From positions 19,490-83,489 of the forward strand of contig PNAG01000028.1 in assembly GCA_003169845.1 (NCBI GenBank): 64,000 bases of DNA, in the 5' to 3' direction. A model generated the notes under the pieces. That model was not told where the DNA came from, ran no database searches, and worked only from the letters and a program-made list of their open reading frames with translations. Origin of the DNA: Candidatus Dormiibacterota bacterium (GTDB lineage: Bacteria; Chloroflexota; Dormibacteria; Dormibacterales; Dormibacteraceae). A program made the position numbers and the translations under genes. Positions 1 to 64,000 of this stretch are shown in pieces; position 1 is the first letter of the stretch, and each line of letters opens with the position of its first letter.

Positions 1-54
1 GCCCGAGGTACTCGATCCAGTGAAGCGCCGCGAGGACGAGATCCGGACTGCCGC

Positions 55-1098
55 TCACGATGCGGCGGCGATGATCCCCCCGCCGAGGACGCGGCTGCCC
101 GAGTACAGAACCGCGGCCTGGCCAGGCGCCGCGCCGAGGAACGGCTCGTCCAGCGACAACCGTCCGGCCCGGTACTCGCCTGGAATTGCCGCCGCGTGGT
201 AGCGAAGCCTCGCCTCGCACCTCACGGCTTCGGGAACCGACCCGTCGACGAAGGTCATGTCCCTCAACTCGATCTCGCGGACGCCAAGGTCCTCTTTGCG
301 GCCGACGACAAGCCGGTTGGCGGGCGCGTCGACTCGCAACACGTACCAGGGCCCGGCTTCGGTGAGGTCTCCGAAGCCGCTCCGCTGACCGACCGTGTAG
401 AGCGGCGTCCCGCGGTGAGTACCGAGCTCGCGCCCGCTCGAATCCACGACCGCGCCCGCGTGGACGGGAAGACGGTCGGCGAGGTAGCGGGCCGTCTGGC
501 CGCGAGGTACGAAGCAGATCTCCTGGCTCTCGGCCTTGTCCGCGACCGGCAGACCAAACTCGCGAGCGTGCTCGCGCACCTCAGGCTTGGTCATTCCGCC
601 GAGCGGGAAGAGGATGTGCCCGAGGCGTTCGCGGTCGAGGTGATAGAGCATGTAGGACTGGTCCTTGGCCGCATCCACCGCGGTGTGCAGCTCGGTCCCG
701 TTGACGATTCGCGCGTAGTGGCCGGTGGCCAGGCGGTCGAACCCGAGCGCGAGCACGCGGCCGAGCATCAGATCGAAACGCACGAAGGCGTTGCAGCGCA
801 CGCACGGGTTGGGGGTGCGACCCTCGAGGTAGTCGCGATGAAACGGTTCGATGACCCGCTCGCCGAACTCCTTCTCGAGGTTCCAGCAGTAATAAGGAAT
901 GCCAAGGAGCGAGGCGACCCGCCGCGCGTCCTCGACGGCGTTGAGCGAGCAGCACCCACCGTGTCGCGAAGCCTCCTCTGAATCGTCGCGCGGCCACTGC
1001 TGCAGCGTGACGCCGATCACCTCGTGGCCCTGCGCCTGAAGCAACGCGGCCGCAAGCGACGAGTCCACGCCACCCGACATCGCCACGGCGACTCTCAT
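55..1098 (-). CDS. mnmA: tRNA-specific 2-thiouridylase MnmA
   Basis: 347 aa ORF with an N-terminal PP-loop (AMSGGVDSS) and a conserved MnmA core. ATGA stop/start overlap with the upstream gene. Confidence 0.9.
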
Positions 1099-2312
1099 CG
1101 GCGGCCCTCAACGACGTGCCGGGCGACCACCTCGGCGTCCTCGCCTACGCCATAGAGGATCGACGACTTGTTCTTCCGCATCCAGTGCACGCCCATGAAG
1201 TACAAGCCTGGCACGGTCGAGCAGCCATCGGTCTGCACCGGGAAACCCATCTCGTCGAAGACCGGGAAGCGCACCCAACCGTAGTCCGGCCGGTAGCCGC
1301 TCGTCCAGATCACGGTTCCGATGCCATCCCGCGCAATGTCCAGCTCGGTGCGGGTCTTGATCCGGAGCGGAGGCGGCATCTCCAGCGCCGGCGGTTTGGT
1401 TCCGCTGGCCGCGCACGAGGCCTCGATGAACTTCATGAGATCCGCCAGCCTCGCATCCCCGAAATCGACGCTGGCGGCAAGGTCGTCGGCGAAATGGAGC
1501 GTCGAGCCCTCAGCGCCGGCATACCTCCCAAGCAGCTCAACACCCATCGCGTTCAGCACGCGGAAATTCAGGTCCCGCCCGCCGTCATGCCCGGTGGCCT
1601 GCGGGTTGCCAAGGAGCCTCGCCATCGGCGAGGGAAGCTTGTCCGGTGTGCGGTCCATGTAGCCCGACTCCGCCATCCACCACAGAATGTCGTGACACTC
1701 CAGCCGGCGCGGCACCCACACGCAGCGGCCGCAAGCGAGGAACACCTTGCGGCCGGAATGGTGAAGCTCTTCCGCCAGCTGGCACCCGGTCTGGCCGCTT
1801 CCGACGACGAGGACCGCACCTGCAGGCAGGGCGGCGGGATTGGCGTATTCCTCAGCGAAGAGCTGCACCACTCCGCTGGAAACTGATTCCGCGCCCGCGG
1901 GCCGGTGCGGGCGCTGGTAGGCGCCACTCGCCACCACTACATTGCGAGCCTTGATCTTGCCGGAGGCAAGCGAGAGGAGAAACCCACCGCCGTCCGCCTC
2001 CAGCTTCGTGACAGCGCTGTTTTCTTCCACAGGCGCGTTGAAAGAGTCCGCCCATGACTGGAAGTAATCGACGAGCTCGGCCAAGGACATGAACCCCTCA
2101 GGATCGGGCCCGGCGTACATCGCGCCGGGCACCTGGACCGTCCAGTTGGGGGTGACCAGGCAGAAGGAGTCCCAGCGCCGCGAGCGCCAGGTCTCGGCGA
2201 CGCGGCCGGAGTCGAGCACAACGTGGTCGATCTTGGCCTGGGTTAGGTACCAGCTGGTAGCGAGCCCGGCCTGCCCGGCACCAATGATCGCGACGTCGAC
2301 GCTGCTTTTCAT
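1095..2312 (-). CDS. FAD/NAD(P)-binding oxidoreductase (flavin monooxygenase/CzcO-like)
   Basis: Two dinucleotide-binding motifs ([11 protein letters not shown] and VVGSGQTG). Start placed at MKSS (2312); the longest ORF runs to 2381. Confidence 0.7.
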
Positions 2313-2408
2313 GCCGGCGGCAATCGTAATGGGAGCCAAGCTCCCAGCCAGTGAAGCTGAGCGACGTCCAGGCCGGCGCACGCCTCCACATAAGACGGCG
2401 TTAGAGCG

Positions 2409-2648
2409 CTATTCGACCAGGTCGCCCTCGGCCGGCTCCACCTTCACCCCTCGCGACTCGAGGTAGGCCACACCACGATCGAGCTCCTCGGCCTCGCCCG
2501 TGATCTCGAGCAGCACCCAGCCCTGGTCGCGTGTGACATCGGCGCGCCGGATGTTGGTCACCAGCGCGAACTGCTTGCCGAGCTGGTAAATGACCGGTTC
2601 CTTGACCATGGCGGAACCAAAGATCAGCTTCAAACGCCTCCGCCCCAT
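2409..2648 (-). CDS. NIL-domain protein (MetN C-terminal-like small ligand-binding domain)
   Basis: 79 aa. The pattern EPVIYQLGKQFALVTNIRRADV..GWVLLEITG..LDRGVAYLESRGVKVE matches stand-alone NIL/ferredoxin-like folds. Confidence 0.6.
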   Translation of the reverse strand: MGRRRLKLIFGSAMVKEPVIYQLGKQFALVTNIRRADVTRDQGWVLLEITGEAEELDRGVAYLESRGVKVEPAEGDLVE

Positions 2649-2658
2649 AAAGCGGAGT

Positions 2659-2940
2659 CTAAGCCCGGCGACCCCCGGCCACTGCCGGCACGATCGAGAT
2701 CTCGTCCTTCTCGTGAACCTTCACCGCCAGGCCCGCACCGAGCCGCACGTCCTCGTCGTTCAGGTACACGTTGACAAACTGACGCAGCTCGCCATTTTCA
2801 TCGAGCAGGCGGTCCTTGAAGCCCGGGTAGCGGGCGTCGAGTGCGTCGATGGCGTTGGCAAGGTCGGTCGCTTCGACATCGACCGTGGTCTGGCCATCCG
2901 ACAGACGGCGCAGCGGACCAGGGATTCGAAATTGCGGCAT
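2659..2940 (-). CDS. MoaD/ThiS-family sulfur-carrier protein with a C-terminal GG followed by RRA
   Basis: 93 aa beta-grasp pattern (..VNVYLNDEDV....EKDEISIVPAVAGG-RRA). The start abuts the thrC-like stop (TAAATG). Confidence 0.7.
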   Translation of the reverse strand: MPQFRIPGPLRRLSDGQTTVDVEATDLANAIDALDARYPGFKDRLLDENGELRQFVNVYLNDEDVRLGAGLAVKVHEKDEISIVPAVAGGRRA

Positions 2941-4179
2941 TTAGATTTTCACCACTTCGCGAAACGACTTTAACGTGGGTTCTATTTCCACGCGGCGCGA
3001 ATGACCGTTGGCCGTGGCGAGCACATCTGCCGTCTTCAGGCCGTGCCCGGTGACATAGGCGACCACGACCTCGTCGCCATTCCAGCGTCCCGCCCTGGCC
3101 AGCTTGGCCAGCACACTGATGGTCACCCCGCCGGCGGTCTCCGTGAAGATTCCCTCGGTGCGGGCGAGCAGCCGGATGCCCGCGACGATCTCCTCCTCGG
3201 TGACCGCCTCGACCACGCCACCCGTCTCCAGGGCGATCCGGTTCACGTACATGCCGTCAGACGGGTTGCCGATCGCGATCGAGCGGGCGATGGTGTTCGG
3301 CTTGACCGGCAGCACCCGCTCGGGCGTGTCGGACTTGAACGCGTTGTAGACCGGGGCGCAGCCAAGCGCCTGGGCGCCGGTGAACTTTGGAACACGGTCT
3401 TCGCGGACCAGCCCGTACTCCACCAACTCCCTCGCGGCCTGGCGGTGCCGCACGAACTGGCAGCCGCTGGCGATCGGAATGATGATCTCGTCCGGCAGCT
3501 TCCACCCGAGCTGCTCCGCGGTCTCGAACGTCAGGGTCTTGGAGCCTTCGGCGTAGAAGGGCCTGATGTTGATGTTGCAGAACGCCCAGGGAGTCGACTC
3601 GACGAGCTGGCTGCACAACCGGTTGACCTCGTCGTAGTTGCCCCGCACCGCGACCACGTTGGGGTCGAAGACGCCAATGCTCACGACTTTCGCCGGCTCG
3701 AGGTCCACCGGGATGAACACAAAGCATTCGAGCCCTGCGCGCGCCGCATAAGCCGCGACCGCGTTGGCGAGGTTTCCAGTGGACGCGCACGCGATCGTCT
3801 CGAAGCCATGGGCGCGAGCCCAGCTGATGGCGACCGAGACCACCCGGTCCTTGAAGGAGTTGGTCGGGTTCATGCTGTCGTTTTTCAGGTAGAGGTTTCG
3901 CAGGCCGAGCTCGGCGCCCAGCCGCTCCGCCTTGACCAGAGGCGTCATGCCCTCGCCAAGCGTCACCACCGGCACCGAATCCTCGACGGGAAGCAGGTCA
4001 CGGTATCGCCACATCGACTTGGGCCCTTTCTCGATCCGGTCCCGGCTGACGACCTTCTTCAGCGCCGCCTGGTCGTAAACGACGTCAAGCGGCCCAAAGC
4101 ACATCTCGCAGACATGCGTCGCCTGCAACTCATATTCGGCGCCGCACTCGCGGCAACGCATCCCGAGAAGTTTGGACAC
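2941..4179 (-). CDS. thrC: Threonine synthase family PLP enzyme with N-terminal Cys4 zinc ribbon
   Basis: 412 aa with CRECG..CEMC ribbon, PLP-lysine motif NPTNSFKDR, and fold-type II PLP core. Confidence 0.85.
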   Translation of the reverse strand: MSKLLGMRCRECGAEYELQATHVCEMCFGPLDVVYDQAALKKVVSRDRIEKGPKSMWRYRDLLPVEDSVPVVTLGEGMTPLVKAERLGAELGLRNLYLKNDSMNPTNSFKDRVVSVAISWARAHGFETIACASTGNLANAVAAYAARAGLECFVFIPVDLEPAKVVSIGVFDPNVVAVRGNYDEVNRLCSQLVESTPWAFCNINIRPFYAEGSKTLTFETAEQLGWKLPDEIIIPIASGCQFVRHRQAARELVEYGLVREDRVPKFTGAQALGCAPVYNAFKSDTPERVLPVKPNTIARSIAIGNPSDGMYVNRIALETGGVVEAVTEEEIVAGIRLLARTEGIFTETAGGVTISVLAKLARAGRWNGDEVVVAYVTGHGLKTADVLATANGHSRRVEIEPTLKSFREVVKI

Positions 4180-4211
4180 GAGCCTCAGTTTAGGACGGGG
4201 GCTCTTGGTAG

Positions 4212-5369
4212 TTAGTCCGGTCCGCGAGCCACCGCTCCGAATGTGACCATCGGCGGGATGGTCAGCATGCGGCCGTCATCGGCACGAACGATCTGCCAGT
4301 TGCCCTCGTGCACCATCCAGTGATGCCGGTAGCAAAGCAAAGTCAGGTTGGGCGGTTCATTGGTTCCGCCATGGATCCAGTGCCGGATGTGGTGTCCCGA
4401 GGCCCAGCTCGCCGGGCGCTCACAGCCCGGCCAGGTACAGCCCCGGTCACGGACATTGAGCGCCTTGCGCGCCGGTCCCGAGATCGTCCGCTTGGCCCGC
4501 CCGACATCGATCACCACCGACCTGGAGTCGAGAATGATGCGAGTGACCGAGGCGTCGCAGGCCAGCCGCTCCACGGTCTTGGAGGAGACAGGCATAGAGG
4601 AGAACTCCATGTCCGCCGCCGGCGCGCCAGGGAGTCCGAGCAGAGTCTCGAGGGAGGCGGTGACCTGGAGATGAGTGCGCTGCGATCCCTGCTGTGGGAT
4701 CAGCCCGGAGTCAAGTGCGTGCAGGGAGAGATCGACCAGGGCATCTGCCATCCGCTTCTCCCGACACCGATCGTCGTGCTTACCTGAGCGGCGCACCAGC
4801 GGCTCCAGCGCGGTCCGGATCGAAGCCCCGCCGACGGGATCGAAAACGCCATTGATCCAGACCGCCCCATCCTCGCCGGTGCTGATCCAGAGCTTGCGGT
4901 TCTCCACCAGGTCCGCCTGCTCGGCCTCGTAACCCTTGCGGTCGGCGGAGTGCCGGTAGTGGTTGCAGAGGTAATAGAACTTGCCCGGCGAGTTCTCCCG
5001 CGCCTTGGCGAGCAGCAAAGCCTCATCGAATTTGCTCCCCACGGCTCTCGCCGTCCTGGCCACCGCCTTCAGATGAGCAAAGCCGATCTCGCCACTGGAA
5101 ACCGCCTGGGTGCTTTCCGGCACCCGCTCCAGGCTTTCACCGACCGCGATCAGGTCGGCGGCGGCAGTGCTGGTCTGGTGGCAGTTGAAGCGAATCCAGT
5201 CGATCGGGCTGGCGTAGCCCCATTTGTCGTACTCATCGGTGGCGGCAAAGCGAGCCGCCACGCGGGAAGCGCGGATGAGCAACAGATCCACCTGATGAAG
5301 CAGCTGCTCGAGCTCTTCACCGGCCTCCGCACCGGGCGTTCGAGGCTGCACGTCTTGCGTCGCGAGCAT
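4212..5369 (-). CDS. DUF222-type HNH endonuclease (13E12-repeat-like family), paralog 1
   Basis: 385 aa. C-terminal HNH/Zn motif CTWPGCERP..HHIRHW..GG.T...NLTLLCYRHHWMVHEG; N-terminal DUF222-like helical region. Confidence 0.8.
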   Translation of the reverse strand: MLATQDVQPRTPGAEAGEELEQLLHQVDLLLIRASRVAARFAATDEYDKWGYASPIDWIRFNCHQTSTAAADLIAVGESLERVPESTQAVSSGEIGFAHLKAVARTARAVGSKFDEALLLAKARENSPGKFYYLCNHYRHSADRKGYEAEQADLVENRKLWISTGEDGAVWINGVFDPVGGASIRTALEPLVRRSGKHDDRCREKRMADALVDLSLHALDSGLIPQQGSQRTHLQVTASLETLLGLPGAPAADMEFSSMPVSSKTVERLACDASVTRIILDSRSVVIDVGRAKRTISGPARKALNVRDRGCTWPGCERPASWASGHHIRHWIHGGTNEPPNLTLLCYRHHWMVHEGNWQIVRADDGRMLTIPPMVTFGAVARGPD

Positions 5370-5375
5370 GAAGAC

Positions 5376-5404
5376 AGACTACCAAACAAACGTTCGATAG
5401 TCAA
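5376..5404 (-). promoter_or_regulatory. Putative promoter with embedded SOS-box-like site for HNH paralog 1
   Basis: Minus strand reads TTGACT-17 nt-TAGTCT-6 nt-ATG. The spacer contains CGAACGTTTGTTTGG (GAAC-N4-GTTT at 5384-5395). Confidence 0.5.
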
Positions 5405-5511
5405 TAGATTTGATCGTAAAAATGGCAAAAACGCACCCCTTTCTCCGACCAACCTCCCACCCTCCTGACCACCGCCCCCGAAACCCCTTTTCCGAGTCCC
5501 TTTCTAGCCCC

Positions 5512-6255
5512 CTAACGCCGCCCGTCCCGAACCTCCACCCACCACTCCAACCTCTCCCCCGCCCCAAGCAGCGGCGCCGGCTCCGAAGAATCCGGCCGGT
5601 CACCCCCGCCCGTCGCCGGCTCGACCGCCACCTGCTGGTACCCGCCCAGGTCCCCGTTGCACACCCACACCCCGACGTACGGAGTCACCGAAGCGTCCCA
5701 CGCGAACTCGATCGCGGCTCCCGACCGCCAGCTCAGCCGCACCCGATCAATCGAGCCGGGCGGCAGAAAAACCTTCGTGCTCGTCCCGTCCGCCAGCTGC
5801 GCGAGCGCGACACCGCCCGGCACCCCGATCTCCATCCCACTCTCGAACCTGAAAAGCGGATGGGCGCACCAATACGCATGAAGCGGCTGATGACCCCGGT
5901 TCGTGTAGACGTACGAGACCCGGACACGGTCTTCAAAAAGCTCGAGACGCCGCGACAGCTCCCATGGCACGAGCCGTCCCGCGCAGCTCATCACGACCGA
6001 GCTCGAGGTCGCAGCCCCCACCGCCCACGGCGCCCTCCACGCCTCCCCGTGATCGGGAAGCGATTCCGTCGCATCGACGGTCGGAACCATCTCGTCCCAT
6101 CCCCACGCCCCACCCTCGACGAACCCAACAGCCTGCGGATCGTCGACCCCAATCCCCTGCTCGAGCAGCTCCTCGCCGGCCAATCGCAACGAGGTGATCC
6201 GCCCACCCCGCTCGGGCCGGACCTCGAGCTCCCAGGAACCTCCGAGCAACTTCAA
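5512..6255 (-). CDS. Aldose 1-epimerase/galactose mutarotase-like protein
   Basis: The pattern GGRITSL..GEELL...WGWDEMVPTVD...HGE.W and HAYWCAHPLF resembles the mutarotase-like fold. Start is uncertain: TTG at 6255 was chosen to avoid overlap with the divergent gene, and the longest ORF runs to 6363. Confidence 0.5.
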   Translation of the reverse strand: MKLLGGSWELEVRPERGGRITSLRLAGEELLEQGIGVDDPQAVGFVEGGAWGWDEMVPTVDATESLPDHGEAWRAPWAVGAATSSSVVMSCAGRLVPWELSRRLELFEDRVRVSYVYTNRGHQPLHAYWCAHPLFRFESGMEIGVPGGVALAQLADGTSTKVFLPPGSIDRVRLSWRSGAAIEFAWDASVTPYVGVWVCNGDLGGYQQVAVEPATGGGDRPDSSEPAPLLGAGERLEWWVEVRDGRR

Positions 6256-6282
6256 GGCGCGTGGATCGTAGGCTCTGAGAGG

Positions 6283-7194
6283 ATGCGGTTGGTTGCCCTC
6301 GTCATGTCCGCTTGCCTTCTCGCCGCCTGCGCGCCCAAGGCCACGGCCCAAGCACCGAACCACACCCCCAGCCCGAGCCCGCTTCCCACCCCGATCGCCA
6401 GCCCCACTCCCGACCCATCACCGGCCGCGACGCCCGCCCACGTCTTCCTGATCATCATGGAGAACCGCAGCTACAGCCAGGCCATCTCCAGCGGCTACGT
6501 GTCCCAGCTGGCTGCCCAGTACGCGATCGCCACCGACTACCACGGCGTCTCTCATCCGAGCCTGCCCAACTACCTGGCCCTCACCTCGGGCACGACCTGG
6601 GGCATCGCCGATGACCTCTTTCACGCACTGCCCGCCGGCGGCCTCGGCGCGCAGCTGACCACCGCCGGAATCGATTGGCGCGCCTACATGGAGGGCATGA
6701 CCAAGGGGTGCTTCAACAGCCCGTACCCCTACGCGTTGAAGCACAACCCGTTCGCGTACTACGGAAGCGCCTGCCCGTCGCAGATCGTCCCCTTCACGCG
6801 GTTCGCGACCGACATGGCAGGCACCGCGCCGCAGTTCGCGTGGATCACGCCGGACCTCTGTCATGACGGCCACGACTGCTCGAGCACCATCGCCGACGCG
6901 TGGCTTTCCCAGACTGTGCCGACCATCCTCAACTCCACCGCATGGCAGGACAACGGGATGCTGGTCATCACCTGGGACGAAGGCGAGGACAGCGCCAATT
7001 CCGTCCTCACCCTGATCATCCGTCCCAACCCCATCGTGCACCGCAGCTCCAAGCCCTACGACCACTACTCGCTGCTCGCGACGATCGAGGACCAGCTGGG
7101 GGTCGCGAGGCTCGGCCAGGCGGCGCAAGCCACCCCGATGACCGACCTGATGGCAACCCAGGCGCCGGCGCCCCTCCGAAGCAAGAGTTCCTAA
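6283..7194 (+). CDS. Secreted phosphoesterase-family lipoprotein (acid phosphatase/phospholipase C-like)
   Basis: Start at MRLVALVMSACLLAAC (lipobox), followed by a Pro/Ser/Thr linker, then IIMENRSY and HPSLPNYLAL motifs. The upstream 291 codons of ORF 5410..7194 look non-coding. Confidence 0.7.
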   Translation: MRLVALVMSACLLAACAPKATAQAPNHTPSPSPLPTPIASPTPDPSPAATPAHVFLIIMENRSYSQAISSGYVSQLAAQYAIATDYHGVSHPSLPNYLALTSGTTWGIADDLFHALPAGGLGAQLTTAGIDWRAYMEGMTKGCFNSPYPYALKHNPFAYYGSACPSQIVPFTRFATDMAGTAPQFAWITPDLCHDGHDCSSTIADAWLSQTVPTILNSTAWQDNGMLVITWDEGEDSANSVLTLIIRPNPIVHRSSKPYDHYSLLATIEDQLGVARLGQAAQATPMTDLMATQAPAPLRSKSS

Positions 7195-8294
7195 GCGGTG
7201 ACCGTCTGCTTCCAGTGCGTGATCGAGTCGAGGAACTCGAGGTCGACCTCGACGCCAAGCCCTGGTCCGGCCGGCACGTCCAACCGGCCCTCGCGAAGGA
7301 CAAAAGCCGCGGTGATGTCGCGGTGGTAGTAGCGGTCAGACGCCGAGGTGTCGCCGGGTAGGGTGAAGTTCGGCATCGCGGCCATCGCCACGTTGCCGGC
7401 GCGGCCGATCCCCGTCTCCAGCATCCCGCCCATCCACACGGGCAACCCGTACTCGGCGCAGAGATCGTGGATCCGGCGAGCCTCCAGGTAGCCCCCGACG
7501 CGGCCCGGTTTGATGTTGATGATCCGGCACGCCCCGAGCTGGATCGCGTCCGCCGCCGCCTGCGCCGAGGTGATCGACTCGTCGAGGCAGATCGGCGTCC
7601 GCACCAGGGTCGCCAGCTCAGCATGAGCGAGCACTTGCTCCTCGGGGAGCGGCTGTTCGATCAGCAGCAGGTCGAACGGGTCCAGCTCCGCGAGATGGGC
7701 GGCGTCCGACAGCGAGTAAGCCGTGTTGGCGTCCACCTGCAGGGGCACGCTGCCGAACCGCTCGCGCACCGCCCGCACCGGCTCCACGTCCCAGCCCGGC
7801 TTGATCTTCAGCTTGATCCGCCGGTAGCCCTGTTCGACGTAGTCGCCCACCGTCTCCAGCAGCTCCGGGATCGACTTGTGGATGCCGACCGAGACGCCAG
7901 AGTCGACGGCGGGGCGCACCGCGCCGAAGTACGCGGCGAACGATTCGCCTCGGGCGCGCAGCTGCGCGTCGAGGATCGCCATCTCGATCGCGGACTTCGC
8001 CATCTGGTGCCCGTGCACCGGCCGCAGCAGCCGCCCCACGTCCTCGGCCTCGATGCGCGCTTGGTCCATCAGCCGCGGGAGCAGGTGATGGACCAGGACG
8101 TGCTGGCAGCCGTCCACGTACTCCGACGAGTAGGTCGGTTCTTCGCCCGCCACGCACTCACCCCAACCCTCGCCGCCAGTGGTGATCGCCTTCAACAACA
8201 GGATGTCGCGCTCGGTCTGCACGCCGAACGAGGTCTCGAAAGGCGCGACCAGCGACAGGTGGATGCGGCGCATCTCGACCGCGCGAAGCTTCAT
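7191..8294 (-). CDS. Enolase-superfamily o-succinylbenzoate synthase / N-succinylamino-acid racemase
   Basis: 367 aa with a KLKIKPGWD (KxK) motif and the metal-ligand D/E/D spacing typical of the MenC/NSAR subgroup. ATGA overlap with the upstream gene. Confidence 0.8.
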   Translation of the reverse strand: MKLRAVEMRRIHLSLVAPFETSFGVQTERDILLLKAITTGGEGWGECVAGEEPTYSSEYVDGCQHVLVHHLLPRLMDQARIEAEDVGRLLRPVHGHQMAKSAIEMAILDAQLRARGESFAAYFGAVRPAVDSGVSVGIHKSIPELLETVGDYVEQGYRRIKLKIKPGWDVEPVRAVRERFGSVPLQVDANTAYSLSDAAHLAELDPFDLLLIEQPLPEEQVLAHAELATLVRTPICLDESITSAQAAADAIQLGACRIINIKPGRVGGYLEARRIHDLCAEYGLPVWMGGMLETGIGRAGNVAMAAMPNFTLPGDTSASDRYYHRDITAAFVLREGRLDVPAGPGLGVEVDLEFLDSITHWKQTVTA

Positions 8295-9190
8295 GCGCTG
8301 AGGCTGTCCAGCCGCGCTGACTCTTCTTCCGACAGCGCGATATCAGCCGCTGCGGCGTTCTCCTCCAGCTGTCGCACGCTCGACGCGCCCGGGATAGCCA
8401 CTACGTTCGGCTTGCGGATCAGCCACGCCAGGGACACTTGCGCCGGCGTCGCACCATGCCGCGCGCCGATCTCCCGAAGGGCGGCGATCAGCGGCGCAAG
8501 ACGAGCTCGGTTTGCGGCGCTGAAGCTGCCGCGCCTGCGCCTCACCAGGTTGCTCGGCGCCGAATCCTGATACTTGCCCGAAAGCAATCCCTGCCCAAGC
8601 GGGCTGTACGCGATGATCACCCTTCCGTTCTGCTGCGCCCACGGCAGCAGCTCACGCTCCGGCCCGCGATGGACCAGGTTAAAGAGAACCTGGTTGGAGA
8701 GGACCGGACGCCCCAACGCCTCCTCCGCCTTCTTCCACGCGCCCAGGTCGTGATTGCTGACGCCCACGTGCGCGACCATCCCCCGTTCGATGAGACGTCT
8801 CATGCGGGGCATGGTGGCGCGCGGCGGGAACAGCGGACTCGGCCAGTGAAGCTGGTAGAGGTCGATGAGCTCGACGCCGAGCCGCCGCGCACTCCGGCGT
8901 GCGCGCCACTCCGTCATGAACGGAAGGCCGACCGGAAAGATCTTGGTGGCGATGAACACCTCCGACCGGTGGCCTAGGATCGCTTCGCCGACGATGCGCT
9001 CCGAGCGTCCGAACCCGTAGAACTCGGCGGTATCGACCAGGTTTATGCCCAGCTCGAGGGCGCGCCGCACGATATTGCCGGCCTCGGTGCGGTTGTACTC
9101 GGCCCCGTAACCCCATTCGGTCGAACCGAACTGCCAGGTGCCAACCCCGATCGCGGAGAGCCTGACACCACCGACCTCAACGTACTTCAT
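8291..9190 (-). CDS. Aldo/keto reductase
   Basis: AKR pattern (GVGTWQFG, DTAEFYG, hydrophobic IATK, LYQLHWP). Start at MKYVEV gives an ATGA overlap with the upstream gene. Confidence 0.85.
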   Translation of the reverse strand: MKYVEVGGVRLSAIGVGTWQFGSTEWGYGAEYNRTEAGNIVRRALELGINLVDTAEFYGFGRSERIVGEAILGHRSEVFIATKIFPVGLPFMTEWRARRSARRLGVELIDLYQLHWPSPLFPPRATMPRMRRLIERGMVAHVGVSNHDLGAWKKAEEALGRPVLSNQVLFNLVHRGPERELLPWAQQNGRVIIAYSPLGQGLLSGKYQDSAPSNLVRRRRGSFSAANRARLAPLIAALREIGARHGATPAQVSLAWLIRKPNVVAIPGASSVRQLEENAAAADIALSEEESARLDSLSA

Positions 9191-9777
9191 GAGGTGAGCC
9201 GGTCGAACACCATTTGCGACCACGACTCCATCTCGAGGTAATGGATCCGCATCTCATCCAGGGTCATGAGCTCGCCGGCCAGCTTCGTGGTCTCGCGAAT
9301 GGCGATGTTGGGCGAGTCCCCGTCGACGAGAAAAACCACGCCGAGGTGCACCTTCGACACGGGCGCCGACTCGTCGTTCAAGAGCCCGATCAGCTCGGCC
9401 TCGAACCGGCCGTCATAGACCACCTCCTCCGCCCATTCACGCTTGAGGCCGTCGAGGATGGGGTCGCCGGCGTCGAGGTCACCCGGGTTGATGTGGCCGC
9501 CGATGCCAAGCGAGTACTGCTTGCGCAGCCGCTTCTCAGACGAGGCGCGGAGGCGATGCGTGAGGAAGTAGCGGTCAGCGTGCCGGAACACGACATACGG
9601 GATTATCTGCTGGAAGTTGGGGTCGTCTTCGACCTCCGAGCGCGGCTTGAAGAAGTGGCGCTCGCGGATCACCGCCTGGTGGCGCTCGAGGTCCTGGCTC
9701 ACGAAGCCGTGCCACGCGCCATCAGGAAATATGTCCTCACGCTTCACGCAGAGCACCTGCTCGGAGGCGTTGCTCAA
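9187..9777 (-). CDS. NUDIX/MutT-like predicted phosphoesterase
   Basis: NUDIX-box-like segment GIGGHINPGD...LKREWAEEV. TTG start at 9777 with AGGTGG 7 nt upstream and a TTGA overlap with the upstream stop. The long N-terminal part of ORF 9187..9939 overlaps the neighbouring gene. Confidence 0.55.
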   Translation of the reverse strand: MSNASEQVLCVKREDIFPDGAWHGFVSQDLERHQAVIRERHFFKPRSEVEDDPNFQQIIPYVVFRHADRYFLTHRLRASSEKRLRKQYSLGIGGHINPGDLDAGDPILDGLKREWAEEVVYDGRFEAELIGLLNDESAPVSKVHLGVVFLVDGDSPNIAIRETTKLAGELMTLDEMRIHYLEMESWSQMVFDRLTS

Positions 9778-10385
9778 ACGGTCGCCACCTTCCGGATCAG
9801 GCCGCGCCCGAACACCGCGATCAGCTCCGCCGTGCGGTCGATGTCGTCGTCCTGGATCGGCAGGAAGTAGATCCAGGCAGCGCGCTCGGTCTCGGTCGTG
9901 ATCATGGTGCGCGCCGAGTCCGCGCTCGGGTTGCCGCACGGTCCCTCCGCGTCGGCGACGCAGATGCGTCCCGCCACGTTGACATGCTCCTTCCCGATCC
10001 CTGTGTAACCCTCACCTGCGGCGCCGAGGCGGATCACGAGCTCATCTCCCTTCACCTTGTCGAGGTCATACAGGCCGACCGGCACCTGCAGCTGCACCGA
10101 CAGCGCGTTGGCGACGTCCACCAGCGAGTTTATGCGCGGCAGCGGCTCGCCTTTCTTGAGGCGCCGGAGGAGGGCTTCGGACGATGGGCGGACACGTGTC
10201 GGATCCAGGCCGAAACGCCGGTAGAGCTCGCGGGCTCGATCCACAGCGCCAACCTCGCCGGATTTCGCGACCTGCATAGTCCGTGCCACCTCGAGCTCGA
10301 AGTCATCGCGCGGGGCTGTGACCTCGAGCTCGTACAGCTCGAGCACGTCCGGCTCGATGTTGATCTCGCAACGGACCTTCAACAC
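9774..10385 (-). CDS. Stand-alone B3/B4 (PheRS-beta editing-like) domain protein
   Basis: The pattern INSLVDVANALSVQLQVPVGLYDLDKV.GDELVIR....GE matches the B3_4 domain. GTG start overlaps the aroA stop (GTGTTGA). Confidence 0.65.
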   Translation of the reverse strand: MLKVRCEINIEPDVLELYELEVTAPRDDFELEVARTMQVAKSGEVGAVDRARELYRRFGLDPTRVRPSSEALLRRLKKGEPLPRINSLVDVANALSVQLQVPVGLYDLDKVKGDELVIRLGAAGEGYTGIGKEHVNVAGRICVADAEGPCGNPSADSARTMITTETERAAWIYFLPIQDDDIDRTAELIAVFGRGLIRKVATV

Positions 10386-11647
10386 AGGTATTCGAGGTGG
10401 TCGAAGAAATCCGGGTAGGAGATCTCCACGCATTCCGCGCCGTCGATCTCGGTCCTTCCGTCCGCGATGAGACCCGCGACCGCGAGCGCCATCGCCACAC
10501 GGTGATCGCCATGCGCGCTGACCTTTGCGCCTTCCAGGTATCGGGGCCCGTTGATGACCCAACCGTCTTCGACCGCGGTGATGTCCGCGCCCATCGCGGT
10601 AAGGCCCTCTTCCATCGCCTCGATGCGGTTCGACTCCTTGACACGCAGCTCGGCAGCGCCCGAAATCACGGTTCGCCCTGCAATCTGCGTCGCCACGACC
10701 GCCAGCACAGGGAGCTCGTCGATCATCTCGGCCGCCTGGTCCCCGCTGACTTGAAGTGCGCGCAAGGCGACAGCCGATGTCACGTCGAGGTCTGCGACCG
10801 GCTCGCCACCCGCGAAGCGCGAGTTGGAGAACTTGATCTGGAAACCACAGCCCAGCAGCAGGTCGATGAATGCGGTCCTGGTCGGATTCACGCCCACGCC
10901 CTCCAGCCGCACGCGCGAACCCGGCATCAGCCCGGCCGCCACCAGCCAGAAAGCCGCGGCGCTCAGGTCGCCAGGGATGTCCAGGTCAAGTGGCTCGAGC
11001 CGGCTAGCGGGTGTGAGCTGGACTCGCACTCCTTCGACCTCGACAGCCGCGCCCATCGCTCGCAGCATCAGCTCCGTGTGATCCCTCGTCCTCACGGGTT
11101 CGACCACCGATGTCGCGCCGTCGGCGAACAGGGCGGCGATGAGGATCGCGGACTTCACCTGCGCGCTCGGCTTTGCCATCGTGTGGCTGAAACCATGCAG
11201 CGGAGTCTGGCCTCCGACTCGAAGGGGCGGCCAGCTCGCGCGCGCGCCCATCTCGGAAAGAGGCGACACCACCCGGTCCATCGGGCGGCGCGACAGCGAC
11301 TCGTCGCCGACGAGCTCGCTCTCGAAGTCCTGCGCCGCGAGCAGGCCGGCGAGCAGGCGCATCGTCGTCCCGGAGTTCCCGCAGTCGAGCGGACCTCCGG
11401 CACGACGAAGGCCGTTCATTCCGCACCCGTCGAGCACGGAGCCGTTGAACTGCGCGCCGAGCTCCTCCACACAGCGCGACGTCGACTGCACGTCCGCGCC
11501 GGGCGACAGGCCCCGCAGGTGGCTCCGGCCCGAGGCGATGGATCCGAGGATCAGCGCCCGGTGCGAGATCGACTTGTCGCCCGGCACGCGAATCGCACCA
11601 TCAAGCCGGCGCGCTGGTCGAACCGTCGCGATCATCGCTTGGTCCAC
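10379..11647 (-). CDS. aroA: 3-phosphoshikimate 1-carboxyvinyltransferase (EPSP synthase)
   Basis: 422 aa with motifs PGDKSISHR, GNSGTTMRLL, KESNR. Confidence 0.95.
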   Translation of the reverse strand: MDQAMIATVRPARRLDGAIRVPGDKSISHRALILGSIASGRSHLRGLSPGADVQSTSRCVEELGAQFNGSVLDGCGMNGLRRAGGPLDCGNSGTTMRLLAGLLAAQDFESELVGDESLSRRPMDRVVSPLSEMGARASWPPLRVGGQTPLHGFSHTMAKPSAQVKSAILIAALFADGATSVVEPVRTRDHTELMLRAMGAAVEVEGVRVQLTPASRLEPLDLDIPGDLSAAAFWLVAAGLMPGSRVRLEGVGVNPTRTAFIDLLLGCGFQIKFSNSRFAGGEPVADLDVTSAVALRALQVSGDQAAEMIDELPVLAVVATQIAGRTVISGAAELRVKESNRIEAMEEGLTAMGADITAVEDGWVINGPRYLEGAKVSAHGDHRVAMALAVAGLIADGRTEIDGAECVEISYPDFFDHLEYLC

Positions 11648-12474
11648 CGCTCGCGCACGGCATGCGCCTCCTCGAACAGCTCCACGAGGCGCGCGTCGTC
11701 CGCCTCAAGGTGCCGGCGCAGCCGTGCCAGCTCGGCCGTGATGGCGTCGAGCTGCTCCACGAGGTTCACCCGGTTCGTACGCGCGACACTCGCATAGAGC
11801 TCAGGGTCGCCCGATGCAAGGCGGCTCATGTCGCGGAACCCGCCCGCCGCCAGCCGCGACGCCTCGGGCCAGTCGGAGCGCCGAGAGAGGGCGAGCACGT
11901 ACCCGACCGAGAGGAGGAACGCGGCGTGGCTCACCCCGGCGACCAGCCGGTCATGCGTTTCAGCATCCATCACGAGCGGGTGCGCGCCCACCGCCTCGAT
12001 CAGGTCGATCAGCACCGGCTCGCTGCGGGTCAGCACCCACGGCGCGTCCTTGAACACCGACGCGTCCGCGGCGTCGATGCCGGAGGTCTCTTTGCCGCAC
12101 ATCGGGTGACCGCCGACCAGGTCGATGCCCGCCGCCGCCGCCCACTCCATCACGCCGGCCTTGGTGCTGGCCATGTCGGTCACCACCTTTCCATGCGTCC
12201 TGCCGGACAGCTGGGCGAAAACGTCGCGCATGGCCCGGATCGGCGCACCGATGACGATGACCTCGGCCATTTCGACGACGCTCGCGTCGGCGCTCGCGCT
12301 GGCGACGATGCCGCGATCCAGCGCCTTGCGCAGCGTCATGGAATCCGTGTCGCTCCCGACGATCACGGTCTCGGGCCGCGCCTCCTTGAGCGCGAGAGCG
12401 AATGACGCGCCCATCAGGCCGAGCCCCACGACGGCGACCGTCGACACTCTAGGCGAGCTGCTTGGCCATCGCAA
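11632..12474 (-). CDS. tyrA: Prephenate dehydrogenase
   Basis: Rossmann motif VAVVGLGLMG and GGHPMCG motif. An alternative GTG start at 12447 lies just after the upstream stop. Confidence 0.85.
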   Translation of the reverse strand: MRWPSSSPRVSTVAVVGLGLMGASFALALKEARPETVIVGSDTDSMTLRKALDRGIVASASADASVVEMAEVIVIGAPIRAMRDVFAQLSGRTHGKVVTDMASTKAGVMEWAAAAGIDLVGGHPMCGKETSGIDAADASVFKDAPWVLTRSEPVLIDLIEAVGAHPLVMDAETHDRLVAGVSHAAFLLSVGYVLALSRRSDWPEASRLAAGGFRDMSRLASGDPELYASVARTNRVNLVEQLDAITAELARLRRHLEADDARLVELFEEAHAVRERWTKR

Positions 12475-13465
12475 CCAACATGCGCCGCAGGTCCGACATC
12501 AGCAGGTCGAAGGCCGCGAAGTCGAGCGACTGGGCGCCGTCCGACAGCGCCTGGTTGGGCGTCGGGTGCACCTCCACGATCAGGCCGTGAGCGCCCGCCG
12601 CCACCGCCGCCAGCGACATCGGCCGCACCAGCGACCAGCGCCCGGTCGCCTGCGACGGATCTACGACGATCGGTAGGTGCGACAGCTCGCGGGCGAGCGG
12701 AATCGCGTTGAGGTCCAGCGTGAAGCGCGTCGCCGTCTCGAACGTGCGGATGCCCCGCTCGCAGAGGATCACGTCCCGGTTGCCCTGGGACAGGATGTAC
12801 TCCGCGGCCAGGAGCCATTCCTCGATCGTCGAGGACATGCCCCGCTTGAGGAGCACCGGCTTGCCAGACCGTCCAGCCTCCTGCAGCAGGGCGTAGTTCT
12901 GCATGTTGCGCGTGCCGAGTTGAAGGATGTCCGCGTACCGAGCCACGAGCTCGACGTCGCCCGGCGCCACGACCTCGGTCACGACCTTCAACCCCGTCTC
13001 GTCGCGCGCGGTCGCCATCATCTTCAGAGCCGCCTCGCCAAGGCCCTGGAACGAGTACGGCGATGTCCGCGGCTTGAACGCGCCTCCGCGCAGGATGCGC
13101 GCGCCTTGTTTCGCAACGTGGCGTGCCGTTTCGAGGAGCATCTCCTCACCTTCGACCGAGCATGGGCCGGCCATCATCACAACCTCGTCGCCTCCGATCT
13201 TGACCCCTCCCACGTCGACCACCGTGTTGACCGGGCGGAACTCGCGACTCGCGAGCTTGAAGGGCTTGGTGATCGGGATGATTTCGTGGATGCCTCCGAG
13301 GTGCGAGAACGCCTCCTTGTAGGCGTAGGCGTTCCCGCCGATCACCCCGACCAGCGTCCGCTCCTCGCCCTTCGACAGCTCGGTCTTGAGACCGATCTCG
13401 TGGACGCGGTCGACCACGGCATCTACCTCTCCCTTGGTCGCTCCGTGCGACATGACGATGATCAC
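12449..13465 (-). CDS. aroF: 3-deoxy-7-phosphoheptulonate (DAHP) synthase, type I-beta with N-terminal ferredoxin-like regulatory domain
   Basis: 338 aa when started at the GTG that overlaps the aroH stop (GTGA). Motifs AGPCSVE and LRGGAFKPRTSPYSFQG. Confidence 0.9.
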   Translation of the reverse strand: MIIVMSHGATKGEVDAVVDRVHEIGLKTELSKGEERTLVGVIGGNAYAYKEAFSHLGGIHEIIPITKPFKLASREFRPVNTVVDVGGVKIGGDEVVMMAGPCSVEGEEMLLETARHVAKQGARILRGGAFKPRTSPYSFQGLGEAALKMMATARDETGLKVVTEVVAPGDVELVARYADILQLGTRNMQNYALLQEAGRSGKPVLLKRGMSSTIEEWLLAAEYILSQGNRDVILCERGIRTFETATRFTLDLNAIPLARELSHLPIVVDPSQATGRWSLVRPMSLAAVAAGAHGLIVEVHPTPNQALSDGAQSLDFAAFDLLMSDLRRMLVAMAKQLA

Positions 13466-13857
13466 TGGATGAGCGTCCCCCGCAGATGCTCGAGGTCGGC
13501 CTTGATCGCCTGCGCACCGCGCAGATAGGCGAAGCGCATCGCCGATTGGGGCAGGGGCGTGTTGTACAGGAGCAGGGCCCGCACGCACATCTGCACCCCG
13601 CGCGGATTTGGCAGCTGAACGTCCATGTCATGACCGCACAGAAGTGGCACGTCGGTCCAGCCAATCCGGCGCGCGGCGAACGCCGGGAACTCGGCCGTCA
13701 GGTCGTGCGTGGTCGTCAAGTACGCGAAGCAGATCTCGGCGGTGTCGAGGTCGTTGAGGCGCACCAGCTCGCGCAGCAGCTCCTCCGTGGCCTCCGTGAT
13801 CGACTCCGCCGTGTTCGCCGTGGCGGTCGTCGCCCCCCTGATTCCTCTTACCGGCAA
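13462..13857 (-). CDS. aroH: Chorismate mutase, AroH class
   Basis: 131 aa. [10 protein letters not shown]...LTTTHDLTAEFPA aligns with the B. subtilis AroH N-terminus. TTG start with AAGGAG 11 nt upstream. The 400 aa ORF 13462..14664 is mostly overlap with trpA. Confidence 0.8.
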   Translation of the reverse strand: MPVRGIRGATTATANTAESITEATEELLRELVRLNDLDTAEICFAYLTTTHDLTAEFPAFAARRIGWTDVPLLCGHDMDVQLPNPRGVQMCVRALLLYNTPLPQSAMRFAYLRGAQAIKADLEHLRGTLIQ

Positions 13858-14621
13858 CCCTTCAGCAACTCCTTGATCAGTGCGACCGGGTCGCCGCCAC
13901 GGTCGATCTCGTCGACGACCGCGCTGCCCACCACCGCCGCATCCGCGACCCCGCGCAGGGCCTTCATGTGCTCGGGCCGGGAGATGCCGAAGCCCGCTGC
14001 GATCGGCAGCTGCGTATGCCGTCGAACCTGTCCGAAGAGCTCTTTCATTCCAGGCGGCAGGTCTTTTCGCACCCCGGTGATTCCGGTCACGGTGACGCAG
14101 TAGACAAAACCGCTCGAGTGCTCGCAGATCGACGCGAGCCTGTCCTCGGTGGTGGTCGGCGCCACCATGAACACCGTGTCGAGCGACGCGGCTCGCAGCC
14201 AGCCGGCCACCGGCTCGGACTCCTCGACCGGGAGGTCCGGGACGATCACGCCCGCGACGCCGGCCTGCGCCGCCTCGGCGGCGAACCGCCTGGGGTCGTG
14301 CGCCAGCACCGGGTTGATGTAGGTCATGAGGACGACCGGGACGCCCTCGGTCGCGATCGCGGCAGCCACCTCGAGCGCGCCCGCCACGTTCATGCCGTGT
14401 TCGAGCGCGATCTGTCCGGCGCGCTGGATCACGGGACCGTCGGCGAGCGGGTCGGAGAACGGGATCCCGATCTCGAGCGCGGCAATGCCCGAGCCGGCGA
14501 GCCTCTTCCCCGCCTCGATCGATCGCTTCTTGTCGGGATGCCCGGCCATCATGTAGGCGACGAGCTTCAGGTCGCCGGTGGCGCGCAGCGCCTGCTCCAA
14601 CGACTTGGTATCCGTCTTCAT
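13848..14621 (-). CDS. trpA: Tryptophan synthase alpha chain
   Basis: 257 aa from MKTDTK. Motif [21 protein letters not shown] overlap with trpB. Confidence 0.95.
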
Positions 14622-15817
14622 TGATCGCCCTGCTCTTCGACCGAGTCCATGTCCTTGTCGCCACGCCCCGACAGGCACACGAGGATCCGGCCGCCCGGCC
14701 CCATCTCGCGCGCCATCACGCCCGCGTGGTGCAGCGCGTGAGCCGGCTCGAGCGCCGGCATGATGCCCTCCAGCCGCGTGCACAGCTTGAATGCGGCGAG
14801 AGCGTCCTTGTCCGTAACGGCGACGTACTCGACCCGCTCGATGTCCCGCAGGAAGGAGTGTTCCGGACCCACGCCGGGATAGTCGAGCCCGGCGGAGATG
14901 GAGTGAGTGGGCAGCACCTGCCCATCGCCGTCCTGCAGTAGGTAGGAGTAGCTGCCATGCAGGACGCCTGGGCGCCCGCCGACGAGTGAGGCCGCGTGCT
15001 GTCCTGTCTTGACGCCTTTTCCGGCGGCCTCGACTCCAACCAGCATCACGTCCTTGTCATCGAGGAAGGCGGTGAAGATTCCGATCGCGTTGGACCCGCC
15101 TCCGACGCACGCGACCACCACGTCGGGCAGCTTGCCGTCGACCGAAAGGTACTGGTCTCGGGCCTCGTCGCCGATCACGCGCTGCAGGTCGCGCACCATC
15201 TCCGGGTAGGGGTGCGGCCCGACCACCGAACCGATGATGTAGTGAGTCGTGCGCACGTTGGTGACCCAGTCGCGGATCGCCTCGGACGTCGCGTCCTTCA
15301 ATGTCTTGGTGCCGCTCGTCACCTCGACGACCTCGGCTCCCAGGAGCTTCATGCGCCGCACGTTCATCGACTGCCTGCGCATGTCCTCGGTGCCCATGTA
15401 GACGGTGCACTCGAGCCCGAACCTCGCGCTGACTGTCGCGGCGGCCACCCCGTGCTGGCCGGCTCCCGTCTCGGCGATGACCCGCTTCTTGCCCATCCGC
15501 AGCGCCAGCAGCGCCTGGCCGACGGCGTTGTTGAGCTTGTGCGCGCCCGTGTGGCACAGGTCCTCTCGCTTCAGGTGGATGTGGGCGCCGCCGAAGTGCT
15601 CGCCCAGCCGGGTCGCGGCGTAGAGCGGAGTCGGCCGCCCGACAAAGGCGTGGCGGTGGCCGGCCAGCTCGAGCTGGAACTGAGGGTCGGCCTTGGCCTC
15701 GTGCCAGATGTCCTCGAGCTCTTGCAGCGCGCTCATCAGCGTCTCCGGCACGTAGCGGCCGCCGTAGGCGCCGTAGCGTCCGTCGACCGGGTGGGTCGGA
15801 GCGTTGCGCGCCATCAC
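14618..15817 (-). CDS. trpB: Tryptophan synthase beta chain
   Basis: 399 aa with motifs [28 protein letters not shown]. Confidence 0.97.
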
Positions 15818-16422
15818 ATCAAGGCCTCGGCCAGGCGGACGGCGTGCACGAAAGCGCGCACCTTGTCCGGGTCCTTGACCCGTACCGATGACTCGACACC
15901 GCTTGAAACGTCGACCCCATAGGGCCTGAATCCGCTCACGACCTTGCCCACGTTACCCGGTTCAAGACCACCGGCGATGAACACCTTGCGCGTGGCCAGC
16001 AGCGGGCGGGCGAGCTCCCAGTCCCAGGCCAGCCCCGTACCGCCCCGCTGGTCGGCCGACCACGAGTCGAGCATCACGGGGTCGGGCCAGGCGTCGGCGT
16101 CGGGTATCTCGCCGTCCTTCACTTTCAATACTTTCATCACCGGCCGGCCCGCTTCGAAGCCCGGCGGCTCAGAGCCGTGAAGCTGCAGCAGGTCCAGGCC
16201 CGCGAACTCGGCAATCTGCCGGACCTCTTCCTGCTCCTGGTCGATGAACACGCCGACGATCTGCGGCCGCAGCGCCAGGGCGTCGATGATCGCCTTCGCC
16301 TCCTCGGGCGTGATGCGGCGCTGCGACGAGCAGAAATGGAACCCGATGAGGTCGGCGCCCGCCTCGACGGCCGCCGCCGCACCCGCGGCGTCGCAGATGC
16401 CGCAGATCTTCACCTGGACCAC
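15814..16422 (-). CDS. trpF: Phosphoribosylanthranilate isomerase
   Basis: 202 aa with the typical N-terminus MVQVKICGI. Confidence 0.9.
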
Positions 16423-17225
16423 GCGGTCAGCTCCCTGATCCGCAGCTCGGGCTTCTCGGCGCGCATGAGCGCCTCCCCGACCAGGATCGCATTTGCACCG
16501 CCCTCGTACACCCGACGCGCGTCCTCCGCGTCGTGTATGCCGCTCTCGGCCACGACCAGCACGCTGGACGGGATCAGCTTGCGCAGGCGTTCGGTCAGGC
16601 CGAGGTCGACCTCAAATGTGCGCAGGTCGCGATGGTTCACGCCGATCAGCACGGCGCCCGCCTCGAGGGCGATCGCGGTCTCCGCCTCGTCATGCACCTC
16701 CACCAGGGCACCCATCCCACGGCTCTTGACCACGGCGAGCATCTCGACCAGATGAGGCCTGTCCAGGGCCGCCACGATGAGCAACACTGCGTCGGCCCCC
16801 GCGGCCCTCGCCTCGGCGATCTCCCATGGGTCGGTCACGAAGTCCTTACGCAGGATTGGCAGGCTGGTGGCCGCGCGCGCCGCCATGACGTGCTCGGGCC
16901 GCCCGCCGAATCCGGCCATGTGCGTCAGCACCGAGATCGCCGCGGCTCCGCCATCCGTGTAGGCATGTGCGAGGTCGGCGGGCCGGTAGTCCTCGACCAG
17001 CACGCCCATGCTCGGCGTTCGCTGCTTCATTTCGGCGATCACTGACAGGCCGGGTCCGCGCAGCGCGCCGGCGAAGTCCTTTGGGGTGTAGGCGGCCACT
17101 GCGCGCTCGAACTGGTCCTGCGCGATCAACGCCCGGCGCCGCTGAAGATCCTGCCTCGCCTCCACGACCAGGCGCGACAGGAGGTCCTTTTGCTCCTGGC
17201 TCACTCCTGGGAGATTTTCGCCCAC
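16410..17225 (-). CDS. trpC: Indole-3-glycerol phosphate synthase
   Basis: 271 aa with motifs VIAEMKQRTPS, ISVLT, LLIVA, GVNHRDL. Confidence 0.93.
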   Translation of the reverse strand: MGENLPGVSQEQKDLLSRLVVEARQDLQRRRALIAQDQFERAVAAYTPKDFAGALRGPGLSVIAEMKQRTPSMGVLVEDYRPADLAHAYTDGGAAAISVLTHMAGFGGRPEHVMAARAATSLPILRKDFVTDPWEIAEARAAGADAVLLIVAALDRPHLVEMLAVVKSRGMGALVEVHDEAETAIALEAGAVLIGVNHRDLRTFEVDLGLTERLRKLIPSSVLVVAESGIHDAEDARRVYEGGANAILVGEALMRAEKPELRIRELTAWSR

Positions 17226-18198
17226 CGCGATAGGACATCGCCCGCGCGGCCGGAGTCGATCGCCTGCGCGGCGAGGCCAAGTCCGTCTTTCCAGCTGTCC
17301 GCCAAACCCGCCGCCCGAAGGGCCGCGGCAGAGTTCAGCAGCACCACGTCCCGCCGCGGCCCTTTAGCTCCCTGAAGCACCTCGCGAGCGATGCGGGCGT
17401 TCTCTTCCGGCCCGCCGCCGCGCATCGACTCGACCGGCGCCTTGGCCAGGCCGAGCTCGGCCGGGTCCAGTTCGTATTCCTTGCGATCGCCGTCGATCTC
17501 GATCACGAAGGACGGTGAGCTCACCGACAGCTCGTCCATGCCGTCGCCCGCATGGAACACGATCGCGCGCTCGACGCCCAGGCGCACCAGCACGTCGGCC
17601 ATCTTGCCCGCCATCGCTCCATCGGCCACGCCCAGCGCCTGGTACTTCGCGCCCGCCGGGTTGCACAAGGGCCCGAGCACGTTGAAAACGGTGCGCAGGC
17701 CGAGCTCGCGTCGGGGCACTCCGGCGAAGCGAAATGACGGATGGAAGACGGGCGCGAAGAGAAAGCCGATGCCGCCCTCGTCGATGCAGCGCGCCACGCC
17801 TTCCGGGCCAAGGTCGATCTTCACTCCCAGCTGCTCCAGCACGTCGGCCGACCCGCACATCGAAGACGCCGCGCGGTTGCCATGCTTGGCGACCTTTGCC
17901 CCGGATGCCGCGGCGACGATGGCCGAAAGGGTCGAGATGTTGAAGGTCGCGAGGCCGTCCCCGCCGGTCCCACACGTGTCGAGCAGCGCGCCCTCCACCT
18001 CGATCGGCGTCGCCATCGCACGAGCGGTGCGCGCGAAACCAGCGATCTCTTCCGGGCTCTCGCCCTTCATGCGCAGCGCGACGAGAAAGCCGGCGATCTG
18101 GATGGGCGTGGCGTCCCCTCGCATGATCTCCTCGAAGGTGGACGCCGCCTCGTCCTCCGTCAGAGACTCACATCGAACCAACTTTGCGATGGCTTCGA

Positions 18199-18202
<4 letters not shown>
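17201..18202 (-). CDS. trpD: Anthranilate phosphoribosyltransferase
   Basis: 333 aa from the TTG that overlaps the trpG stop (TTGA), with GGAG 8 nt upstream. Motif DTCGTGGDG. Confidence 0.93.
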
Positions 18203-18768
<566 letters not shown>

Positions 18769-20178
18769 CTACATTTCCTCGGCCATCTCGATGGCCTTGA
18801 ACATCGGGGCCGCCTTCTCCTGCGTCTCCTCGAACTCGCGCTCGGGCCGCGAGTCGGCAACGATGCCCGCGCCCACCTGCACGTAAGCAATTCCCTCCGC
18901 GACCACAACGGTGCGGAGCGTGATCGCCATGTCGAGGTTGCCACCGAACCCGACGTAGCCCAGCGAGCCCGCGTACACGCCGCGCTGGTCCGGTTCCAGC
19001 TCCGCGATCACCTCCATGGCCCGAATCTTCGGCGCGCCGGAGACGGTGCCTGCCGGGAACGCCGCGCGCAGCGCATCGATCGAGGTGCATCCATCACGCA
19101 GCTGGCCGCTGACGGTCGATGAGATGTGCATCACGTGCGAGTAGCGCTCGACCTCCATCAGCCGATCCACGCTCACCGTGCCCGGCCGCGCGACCCGGCC
19201 CACGTCGTTGCGGCCGAGGTCGACCAGCATCACGTGCTCGGCCCGCTCCTTCAGGTCGCTGAGCAGCTCCCGCTCGAGGCTTGCGTCTTCGATGGGATCG
19301 GCGCCCCTCCGGCGCGTGCCCGCGAGAGGCCGCGTCTCGACGCGCTTGCCTTCGACCTGGATGAGCTTCTCGGGGGAGGTGCCGACGACGTGGCGATCGC
19401 CCCCCAACGACAGGTAGAACATGTAAGGCGAGGGGTTGATCGCGCGCAGGCAGCGATAGACGTCGAACGGGCTGGCCTCGAGCGGCTTGCGGTAGCGGTG
19501 CGACACGACGATCTGGAAAGCGTCGCCGGCGAGGATGTGCTCCCGCGCCGCGTCGACCATCGCCTCGTACTGACCCCTGGTGACGTTGGACTCCCAGCGC
19601 GTCCCGTCCGCGCCGCGGGGATAAGGCGCCGGCTGGTCCGACGAGAGGCGCCGCTCCATCTCGTCGATGCGGCCCACCGCGGCCTCATAGTCCTCACGGT
19701 CGGGCCGGAGGATGGTGAGCAGCTTCAGCCGACGCGTCACGTGGTCGAAGACGGCCAGGTCGTCCGCACGCAGGAAAGCGCTCTCGGGCATGGGCGGCGA
19801 CGCGCCTTGGGCGACGGGCAAGCGTTCGAAGTGTCGGGCGGTCTCGTAACCGAGATAACCCACCGCCCCACCATGGAATCGCGGAACGCCTTTGACCGGT
19901 GCGGTGACCTCGGCCGCCACAGCGCGCAGCGCGGCCAGCGGATCGTCGCTGGACAGTTCGAGCTCCTTGGGTTCGAAACCGATGAAGGAGTACCGGGCCA
20001 GCCGCTCGCCTCCCTCGACGCTCTCGAGCAGGAAACCTGGAGTTCCCGGCGGGCACAGCAGCGTGTAAGCGCGAACCGGGGTCAGCATGTCGGCCAGCAC
20101 CTCCCGGTACACCGGGATCAGCGCATGGTCTTTGGCGAGCGCCCGGGCTTCCTCCGGGCCAGGTATGCAGTCTCTCAA
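18769..20178 (-). CDS. trpE: Anthranilate synthase component I
   Basis: 469 aa chorismate-binding enzyme core (GAVGYLGYE, GTRRRG, RGVYAGSLGY). TTG start preceded by GAGGAGA. Confidence 0.95.
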   Translation of the reverse strand: MRDCIPGPEEARALAKDHALIPVYREVLADMLTPVRAYTLLCPPGTPGFLLESVEGGERLARYSFIGFEPKELELSSDDPLAALRAVAAEVTAPVKGVPRFHGGAVGYLGYETARHFERLPVAQGASPPMPESAFLRADDLAVFDHVTRRLKLLTILRPDREDYEAAVGRIDEMERRLSSDQPAPYPRGADGTRWESNVTRGQYEAMVDAAREHILAGDAFQIVVSHRYRKPLEASPFDVYRCLRAINPSPYMFYLSLGGDRHVVGTSPEKLIQVEGKRVETRPLAGTRRRGADPIEDASLERELLSDLKERAEHVMLVDLGRNDVGRVARPGTVSVDRLMEVERYSHVMHISSTVSGQLRDGCTSIDALRAAFPAGTVSGAPKIRAMEVIAELEPDQRGVYAGSLGYVGFGGNLDMAITLRTVVVAEGIAYVQVGAGIVADSRPEREFEETQEKAAPMFKAIEMAEEM

Positions 20179-20268
20179 TCTCGTCTCCTCTAGTGCGCCC
20201 GGCGCCTTGTTCTGTGCTGTCCGCGCGACTCACTACGGCCGCGCCGGATGCCAAACAGTATCAGATAA

Positions 20269-20823
20269 CTATTTCGTGTTTGCCTTTGCTTTTGCTTTCA
20301 TATCGCGCTTGATCTCCCGCGCGTGCGCCATCGATTCGACCGAGTCCACGTCGGCGACCGTGTGCCACGTCGCCGCGTGCTTCTCCCAGCCGCGCGGCTT
20401 GACCCCGAACTTCTTGGCCAGCACGGCGACCAGGATCTTGACCTTCATGTCCCCAAAGCCCGGCAGCTTCTTGATCCGCGCCGCGAGGTCATCGCCGTCG
20501 CGGGCTTCCGTCCATACCGACCCCGCATCGCCGGCATAGTCGGCCTCGATCACCTGGCACAACGCCTGCGTGCGCTTGGCCATGCTGCCGGGGAATCGGT
20601 GAAGGGCGGGGCGCTCGCGAAAAACCGCCACGAGCTTGTCAGGATCCATCGCCGCGATCTTGCGCACTTCGAGGTGGCCGAGCCGATGCTTCAGCTCGAG
20701 GGGGCCGCCAAACGCCTTCTCCATCTTGACCTGCTGGTCGAGCACGAGCCCTATGAGCAGCGCTAGAGGGTCGGTCTCGAGGAGACGGTTGGCCTCCGGG
20801 TCGCCGGTCCATACGATTGGCAC
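20269..20823 (-). CDS. HhH-GPD-type base-excision DNA repair family protein
   Basis: 184 aa. The pattern LLIGLVLDQQV.MEKAF...PALHRFPGSMA...LPGFGDMK resembles that family. Confidence 0.7.
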   Translation of the reverse strand: MPIVWTGDPEANRLLETDPLALLIGLVLDQQVKMEKAFGGPLELKHRLGHLEVRKIAAMDPDKLVAVFRERPALHRFPGSMAKRTQALCQVIEADYAGDAGSVWTEARDGDDLAARIKKLPGFGDMKVKILVAVLAKKFGVKPRGWEKHAATWHTVADVDSVESMAHAREIKRDMKAKAKANTK

Positions 20824-20895
20824 CCCAGAACTCTATAGCTCTGGGGCACAAACGGCGGCCCGCCGGGCTTAGTACCCTTCGCCGTTATAGCCAGT

Positions 20896-21498
20896 GTGCA
20901 AGCGTCGCCTGACCGGGGGCAGGAGACCTACCAGCCGGGCTCGCGAGAGGACTTCGATCGCCTCTACCGGAGCGCGTATCCGCGCGTCTACCGGACCCTG
21001 ATCGTCATCCTGGGCGACCCGGCGGAAGCCGAGGACTGCGCCCAGGACTCGTTCGTCAAGGCCTTCCACGCGTGGAAGCGCTGGCGGCCGGATGCGCCGG
21101 CGGAGGCCTGGGTCCACAGGATCGCCGTCAACCGGGCGATCTCCTACCGGCGCAGCGCCCGCCTGCGGTCGGCCGGCGAGCTCCTGCGCCGGCTCGGGCG
21201 GCCGGGCGGATCAGCCGATCCCGCCCATGTCGCGACCAGGCCCGACCTGCTGACCGCGCTTCGGTCGATTCCGCCGAAGCTCGCGGCGGCCATCGTCCTC
21301 CGCCACTACCACGGCTACAACAACCGCGAGATCGCGGCTGCGCTGGGGGTCTCGGAGCGCACGATCGGCACTCGCTTGAACCAGGCGGCCGCGCGGTTGC
21401 GTCCACTGCTTGAAGAATCTCGAAGTTCTGCCTTCTCACTTGATGCTGCGGCAGCGTTGTCTTCAGAACAGGAAGTGAGTCCGCATGCCGAGCACTGA
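20896..21498 (+). CDS. ECF-type RNA polymerase sigma-70 factor
   Basis: Region 2 (DAEDCAQDSFVKAF..W) and region 4 HTH (NREIAAALGVSERTIGTRL). Confidence 0.85.
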   Translation: MQASPDRGQETYQPGSREDFDRLYRSAYPRVYRTLIVILGDPAEAEDCAQDSFVKAFHAWKRWRPDAPAEAWVHRIAVNRAISYRRSARLRSAGELLRRLGRPGGSADPAHVATRPDLLTALRSIPPKLAAAIVLRHYHGYNNREIAAALGVSERTIGTRLNQAAARLRPLLEESRSSAFSLDAAAALSSEQEVSPHAEH

Positions 21499-22003
21499 GC
21501 ACAATCGATTGGACCCGGGTTTCGAATGGCGGCTGAAATCCGCCCTGGACCGGATCACTCCACCGGCGTCCTTTCCGCGCTACGCCTCGATGCCGGCAGG
21601 CGGCTTCACACCGTGGCGTATCGCACCCGTCATGCTCGCCGCCGCGACTGCCGTCCTCCTTGCGCTGGCGGCCACGGCCACCACCGGCAGCCCCAACCCG
21701 GCCGTCTGGACCCGCCAGGCCGGCTCGACCATCAGCTCGGTCGAGCATGCAGCCGAAGCGAGCCCCAGCCCGCAGCCCAGCCCGGCGCCACCGCCGTCGG
21801 CTTCACGGAAGGTCGTGGCCCCCGCCGCTCCGCACCAGCCCGAGCACAGCGCCGCGCCGAGGCCTCAACCTTCGGAACACCCCGAGGAGTCGCCGCGACC
21901 TCAGCCGAGCACCTCTCCGAGCCCATCCGAAGATCATTCAGGCTCGAAATCGGCCAACCCCAGCCCCTCGCCAAGTCCATCTCCGGAGTCTGGCGACCAC
22001 TAG
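21485..22003 (+). CDS. Putative anti-sigma factor: single-pass membrane protein with Pro/Ser-rich C-terminal tail
   Basis: Overlaps the sigma gene by 14 nt. One TM segment (IAPVMLAAATAVLLALAATA), followed by a low-complexity SPSP/PQPS region. Confidence 0.45.
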   Translation: MPSTEHNRLDPGFEWRLKSALDRITPPASFPRYASMPAGGFTPWRIAPVMLAAATAVLLALAATATTGSPNPAVWTRQAGSTISSVEHAAEASPSPQPSPAPPPSASRKVVAPAAPHQPEHSAAPRPQPSEHPEESPRPQPSTSPSPSEDHSGSKSANPSPSPSPSPESGDH

Positions 22004-22073
22004 CTCGAACCTTCCGACTTTCCGGATGCCGGGCGTTACTAGGCATTCACATAGGTCAACAAGGAGGACAAAC

Positions 22074-22514
22074 GTGCCCAGAAAGACGATGTTCAAGATC
22101 GGAGTTGCCACGGCCGCGGCCGCGGTAGCCGCGATCCTGGCGATCACCTCGGCATTCGCTCACGGGACCCCGACGACAACCGGACGCTCGATTGTCGCCA
22201 CCATCGTGAACACGGCCGCCGGGGCGGGCCTGACATCCAACGACTCGACCGCGTCGACGACGCTCACCGACGAGCAGACCGCGGACGCGGAGGAGGCTGC
22301 CGAGCTCGCGGCCAAGATCGCAGCCGAGCAGCAGCAGGAAGCGGCCGCGCTGGCTGCAAAGCAAGCCGCGCTGGCGGCGGAGCAGGCCGCGGAAGCCGCC
22401 AAGGCAACGGATACCGATAAGGACGCCTCGGAGGTCGAGCAAGCAGACACCGACCAGGAGTCGGCTCAGAAGACCGAGACCGACAGCTCAGGCGGCGACC
22501 ACCAGGGCGACTGA
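22074..22514 (+). CDS. Hypothetical secreted Ala/Glu/Gln-rich acidic protein
   Basis: GTG start 6 nt after AAGGAGG. Signal-peptide-like KIGVATAAAAVAAILAITSAFA, followed by AEQQQEAAALAAKQAALAAEQAAEAAKA. Confidence 0.45.
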   Translation: MPRKTMFKIGVATAAAAVAAILAITSAFAHGTPTTTGRSIVATIVNTAAGAGLTSNDSTASTTLTDEQTADAEEAAELAAKIAAEQQQEAAALAAKQAALAAEQAAEAAKATDTDKDASEVEQADTDQESAQKTETDSSGGDHQGD

Positions 22515-22528
22515 CCCAAACCGATCGC

Positions 22529-22593
22529 TTTCCCTCCCCCGCCAGGGGGAGGGAAGGGGTGGGGGGCGACCTGAGCCCGCTACCCCCTCCGCC
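22529..22593 (+). repeat. G/C-rich palindromic repeat, copy A
   Basis: Perfect 10 bp arms TCCCTCCCCC-GCCA-GGGGGAGGGA, followed by AGGGGTGGGGGGCGACCTGAGC. Lies between convergent genes and supplies the last codons of the FeS subunit. Confidence 0.75.
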
Positions 22594-23449
22594 TTTGCAC
22601 GAACTCGAACCCGAATCGTCCTTTCACGCACAGGTGTCCCTCGGTGACGCTGTGGTCGAGCGGCGAGGTCACTTTCACGATCGAGTTGTCCTGCACGTGA
22701 AGCTCGAGCATGCAGCCGACCCCGCAGTAAGGGCACACCGTCTCGGTCACCGTCTGCTGTGACTCGTCCCAGGTGCCGGCCTGGCGCATGTCGTACTCGC
22801 TCTTGAACATCAGCGCGCCGGTCGGACACACGCCGATGCAGTTTCCGCAGTAGACGCAGGCGGATTCGGGCAGCGGCGCGGTGAACTCCGTCGCGATGTG
22901 AGCGTCGAAGCCGCGGCCCGCCACACCGATCGCGAAAGTGTTCTGAGCATCTGCGCCACACGCCTCGACGCACTTGTAGCAGAGGATGCAGCGCGAGTAG
23001 TCGCGGACATAGAGGTCGTTGTCAATCTTCACCGGCTGCGCAACCGTCGCGACGTTTTCGCCAAAGCGCTCCGGGGTAGCTCCGTACCGCCGCATCCATC
23101 CATGGACCTGCGGCGAGCACAGCGACATGTCAACCGATGACGCGAGGAGCTCGAGCACGAGGCGCCGGCTGTGACGCACCCGCTCCGAGTCGGTCTGGAT
23201 CTTCATGCCCGCCTCGACCGTGCGCGAGCAGGCCGGGACCAGCACGCGCGACCCCTCCACCTCGACCACGCAAACACGGCAGACGTTGACCGGCGTCAGC
23301 GTCTCGAGCTGGCACAGAGTCGGCGTGTCGATGCGAAGCTGCCGGCACGCGTCGAGGATGGTCGCGCCCTCGAGCACGTCCATCTCCTGGCCGTCGATGC
23401 TCACCTTGACCAACCGCTTCGGCAGACCGACGAATACTCGCTCAGCCAT
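22580..23449 (-). CDS. Formate dehydrogenase Fe-S subunit (N-terminal NuoG-like part of FdhA)
   Basis: 289 aa carrying a 2Fe-2S ferredoxin domain, two 4Fe-4S motifs and the molybdopterin-type 4Fe-4S domain. Motifs: CRVC.., CILCYKCVEAC, CVYCGNCIGVCP, then CPYCGVGC...LCVKGRFGFEF. The ORF stops where the catalytic domain normally begins. Confidence 0.8.
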   Translation of the reverse strand: MAERVFVGLPKRLVKVSIDGQEMDVLEGATILDACRQLRIDTPTLCQLETLTPVNVCRVCVVEVEGSRVLVPACSRTVEAGMKIQTDSERVRHSRRLVLELLASSVDMSLCSPQVHGWMRRYGATPERFGENVATVAQPVKIDNDLYVRDYSRCILCYKCVEACGADAQNTFAIGVAGRGFDAHIATEFTAPLPESACVYCGNCIGVCPTGALMFKSEYDMRQAGTWDESQQTVTETVCPYCGVGCMLELHVQDNSIVKVTSPLDHSVTEGHLCVKGRFGFEFVQRRRG

Positions 23450-25232
23450 TGATCACCTTGAGCTGTGTGAGTCCCGACGCGATCGCGTTCGCCGCCGTCT
23501 GGCCCAGCCCACAGATCGACGCATCGCGCATCGCCTGCGCGATGTCGCTCAGAAGGCTCATGTCGGAGTCGCGTGCCTCTCCGTTGCGATCGCTGAGCAG
23601 CCGGTGCAGGACCTCTTCCTGCCGCACCGTGCCGACGCGACAGGGCACGCACTGCCCGCACGACTCATCGCGGAAAAACCGCGCGATGCGAAGCAGGATC
23701 TGCTTCACGTCGGCGGAGTCGTCGAGAACGATCACGGCGCCGGATCCAAGGGTCGCCCCGATCGCGCGCGTCCCCTCGAAGCTGAGCGGGACGTCGAGCT
23801 GCCGCTCGGTGACGAACGAACCGGCCGCTCCGCCGAGCAGCACCGCTTGCAGGCTGTGGCCGTCGCGCAGGCCGCCGGCGAGGTCGATCAGCGCCCGCAG
23901 CGTCGTGCCCATGGGGACCTCGTAGAGGCCAGGTTCGCGTACGTGGCCCGAGAGGCAGAAAAGCCGCGTCCCGGTGGAGTCGGGAGTGCCGGTCGCCGCA
24001 AAAGCGGCTCCTCCCTCGACGACGATGTCCAGCACGTTGACCAGCGTCTCCACGTTGTTGACGAGCGTCGGCTTGCCAAAGAGACCCGCCTGCACCGGGA
24101 ACGGCGGCTTGTTGCGCGGCTCGCCGCGCTTTCCCTCGATCGAGTTGAAAAGCGCAGTCTCCTCGCCGCATATGTAGGCTCCCGCGCCCCGGCGGACCTC
24201 GATGTCGCAATCTAGAAATCCACGCGCGCGAGCCTGGTCGATAGCGTTTTCGATCCGACGCCTCGCCAGCGGATACTCACCTCGGACGTACAGGTAGCCC
24301 TTCTCACACCCGGTGGCAAACGCGGCGATAGTCATCCCCTCGATCACAGCGAATGGATCACGCTCCATCAGCTCGCGGTCCTTGAAGGTTCCGGGTTCGG
24401 ACTCGTCCGCGTTGCACACGATGTAGTGAGGGCGGACCGGGGCTTTCGACACGGAATCCCACTTGCGCCCGGTTGGGAACGCCGCACCTCCTCGGCCGAG
24501 CAGCTTCGCTTCCGTCACCTGGCGGATGACGCCTTCAGGACCGAGCTCGATCGCCCGCCGCAGCGCGGCGTAGCCGCCATGCTCGCGGTAGCTGTCGATG
24601 CTCTCGGGATCGACGACACCAATCCGCCGCAAGAGCTTGCGTGGACGGTCAGGCAGCGCGGGGACTTCTGCTTGAGGCCAATCGCTTCCACGCAGGATGT
24701 CCTGCGCCACGTCGATGGTGAGGGGCGCCACCTGGCGCTCGTCGTGAGCTGCTCCCGCACGCTCCACCAGAGCCGCCGGTGCTCGGTCGCACAGGCCGAG
24801 ACAGGGGCTGCGATGCCACGTCTTGCCCGCCGGACCGGCGGTCTTTTCGAGCGCCTCGCACAGGGCGTCGGCGCCCGCGCACTTGCAGGCGATGTCATCG
24901 CAGACGTGAAGCACGAGGGGCGGCCTTTCGTCGAGCGCAAAGCGTCCGTAGAAGCTCACGACTCCGTAGGCCTCTGCCGGGGGGATCGACAACCTGCGGC
25001 ATGCGTACTCCAGTCCGCCACGGCTGACCCAGCCGACTCTGTCCTGGATCGCGTGAAGCACCGGGAGCAGCAGCGGGCGCCGAGACCGCGCGGCGGCGCC
25101 GCCGAAGCCGACGTGGTCGTCCTCCGGCCGGCGCGTCCCACCCTCCCAGAGCGAAGCGGGGTCGCCGAGCAAGCCGTCGACCGCCGCGATCTCCTCGGCC
25201 GTCGGTGGCCCCCCGGTGGTCCGGATGTCCAC
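23442..25232 (-). CDS. NAD-linked formate dehydrogenase diaphorase subunit (NuoE-like + NuoF-like fusion)
   Basis: 596 aa with an N-terminal thioredoxin-like 2Fe-2S part (VCDDIACKC...CLGLCD). The NuoF FMN/NADH core follows (GRGGAAFPTGRKW, ESCGQCVPCR). Confidence 0.85.
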   Translation of the reverse strand: MDIRTTGGPPTAEEIAAVDGLLGDPASLWEGGTRRPEDDHVGFGGAAARSRRPLLLPVLHAIQDRVGWVSRGGLEYACRRLSIPPAEAYGVVSFYGRFALDERPPLVLHVCDDIACKCAGADALCEALEKTAGPAGKTWHRSPCLGLCDRAPAALVERAGAAHDERQVAPLTIDVAQDILRGSDWPQAEVPALPDRPRKLLRRIGVVDPESIDSYREHGGYAALRRAIELGPEGVIRQVTEAKLLGRGGAAFPTGRKWDSVSKAPVRPHYIVCNADESEPGTFKDRELMERDPFAVIEGMTIAAFATGCEKGYLYVRGEYPLARRRIENAIDQARARGFLDCDIEVRRGAGAYICGEETALFNSIEGKRGEPRNKPPFPVQAGLFGKPTLVNNVETLVNVLDIVVEGGAAFAATGTPDSTGTRLFCLSGHVREPGLYEVPMGTTLRALIDLAGGLRDGHSLQAVLLGGAAGSFVTERQLDVPLSFEGTRAIGATLGSGAVIVLDDSADVKQILLRIARFFRDESCGQCVPCRVGTVRQEEVLHRLLSDRNGEARDSDMSLLSDIAQAMRDASICGLGQTAANAIASGLTQLKVING

Positions 25233-27166
25233 TAGGTTCTGATGCCTGCGGGCAGCTTCTCGATCCTGATCGCGCTGGCTTTGAACTCGGCCGTGCCTGA
25301 CTTGGGATCGGTCGCGTCGATGGTGAGGACGTTGGTGGCCACCTGGTCGGGAAAGTGAAGCGTGAGGAACGCCAGGCCCGGCCGCAGCGATTCGTCAAAC
25401 CGGATCGGCACCTCGACCGACCCTCGGCGCGAGCTGGCAAGGACCCGCTCGCCGTCATGGATGCCGAGCCGCTCGCCGTCCGCCGGCGAGATCAGGAGCG
25501 CCTCCCTCTTGCGCAGCGGCGAGCTGTATTGGTTGCTCTGCACGCCGGTGTTGAACGAGTCGAGCCGCCGGCCGGTGGTGAGCCGGATTGGAAAGTCCTT
25601 CGTCAGGCGGTCGACTGGCGGGTCGTGCTCCACGGCGTGAAACGGTGCCGGCATCCCTTCGACAGGGTCCTTCCACAATCGCGCGTGCAGGAACTGAGTG
25701 CCTGGGTGCGACTCGTCTGGGCAGGGCCACTGGATTCCGCCAAGCTCGTCGAGCCGCGCGTACGACATCCCGGCGTGCATCGGCGAAAGCTCGCGGCACT
25801 CATCCCACACCTGCTCGGCGGTCGGGCGACCCCAGTCGCACCCGAGCCGGCGAGCGAGCTCGCCGATGATCTCGAGATCGTCACGGGCCCCGACCGGCGG
25901 CTCCAGCGCACGGCGAACGCGCTGCACGCGCCGCTCGCTGTTGGTGACCGTGCCGTCGGACTCCGCCCAGCCGGCCGTCGCGGGCAGCACGACGTGAGCC
26001 AGCTCCGCCGTTTGGGTCAGGAAGATGTCCTGCACGACCAGGTGCTCGAGGCCGCCGAGCAGTCGAACCGCGCGAGTTTGGTCCGCCTCGCTGCGCGCCG
26101 GGTTCTCGCCCACGATGTAGGCCGCTGTCAGCTCGCCATGCTCCATAGCGTCGAACATCTCGCTGAGGTGGTAGCCCTTCTTGTCGGGAAACTGAGCGCC
26201 GCCCCACGCGCGTGAGAACTTGGCGTGGATGTCAGGTTCCTGGAGGTCCTGGAACCCGGGCAGCCGGGCGGGGATGGCGCCCATGTCACCGCCTCCCTGG
26301 ACGTTGTTCTGGCCGCGCAGCGGATTCAGGCCGCAGCCGTAGCGGCCGACCTTGCCGGTGAGCAGCGCGAGGTTGATCAGCGCCAGCACGTTGTCGGTGG
26401 CGTTGTGATGCTCGGTGATGCCAAGCGTCCAGCAGATCATCGCCCGTTCGGCGCGCGCGTATTCGAGCGCGACGTCCCTGATCGCGTCTGCAGGCACCCC
26501 GGTTTCTTTCTCAGCAACCTCGAGCGTGTAAGCCTCGACGCAGCGGGCGAACTCCTCATAGCCCGTCGTGGCCCGCTCGATAAACTCCTTGTTCGCCAGG
26601 CCCGCGTGGATGATCACGCGCGCCATTGCGTTGGCCAGCGCGATGTCGCTGCCAACATCGATGCCCAGCCACACGTCGGCCCACTGCGCGGAGCTGGTGC
26701 GCCGCGGATCCACCGCCACCAGGCGTGCTCCGTTACGGACGCCGCGGAGCAGGTGATGGAAGAAGATCGGGTGCGTCTCGCGCGCGTTGGAGCCCCACAG
26801 GATCACGAGGTTCGTTTCCTCAGCCTCGCGATACGAGCTGGTTCCTCCTCCGGCTCCGAACACTGTCGCCAGACCGGCGACGCTTGGAGCGTGTCAAGTC
26901 CGGTTGCAGCTGTCGATGTTGTTGCTGTGCATCACGGCGCGAGTGAACTTCTGCGCGATGTAGTTCATCTCGTTGCTCTGCTTGGAGCAGCTGAACATCC
27001 CGAAAGCGTTCGGCCCTCGGGTCCTGGCCGTCGCGAAGCCGGCCGCGGCCAGCTCGAGCGCCTCCTCCCAGGAAGCGGGGCGCAGCCGCCCACCTTCTCT
27101 GACGAGAGGCTCGGCCAGACGGACGAGCCCGTCATCCATGAGAAGGACAATATAGGAGCGTGCCAC
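25232..27166 (-). CDS. fdhA: Formate dehydrogenase catalytic (Mo/W-bis-PGD) subunit, selenocysteine at in-frame TGA 26894-26896
   Basis: ORFs 26894..27166 and 25232..26863 share one frame. Read-through gives NNIDSCNRT-U-HAPSVAGLATVFGAGGG, and a SECIS-like hairpin follows. The start may be ATG at 27139. Confidence 0.8.
26865..26881 (-). promoter_or_regulatory. SECIS-like stem-loop (GUCGCC-GGUCU-GGCGAC) 12 nt downstream of the UGA
   Basis: Perfect 6 bp stem. The GGUCU loop sits at codon +7 after the UGA, the same offset I recall for the E. coli fdhF SECIS. Confidence 0.65.
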
Positions 27167-27176
27167 GCTGTGAGCT

Positions 27177-27716
27177 ATGAGCGACGAACATAATCGGCCG
27201 CTAGCCGAAACTGTCGTTCTGGTTCCAGCGCTCGACGTAGGTCAGTTGGTGCACGAGCTTCGGATGCAGCACGACCCAAGTGCTGCCGCTGGAATACCTC
27301 CCCACGTCACCCTGATGTTTCCATTCATGCCTCCATCAGATCTAAATGCACCTGCAATTGACACGCTTGACAGAGTTATCAGCAGCGCGGGAGCTTTCCA
27401 GTTTTCTCTAACGGGGGTGAACCAATTCGAACAGGGTGTCGTCTACCTAGAGCCAGAACCTGTCGAGCCCTTTGCCCGCCTGACGAGAGAGATCAGTCGG
27501 CAGTTCGGCATTCTGCCTTTCGACGGTGATTTCGGGGACGAGCCAGTGGTTCATCTAACCGTCGCAGTAGTTGAGTCAGCCTCAATACGTCAGCAGCTAG
27601 CAACCCAGCTAGGCGGCGTAGTCCCGATTGTCATCAAAGCTGAAGAAGCGTGGCTCATGGTTGGCACCAATGCCAGCACATGGAACATCGTTCGAAAGAT
27701 GCGGTTTCGCAGCTGA
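27177..27716 (+). CDS. 2H-phosphoesterase / 2'-5' RNA ligase (LigT-like) family protein
   Basis: 179 aa with two H-x-T-x motifs (PHVTLMF and VHLTVAV). Visibly lower GC than the flanking sequence. Confidence 0.65.
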   Translation: MSDEHNRPLAETVVLVPALDVGQLVHELRMQHDPSAAAGIPPHVTLMFPFMPPSDLNAPAIDTLDRVISSAGAFQFSLTGVNQFEQGVVYLEPEPVEPFARLTREISRQFGILPFDGDFGDEPVVHLTVAVVESASIRQQLATQLGGVVPIVIKAEEAWLMVGTNASTWNIVRKMRFRS

Positions 27717-27729
27717 ATCCCGCGCGACG

Positions 27730-29013
27730 CTAGCTGTTGGGTGCGGCCCGCGCCTCAGCAAAAGCGCACGCATCCGCGATCAGGCTAACCGCGTAGCTGA
27801 ACTGCATCGCCTCGCCGCCCCACAGCGACAAAGGCGTGCTCGGACCGATGTCCGGATGCCTGTGCGCGCTCACCGGATCTCGAGCCGGTGGCTGGATCAC
27901 ATGTCCGTCGTCTGTCTCGAATGAAAATCCGCCCACTATTTTGCGGATGCGATACGCACCCGAGTGGTGACGCCGGTGATGAAACCCGCACAAAAGCAGG
28001 AGGTTGTCCAGGTTGGTTTCGCCACCGAGCGCCCAATGCTCATGGTGATGAGCTTCTGTACGGTACGCCGGCACGCCACAACCAGGAAACCGGCAGAAGC
28101 GATCTCTCACGTGGACCGCCAGGCGCAGCCGGTCCGGCACCATGCGCTGCTTGCGGCCGACATCGATCGGCAATCCATCCCTTTCGGTCACACCGATCAC
28201 CTCGGCCTCGCAGCCGATTCGCCGCGCCGCGCCGGCCGACAGCGCTGAACCGCCTTCGACAAAACACCGTCCTGCGCTCTCCCCGGTGAGCACCCCAACG
28301 TCGACATGCACCACGACCTGGCGTGCTGCAGTCGACGTGACCAGGTTCTCCGCCCCACCCGCGACCACGTGCTCGCACATCGCCACCAAGGCATCAACTT
28401 TGCGCGCCGCCCAGCGGTCGTCGGCCGGCTCCGGCACCGGCCGCGATCCGGTGATCGACTCCAGCGCAGCCTGCACCACGGCGGCATCTTCGGGCGTGAG
28501 CCTGGCCACGAGCTCGAGCATGCCGTGCTCGTCCCAGTGCATCCAGATCCCTCGCCGCGAGAGATGGTCTTCGGCTTGCTCGGGAGCATCGGCCTCGGCG
28601 ATCCGTCGCAGCGAACGGCAGATCCTCGCCAGCTGGGCGCCAGATGCGCCTTGCGCAATCTCGAGCAGAAACTCATCCGTCGCGGGAGTCGCCACCGTCG
28701 TGATCTGCCGGACCTTGTCGAACGACAGCTGCCCGGCCTCGAACGCCGCGGCTATCTTTGGTAGCAACCTCATCGCCTGACCAACTCGCAGCAACTCGGC
28801 GCCGGTGTGCATATCGAACCCGGTCTTGATCGTCAGCCAGTGTGGGAAGGACCGGATTCCACCACCGCTCCAGCCACCGATCGCATCGAACTCGACGCTC
28901 GCTTTGGCGACCTGTGCCAGCGCCACGTGGGCGTAGGCCGAGACCTCGCCGATCCGGTCGTCAAGAGCCTTTGCGAGGTCCTGATTCTCTGGGCTGGTCG
29001 ACGCGTACTCCAC
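27730..29013 (-). CDS. DUF222-type HNH endonuclease (13E12-repeat-like family), paralog 2
   Basis: 427 aa. HNH/Zn motif CRFPGCGVP..HHHEHW..GGETNLDNLLLLCGFHHRRHH; N-terminal DUF222-like region. Confidence 0.8.
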   Translation of the reverse strand: MEYASTSPENQDLAKALDDRIGEVSAYAHVALAQVAKASVEFDAIGGWSGGGIRSFPHWLTIKTGFDMHTGAELLRVGQAMRLLPKIAAAFEAGQLSFDKVRQITTVATPATDEFLLEIAQGASGAQLARICRSLRRIAEADAPEQAEDHLSRRGIWMHWDEHGMLELVARLTPEDAAVVQAALESITGSRPVPEPADDRWAARKVDALVAMCEHVVAGGAENLVTSTAARQVVVHVDVGVLTGESAGRCFVEGGSALSAGAARRIGCEAEVIGVTERDGLPIDVGRKQRMVPDRLRLAVHVRDRFCRFPGCGVPAYRTEAHHHEHWALGGETNLDNLLLLCGFHHRRHHSGAYRIRKIVGGFSFETDDGHVIQPPARDPVSAHRHPDIGPSTPLSLWGGEAMQFSYAVSLIADACAFAEARAAPNS

Positions 29014-29020
29014 ACATCAA

Positions 29021-29041
29021 ACTATACCAAACAGACGTTCG
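29021..29041 (-). promoter_or_regulatory. SOS-box-like site plus -10 element for HNH paralog 2
   Basis: Minus strand reads CGAACGTCTGTTTGG-TATAGT-7 nt-GTG. GAAC-N4-GTTT lies at 29029-29040, nearly identical to the site at 5384-5395. Confidence 0.5.
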
Positions 29042-37728: not shown

Positions 37729-38652
37729 TTAGGCGGAGCGGCGCGCTCGTTTGGGCGGAGTGGTGGGCGCGCGCGAGTCGGCCAGCTCCTGCAGCCGTCG
37801 CAGGCGGTGGTTCACCGCTGATTTGGACAGCTTCATGCGCCCCGCCAGCTCACCCAGGTTGAGCTCGGGATGCTCGGTGCGCCAGCGAGCCATCTCGCGA
37901 AGCGCCGGCGAGAGGCGCTCCATCCTCCCGTTCGCTTCCAGCCGCCCGATCGCAGCCGCCTGACGAAGGCCGGACCCGATAGTCTTGCCGATGTTGGCCG
38001 TCTCGAAGTTGAGGCGCCGGTTCACCTCGCCGCTGACCTCGCGCATGACCCGCACGTTCTCGAACTCCATGACCGCGCGGCTGGCGCCCATCAGTGATAG
38101 CAGGCGCACGATCGCATCACCCTCCTTGAGGTACACGACGTGCTGCCCGCCGCGCTCCATGATCCCGACCTTCGCGTCGGCCGAACCGGCCAGGTCGGCG
38201 ACGGCGGTCGCCCACGTGCTGGTCGGGACCACGAACTCGAGGTGGTAGCGCGAGCTCGGCACGTTGACCGAACCGCAGCCCAGGAAAAGGCCGCGCAGCA
38301 TCGCCTTCCGGTCGCACGCGGCGTCGGGCACGGCGCTCTTCGCGGACTGGGTAAAGGCGCGTGCGAGGCCTGGCGGCAGCGCCAGCTCGATGAAGAACGA
38401 CATGCGCTTGCGCGTCCTCACGGCCTGGTACTTGGCGTCCATGTGCCCAACGGCGCGCCCGAGCCGTACGACCTTTCGCGCTACCGCGTTTCGCAGCAGC
38501 GAAAAGTAAGCGGCCTGGCCGGGCTCACCCGGGCGCTTGATCAACCTCGCACGCGAGCCGAAATAGATCCCCAGCAGCTCGCTCAGCTGACAGCAGGGCC
38601 GCGCGGGCATAAGCCCGGCCATCTCGTTCTTGACATCAGCGGAGAACGAAAT
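37729..38652 (-). CDS. whiA: DNA-binding sporulation/cell-division regulator WhiA
   Basis: LAGLIDADG-like core and C-terminal HTH (LGELAGRMKLSKSAVNHRLRRL). The conserved N-terminus SFSADVKNE lies upstream of the first ATG, so the start is ATT at 38652 or CTG at 38655, just after GGAGG. Confidence 0.85.
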   Translation of the reverse strand: MSFSADVKNEMAGLMPARPCCQLSELLGIYFGSRARLIKRPGEPGQAAYFSLLRNAVARKVVRLGRAVGHMDAKYQAVRTRKRMSFFIELALPPGLARAFTQSAKSAVPDAACDRKAMLRGLFLGCGSVNVPSSRYHLEFVVPTSTWATAVADLAGSADAKVGIMERGGQHVVYLKEGDAIVRLLSLMGASRAVMEFENVRVMREVSGEVNRRLNFETANIGKTIGSGLRQAAAIGRLEANGRMERLSPALREMARWRTEHPELNLGELAGRMKLSKSAVNHRLRRLQELADSRAPTTPPKRARRSA

Positions 38653-38706
38653 CAGGTGTACCTCCAGGACCGTACTGAAGCCCCGGCCCCAGATCGCAGT
38701 CTATGC

Positions 38707-38795
38707 CTCCCTCCCCCGCCAGGGGCGGGGTCGGGTAAGGGGCCGACGGCCCGCAGAACCTCTCCCTCCTCCGCCAGGGTGGGGGCCGGGGACCC
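38707..38795 (+). repeat. G/C-rich palindromic repeat, copy C (two tandem modules)
   Basis: CCTCCCTCCCCCGCCAGGGGCGGGGTCGGGTAAGGGG and CTCTCCCTCCTCCGCCAGGGTGGGGGCCGGGGACC, in the whiA / E1-beta divergent intergenic region. Confidence 0.7.
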
Positions 38796-38828
38796 CAGAA
38801 TCAGCCCGGGGGCTGGACAATATGCTCC

Positions 38829-39812
38829 ATGCCTGAGATGAGGATGATCGAGGCCGTGCGCGCCGCCATCGGCGAGGAGATGGAGCGCGACGAGCGGGTG
38901 TTGATAATGGGCGAGGACGTCGGCCGGAAGGGCGGCGTGTTCGGAGCGACCGATGGCCTGTATCAGCGCTTCGGCGAGGCTCGCGTGCTCGATACTCCCC
39001 TCGCGGAGTCGGCCATCGTGGGTGTCGCGATCGGCGCGGCTCTGAACGGCCTCATCCCGATCGCCGAGATCCAGTTCGCGGACTTCATCCATCCCGCGTT
39101 CGACCAGATCGTCAGCGAAGCTGCACGCACCCGATACCGGTCGAATGGAGACTGGTCCGTGCCGATCGTCATCCGCACGCCGTTTGGCGGCGGAGTGCAC
39201 GGCGGGCTCTACCACTCGCAGTCGATCGAAGCCTTCTACGCCCACGTCCCCGGGCTCAAGGTCGTCGTGCCGAGCATGCCGGCTGACGCGCACGGCCTGC
39301 TCAAGTCGGCCATCCGCGACCCGGACCCTGTGCTCTTCCTGGAGCACAAGAGGGTCTACCGGCTGGTGGCCGAAGAGGTGCCGGGCGGCGACCACCTCGT
39401 TCCGATCGGTCCCGCCAGGGTGCGCCGCGAGGGCACGAACCTCAGCTGCTTTGCGTGGGGGCTGATGACTCATTACTGCCTCGAGGCGGCGGCCCAGCTG
39501 GCGACAGAGGGCATCAGTGTCGAGGTCGTCGACCTGCGGACACTGGCGCCGCTCGACAGGGACGCGATTCTCGAGTCGGTCCGCAAGACGGGCAAGGGCA
39601 TGGTGGTGCACGAGGACAACCTGACCGGGGGATTCGGCGCCGAGGTCGCGGCGATCATCTCGGAGCATGCCTTCGGCGACCTTGACGGGCCGGTGGTCCG
39701 CGTCGCGGCCCCGGACATCCCTGCCATGCCTTTCAACACCCCGCAGGAGGAGTTCTTCATGCCGAACCCGCACAAGATTGCAGAGGCGATGAGAAAGCTT
39801 GCCGCGTACTGA
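38829..39812 (+). CDS. 2-oxoacid dehydrogenase E1 component, beta subunit
   Basis: 327 aa transketolase-like Pyr and C-terminal domains (GEDVG..GGVF, DTPLAESAIVG, IQFADF). Confidence 0.85.
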   Translation: MPEMRMIEAVRAAIGEEMERDERVLIMGEDVGRKGGVFGATDGLYQRFGEARVLDTPLAESAIVGVAIGAALNGLIPIAEIQFADFIHPAFDQIVSEAARTRYRSNGDWSVPIVIRTPFGGGVHGGLYHSQSIEAFYAHVPGLKVVVPSMPADAHGLLKSAIRDPDPVLFLEHKRVYRLVAEEVPGGDHLVPIGPARVRREGTNLSCFAWGLMTHYCLEAAAQLATEGISVEVVDLRTLAPLDRDAILESVRKTGKGMVVHEDNLTGGFGAEVAAIISEHAFGDLDGPVVRVAAPDIPAMPFNTPQEEFFMPNPHKIAEAMRKLAAY

Positions 39813-41046
39813 GCGCTCTAGCAAGGGAAACCGCCCCCCAGCCCAGCCCTCCCCCTCGCGGGTGAGGGAGACATACCCAACTATCTCCCCAGCCGAATAC
39901 GCGATCCGGCGCCAGGCCGTGGCCGCGGGGATGGAGGCGGCCGGGCTCGACGCGATCTGCGTCTTCTACCCGGCGCGGGTCGCCTACCTGACCGGCTTCC
40001 ACCACATTCCCACGGAGCGCCCCATCGTGCTGGTGCTCGGTCCGAAGACATCCGCCATCCTGGTGGTGCCTGCGGTCGAAAAGGAGCACGCCGAGTCCTC
40101 CACGTCCCTGGACCGGGTCGACGTCTATTTCGAGTACCCGGGCGCCCAGCACCCGATGGAGCACGTGTCCGCGATCCTCGGCGAAATCGGCGCCAGGTCC
40201 GCCCGCACGGGTGCGGACCACGACGGCTACATCCCTTATTGGGGCTACCGGGGTCCGCCCCTCAGCGAACTGCTCGGTCAGCGACTCTTCGATGCCGAGC
40301 CGATCATCGAATCGCTGCGCCGCGTGAAGTCACCAACCGAGATCGCCTGCATACAGCTGAGCTGCGACTGGGCGGTGCGCGCCCACCGTCGCATGCAGGC
40401 CGCAATCGAGACCGGCAAGACGGAGATGGAGATCTATGCGCCGGTGGTCACCGCGACACTTGCGGAGATGCTGCACGAAATGCCGGGCTGGCGGCCGCGC
40501 TCATTCGCGGGCAATGGCCTGGAGGCGATGTTCGTGGGCGGCCGCTCTACGGCGATGCCGCACGGTTTCGTGCGCGGGCACGGCGTGCAGCAAGGCGACG
40601 TGCTGGTGAGCGGGGCGAGCGCGGACATCGACGGGTACCTGAGCGAGCTAGAGCGGACGATGATCGTGGGTGAACCCACACCAGACCAGGTGCGCGGTTT
40701 CGAAGCCATGCTCGCTCTGCAGACGCTGGCGATCGAGACTATGGCGCCAGGCGTGCCGGCGGGCGAGGTCGAGCTGGCCACCGTCCGCCTGGCCGAAGAG
40801 CTCGGCGTCGCGGACAAGCTGCGGCACCACGTCGGGCACTCGATCGGGCTCGAGGGCCACGAAGCCCCCTTTCTCGACCGAGGCGAGGAAACCGTGCTCG
40901 AAGCCGGGATGGTTTTCACTGTCGAACCCGGCGTCTACATGAAGGATGTCGGCGGCTTCCGGCACTCCGACACGGTCGTCATCACCGAAGACGGCTGCCG
41001 TGTCATGACCGACTACCCGCGGGCGCTGAAAGACCTCGTGATTTAA
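39799..41046 (+). CDS. M24-family metallopeptidase (Xaa-Pro dipeptidase/creatinase-like)
   Basis: Creatinase-like N-terminal domain and pita-bread metal ligands (HGVQQGD..SGASADIDGY, HSIGLEGHE, TVEPG). The first ~25 codons of the TTG-started ORF are repeat copy D, so the true start is probably downstream (e.g. GTG 39919 or a non-canonical codon). Confidence 0.8.
   Translation: MPRTERSSKGNRPPAQPSPSRVRETYPTISPAEYAIRRQAVAAGMEAAGLDAICVFYPARVAYLTGFHHIPTERPIVLVLGPKTSAILVVPAVEKEHAESSTSLDRVDVYFEYPGAQHPMEHVSAILGEIGARSARTGADHDGYIPYWGYRGPPLSELLGQRLFDAEPIIESLRRVKSPTEIACIQLSCDWAVRAHRRMQAAIETGKTEMEIYAPVVTATLAEMLHEMPGWRPRSFAGNGLEAMFVGGRSTAMPHGFVRGHGVQQGDVLVSGASADIDGYLSELERTMIVGEPTPDQVRGFEAMLALQTLAIETMAPGVPAGEVELATVRLAEELGVADKLRHHVGHSIGLEGHEAPFLDRGEETVLEAGMVFTVEPGVYMKDVGGFRHSDTVVITEDGCRVMTDYPRALKDLVI
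39831..39871 (-). repeat. G/C-rich palindromic repeat, copy D (inverted orientation)
   Basis: The reverse complement reads GTCTCCCTCACCCGCGAGGGGGAGGGCTGGGCTGGGGGGCGG. Located between the E1-beta stop and the conserved part of the M24 peptidase. Confidence 0.65.
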
Positions 41047-42908
41047 GCAGTTACTGCTTCCGGCACCCGCCCGAGCTTGCTCGTATACATGTGAAGCACC
41101 GTGGTGCCGTCGGTCGTGTGCCGGCGAACGCGGTCGACAGCCATCGGAGGCAGCATCCCCTGGTCCTCCGCGGTCACCACCGTCTCCTTGGGCGCCACCG
41201 TCCGCCATACCTGACCGACCATCTCCCGCGGCAGGTTGCCGGGCACGTAGACGTACCGGCGGTTCGGGACGTGCCCGCGTGCGAGCATCTCCGCCCTCGA
41301 GAACGCATCGTGAGCCGCGTAATCCTTGAGGTAAGGATCGCTCACCTCGAGCAGCTCGTGATGCTGGTGCGGGTACCGATTGCCCCGGTAAAGGAACACC
41401 ACCCCACGACCTGCAGCGGCCCGCGACGCCTCAGCAATGACAGCTTCCGCCGCCATCTGCTCGTGTGGCAGGATGACGAGGACCTCGCCGGCAGATGGGC
41501 GTCTGCCGAGAGCGCTCACGATGGATTCTGCGGCGCGCTGCGGCCGGAACGGAACAGGGAACACAGCCGGACGGCGGCTGCGGTAAAAGCGGTAGGTCGC
41601 GAAGCCGGCGATCAACCCGATCAAGGTCAACCCACCTCCGAACCCGGTTGCGTACGGCTTGGCGAAGAGATTGACCAGCCAAGCCACCACGACGAGCATC
41701 GTGGTCAGAACGCCAACAGAAAAGAAGGCGATGAGACCGGGAGTCCAGCGCCTGTATTCACGCCAGCGCACAACGTCCAGGCTGACGCAGGTCAGCACGA
41801 ACGTGCCGAGCAGCCCGAATGCGTAGAGATCGCCGAGCAACGAGACGCTGCCCCTCGACGCGATGATGATGACGACAGGCAGAGCAACGGCGGCAAGGAC
41901 GGCCCAGTGCGGGGTCCGGCGAATGCGATTGCGATGCTCCAGGACGCGGGGCAAGAAACCCATTCGCGCCAGTGCGATGAAAACGTGGTAGGCCCCGATG
42001 ATCGCCGTGTTGCTCGCGAAGACGAGCAGCATCGCACCGGAGACCGCGACGTAATCCCCGAGCACGCGGCCCGCGACATGGGCGCCGAGCAGCGAGATGA
42101 ACTGGTTTGGATCCGAGTTCGCATTCAGAAGGGTGGTCGACCACAGCGTGAGCAGCGGGCTCGTGATCGCCATCGTCAGCACCACGGCTCCCATCGCGCG
42201 ATAGGCGACCGAACGGCGGGGCTCACGCATCGCCGGCGCCAGCTGCGCGATGCTCTCGAGACCGGAGAAGGCGAGGAAGGCGGCGCCGTAGCCAGTGAGC
42301 AGGAGAATCGGCGTCAGTGGCCGCCCCAGGGTGATCGCGCTGAAGCTGTGAAGAACGCCGGCCGGGCCGAGATAAATCGCGGTCGCGACCACCACGGCGA
42401 GCTGGCCGGCCCCCGCGAGGCACACGAAGATCGCGGTCGTGCGCGCACTTTCCTTGATGCCTAGAAGGTTCAGCAACCCCAGGGCGATGAGGGCACCAAC
42501 CGTGGCATGCACCGCCCACGGCGCCAGAGAGGGCATCACAACCGCGAGGTACAGGGCGCCCGACAACGCGCTGAGCGCCGCCGTCAGGTAGTAGTCGACC
42601 AGGATGAACAGCCCGCCGACCAGTCCGGCAAACGGGTGCAGCGCCTGCGACGACACGTTGACGACCCCGCCGCCCTCCGGATAGCGCCAGGTGACCTCGG
42701 CGTACTTGACACACAGAAGAATGAAGACGAACAGCGTCATCAGGACGAACAACGCCGAGCGTGAACGGAACGGGCCGTACAGGATTCCCGGCACGTAATA
42801 GATGGACGTACCGATGTCGGCGAAGACGACCGCCCAACACAGAAACGCCCCGAGACTCCCGCCGTGATACTTGATCCGGCGGCGGGCCCGGGTCAGGTCG
42901 CCGCTCAC
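41043..42908 (-). CDS. APC-superfamily permease with ~170 aa cytoplasmic C-terminal domain
   Basis: 621 aa from the GTG that overlaps the stop of the small upstream ORF (GTGA). About 12 TM helices. Motifs IGTSIYYVPG and YPEGGGVVNV..LVDYYLTAALSALSG. Confidence 0.75.
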   Translation of the reverse strand: MSGDLTRARRRIKYHGGSLGAFLCWAVVFADIGTSIYYVPGILYGPFRSRSALFVLMTLFVFILLCVKYAEVTWRYPEGGGVVNVSSQALHPFAGLVGGLFILVDYYLTAALSALSGALYLAVVMPSLAPWAVHATVGALIALGLLNLLGIKESARTTAIFVCLAGAGQLAVVVATAIYLGPAGVLHSFSAITLGRPLTPILLLTGYGAAFLAFSGLESIAQLAPAMREPRRSVAYRAMGAVVLTMAITSPLLTLWSTTLLNANSDPNQFISLLGAHVAGRVLGDYVAVSGAMLLVFASNTAIIGAYHVFIALARMGFLPRVLEHRNRIRRTPHWAVLAAVALPVVIIIASRGSVSLLGDLYAFGLLGTFVLTCVSLDVVRWREYRRWTPGLIAFFSVGVLTTMLVVVAWLVNLFAKPYATGFGGGLTLIGLIAGFATYRFYRSRRPAVFPVPFRPQRAAESIVSALGRRPSAGEVLVILPHEQMAAEAVIAEASRAAAGRGVVFLYRGNRYPHQHHELLEVSDPYLKDYAAHDAFSRAEMLARGHVPNRRYVYVPGNLPREMVGQVWRTVAPKETVVTAEDQGMLPPMAVDRVRRHTTDGTTVLHMYTSKLGRVPEAVTA

Positions 42909-43132
42909 TCGATGACCTGGTTCCGCCGCTCGCCGATATGCCGCTTGAGGCTTTCGAGGTCCGTGCGCAGCTGATTGAGAGCCCTCTGGGCCTCTCTGTC
43001 TCCGAGCTCCATGTAAGCGACGGCGGCGAGATAGAGCTCGGCGCGCTCGAGCTGGCGGACCGCGGTGCGCAGCACCTGACGCCGCTCCCTGGCGGTCCTC
43101 GCTTCGGGGAGCTGAAGGATGGCGCTGCGCAT
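42905..43132 (-). CDS. Hypothetical 75 aa helical protein translationally coupled to the APC permease
   Basis: High third-position GC, heptad-like Arg/Glu/Leu-rich sequence, and a GTGA overlap with the permease. No obvious SD. Confidence 0.35.
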   Translation of the reverse strand: MRSAILQLPEARTARERRQVLRTAVRQLERAELYLAAVAYMELGDREAQRALNQLRTDLESLKRHIGERRNQVIE

Positions 43133-43235
43133 GTCTCAAAGCTAGGACTGGAGGTGTGAGGGCTCCGTTTGGGCACGGCCTCCAACCGTATGGACCTTGT
43201 ATGGATGCCGACGCGATCCTTTAACCTCGCGTGAG

Positions 43236-45089
43236 ATGGGTCCCGACGCCGTCGCTCGCCGTGGCCGCCGCCCCGGCGACCTGCGTGTCGTGGTCCGCCG
43301 CGCCGCCAAGCTGCCCCGCACCCTGGGAGCTCCGTCCCTTTTCGCCGCCAGCTACGGGAACGTCGGGTCGAGCATCTACTACGCCCTGGGCGTCACGGCC
43401 GCCTTCGCCCTCGGGCTCACACCGCTGGCCCTGATCCTGGCGGGGCTCATCTTCGTGAGCACCGCCCTCAACTACGCCGAAGGCTCAGCGGCCTTACCAC
43501 ATGCCGGCGGAAGCTCCCAGTTCGCCCGTCGTGCCTTCAACGCGCCGATCGGATTCCTGGTCGGATGGGTCCAGCTGCTCAACTACACGGCGACCGTCTC
43601 GATCTCCGCCTATTTCGCGATCAGCTACCTGGGCGTGTTCGAAAAGTACTTCTGGCTTTTCAGCCTCGTCAGACACAACGAGCTCTGGCATGTGGGCGCC
43701 ACCGTCGCGCTGATTACCATCCTGCTCGTCGTCAACGTCATTGGCATCCAGGAATCGAGCGCGATCAACCTGGTCCTGGCCATGACGGACCTCGTTACGC
43801 AATTTGCGCTGGTCATCCTCGGGCTGATCTTCCTGCTCAACATCCATAAGGTCATCAACAACGTCCACTTCGGCGTGGCGCCGACCTGGGGCAACTTCCT
43901 GGCCAGCATCTCGATCGCGATGGTCACCTATACAGGTATAGAGACGATCTCCAACATGTCCGAAGAGGTCAAGAACCCCGGTCGCAGCGTGCCTCGAGCC
44001 ACGTTCGCGGTGATCGTCGCTGTGCTGTTCGTGTCGGCTTTCCTTCCAACGATCGGAATGAGCGTTTTTCCCGTCCACCTCGATCCCGCCGGGCACTACA
44101 CGACCGCGCTCGCCACCGTCTACAAGAACGACCCGGTCGCCGGCATCGTCACGGGCTTCAACAGCGTCTCGACGACGCTTGGCTTCTGGGCGGGTATCTG
44201 GGTCGGCTTCCTCGCCTTCACGATCCTGGTGATCGCGACCAACGCGGGCTTGATCGGAATCTCGAGGCTGAGCTACTCGCTCGCCGGCGCGGACCTGCTT
44301 CCCCACAGGTTCGCCCGCTTGCACCCGAAATTCAAAACGCCGTATGTCTCGATCATCGTCTTCGGCATCGCCGCAGCCGTGCTCGTCTTACCTGGAATCT
44401 TCGTCCACGGCCAGGAAATCGACCTCTTGGGCGCGGTCTACGCCCTGGCGGCGACGTTCGCGTTCTGCTCCGCGCATCTCTCAGTCATGCGCCTCAGGTT
44501 CATCGAACCGAACCTCTACCGTCCGTATCGGATGCCCGGCAACATCAAGTTCGGCCGCGACAGCATCCCGGTGATATCACTCGTCGGTGCCCTCGCCATC
44601 GGCACGGTGTTCACGCAGTTGATGTCGCAGAACATCTCCAACTCCACTTATATCTATCTCGGCTGGCTCGTGCTCGGCGGGATCACATTTGTGATCTATC
44701 GCCGCTATCGCAAGCAGCCGCTCTGGGAGCCCCTCGAGGTGCCTCCTCCCCCGGACCGCGAGATCGATCGCCTGCCGGCGGCCCCGCTGCCAAGCTCAGC
44801 TCGCTACAAGCATGGGCGGCGCGTCGCCGCGCACGCCGCCGCCGTGCCGGAGCACCGGGCCCGCCACCGTCCCAGCTGGCGGTTGGAGCTGGACCTGTTT
44901 TTCGCCCGCCACGGCGCGGTGCGAGGCGTGTTGATCGTGCTCGTGTTCGCCGCCACGAGCGGGCTTGCAATCTTTGTTGACCTTTCGAGCTACGACCCGT
45001 TCGGTCCCGGACTCGGCTGGTCGCCAGGCATCGTGCTCGTGGCCCTGATCGCCGCGTACCTGCTCAACCGCAGCCACTCCGAGCAATGA
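43236..45089 (+). CDS. APC-superfamily amino acid/cation permease with C-terminal extension
   Basis: Motifs YGNVGSSIYYALG and PHAGGSSQFARRAF, multiple TM helices, and an extra C-terminal region with additional TM segments. Start placed at MGPDAV (the longest ORF starts at 43197). Confidence 0.75.
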   Translation: MGPDAVARRGRRPGDLRVVVRRAAKLPRTLGAPSLFAASYGNVGSSIYYALGVTAAFALGLTPLALILAGLIFVSTALNYAEGSAALPHAGGSSQFARRAFNAPIGFLVGWVQLLNYTATVSISAYFAISYLGVFEKYFWLFSLVRHNELWHVGATVALITILLVVNVIGIQESSAINLVLAMTDLVTQFALVILGLIFLLNIHKVINNVHFGVAPTWGNFLASISIAMVTYTGIETISNMSEEVKNPGRSVPRATFAVIVAVLFVSAFLPTIGMSVFPVHLDPAGHYTTALATVYKNDPVAGIVTGFNSVSTTLGFWAGIWVGFLAFTILVIATNAGLIGISRLSYSLAGADLLPHRFARLHPKFKTPYVSIIVFGIAAAVLVLPGIFVHGQEIDLLGAVYALAATFAFCSAHLSVMRLRFIEPNLYRPYRMPGNIKFGRDSIPVISLVGALAIGTVFTQLMSQNISNSTYIYLGWLVLGGITFVIYRRYRKQPLWEPLEVPPPPDREIDRLPAAPLPSSARYKHGRRVAAHAAAVPEHRARHRPSWRLELDLFFARHGAVRGVLIVLVFAATSGLAIFVDLSSYDPFGPGLGWSPGIVLVALIAAYLLNRSHSEQ

Positions 45090-45136
45090 CTTCCTCCTCC
45101 GTCGGGGTGGGGGTGTTGGAACCCAACGGGTGGAGC
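45090..45136 (+). repeat. G/C-rich palindromic repeat, copy E
   Basis: CTTCCTCCTCCGTCGGGGTGGGGGTGTTGGAACCCAACGGGTGGAGCC, between the convergent APC permease and response regulator genes. Confidence 0.55.
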
Positions 45137-45140
45137 CGGA

Positions 45141-45821
45141 TCAGCCCTCCAGCCGGTATCCCACCCCTGGCTCGTTGACTATGTACCGCGGGTTCGCCGG
45201 GTCGTCACCCAGCTTCTTGCGGATCTGCGCGACGACGTAGCGAGTGTTGTACTTGTCGCCGATCGCGTAGTCACCCCAGACCTGGCGGAGCAGGGTCGTG
45301 TGCGTCACCGGCTTGCCGGCGTGGAGGGCGAGGTAGCGCAGCAGCTCGTACTCGGTGGGCGTCAGACGGACCACGCGGCCGCCGACCGTGACGGTTCGCC
45401 GGCCGATGTCGATCTCGAGGTCACCCGCCCGGATGACCGGCTCGCCCGCGGTCACGTCGGCCTGGCGGCGCAGCACCGCACGGATCCGCGCGACCAGCTC
45501 CTCCGTGCCAAACGGTTTCACCAGGTAGTCGTCGGCGCCCGCGTCAAGGGCGCGCACCTTGTCCTTCTCGTCAGGCATGACGCTGACGACGATCACAGCC
45601 GCGCGCTCCGCGGGCCTCAGCGCCTTCAGAGTCGCAAGTCCGTCCATGCCCGGCAGGCCGAGGTCGAGCAGGATGACGTCTGGGCGCCAGGCCGCCGCCT
45701 CGCGCACGGCCTCTTCCCCGCTCCCCACGGCGCGGACGTCGAAGTCGTAGTAGCTCAGGCCGGTGCGCAATGCCCTCTGCATCTCGACCTCGTCGTCGAC
45801 TACCAATACGCGGCCGCTCAC
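45141..45821 (-). CDS. OmpR/KdpE-family response regulator
   Basis: 226 aa from a GTG that overlaps the kinase stop (GTGA). Receiver motifs VLVVDDE and LLDLGLPGMDG, KdpE-like ALDAGADDYLVKPF, and a winged-helix C-terminus. Confidence 0.9.
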   Translation of the reverse strand: MSGRVLVVDDEVEMQRALRTGLSYYDFDVRAVGSGEEAVREAAAWRPDVILLDLGLPGMDGLATLKALRPAERAAVIVVSVMPDEKDKVRALDAGADDYLVKPFGTEELVARIRAVLRRQADVTAGEPVIRAGDLEIDIGRRTVTVGGRVVRLTPTEYELLRYLALHAGKPVTHTTLLRQVWGDYAIGDKYNTRYVVAQIRKKLGDDPANPRYIVNEPGVGYRLEG

Positions 45822-47341
45822 GTGGCGGCGCTCCGCGGTGCCGGGACCGCAGCGAGTGGCAGGGTGAACGTGAACCGCGGACCCCGGCGCCGGTTCTCGG
45901 CGCGAATGGTGCCGCCGTGCGCCTCCACGACACGCTTGCAGATGGCCAGGCCCAGGCCGCTCCCCCTGGCGCGGCGCGTCCATAACGTGTCGAAGACGCG
46001 ATCCAGGTCGGCAGTCGCTATCGGTGGTCCCTCGTTCTCGATCCAGGCTTCGAGCATGCCCGATCGCTGCGCGGCACCGACCTCGATCACCCCGCCGGGA
46101 GGCGCCCACTCGTGTGCGTTCTCGAGCAGGTTGGCGAGCAGCCGCCCGGCCTGCACCTCGTCGACGTCCACCGGAGGCAGGTCGTCCGGCAGCTCGACCT
46201 CGAGCCTGTTGCTCGCGAGCTCGACGCGCAGCTGGCGGGTCGCGTTGCCGACTATGTCGGCAAAGCTGTGGGCCTCCCTTTCGAGCTGTAGACCCGCCTC
46301 GAGGCGTGACAGCGCGAGCAGGTCGCCGACCATCCGGTCGAGCCGGGTCGCCTGCCGGTCGAGGTCGACCAGCAGCTCTCGCTGTTCGGGCTGAAGCCCG
46401 GCACGGGGCGCGGCCAGCGCGGTGAGCCCAGTCCGCAGCGAAGCGATCGGGCTCTTCAGCTCGTGCGACAAGGACGACAGGATCGCTGTCTTGAGCCGGT
46501 CGGACGACTCGAGCCCGTGCGCTCTTTCCGACTCGAATGCGGCGCGCCGGCGGTCGAATAGCAGGTCGGCCAGCCCAATCAACGCCGCGAGCATACGGAG
46601 CTCATCCGGGTCAGCCTGCTCCCCATCGATGCCGATCACGGCGACACCGCTCGCCAGGGGCAGGTAGGCCGGCGCGGAATCCGCCGGATGTGTGTGCACC
46701 AGGACGACCGCGCCGTCGCGGATCGCGATGCCGATCGGCCGGCCGTTCTCATGAGACCACGCCGCCTGCTTGAGCTCTCCGGCGCTCAGCTCGTCGCCCG
46801 CCAGCAGGGTGGGCAGCCCAGAGTCCACGGCGACCAGCGCGAACCGGCTCACGGACGGCAGCTCATTCGCGCGGCGGCTGAGCATCGCGAGCGCGACCGT
46901 CACGTCTGGCGTACGAAGAGCGGCCGTCGCCAGCTCGTAGAGGGCACGCGAGTCCCGGGCCAGGGCTTCGGCGCTTGCTCGCGCGCGGCGTAGGGAAGCG
47001 GCGAGCTGGCTGGTCACGAGCGCGACCGCGAGCAGGACCACGAGCTCGACGAGCTGGGCGGTCCCGCTGACCGTGAAGGTGCCGACCGGCGGGACGAAGA
47101 AGTAGTCGTAGAGAAGGAAGGACGCGATGCTCCCGGCGACCGCAGGCCCCCTACCCCACCGCGCGCCCAGCCAGAGGACCAGGAGCAGGTAGATGGCGGA
47201 CAGGCCCTGCACCGAGGCGAGCGATGTGATCAGCTCGATGGCAGCCGTGACCGCGATCGCCCCGCCGATCGCAAGCCCGTAGGGCGCCAGCCGCGACTGG
47301 AGCTTCAGCCGGCCGGCCAGAATCTCACGCGGCGCCGGCAA
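45818..47341 (-). CDS. Sensor histidine kinase with KdpD-type membrane (DUF4118-like) domain, lacking the N-terminal KdpD/Usp sensor domains
   Basis: TTG start at 47341 with AGGAG 7 nt upstream. Membrane segment LLVLWLGARWGRGPA..LLYDYFFVPPVGTF, HisKA box (LSSLSHELKSP) and HATPase N/G boxes. Confidence 0.85.
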   Translation of the reverse strand: MPAPREILAGRLKLQSRLAPYGLAIGGAIAVTAAIELITSLASVQGLSAIYLLLVLWLGARWGRGPAVAGSIASFLLYDYFFVPPVGTFTVSGTAQLVELVVLLAVALVTSQLAASLRRARASAEALARDSRALYELATAALRTPDVTVALAMLSRRANELPSVSRFALVAVDSGLPTLLAGDELSAGELKQAAWSHENGRPIGIAIRDGAVVLVHTHPADSAPAYLPLASGVAVIGIDGEQADPDELRMLAALIGLADLLFDRRRAAFESERAHGLESSDRLKTAILSSLSHELKSPIASLRTGLTALAAPRAGLQPEQRELLVDLDRQATRLDRMVGDLLALSRLEAGLQLEREAHSFADIVGNATRQLRVELASNRLEVELPDDLPPVDVDEVQAGRLLANLLENAHEWAPPGGVIEVGAAQRSGMLEAWIENEGPPIATADLDRVFDTLWTRRARGSGLGLAICKRVVEAHGGTIRAENRRRGPRFTFTLPLAAVPAPRSAAT

Positions 47342-48266
47342 CCGCCAGCTCCTGCGCCCGGTTCGCGTAGCCGGGGTGCGACGGATGCGCAACCCGATAC
47401 CACGCCAGAGTCTCGGCCAGGGCGTCCTCGAGCGCGGAGGGCTCGAAGCCAAGCTCCTTTCGCGAGCGTTCCAGGACGTATCCGGCCGACCGTCGAGGGT
47501 CGGGTCCGTACGGGCTCGCCCCGTCGGGAAGCGATGCGAACGGCATCGGATGAATGCGGGCCGGCTTTCCGGTGGCGCGGGCGATGCCCTCGATGAGGCC
47601 TCGCAAGCTGACACCCTCGAAGGCGGCGTTGTACGCCTTGTGCGTCAGGTCTTTCCGCAGGTCGCACGCGAGCGCGCACGCATAGCCGATGTCCTTCACC
47701 CAGGCGAGCCCCGCCTGGCGCTCGTACGACTCGGCCGGCACCAGGAGCGGCCCTCCATCTTCCACCCGCTGCAGGTAGGCGGCGATGCGCAGCGTGTGAT
47801 CCGCCGGACCGAAGACCGCGGGCGGACGGATCACGGTCCAGGGAAGATCCAGGCTGCGTGCGAGGACCGTTTCGCACCAGCGCTTGCCATTCATGTAATC
47901 GAGCTCGGCCGGAGGGTCGCCCTCAAGCGGCACGAAATCCTCTTCGCGGGCAGGCCTGCCGTCCAGGTTCGGATAGACGCCCGTCGAGACGAAGACGTAC
48001 CGGGCGCCTTTGAAATGGCGGGCGACGGCATCCACCTCGCCGGGCTGGTAGCAGGCGAGGTCCAGGAGCACATCGGGCTCGACCTGTTCGAGCGCCCGCA
48101 CGAGCTGGCTTTCGTCGGTGCGGTCGAAGGCCACATAGCTGGTGAAGGTCCCGTAGGGTCGATCCTTCCTGCCCGCGGCCACCGTCTCCACGCCGCGGCG
48201 CATCAGCTCCTTACAGGTGGCAACCCCGATGAAGCCCGCTCCGCCCAGGACAAGGGCTCGGGTCAT
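47325..48266 (-). CDS. NAD-dependent epimerase/dehydratase family protein
   Basis: 313 aa extended-SDR with N-terminus LVLGGAGFIG. Confidence 0.8.
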   Translation of the reverse strand: MTRALVLGGAGFIGVATCKELMRRGVETVAAGRKDRPYGTFTSYVAFDRTDESQLVRALEQVEPDVLLDLACYQPGEVDAVARHFKGARYVFVSTGVYPNLDGRPAREEDFVPLEGDPPAELDYMNGKRWCETVLARSLDLPWTVIRPPAVFGPADHTLRIAAYLQRVEDGGPLLVPAESYERQAGLAWVKDIGYACALACDLRKDLTHKAYNAAFEGVSLRGLIEGIARATGKPARIHPMPFASLPDGASPYGPDPRRSAGYVLERSRKELGFEPSALEDALAETLAWYRVAHPSHPGYANRAQELAVAGAA

Positions 48267-48938
48267 TTAGAGATCGCGAGGGGTGAACTCGACGTCGATG
48301 CCCTCTACTTTTTGCAGGCGGTCGGCCATCTCACGCGCCATGGCCACCGATCGGTGGCGTCCACCGGTGCACCCGAAGGCGACCACCAGGTGCGAGCGGC
48401 CACGTTCGCGGTAGTGGGGAATCGCGGCCGTCAAAGTCTTTTCGAGATTGCCCAGCAGCTCCTGTGCCGCCGGCTGCTCGACCACGTAGTCGCGCACGCG
48501 CGGATCGCGGCCGTCGAGTGGACGCAGCTCCTCGACCCAGTAAGGGTTTTCGAGCAGCCTGACGTCGACCACCCATGAGGCGCCGTCGGGAATTGCGTTC
48601 TTGTAGCCGAAGGCGACGCAAGAGACGAGCAGACGCTCTCGAGAGCGCAGTTGTTGCGCGAGCTCGCGCAGCTGAGCGATGTCGACACGGTGGTGTGCGC
48701 GGTCGTGGCTTCCGCCGGCCCTTCCGTCGCCCGAGCCGACATGGACCAGCACGTACCTGATGTCCTGCGCGTCGGCGTCCTTCAAAAGCGACACGGCGTC
48801 GCCACGCAGCGGCAGTACCGCGTCGGCGTCGTCCCAGGCGGAGAGCCAGCGGGCAAGCTGAAAACCCGAATCCAGGAAGACGCCGACGGCCTCGTCGAGC
48901 TGTGGCTCGCTGGCGCCGCCCACGATCACCAGAGTCAT
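48267..48938 (-). CDS. RapZ/YvcJ-like protein with degenerate N-terminal P-loop
   Basis: The C-terminal RapZ signature is intact (FGYKNAIP..DVRLLENPYW..LRPLDGRD..V..YV, GCTGGRHRSV). The N-terminal Walker A position reads GGASEPQL, and the N-domain is only ~100 aa. Confidence 0.7.
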   Translation of the reverse strand: MTLVIVGGASEPQLDEAVGVFLDSGFQLARWLSAWDDADAVLPLRGDAVSLLKDADAQDIRYVLVHVGSGDGRAGGSHDRAHHRVDIAQLRELAQQLRSRERLLVSCVAFGYKNAIPDGASWVVDVRLLENPYWVEELRPLDGRDPRVRDYVVEQPAAQELLGNLEKTLTAAIPHYRERGRSHLVVAFGCTGGRHRSVAMAREMADRLQKVEGIDVEFTPRDL

Positions 48939-48966
48939 GGACGGGGTTCCGGCCGCGACCCTAGCG

Positions 48967-50838
48967 TCACAGGGATTCTTTCAGGCGTTTGGCGAGGCTC
49001 TCAGGCACGCCCAGCTTGACGATGTCCTCGACCGGAGCCTCACGGATCGCCTGCACCGAGCCGAAGTGTCGCAGGAGGATGCGCTTTCGCGCGGGACCGA
49101 TTCCCTCGACCGAATCCAGCGGCGAGGTCAGCGCCTTCCGCGACCTGACCTTGCGGTGGTGGGTGATCGCGAAACGATGGGCCTCATCGCGGATGCGCTG
49201 GACCAGGAACATGCCAGGCGAGTTGCGCTCCTGGACGATCGGCTCGGCGCGCCCGGGCGCGAAGATCTCCTCTCTTTCCTTGGCCAGCGCGAACGTGGGG
49301 ATGTCCGCGTAACCCGCGGATTCGAGCACCTCCAGCGCTGCGCTGAGCTGGCCGCGACCTCCGTCGATGAGGATGAGGTCCGGCCGGCTGGTGAACGAAC
49401 GGTCCCCGACGGCGTCGGCATCCTCACGGCGCTGCGCGGACTCGAGACGCTCGAGCCGTCGCCGGAGCACCTCCTGAAGCATCGCGAAGTCGTTTGGTCC
49501 AGGAACGAACTTGATCTTGAAGTGGCGGTAGTGATCGTTGCGCGGCCGCCCGTCCTCGAAGACGACCATCGCTCCGACCGCCGAGTCGCCCTGGAGGTTG
49601 GAGATGTCGTAGCACTCGATGCGCTTGGGCGGCGTCTCGAGGTCGAGGGCCTCAGCAAGCGCCGCCAGCATCGGCTCGGTGCGGCTGCGGTCATAGTCGG
49701 CCTGGATGCGCAGCTGCTCGAGCTCCTGGGCGGCAGTCTCGGCGAGCTGCTGGACGAGCGCTCGTTTGCGTCCACGCTGCGGGACCGCGATGGTCACCGG
49801 GCCCGCGCGCTTCTGGCTCAGCCAGCCCGCGAGCAGGTCCGGCTCGTCAACGGGCCCGGGCAGGATCACCTCGCGGGGCACGTGCGTGGCGCTCGCGTAG
49901 TACTGGAGCACGAATCCGCGCAGCAGCTCGGCCTCGGTCGCCTCGCCTGCCCCGTCAAGGGGGTGGCCGTCGTGGCCGATCATCTTGCCCTGCCTCACGT
50001 ACGCAACCTCGACAAACACCTCTCCGCCGTGGCGGGCGTAGGCGACCAGGTCCTGGTCGTCGCGACCGTGCGTGAGCACCTTCTGCCGGTCCGCGATGCG
50101 CTCGATCGATTGGAGCTGGTCGCGGTAGCGCGCCGCATTCTCGAAGTCGAGGCGGTTGGCGGAACCCTCCATGCGGTCTTTGAGCTCGCGGACGAGCAGG
50201 TCGGAGCGCCCCTCCATGAACAGCCCGACCTCGCTGATCCGAGCCCTGTAGTCCCCCGAGCTGATCCGCCGCTCGCACGGACCTGGGCAGCGCTTGATGT
50301 GAAAGTCCAGGCAGACCTTGCCCTGCTTGAAGATCTCGTCCGAGCAGGTCCTGAAAGGAAGCAGCTGGCGGATCGATTTGACAGTGCCGCGCAGCGACTG
50401 GGCGGAGGTGTAGGGGCCGAAGTACCGCGCGCCGTCGTTCTGCACCCGGCGCGAATAGTGGACACGCGGAAACTCCTCGTTGACGGGCAACTTCAGGTAG
50501 AGGTAGTTCTTGTCGTCCTTGAGCCGGATGTTGAAGCGCGGCCGGTAGTTCTTGATGAGGTTGCACTCGAGGACGAGGGCCTCGACCTCGTTGGCGGTCG
50601 TGACGAACTCGAAGTCCGTCGCCTTGCGGACCAGCTCGGCCACTCGGGCGGTCTGCGCGTAGCCTGGGTTGAAGTACTGGCGCAGCCGGTCGCGCAAGCG
50701 CAGCGCCTTGCCGACGTAGATGACCTGGCTCTTGTGGTCGCGAAACAGGTAGACGCCAGGCCCGTCGGGAACCGCCCGCAGGCGCCGCTTGACCGCATCT
50801 TCGAGTGAGACTGCCACCGAGATCGATTGTAGGAACAC
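48967..50838 (-). CDS. uvrC: Excinuclease ABC subunit C
   Basis: GIY-YIG N-terminus (PGVYLFRD...VIYVGKA), UVR domain, and a C-terminal RNase H-like domain plus (HhH)2. An alternative GTG start lies at 50817. Confidence 0.93.
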   Translation of the reverse strand: MFLQSISVAVSLEDAVKRRLRAVPDGPGVYLFRDHKSQVIYVGKALRLRDRLRQYFNPGYAQTARVAELVRKATDFEFVTTANEVEALVLECNLIKNYRPRFNIRLKDDKNYLYLKLPVNEEFPRVHYSRRVQNDGARYFGPYTSAQSLRGTVKSIRQLLPFRTCSDEIFKQGKVCLDFHIKRCPGPCERRISSGDYRARISEVGLFMEGRSDLLVRELKDRMEGSANRLDFENAARYRDQLQSIERIADRQKVLTHGRDDQDLVAYARHGGEVFVEVAYVRQGKMIGHDGHPLDGAGEATEAELLRGFVLQYYASATHVPREVILPGPVDEPDLLAGWLSQKRAGPVTIAVPQRGRKRALVQQLAETAAQELEQLRIQADYDRSRTEPMLAALAEALDLETPPKRIECYDISNLQGDSAVGAMVVFEDGRPRNDHYRHFKIKFVPGPNDFAMLQEVLRRRLERLESAQRREDADAVGDRSFTSRPDLILIDGGRGQLSAALEVLESAGYADIPTFALAKEREEIFAPGRAEPIVQERNSPGMFLVQRIRDEAHRFAITHHRKVRSRKALTSPLDSVEGIGPARKRILLRHFGSVQAIREAPVEDIVKLGVPESLAKRLKESL

Positions 50839-50853
50839 GCAAACTCTCGCCCC

Positions 50854-51135
50854 ATGAGCACGACTCCGCCGCCGCCGCCGTCAAGCAGCCCCACGGGCAT
50901 CGCGAGTCAGCAGCTGGAGCCGTCGAGCTCGGTGCCATTCGATCCCAGAACCACGATCTACACGCCCGCCGGCGGAACTCGAACTAACACACTGGCGATC
51001 GTCAGCCTCGTGACCGGGATCGGATCGTTTTTCGCTCACATCGTCCCGGGTGTGGACGCTAGCCCTGCGTGGTCGCATCGTCCCGCGCCGGCACGGCAAG
51101 GAGTGGAAACGCTGCCGCAGCGAGCGCCGCGATGA
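50854..51135 (+). CDS. Hypothetical Pro-rich small membrane protein (DUF4190-like N-terminus, possibly truncated)
   Basis: PPPPPSSSP region followed by TNTLAIVSLVTGIGSFFAHIV. The ORF then runs 77 nt into the convergent MFS gene without a second TM segment. Confidence 0.25.
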   Translation: MSTTPPPPPSSSPTGIASQQLEPSSSVPFDPRTTIYTPAGGTRTNTLAIVSLVTGIGSFFAHIVPGVDASPAWSHRPAPARQGVETLPQRAPR

Positions 51136-52284
51136 CCGCCGCCCAGAGAGCCACGTTCAAGGACCAGCCTATCAGCGGTCCGGCGAGTGCCGCACCGATT
51201 GGTTGGCCGATCCAGTTGACCGACATCGACACCGCGAATGCGCGCCCAAACCACGCCGGATCTGTCCTTCTCTGTCGGAGCGTGAACAGCCCGATGTCAA
51301 AGGGTCCGTTCGCAAGACCGAAGACGACGATGGCCACCAGGACGACCGGCAGCGCTGTCGCGAAGGGAAGCAACGCGATCGCCGCCGCGCTGACCAGGAT
51401 GGCGCCGAACATCAGCTGCCGTTCGCGCCCGCGCGAGGACATGCGGCCGGCGATCAATGCCGAGATCAGTCCGGCTCCGCCCATCGCGCCCCACAGGAAG
51501 CCGACCGTCGTAGGACCCTGTTTCAGGCGGTCGAGCACGAGCACCGGCACCGCGATCGAAAGGATGCCCCAGCTGAGGTTGAACGTGGCCAGCGTGAGTG
51601 CGAGACCTCGCAACGTCGCATTGCGGACCACGTATTGAAGGCCGCGCCATGCGTTGAGCCCAATCGACCCCTCGGCCGCGGTAATGGACGCCGGCTCGGG
51701 CAGCCGCAGCATCACAAACGCCGCGGCACCGAAAACGGCACCACATGACGCAAGCGCCCACTCCGGACCGAGCAAGCCGATGAGCAGCCCCGCCAGCGGA
51801 GCGCCCACCAGCTGAGCAAGGACGTGTCCGCTGCTGTCGAGTGCGTTAGCGCGCTCCCAGAGCGGCGGCGGGGTGATCAACGGGAACAGCGACCGCGCGC
51901 CGGTGTTGCTCAGTGGGTTGGTCAATGACCCGACGCCAACGATGGCAAGCAGCCATCCCGAGGGGAGCGAGTGGCGAGTGGATAGCACCGCGACAAGGGC
52001 CACCGTCAGCGCGGCAATCACGTAGTCGATGACCACGAGGCGAGCCCGGCCGTGCCGGTCCAGGAGGGCGCCGGCCAGCGGAGAGACAAGAAGGCCGGGA
52101 AAGATGCTGAAGAAGGCTGTGGCGCCGGCGAGCTGTGGTGAGTGGTAGCGCGCCAGCACAAAGAGGACCAGGGTGACGGTGACCATCGAGCCGCCAATCC
52201 GGCCGAGCAGGAGGCCGGCATACAGCCGCGCGAAACCGGGAACCCGCAGCAGGGCGCCGTACCCGGCCGCGATGGTTTGTTGTT

Positions 52285-52288
<4 letters not shown>
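51059..52288 (-). CDS. MFS transporter (EntS/MFS_3-like)
   Basis: The called ORF (to 52186) lacks TM1. The upstream in-frame sequence [33 protein letters not shown] is a typical MFS N-terminus. The only start available is CTG at 52288, overlapping the uvrA stop (CTGA), or ATC at 52273. Confidence 0.8.
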
Positions 52289-55191
<2,903 letters not shown>

Positions 55192-55203
55192 TGCAACCCC
55201 TAG

Positions 55204-55602
55204 CTATTCCTTTTCCCTGGTCACTGAAAACGTCCCGCTCGCGGTGGCGACAAGCTTTCCGCCCGGCCCCTCGATCCGGCACTCCGTCACAACCGTGCGG
55301 CGCCCGGCATGAACCACGTGTCCTGTCGCGCGCAGCGTCTCGCCAATCTTCGCGGCTGAGATGAAGTTGAGCTTCAGGTCGAAGCTCATCGCACGGACCA
55401 CTCCTGGCTTCACGGTTCGCACCGCGCGGCCCATTGCCGAGTCAGCCAGCGTGCTGATCATCCCACCGTGGACGAAACCAGAGTGATTCGCCATGTCTTC
55501 CGTCGTCGTCATTTCCACCGTTGCCGTACCGTCCCCGGTTTCCACCGTCTGCATCCCGAGCCACGCCCAGGCCGGCGATTGCGCCTCCACGGCGTTACTC
55601 AC
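55204..55602 (-). CDS. PaaI-family hotdog-fold thioesterase
   Basis: 132 aa from a GTG start. Motif [19 protein letters not shown]. Confidence 0.75.
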
Positions 55603-56020
55603 GGCCCTGTCCCTCGGGGACGGCCAGGCACGTCGATGATGCCCGCGCCACAAGCCTGTTCTGATCGTCCAGGACGTCAGCCTCGCTGAACATCAGCGTC
55701 TGCTTCATCTCCACGACTCGCCCGACAGCGCGCAGGCGCCCTGAGGTGACAGGCCGGATGAAATTGATCTTGAGCTCGATGGTCGTATTCCAGAGCCCAT
55801 CCTCCTGCAGGGTTGCTAGCGACATCCCCATCGCGGCGTCGGCGATCTGCGTGATGACCCCGCCCTGCACAACCCCGCCGCCGTGACGGTGCTGCGGGCC
55901 GGCCTCGAGCTCCAGCACAACCCTTCCCGGCCCAGACTCGGTGATCCGCGCCCCGAGCGTCTCCATCCAGCCCGCCGGCTCAGCCGCCAGCATCTCGGCG
56001 GCGCGCTTGTCATTCCTCAC
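55595..56020 (-). CDS. PaaI-family hotdog-fold thioesterase (tandem paralog)
   Basis: 141 aa with motif GGVVQGGVITQIADAAMG. Confidence 0.75.
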   Translation of the reverse strand: MRNDKRAAEMLAAEPAGWMETLGARITESGPGRVVLELEAGPQHRHGGGVVQGGVITQIADAAMGMSLATLQEDGLWNTTIELKINFIRPVTSGRLRAVGRVVEMKQTLMFSEADVLDDQNRLVARASSTCLAVPEGQGRE

Positions 56021-56035
56021 CGGGCTGCAGCTAAC

Positions 56036-56103
56036 TTGAACGTGTTCGATTTATCTTGACAGAGGCGCAAGTTCCTATTAGGATCGGAGTTGAACATGTT
56101 CAA
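56036..56103. promoter_or_regulatory. Two related palindromic operator candidates flanking a sigma70-like promoter
   Basis: TTGAACGTGTTCGA (56036-56049) and TTGAACATGTTCAA (56090-56103). On the + strand, TTGACA (56056-56061), a 17 nt spacer, then TAGGAT (56079-56084). Confidence 0.5.
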
Positions 56104-56172
56104 TAACACTTCTCCGCTTGATGGAGGAGTCCACCGGGCGCGGGGATCGGAAGTCTCCGCCATTGAACTGGG

Positions 56173-56568
56173 GTGATAGCAATGGACCTTCGGCTGATCG
56201 ACTACGTGGTCTACCTCGTCGCCAGTGTGCTGCTGACCGTGTGGGTCGGGAACACGCTCTTTCGCAACGGCCGGCCCTTCCTGGTGTCGGTGTTCCTGGA
56301 AGCCGGCCTGGCCGACTCGGTCAACCGCCTTCTCGTCGTGGGCTTCTACCTCGTCAACCTGGGCGCCGCCGCTTTGCTGATCAACGCCGGAGGAGCGCCT
56401 GCGACGGTGGGCGACATGGTCCAGGAGACGGTGACGCGAATCGGAGTCGTCCTTCTCGTGTTGGGCGGGATGCACTTCTCCAACATGTTCGTGTTCCACC
56501 TCATCCGCCGGCCCCTCAGGCAGCGCTCCGTGCCGCCTCCGCCCTACCAGCCGGCGCCCGGTGCCTGA
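56173..56568 (+). CDS. Hypothetical integral membrane protein
   Basis: 131 aa with 3-4 predicted TM helices and a Pro-rich tail. Lies directly upstream of the TetR gene. Confidence 0.5.
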   Translation: MIAMDLRLIDYVVYLVASVLLTVWVGNTLFRNGRPFLVSVFLEAGLADSVNRLLVVGFYLVNLGAAALLINAGGAPATVGDMVQETVTRIGVVLLVLGGMHFSNMFVFHLIRRPLRQRSVPPPPYQPAPGA

Positions 56569-56577
56569 GCCAGGCAG

Positions 56578-57273
56578 TTGAACACTGCTTCCGCGGTCGA
56601 ACCACACCGGAACAAACGCGGCGAAAGCTCGAGGGCGGCCATCTTCGGCGCCGCCCTCGACCTGTTCCAGGAACGCGGGTACGAAGCGACGACCATGCGC
56701 GCCATCGCGGTCCGGGCTGGGGTGTCGCTGGGAAGCTCCTACCACTACTTCCCGTCCAAGGAGCACCTCGTGCTCGAGTTCTACCGGCACACGCACGAGC
56801 TGCACCTTGCGGTGATCGCTCCGTTGCTGAGCCGCGAAAAAGACCTCGCGGCCAGGCTCCGGGGCGTGATCCGCGCCGTCATCGTCACGTGCGAGCCCTT
56901 CCACGGCGTGGCCGGCTCGATCTTCAGCTCCGTGGCAAACCCGGCGAGCGCTGTGAACCCGTTCGGTCCCACCTCCCGGGCGCTGCGCGATGAGGTCATC
57001 GCGATGTATGCCGAGGTGGTCAGCGGTTCGGACGCCAAGGTCCCCTCGGACCTGGCGGCCGAGCTCCCGCTTCTGCTGTGGCTGTACCAGATGGGAATCC
57101 TTTATTTCTGGATCTTCGACCGCTCCCAGGGACGCCTGCGCACGCTCGAGGTCATCGATCAGACCACAGACCTGATCGTTCGATTGATAAGCCTTGCCAA
57201 CCTGCCGGTCCTGCGCGGCTCGCGCCGCCGTGCGCTCGCGCTGGTCCGGAGCATCGCCGAAGGCTCTCACTGA
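56578..57273 (+). CDS. TetR/AcrR-family transcriptional regulator
   Basis: N-terminal HTH: AAIFGAALDLFQERGYEATTMRAIAVRAGVSLGSSYHYFPSKEHL. Confidence 0.85.
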   Translation: MNTASAVEPHRNKRGESSRAAIFGAALDLFQERGYEATTMRAIAVRAGVSLGSSYHYFPSKEHLVLEFYRHTHELHLAVIAPLLSREKDLAARLRGVIRAVIVTCEPFHGVAGSIFSSVANPASAVNPFGPTSRALRDEVIAMYAEVVSGSDAKVPSDLAAELPLLLWLYQMGILYFWIFDRSQGRLRTLEVIDQTTDLIVRLISLANLPVLRGSRRRALALVRSIAEGSH

Positions 57274-59357
57274 CGTTTGCGGCCCCCTCGCCAGTTTCCC
57301 CGGACCATCGTCTTCTGCTTGGGCGCCGCCGCTATCGCCATCGCCACCGCCCCATCCTCTTCGGAATCCTTGCCCGTCACCTCGCCGGAGAGTCGCTTGC
57401 GCAAGAGGATGATCCGGTCCCGCACCCGGGCGGCATCCTCGAACTGCAGCTCCTTCGACAGGCGGCGCATCTCCTTCTCCAGGTCGCGCACGATCGCCAG
57501 CAGGTCTTCTCGCGGGACGCCCGCGCCGGCCATGATCTCCACCGCATCCGCCTGGAGGTCGTTCGCGTTGATCTCCATCTGGTAGATCGCCTTCTTCACC
57601 GTCTCCGGCGTGATGCCCCGCTCGGCGTTGTAAGCGATCTGCTTGTTGCGCCGGCGCTCGGTTTCATCGAGGGCCTGGCGCATCGAGTCGGTGATCTTGT
57701 CCGCGTACATCACGACGTGCCCGTCGACGTTGCGCGCCGCGCGTCCGATGGTCTGAATGAACGAGCGGTAGGCGCGGAGGTAACCCTCCTTGTCGGCGTC
57801 GAGGATGCCGATGAACGCGACCTCCGGCAGGTCCAGGCCTTCGCGCAGCAGGTTGATGCCGACCACGACGTCCACCGCGCCCGTGCGCAGGTCCCGCAGC
57901 ACGTCGAGGCGCTCCATCGCGTCGAGCTCCGAGTGCAGGTAGCGCACCTTCACGCCGTACTCGCGCAGGTAGTCCGCAAGGTCTTCGGCGAAGCGCTTCG
58001 TGAGGGTGGTCACCAGCGAGCGGTGGCCAAGCTCAGCGCGCCTCTTCACCTCGGCCAGCAGGTCGTCGATCTGGCCTGCGGTGGGCCGCACCTCGACTGT
58101 CGGATCGACGAGGCCCGTCGGTCGCACCACCATCTCCACCGTGCGCTGCGAGCGACGGATCTCGTACGACCCTGGCGTAGCCGAGACATAGACGACGTCG
58201 TGCGCGCGCTCCTCCCATTCGTCGAAGCTCAAAGGACGGTTGTCGAATGCGCTCGGGAGGCGGAACCCGTACTCGACGAGGGCCGCCTTCCGCGAGCGGT
58301 CACCGCCCAGCATGCCGCCGATCTGAGGCACGGCGACATGCGACTCGTCGACGAAGATGATCGTGTCGTCCGGCAGGAAATCCATCAGCGTGTACGGCGC
58401 GTCCCCTGGGCTGCGTCGCGTGAGATGCATCGAGTAGTTCTCGATACCCGCGCACGTTCCGGTCTCGCGCATCATCTCGAGGTCGAAGTTGGTGCGCTGC
58501 CGCAGCCGCTGAGCCTCCAGCAGCCGGCCGTGCTCCTCGAACCACTTGCAGCGCTCCTCGAGCTCCGCCTCGATGTCGACCATCGCCAGGCGCAGCTTGT
58601 CCGCCGGCGTGACGTAGTGAGACGCGGGAAAGATCGTGAAATCGTTGCGCGTGCCGAGGATCTCGCCGGTGACCGCATCGAGCTCCTGGATCCGTTCGAT
58701 CTCGTCGCCGAAGAACTCGACCCGGTAGACCTTCTCCTCATTTGCCGGCACCAGGTCGACGACGTCACCGCGCACCCTGAAGCGAAGGCGCGCAAGGTCG
58801 TAATCGTTGCGCTCGTACAGCATCTCGGTGAGCTTGCGCAGGAACACCTCGCGGCGGATCGTCTGCCCTTTCTCGACGTGCAACGACTCGCCCATGTAAT
58901 CCTCGACCGAGCCGACGCCGTAGATGCAGCTGATGCTGGCCACGACCAGCACGTCGCGCCTTGTGAGCAGCGCTTGCGTCGTCGAGTGGCGCATGCGGTC
59001 GATCTCTTCGTTCCGGCTCGAATCCTTTTCGATGTACGTGTCGGAGCGGGCGATGTACGCCTCTGGCTGGTAGTAGTCGTAGTAGCTGACGAAGTACTCG
59101 ACCGCGTTGTCGGGCAGGAGGTGGCGGAACTCCGCGCACAGCTGTGCGGCCAGCGTCTTGTTGGGACTCAGCACGAGCACGGGTCGCTGCAGCTGCTCGA
59201 CGGCCCAGGCCATGACGTTGGTCTTGCCGCTTCCGGTGACCCCTGCCAGGACTTGCTGGGTCAGCCCGGAGCGCACGCCGTCAACCAGCTGCTCGATGGC
59301 TTGAGGCTGGTCCCCGGCCGGCTTGAAGGGTGCGTCGACACGAAAGCTGGAGGGCAT
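57267..59357 (-). CDS. uvrB: Excinuclease ABC subunit B
   Basis: 696 aa with helicase motifs (GVTGSGKT, DESH), beta-hairpin region, and a C-terminal UVR domain. Confidence 0.97.
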   Translation of the reverse strand: MPSSFRVDAPFKPAGDQPQAIEQLVDGVRSGLTQQVLAGVTGSGKTNVMAWAVEQLQRPVLVLSPNKTLAAQLCAEFRHLLPDNAVEYFVSYYDYYQPEAYIARSDTYIEKDSSRNEEIDRMRHSTTQALLTRRDVLVVASISCIYGVGSVEDYMGESLHVEKGQTIRREVFLRKLTEMLYERNDYDLARLRFRVRGDVVDLVPANEEKVYRVEFFGDEIERIQELDAVTGEILGTRNDFTIFPASHYVTPADKLRLAMVDIEAELEERCKWFEEHGRLLEAQRLRQRTNFDLEMMRETGTCAGIENYSMHLTRRSPGDAPYTLMDFLPDDTIIFVDESHVAVPQIGGMLGGDRSRKAALVEYGFRLPSAFDNRPLSFDEWEERAHDVVYVSATPGSYEIRRSQRTVEMVVRPTGLVDPTVEVRPTAGQIDDLLAEVKRRAELGHRSLVTTLTKRFAEDLADYLREYGVKVRYLHSELDAMERLDVLRDLRTGAVDVVVGINLLREGLDLPEVAFIGILDADKEGYLRAYRSFIQTIGRAARNVDGHVVMYADKITDSMRQALDETERRRNKQIAYNAERGITPETVKKAIYQMEINANDLQADAVEIMAGAGVPREDLLAIVRDLEKEMRRLSKELQFEDAARVRDRIILLRKRLSGEVTGKDSEEDGAVAMAIAAAPKQKTMVRGNWRGGRKRQ

Positions 59358-59378
59358 TGGAGAGAACTGATTCTAAGG

Positions 59379-59392
59379 CGAACGGACGTTCG
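59379..59392 (-). promoter_or_regulatory. LexA (Cheo-type) SOS box upstream of uvrB
   Basis: Perfect palindrome CGAAC-GGAC-GTTCG. On the minus strand it is followed by TAGAAT and then 12 nt to the ATG. Confidence 0.7.
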
Positions 59393-59416
59393 ACGAGAGG
59401 CCGCCACCAGCGTTGA

Positions 59417-60682
59417 TCAGGGTAGGGCGAGGATCATGGCCTCCACGATCGTCCCTTCCTTGATTCCTTGATCTCCTGGCGGGATGCGCACCAGCGCGTG
59501 TGCTCCCGCCAGCGACATGAGGCGCGACGAGGACTGGGAGCCGGTTGATACGCCGACCAGATCCCGACCTTCGCGTCGCAGGGTGACGCGCTGGTACTCG
59601 GTGCGGTCAGCTGTTGCTCGGGCGTCGTAGCCGAGGCGGACCGGCAGGGTGGGGCGTTGAAGCTGTGAGTAGCCCTGCATCTTTCGCAGCGCCGGCCGGA
59701 CGAAAACCTCGAAGGTGACGAGCGACGAAACGGGAAAACCGGGCAGACCGAACGCGACTTTTTCCCTCCCCCCATCGGGTGGAGGGCCAGGGTGAGGGGC
59801 TGAAACTCGCATCCGGGCGGGGATGGTCGCGAAAGTGAATGGCTTCCCCGGCTTCAGCTTGACCCGCCCGACGTGAACGTCGCCGAGGGACTCGAGCAGC
59901 GGCTTGATGAGATCGTGGGTGCCGACCGAGACACCGCCCGACGTGACCAGGACGTCCGCTCCCTCGAGTGCATCGACGACGAGGCGCCTCAGCGCTTCGG
60001 GCTCGTCCGGACCGATGCCGAGCAGTCGCACCTCTGCACCGGCGTCGCGCAGCGCCGCGAGGAGAGCCCACCGGTTGGAATCGGGGATCTGTCCGCGCGC
60101 AGGCTTCTTCCCCACCTCGACGAGCTCGTCGCCGGTGGACAGCAGCGCGACGCGTGGGCGGCGCCCGACCGGCAGGTCTGCCCGACCGAGCGCTGCCGCC
60201 AGCCCGATCTCCGCCGCGCCAAGCACCGTGCCGGCCCGGAGCACTTCCTCTCCGGCGCGCAGGTCGGCGCCGGGTGCGTGAAAGTTCTGTCCCGCCACGA
60301 GACCCGCCGGGATTTTGACGACCTCCCCGCTCAACTCGACGTCCTCGACCATCACGACACAATCCGTGCCGTCGGGCAGAACCCCTCCCGTCAGGATGCG
60401 GATCGCCGTGCCCGGCTGAACCTTGCTGTCGAACGGCCGACCGGCCGCCGACTCCCCGACCACCCGCAGCGACTTCCCACCGTCCACGGCCCGGACGGCA
60501 TACCCGTCGACAGCGCTCGAAGGAAAGGCGGGAAGCGGCGCCGAAGCCACGAGTTCCTCGGCCAGCACCCGGCCGGGACAGTCGCTAAGAGGAACCCGTT
60601 CCGCACCCAGGACAGGCGCGTGCGCGAGCACCAGCGCAGCGGCGGCGCCGGCATCGACCAGCGGGTAGGCGGAGGCCCTCAC
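59417..60682 (-). CDS. moeA: Molybdopterin molybdotransferase MoeA (with ~18 aa in-frame repeat-derived insertion)
   Basis: 421 aa with motifs SAVDGYAV, STGDELV, TSGGVSVG, KPGKP....GLPGFPVSS. Confidence 0.88.
   Translation of the reverse strand: MRASAYPLVDAGAAAALVLAHAPVLGAERVPLSDCPGRVLAEELVASAPLPAFPSSAVDGYAVRAVDGGKSLRVVGESAAGRPFDSKVQPGTAIRILTGGVLPDGTDCVVMVEDVELSGEVVKIPAGLVAGQNFHAPGADLRAGEEVLRAGTVLGAAEIGLAAALGRADLPVGRRPRVALLSTGDELVEVGKKPARGQIPDSNRWALLAALRDAGAEVRLLGIGPDEPEALRRLVVDALEGADVLVTSGGVSVGTHDLIKPLLESLGDVHVGRVKLKPGKPFTFATIPARMRVSAPHPGPPPDGGREKVAFGLPGFPVSSLVTFEVFVRPALRKMQGYSQLQRPTLPVRLGYDARATADRTEYQRVTLRREGRDLVGVSTGSQSSSRLMSLAGAHALVRIPPGDQGIKEGTIVEAMILALP
59759..59802 (+). repeat. G/C-rich palindromic repeat, copy F (inside moeA coding sequence)
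   Basis: TTTTTCCCTCCCCCCATCGGGTGGAGGGCCAGGGTGAGGGGCTG. It shares the TTTTTCCC(C)TCCCCC head with copy G, which lies 900 bp away. Confidence 0.65.
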
Positions 60683-60683
60683 T

Positions 60684-60741
60684 TTTTCCCCTCCCCCGCA
60701 AGGGAGAGAGTGGCCCGAAGGGCCGGGTGGGGAGACGACCC
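60684..60741 (+). repeat. G/C-rich palindromic repeat, copy G
   Basis: TTTTTCCCCTCCCCCGCAAGGGAGAGAGTGGCCCGAAGGGCCGGGTGGGGAGACGACCCCC, between the ABC transporter stop and the moeA start. Confidence 0.65.
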
Positions 60742-60742
60742 C

Positions 60743-63025
60743 CTATTCGTAGCGAAGGGCTCGAGCCGGGTCTTGTCTGGCGGCCCGCAACGCGGGAAGA
60801 AGTCCGCTGACCGTGCTGAGCACGACCGCCACCACCAGTCCCGCCGCCACAACCCAGAAGTCGGTCCTGAAAACGTCGAAACCGGTCCCCGCCACCGACT
60901 GCGTGAGCCGGTCGACGACAGCGTTGCCGAGCCGGCCCAGCCCGACCGCGATGAGAATCCCGACCAGGCCCCCCGCGAGCCCGATGAACGCGGCTTCCGC
61001 AACGAACATCTGCAGCACGTCACGCCGCCGCGCACCGAGGGCCTTCAGCACGCCGATCTCCTTAGTGCGTTCCAGGACCGCGGTGTACATCGTGTTCGCG
61101 ATGCCCAGACAGGCCAGCAGAAGAGCCACCAACGCAAGGCCCAGCAGCGCTACGCGCATCTTTCCGAGCAGGTCCTCGAAGCTGCGGAACTGGTCGCCGA
61201 ATGTCTGGGCCTGGAACCCGAGCGCCTCCACCCGCTGCTGCAGACTCCCGACCGCCAGGCCCGAATCGGCCAGGAGCGTGATGGTCGAAAACTCGCCGCC
61301 CTTCCAACCGTTTGCCCTGGCCAGTAGCGCCCAGTAGTCGCGCTCGGTGGCGTACGGCGCCATGCCACCCGGAGCTCCGGCCGGCATGGCATTGCCCGAC
61401 ACGATGCCCACGACGATCAGCTTCAGGTCGATCGGGCGAGTGACGGGATTACGCGTCACTCCGGGCACCATGAGCACGCCGGAGGCGGCGGTGTACACCA
61501 CCTGCGTGCCGATCGCGCCGCGTGCGGACAGGAATCCCAGCGCGGTCGCTTCGCTGTCGGTGAGCAGCACCTCGCCGGCAGAGTCGGATCGAGGCAGGCG
61601 GCCGGCACTCAGGACCGGCATCACGCTCGACGACTCGATCGGCGCAAGCGAGACGAGCGCGCCTGAAAGAGCGGGCGGCGGGGTGCCGGCCGATCCCGCG
61701 GGCGTTCCCGTGGTGAAGGTTCCACTCATCGACAGCTGGCCCCAGGCGGCGCTCACGTGGGGTTGCGCGGCGAGCGTTGTCAGGGTGGCGGCATCGAACG
61801 CGCCGGAACGCGAGTCGGCCGCCGGGTAGACCTCGACCTGGTGCACCTGGCTGGTGACGAGCGCGGGGGCGCTCAGAGCGCCCTGGAGCCCACCCGCGAG
61901 CGCGACGATCAGGCTCATCGCGGCGATGCCGATCGCGACCCCGGTCGTGGTCAGCGTGGTCCGCAGGGGCCGGCGTCCGGCGCTGCCAAGGCCAACCTTG
62001 AGCGTGTCGCGCCAATGCAGGCGCGCGGCCGGATCGACCGGCTCTTGCTTGCGCACAGTCGGGTTGCCGGCATCCAGCTCGATCGCCCGGCCGTCGATCA
62101 TCCTGACCACCCGGCGCGCGCGCCGAGCCACCTCAGGGTCGTGGGTGACCAGCACGACGGTCGCCCCCCGGCGGTTGAGGTCCTCGAGCAGGTTGAGAAC
62201 GCCTTCGCCCGCCGCCGAGTCCAGGCTTCCCGTGGGTTCGTCGGCGAGGATCAGGCCCGGCCGGTTGGCCAGTGCTCGAGCCACCGCAACCTTCTGCTGC
62301 TCGCCGCCTGATAGCAGGCGGGCGCGGGTGCGGGCGCGATGTTCGAGACCGACGAGCGCGAGCAGGTGCCGGGCACGCCGGCGCCTTTCTTGTAGCTCCA
62401 CCCCCGCCAGCGTGAGAGGCAGGGCGACGTTGTCCTCGACGGTCATGGAAGGGATCAGGTTGAAGGTCTGGAAGATCGTGCTCACGCGCTGGAGGCGGTA
62501 GTCGGCGAGGTCGTGCTCGGAGAGCTCTCCCAGAGGAAGCCCGGCGCCGTAGACGTGGCCGGAGGTCGGGCGGTCGAGGCCGCCCATCAGCGACAGCAAG
62601 GTCGTCTTGCCGCAGCCCGAAGGGCCGACGACCGAGACGAACTCGCACGGCCCAATCTCCAGGGACACGTTCCTCAGAGCGCTCACGTGCATCTCGTCGT
62701 TGCCACCGAACTCTCGCGAGACGGAGTCGAGACGGAGGCCCACCGCCTGGCCGAGAAGATCCTTGAAGTCGTCCGGGACGGCCACCGAGGGCGGGAGCAG
62801 GGTCGCGTGGCTCACCTCGGTCTCGAGCTCAGGCAGCACAGCCATACTGACCGCGTCGGACTCGGCGATCGGCGCCTGCGTCAGCTCGACGCCGCTGCCG
62901 TTCCCGTTCCCGCCGGCGGCATGCTCGAGGGCGGCGGCGGCTTCGCGGCGCGCCCGGCGGCGGCGGCGCTTTTTGGTGCCGCTGGAGTCGCCTGGATCCT
63001 CGGCTAGAGTTGCCACCCCGTCCAT
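60743..63025 (-). CDS. MacB-type fused ABC transporter (N-terminal ATPase + FtsX-like permease)
   Basis: Walker [10 protein letters not shown], signature LSGGEQQ, Walker B LILADEPT, and a C-terminal FtsX 4-TM module. The first ~80 aa are low complexity, so the true start may be internal. Confidence 0.85.
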
Positions 63026-63048
63026 GAGTCTAAGTGCTGACTTAACGC

Positions 63049-63393
63049 TTATCGGGCTTCTTGGGTTACTTGGTCTACGAGCCAGTTCAGATAGTCGGGC
63101 GACCCGCCCTCGACGCCGATCTGAAGGATCTCGGGCAGCTCGTAGTCATGATGAGTCCGGACATATTCCTGAACCGCGGCCGCCCTCGACTCGACAGTCT
63201 TCACGAGCAGCAATGCCTCATGTTCACGCTTCAGCTGGCCCTCCCAGTAATAAACGGAATGCACGGTCGAGATGACGGAGCAGCACCCGGCGAGATGCTC
63301 GACCACCAGGGCCTCCCCCAGCTTCTCGGCATCGTTCCGGCCACCGGTTGTCACCATGATCAATACGGCCCTGTCGCCCACGCCATCCTGCAC
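63049..63393 (-). CDS. cutA: Divalent-cation tolerance protein CutA
   Basis: 114 aa. The pattern LAGCCSVIS.V.SVYYWEG....E.E..LLVKT...........H.YE.PEI is typical of CutA1. Confidence 0.85.
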   Translation of the reverse strand: MQDGVGDRAVLIMVTTGGRNDAEKLGEALVVEHLAGCCSVISTVHSVYYWEGQLKREHEALLLVKTVESRAAAVQEYVRTHHDYELPEILQIGVEGGSPDYLNWLVDQVTQEAR

Positions 63394-63396
63394 GCC

Positions 63397-63996
63397 CTAA
63401 TTCTCGGCTTTTCTCGGCCGGTCCAGCCAGACCGTGGCCGCCACGAGAGCTATCCCGCCGAGCAGAAGGCCTCCGATCACGTCCGACTCCCAGTGGACGT
63501 CGAGGTACAGGCGGTCGAACGCGACGATGACGATGATCACGATCGCGACGGGGATGGCGAGCCACCTCACCACTGGCGAGGGTGCGAGGCGCCGGATGAC
63601 GAATGCGAGCAGGCCGTACGCCACCACCGTGCGCACCATGTGGCCGCTGGGAAAGCTGTTGCCGTGCCCGCTGCCCGGAAGCAGATCGGTCAGGCTCGGA
63701 CCGTCTGGATGCGAGAGCGAAAACGGCGGGCCCGGGTGGAAGAACAAGGACTTGTAGAGAATCTCGAGCACGACGGCGCCGGCGAACGCGCCGACGACCA
63801 GCGCGTCCGCGCCGAAGCCGCCGCGCCACAGATAGATGAAGAGGGCAAGCATGAGCATGGAGGTCAGCTCGAGGCCGCCCAGCTCCGCGATCAGCTGAAA
63901 CGGAACGTGCAGAGATTCCTGCCAGATGCTGTGCATCGCTTGCGCGACCTGGTGGTCGAGCGTCGTGAAAGCTCCAGCCGTGATCGCAATTGTCAT
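63397..63996 (-). CDS. PAP2-family (type 2 phosphatidic acid) phosphatase
   Basis: Motifs SFPSGH and DRLYLDVHWESDVIGG, with multiple TM helices. The start lies 4 nt from the window edge, so the N-terminus may be incomplete. Confidence 0.75.
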   Translation of the reverse strand: MTIAITAGAFTTLDHQVAQAMHSIWQESLHVPFQLIAELGGLELTSMLMLALFIYLWRGGFGADALVVGAFAGAVVLEILYKSLFFHPGPPFSLSHPDGPSLTDLLPGSGHGNSFPSGHMVRTVVAYGLLAFVIRRLAPSPVVRWLAIPVAIVIIVIVAFDRLYLDVHWESDVIGGLLLGGIALVAATVWLDRPRKAEN

Positions 63997-64000
63997 CGCG

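What the first reader, a model, noticed from the sequence alone, without database searches (positions are those of the whole stretch)
59759..59802. A repeat copy is inserted in frame inside moeA and is translated as an extra loop
- **Normal spacing.** MoeA normally has only a few residues between the KPGKP..F strand and the GLPGNPVS motif.
- **What is seen here.** The sequence reads KPGKPFTFATIPARMRVSAPHPGPPPDGGREKVAFGLPGFPVSS.
- **Source of the extra segment.** The segment ..SAPHPGPPPDGGREK.. is the reverse-strand translation of repeat copy F (TTTTTCCCTCCCCCCATCGGGTGGAGGGCCAGGGTGAGGGGCTG).
- **Relation to copy G.** Copy F shares its head with copy G, which lies just upstream of moeA.
- **Reading frame.** The frame is preserved and there is no stop codon, so the element appears to have been domesticated as a roughly 18 aa surface insertion.
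- **Precedent.** This is analogous to the Rickettsia palindromic elements known to insert in frame into protein-coding genes.
Basis: partly seen in the sequence, partly recalled or inferred. Interest (0 to 1): 0.7.

Follow-up and report, generated by a model that had tools for sequence, protein, structure and literature searches.

The report
Triplex repeat inserted in-frame in moeA
A 36-base copy of a known, very widespread bacterial DNA repeat (BoxC/PIT/TMECO, able to fold into a triple helix) sits in frame inside the molybdenum-cofactor gene moeA. It lengthens one hairpin turn of the protein by 17 amino acids, and the same turn has been hit again and again, in both orientations, across the uncultured soil phylum Dormibacterota.

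Summary
**Observation:** confirmed. moeA (59417-60682, minus strand) carries 57 nt (59762-59818) where close orthologs have 6 nt. That is +17 aa, in frame, with no stop codon.

**What the repeat is:** its core (59764-59799) belongs to a repeat family with at least five intergenic copies in the window. The family is already described: the BoxC/PIT/'TMECO' intrastrand-triplex repeat (Holder 2015, PMC4666352). There it was reported as always intergenic in E. coli.

**Distribution of the insertion:**
- Of 71 species-level loci, 41 keep the minimal turn (FATLPxGKxAFG) and 29 carry expansions of +2 to +35 aa, all in frame.
- The expansions contain the repeat in sense (10 species) or antisense (18 species) orientation, in at least two (probably three) structural variants, with eroded and nested forms.
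- The ancestral state is empty, and 13-17 state changes are needed on bootstrap trees.

**Domestication:** not supported. The inserted peptide evolves faster than the rest of MoeA and is predicted to be disordered, so it is a tolerated passenger.

**Elsewhere:** the repeat occurs in contigs of 38-76% G+C and in viral contigs. About 4-6% of sampled copies are candidates for in-frame intragenic insertion, for example in ValRS.

**Verdict:** The mechanism of insertion remains inferred.

The parts
59417..60682 (-). moeA (MoeA/Glp-like molybdopterin molybdotransferase), 421 aa, GTG start
   Evidence: It is an ORF with Pfam domains MoeA_N, MoCF_biosynth and MoeA_C. NCBIfam gives MoeA 354 bits and Glp 326 bits, both below the curated cut-offs. 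The gephyrin E domain is the best solved relative.
59762..59818 (-). In-frame extra segment: 57 nt (19 codons, ARMRVSAPHPGPPPDGGRE) in place of the 2-codon turn (xG) of the minimal loop, net +17 aa
   Evidence: This follows from comparison with the empty-site orthologs FATLPxGKxAFG. Coordinates and translation were checked. It lies between predicted strands 280-287 and 308-311, and residues 292-305 have pLDDT below 50.
59764..59799 (+). Copy F, the core of the triplex-motif repeat, antisense to moeA. C-arm 59764-59772 CCCTCCCCC; loop 59773-59777 CATCG; G-arm 1 59778-59786 GGTGGAGGG; spacer 59787-59789 CCA; G-arm 2 59790-59799 GGGTGAGGGG
   Evidence: It fits the published TMECO pattern CCCTCNCCC N3-6 GGGNGAGGG N3 GGGNGAGGG with one mismatch. 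nhmmer gives E = 2.5e-10 with F in the seed and E = 0.01 without any moeA copy in the seed.
59800..59818 (.). 19-nt filler of unknown origin between the repeat's G-arm 2 and the Pro codon of the original turn (CTGAAACTCGCATCCGGGC)
   Evidence: It is not part of the family consensus. It differs between allele classes.
60683..60742 (+). Copy G, a variant with an inner GGCCC-GAA-GGGCC hairpin. It fills the entire 60-nt spacer between the stop codon of the upstream ABC-transporter gene (60743-60745) and the moeA GTG (60680-60682)
   Evidence: Sequence evidence is. Orthologs L006, L009, L056, L016 and L067 have stop and start directly abutting (TAG/TAA-GTG), so the inserted unit is exactly delimited and has no target duplication. 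nhmmer gives E = 0.0026-0.0046.
22529..22570 (+). Intergenic family copy, near-consensus C/G/G subtype
   Evidence: It lies just outside the ORF 22580-23452 (-). The hairpin folds at -43.6 kcal/mol, z = -3.65.
34582..34658 (+). Intergenic long-form copy: C-arm, then a ~50-nt inner module, then G-arm 2
   Evidence: It is homologous to the expanded moeA loop of L060 (local score 93 against a shuffle maximum of 45). It lies between ORFs 33804-34622 and 34674-35639.
38705..38747 (+). Intergenic family copy, followed by a partial copy at 38761-38792, in a divergent intergenic region
39828..39873 (-). Intergenic family copy
   Evidence: See (I2).

Best explanation
**What it is.** Copy F is a member of the BoxC/PIT/TMECO family of G/C-rich repeats. 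Each repeat has a pyrimidine arm, a complementary purine arm and a second purine arm able to form an intrastrand purine-motif triplex. Copy F lies antisense inside moeA.

**Effect on the gene.** With about 21 nt of flanking filler, it replaces the two-codon turn of a beta-hairpin in the MoCF-biosynthesis domain by 19 codons. The frame is kept and there is no stop. MoeA is therefore made with a 17-aa longer, Pro/Gly-rich and probably disordered excursion.

**Status of the insert.** It is a tolerated passenger, not a domesticated module.

**Recurrence.** In Dormibacterota this turn is a recurrent landing and retention site.
- The empty turn is ancestral.
- Copies have entered several times, in both orientations and in at least two (probably three) structural variants.
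- They then erode or grow by in-frame indels, which is the kind of local instability reported around these repeats in E. coli.

**Shown here:**
- family membership;
- in-frame presence and absence among orthologs;
- both orientations;
- the empty state as ancestral;
- faster evolution of the insert than of the rest of the protein;
- no target duplication at the neighbouring copy G.

**Inferred:**
- translation of the insert;
- its exposure at the protein surface;
- the route of entry. No transposase, terminal inverted repeats or target duplication were found. I therefore favour copying by template switching, gene conversion or repair at a site whose codons (CTN CCC NNN GGN AAG) themselves form a small YYCCC...GGGRR palindrome resembling the base of the repeat's hairpin.
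For: **Family membership**
- Copy F matches the published pattern with one mismatch.
- The window holds at least five intergenic copies.

**Presence and absence among orthologs**
- 41 of 71 species are minimal, 1 is +1 aa and 29 are expanded. The expanded loops span +2 to +35 aa and all are in frame.
- 51 of the 120 closest protein clusters are expanded.

**Both orientations**
- Sense example, L063: CTT|CCCTCTCCCCATCGGGGAGAGGGCCGGGGTGAGGGGCTG|AAG.
- The window copy is antisense.

**Structural variants inside the loop**
- Short form, long form (L060, matching window 34582-34658, score 93 vs shuffle maximum 45) and, more weakly, G-form (L008, matching copy G, score 36 vs 30).

**Ancestral state and number of events**
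- The root state is empty in 100 of 100 bootstrap trees.
- 13-17 parsimony changes are needed.

**Relaxed constraint on the insert**
- Insert identity is 0.57-0.81 against 0.85-0.91 for the rest of the protein.
- P0001 vs P0003 gives 52% against 87%, Fisher p = 1.4e-4.

**Position in the protein**
- The insert lies between two predicted strands and has low confidence.
- It replaces the DIDGV turn of gephyrin in the alignment.

**Site specificity**
- The neighbouring genes of the 79 loci hold no intragenic copy, while 13 loop copies score E < 0.01.

**No target duplication**
- Copy G is delimited as TAG|60 nt|GTG, with no duplication.

**Not an artefact**
- The identical protein is found in three samples.

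**Other in-frame copies of the same repeat**
- ValRS, an MFS transporter and a PUFA-synthase-like protein.
- Phage genes.
Against: - Copy F itself is a somewhat degenerate copy. It has one Watson-Crick mismatch and two non-canonical triads, and scores only E = 0.01 with the independent profile.
- Translation of the insert is inferred from frame conservation, not observed.
- The tree is a single-gene NJ tree from MAG contigs. Recombination between alleles, or near-precise loss, could lower the number of true gains.
- The structure model is poor overall (mean pLDDT 55). Distance from the active site or dimer interface was not measured.
- Part of the apparent 'hot spot' could simply reflect a high genome-wide insertion flux plus tolerance. 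The intergenic stop/start junction upstream of moeA is also occupied in at least 4, probably about 9, of some 32 loci read by eye.
- The proposed entry mechanism has no direct support.
Confidence: 0.85

Rival explanations
1. Domesticated loop. The inserted peptide has acquired a function at the surface of MoeA/Glp, for example a Pro-rich docking site, and is kept by selection.
For: - The insert is kept in frame in many lineages.
- One clade of 11 species all retain some insert.
- WIN and P0002 (90% identical overall) share a 91%-identical insert.
Against: - The loop takes 19 length states, in both orientations and in different reading frames of the repeat, with remnants of only +2 to +6 aa.
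- The insert evolves faster than the rest of the protein in all five allele classes.
- The closest relatives lack it.
- It is predicted disordered.
Confidence: 0.08
2. Function at the nucleic-acid level. The hairpin or triplex inside moeA is kept because it modulates moeA expression (ribosome pausing, mRNA stability, polymerase arrest). Alternatively, it acts as a local generator of variation in this loop.
For: - Many loop copies keep near-perfect arm complementarity.
- The mRNA around copy F is predicted to fold with z = -2.0.
- A second copy sits exactly at the moeA start, with the only Shine-Dalgarno-like sequence inside its hairpin.
- The repeats are linked to local instability in E. coli.
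Against: - Most species, including the closest ones, do without it.
- The copies decay.
- Earlier work cited in PMC4666352 found no promoter or terminator activity and no in vivo effect on polymerases.
- According to the same paper, purine-motif triplexes do not form in RNA.
Confidence: 0.1
3. Mechanistic hot spot. The turn is hit often because an enzyme or a repair pathway targets its sequence (the mini-palindrome CTNCCC-NNN-GGNAAG), and not merely because insertions are tolerated there.
For: - Both orientations join the repeat's C-arm end to a CTT/YTT on the respective strand.
- Empty sites such as L006 (CTTCCCGACGGGAAG) and L001 (CCCTCCCCCAGGGAAAG) mimic the hairpin base.
- There are no intragenic copies in the neighbouring genes.
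- Family copies are generally preceded by two pyrimidines.
Against: - Many empty sites in clades that carry inserts read LD/LE/LS rather than LP.
- There is no conserved target beyond YY.
- No recurrent transposase-like neighbour was found in 240 loci.
- Occupancy of the turn is similar to that of the nearby intergenic junction.
Confidence: 0.3
4. Not an insertion. Either the long loop is ancestral and was lost repeatedly, or its likeness to the repeat is chance or an assembly error.
For: Parsimony alone cannot separate three gains from three losses within the window's own small clade.
Against: - Outgroups, basal Dormibacterota, gephyrin and E. coli MoeA all have short turns.
- The root state is empty in 100 of 100 bootstraps.
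- Empty sites share the consensus LPxGK, which deletions would not recreate.
- The loop DNA matches a cross-phylum repeat at E down to 5e-8.
- The identical gene is found in three samples.
Confidence: 0.02

Closest known systems
BoxC / PIT (potential intrastrand triplex) / TMECO repeats of E. coli and other bacteria (Holder et al. 2015, PMC4666352, and earlier work cited there)
   Same: - The three-block sequence is the same: CCCTCNCCC N3-6 GGGNGAGGG N3 GGGNGAGGG.
- Many dispersed copies per genome, singly or as inverted doublets.
- No link to transposons.
- Flanks prone to small deletions and to mutated copies.
   Different: - In E. coli MG1655 the repeat was reported as 'always located intergenically'. 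Here a copy is inside a coding sequence, in frame.
- The host is Dormibacterota, with roughly one copy per 10 kb in this window.
- The commonest local subtype is CCCTCCCCC/GGGGGAGGG/GGGTGGGGGG.
- Longer variants with inner modules occur.
Rickettsia palindromic elements (RPE; Ogata et al. 2000 and 2002, as summarised in PMC10969869)
   Same: - Selfish palindromic repeats inserted in frame into unrelated housekeeping genes.
- They are read through.
- Orthologs without the insert exist.
- The insert is compatible with the protein fold.
   Different: - RPEs are about 100-150 bp, are restricted to Rickettsia and encode a conserved peptide of their own.
- This repeat is 36-44 nt, G/C-rich, found across phyla and read in several frames and both orientations.
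- Recurrent hits at one site were not a feature of RPEs.
REP / REPIN elements mobilised by RAYT transposases
   Same: - Short imperfect palindromes, highly abundant.
- Often found as inverted doublets with a ~25-30 nt spacer (seen in metagenome copies).
- No target duplication.
   Different: - No RAYT or other recurrent transposase was found next to 240 sampled copies.
- The third (triplex) arm has no counterpart in REPs.
- REPs are extragenic by definition.
Prokaryotic MITEs that fuse in frame with genes (QMITE1 of Coxiella, intragenic ERIC, Anabaena MITEs; PMC10969869, PMC5896051)
   Same: Small non-autonomous repeats that sometimes lie in frame inside ORFs.
   Different: - MITEs have terminal inverted repeats and target-site duplications and derive from insertion sequences.
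- Copy G has neither.
G/C-rich hairpin clusters in fungal mitochondrial coding regions, including the 'byp' elements bypassed by ribosomes (from my own knowledge; not checked in the library)
   Same: Short G/C-rich hairpins that invade coding sequences.
   Different: - Bypassed elements need not keep the frame.
- Here all 29 length variants keep the frame and avoid the TGA-containing frame, so read-through is the simpler reading.

Membership tests
BoxC/PIT/TMECO intrastrand-triplex repeat | Sequence pattern 5'-CCCTCNCCC N3-6 GGGNGAGGG N3 GGGNGAGGG-3', with at most one stem mismatch (PMC4666352) | tested here: met
   Copy F reads CCCTCCCCC CATCG GGtGGAGGG CCA GGGTGAGGG(G), with one mismatch.
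BoxC/PIT/TMECO intrastrand-triplex repeat | Many dispersed, highly similar copies in one genome | tested here: met
   There are at least six copies in 64 kb. The pattern matches 18 times against 1.76 expected.
BoxC/PIT/TMECO intrastrand-triplex repeat | Third arm compatible with an antiparallel purine-motif triplex (G*G-C, A*A-T, T*A-T) | tested here: inconclusive
   In 138 metagenome copies the three variable positions are linked: T/A/A 123, C/G/G 13 (0.1 expected) and mixed 2. The linked third-arm base is the one facing the variable pair. This fits a triplex, but two clonal subfamilies would give the same result. Copy F itself has 2 non-canonical triads out of 10 (by inspection).
BoxC/PIT/TMECO intrastrand-triplex repeat | Forms a stable triplex in vitro (CD/NMR) | not testable with these tools
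   This needs oligonucleotide biophysics.
BoxC/PIT/TMECO intrastrand-triplex repeat | Intergenic location (described as invariable in E. coli MG1655) | tested here: not met
   Copy F is inside moeA, while the other window copies are intergenic. This is a habit of the family in E. coli rather than a defining sequence feature, so membership stands.
BoxC/PIT/TMECO intrastrand-triplex repeat | Raised local sequence variability around copies | tested here: met
   The one turn shows 19 loop-length states, with eroded and nested forms. L070 has a ~130-nt out-of-frame deletion spanning the site.
Rickettsia palindromic elements | In-frame insertion in ORFs whose orthologs lack it | tested here: met
   
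Rickettsia palindromic elements | Sequence family of ~100-150 bp with its own conserved encoded peptide, in Rickettsia | tested here: not met
   The core is 36 nt and has a different sequence. It is read in several frames and both orientations. The host is Dormibacterota.
REP/REPIN-RAYT | Cognate RAYT (Y1 transposase) gene associated with the repeats | tested here: inconclusive
   Clustering of 4992 ORFs within 2.5 kb of copies in 240 loci gave only phage structural proteins, an ABC ATPase and a DUF559 endonuclease-domain protein as recurrent neighbours. Whole genomes were not available.
MITE | Terminal inverted repeats and target-site duplication | tested here: not met
   Copy G is delimited as TAG|60 nt|GTG against orthologs with TAG-GTG, with no duplication. 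The ends TTTTTCCCC... and ...GACGACCCC are not inverted repeats.

The most novel reading that the evidence does not exclude
The moeA turn would show how BoxC/PIT/TMECO repeats spread, which has been unknown since the 1990s. Its codons (CTN CCC NNN GGN AAG) form a small YYCCC...GGGRR palindrome that mimics the base of the repeat's hairpin. Repeats would be copied into such mimic sites without a transposase, by structure- or microhomology-directed template switching or repair. Because the mimic is a palindrome, they could enter in either orientation. The filled and empty moeA alleles would then be a natural assay for this process, and the repeats would be a general source of in-frame loop variation in proteins.
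Probability: 0.2. Interest if true: 0.8.

Novelty: new variant of a known kind. Interest (0 to 1): 0.6.

Why it matters
- **Coding regions are not off limits.** The repeat family has been known for 30 years as an intergenic curiosity with no known function or means of spread. This case shows that it also enters coding sequences in frame. It does so in an essential-pathway enzyme here, and in ValRS, transporters and phage genes elsewhere.
- **A useful set of alleles.** One beta-hairpin turn has collected many independent copies across a phylum. That gives a series of filled, empty, eroded and nested alleles with exact junctions, which is the kind of material needed to work out how the repeats move and how they destabilise their surroundings.
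- **A possible in vivo signal for the triplex.** The linkage between all three arms across very different organisms may be a trace of selection for the triplex, which the biophysical work could not show in vivo.
- **Annotation.** Pro/Gly-rich extra loops in proteins from G/C-rich uncultured bacteria may simply be translated repeats.

Tried and rejected
- **Rfam.** A gathering-threshold scan of the window found no family.
- **G-quadruplex reading.** I first considered the four G-tracts as a quadruplex. I set this aside once the literature search by sequence string identified the element as the described triplex motif.
- **A mobilising enzyme.** All-against-all clustering of ORFs near 240 copies found no recurrent transposase.
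- **A moeA paralog in the window.** This was suggested by repeat D16. The other ORF is o-succinylbenzoate synthase and the similarity is chance.
- **Structure prediction.** With 45 close homologs the model was poor (mean pLDDT 55). It was used only for the two strands flanking the insert, and I ran no fold search on it.
- **Target-site motif.** Only two pyrimidines before the C-arm are conserved in 280 copies.
- **Terminator role.** The T-run lies 5' of the hairpin on the repeat strand and becomes an A-run after it on the other strand. Neither strand therefore looks like an intrinsic terminator (by inspection).
- **Literature on Dormibacterota repeats.** Nothing was found.
Full report
**1. The observation**

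It lies inside a 421-aa ORF on the minus strand, 59417-60682, whose product contains KPGKPFTFATIPARMRVSAPHPGPPPDGGREKVAFGLPGFPVSS.
- The ORF is a MoeA-family molybdopterin molybdotransferase.
  - It has Pfam MoeA_N, MoCF_biosynth and MoeA_C.
  - Its best solved relatives are the gephyrin E domain, Cnx1E and E. coli MoeA.
  - It scores below NCBI's cut-offs for both the MoeA and the Glp equivalogs.
- The closest database relatives are from Candidatus Dormibacterota MAGs.

**2. A real repeat family**

- The head motif and the hairpin pattern are strongly over-represented in the window: 5 matches against 0.30 expected, and 18 against 1.76.
- The copies share a 9-10 nt pyrimidine arm, a short loop, the complementary purine arm, 2-3 nt, and then a second purine block. 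They lie at:
  - 22529-22570;
  - 38705-47, with a partial copy at 38761-92;
  - 39828-73 on the minus strand;
  - 34582-34658, a long form;
  - 60683-60742, copy G;
  - 59764-99, copy F.
- A GC3/ORF map puts every copy except F between genes.
- A profile built only from intergenic copies finds F at E = 0.01 in 587 kb. It finds the moeA-loop copies of other species at E between 5e-8 and 3e-3.

**3. Orthologs define the insertion**

- Among the 120 closest protein clusters (77-100% identity), 69 have the minimal loop FAT-LPxG-KxAFG and 51 have 11-28 extra residues at this one place.
- I fetched the DNA of 79 species-representative loci.
  - The loop is readable in 71 Dormibacterota loci.
  - 41 are minimal, one is +1 aa and 29 are expanded by +2 to +35 aa.
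  - Every length is a multiple of three.
- Against these, the window carries 57 nt (59762-59818, ARMRVSAPHPGPPPDGGRE) in place of two codons, a net gain of 17 aa.
  - The repeat core is 59764-59799.
  - 59800-59818 is filler of unknown origin.
- The identical protein is encoded on contigs from three JGI samples, so this is not an assembly artefact.

**4. Recurrent insertion in both orientations**

- The loop DNA of the other species is plainly the same repeat.
  - In L063 it is in the sense orientation: CTT|CCCTCTCCCCATCGGGGAGAGGGCCGGGGTGAGGGGCTG|AAG, read as PSPHRGEGRGEGL. It is 39/43 identical to copy F, which is antisense.
  - Ten species carry sense copies, 18 carry antisense copies and one (L020) could not be classified.
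- Structural variants occur in the loop:
  - the short form;
  - the long form, whose homology is clear: L060's loop aligns with window 34582-34658 at score 93, against a shuffle maximum of 45;
  - a form with an inner hairpin like copy G in L008, L046 and L067. This link is weaker, with L008 against copy G scoring 36 against a shuffle maximum of 30.
- There are tandem or nested cases (L022, L012, L024, L064). There are also eroded remnants such as QGEGS, RAGEKE and PLQGGRER.
- On NJ trees of MoeA with the loop removed:
  - outgroups and basal lineages are empty;
  - the root state is empty in 100 of 100 bootstraps;
  - 13-17 state changes are needed.
- Orientation alone requires at least two gains. 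The allele classes differ in junctions, filler and reading frame, which suggests roughly ten.
- This rests on a single-gene tree, so recombination or near-precise loss could lower the count.

**5. Translated and tolerated, not domesticated**

- No expanded loop breaks the frame or contains a stop. The sense copies avoid the frame in which GGGTGAGGGG gives TGA. Read-through is therefore the simplest reading, but it remains inferred.
- The one exception is L070. There a ~130-nt out-of-frame deletion removes the whole hairpin region.
- Within each of five allele classes the inserted peptide is less conserved than the rest of the protein: 0.57-0.81 against 0.85-0.91. P0001 vs P0003 gives 52% against 87%, p = 1.4e-4.
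- The AlphaFold model is poor overall (mean pLDDT 55). It does place the insert between strands 280-287 and 308-311, with pLDDT below 50 at 292-305.
- In the gephyrin alignment the insert replaces the DIDGV turn.
- I did not measure its distance from the active site or the dimer interface.

**6. What the repeat is**

- A full-text search for the arm sequences found Holder et al. 2015 (PMC4666352).
- The family is BoxC, also called PIT or TMECO: 5'-CCCTCNCCC N3-6 GGGNGAGGG N3 GGGNGAGGG-3'.
  - It was found 3610 times in 262 proteobacterial genomes.
  - It forms a stable purine-motif intrastrand triplex in vitro.
  - It has 23 copies in E. coli MG1655, 'always located intergenically'.
  - It is not associated with transposons, phages or plasmids.
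  - Its flanks are unusually prone to small deletions and mutated copies.
- Copy F fits the pattern with one mismatch.
- The variability of the moeA turn is what that paper's 'instability' would look like when only in-frame outcomes survive.

**7. Wider distribution**

- The metagenome contigs range from 38% to 76% G+C and carry nearly identical copies.
- The three variable positions are tightly linked: T/A/A 123, C/G/G 13 against 0.1 expected, and mixed 2.
  - The linked base of the third arm is the one that would face the variable Watson-Crick pair in an antiparallel triplex.
  - This fits selection for the triplex. Two spreading subfamilies would explain it equally well.
- Many copies come as tail-to-tail doublets.
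- By an ORF and GC3 test, 6 of 138 metagenome copies and 9 of 148 viral-contig copies are candidates for lying in frame inside genes.
- Pfam confirmed three metagenome cases:
  - a valyl-tRNA synthetase whose catalytic domain is split by the insert (L094);
  - an MFS transporter (L119);
  - a PUFA-synthase-like protein (L167).
- In-frame insertion is therefore a minor but general habit of this family. I found no report of it.

**8. How it got there (inferred)**

- Copy G gives exact boundaries. Orthologs have the ABC-transporter stop abutting the moeA start (TAG/TAA-GTG). The window has 60 nt between them, with no target duplication and no terminal inverted repeats. That argues against a MITE.
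- No recurrent transposase-like neighbour appeared among 4992 ORFs near 240 copies.
- In both orientations the repeat's C-arm end abuts a CTT/YTT of the host.
- Family copies are generally preceded by two pyrimidines.
- The empty turn (CTN CCC NNN GGN AAG) is itself a small palindrome that mimics the hairpin base, for example CTTCCCGACGGGAAG in L006.
- I therefore favour copying by template switching or repair at a mimic site. This has no direct support.
- A simple tolerance filter on a high insertion flux is a live alternative. The intergenic junction upstream of moeA is also occupied in at least 4, probably about 9, of some 32 loci, counted by eye.
- Against pure tolerance, the neighbouring genes in the 79 loci hold no intragenic copy.

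**9. Verdict**

- It is wrong on 'domesticated'.
- It is incomplete on identity. The repeat is a known triplex-motif family, not an RPE-like novelty.
- New here:
  - the intragenic, in-frame location of this family;
  - its presence in Dormibacterota and in viral contigs;
  - the recurrent use of one protein turn in both orientations.
- I rate it a new variant of a known kind, with interest 0.6.

Noticed in passing
window 60683-60742 (copy G) and 60680-60682 (moeA GTG): Copy G fills the whole spacer between the ABC-transporter stop and the moeA start. In orthologs L006, L009, L056, L016 and L067 the stop and start abut directly (TAG/TAA-GTG). The only Shine-Dalgarno-like sequence of the window's moeA (GGGGGAGGGG, 5 nt before the GTG) is the repeat's own arm, and it is paired in the predicted mRNA hairpin.
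   Followed up: partly
L004, L002, L064 (about 60-66 nt before the moeA start); also L023, L008, L024, L068, L063: The stop/start junction upstream of moeA is a second recurrent site for the same repeat family in other species. In L004, L002 and L064 the G-rich complement of the C-arm lies next to the start codon.
   Followed up: partly
L080-L199 (metagenome) and L200-L319 (IMG/VR): The 36-nt repeat core occurs nearly unchanged in contigs of 38-76% G+C and in at least 120 viral contigs.
   Followed up: partly
138 copies in L080-L199: The pyrimidine arm, the first purine arm and the second purine arm are linked three ways: T/A/A 123, C/G/G 13 against 0.1 expected, and mixed 2. The positions are those that would form one base triad in an antiparallel triplex.
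   Followed up: partly
L094:3819-6854 (-), L119:2-994 (-), L167:2958-8801 (-), L106, L100, L145; viral L200, L207, L211/L309, L241/L258, L244, L291, L298: Other candidate in-frame copies of the same repeat. One is a valyl-tRNA synthetase with its catalytic domain split at GWPDPE|ALSPPGRGLGEG...|LLARHYPNDVLISGFDILFFW. Others are an MFS transporter and a PUFA-synthase-like protein. L106, L100, L145 and the viral ORFs rest on the ORF/GC3 test only; L309's ORF is a portal protein by Pfam.
   Followed up: partly
L070 about 3760-3800: The moeA of this species representative has a ~130-nt deletion that removes the whole KPGKP...GLPGFPVSS hairpin region and shifts the frame. It is either a pseudogene or an assembly collapse, and it sits exactly at the repeat-prone site.
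   Followed up: no
window 34582-34658: This is a long-form variant of the repeat: C-arm, a ~50-nt inner module, then the second purine arm. It is homologous to the content of the expanded moeA loop of L060, and probably to those of P0008 and P0024.
   Followed up: partly
L002, L007, L011, L031, L038, L047 (record titles): Contigs carrying a moeA that is 72-82% identical to the window's are labelled Acidoferrum, Verrucomicrobiia, Eisenbacteria, Sulfotelmatobacter and even Nitrosotalea (an archaeon). These contigs are probably mis-binned in the MAGs.
   Followed up: no
L015 and L064, about 400-500 nt downstream of moeA: The tblastn match extends about 500 nt beyond the normal gene end because a second, out-of-frame stretch resembles the MoeA C-terminus. 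It may be a remnant duplicate of the 3' end.
   Followed up: no
L120:7854-9650 and six other loci: ORFs with a DUF559 (Vsr-like endonuclease) domain recur within 2.5 kb of repeat copies in 7 of 240 loci. I did not test whether this exceeds chance.
   Followed up: no
window 7842-7898 vs 59879-59935: This is a 57-nt direct repeat at 72% identity between moeA and another gene. That gene is o-succinylbenzoate synthase (MenC), and the match (GVSVG.H...LLE..GD) is a chance resemblance, not a paralog.
   Followed up: yes
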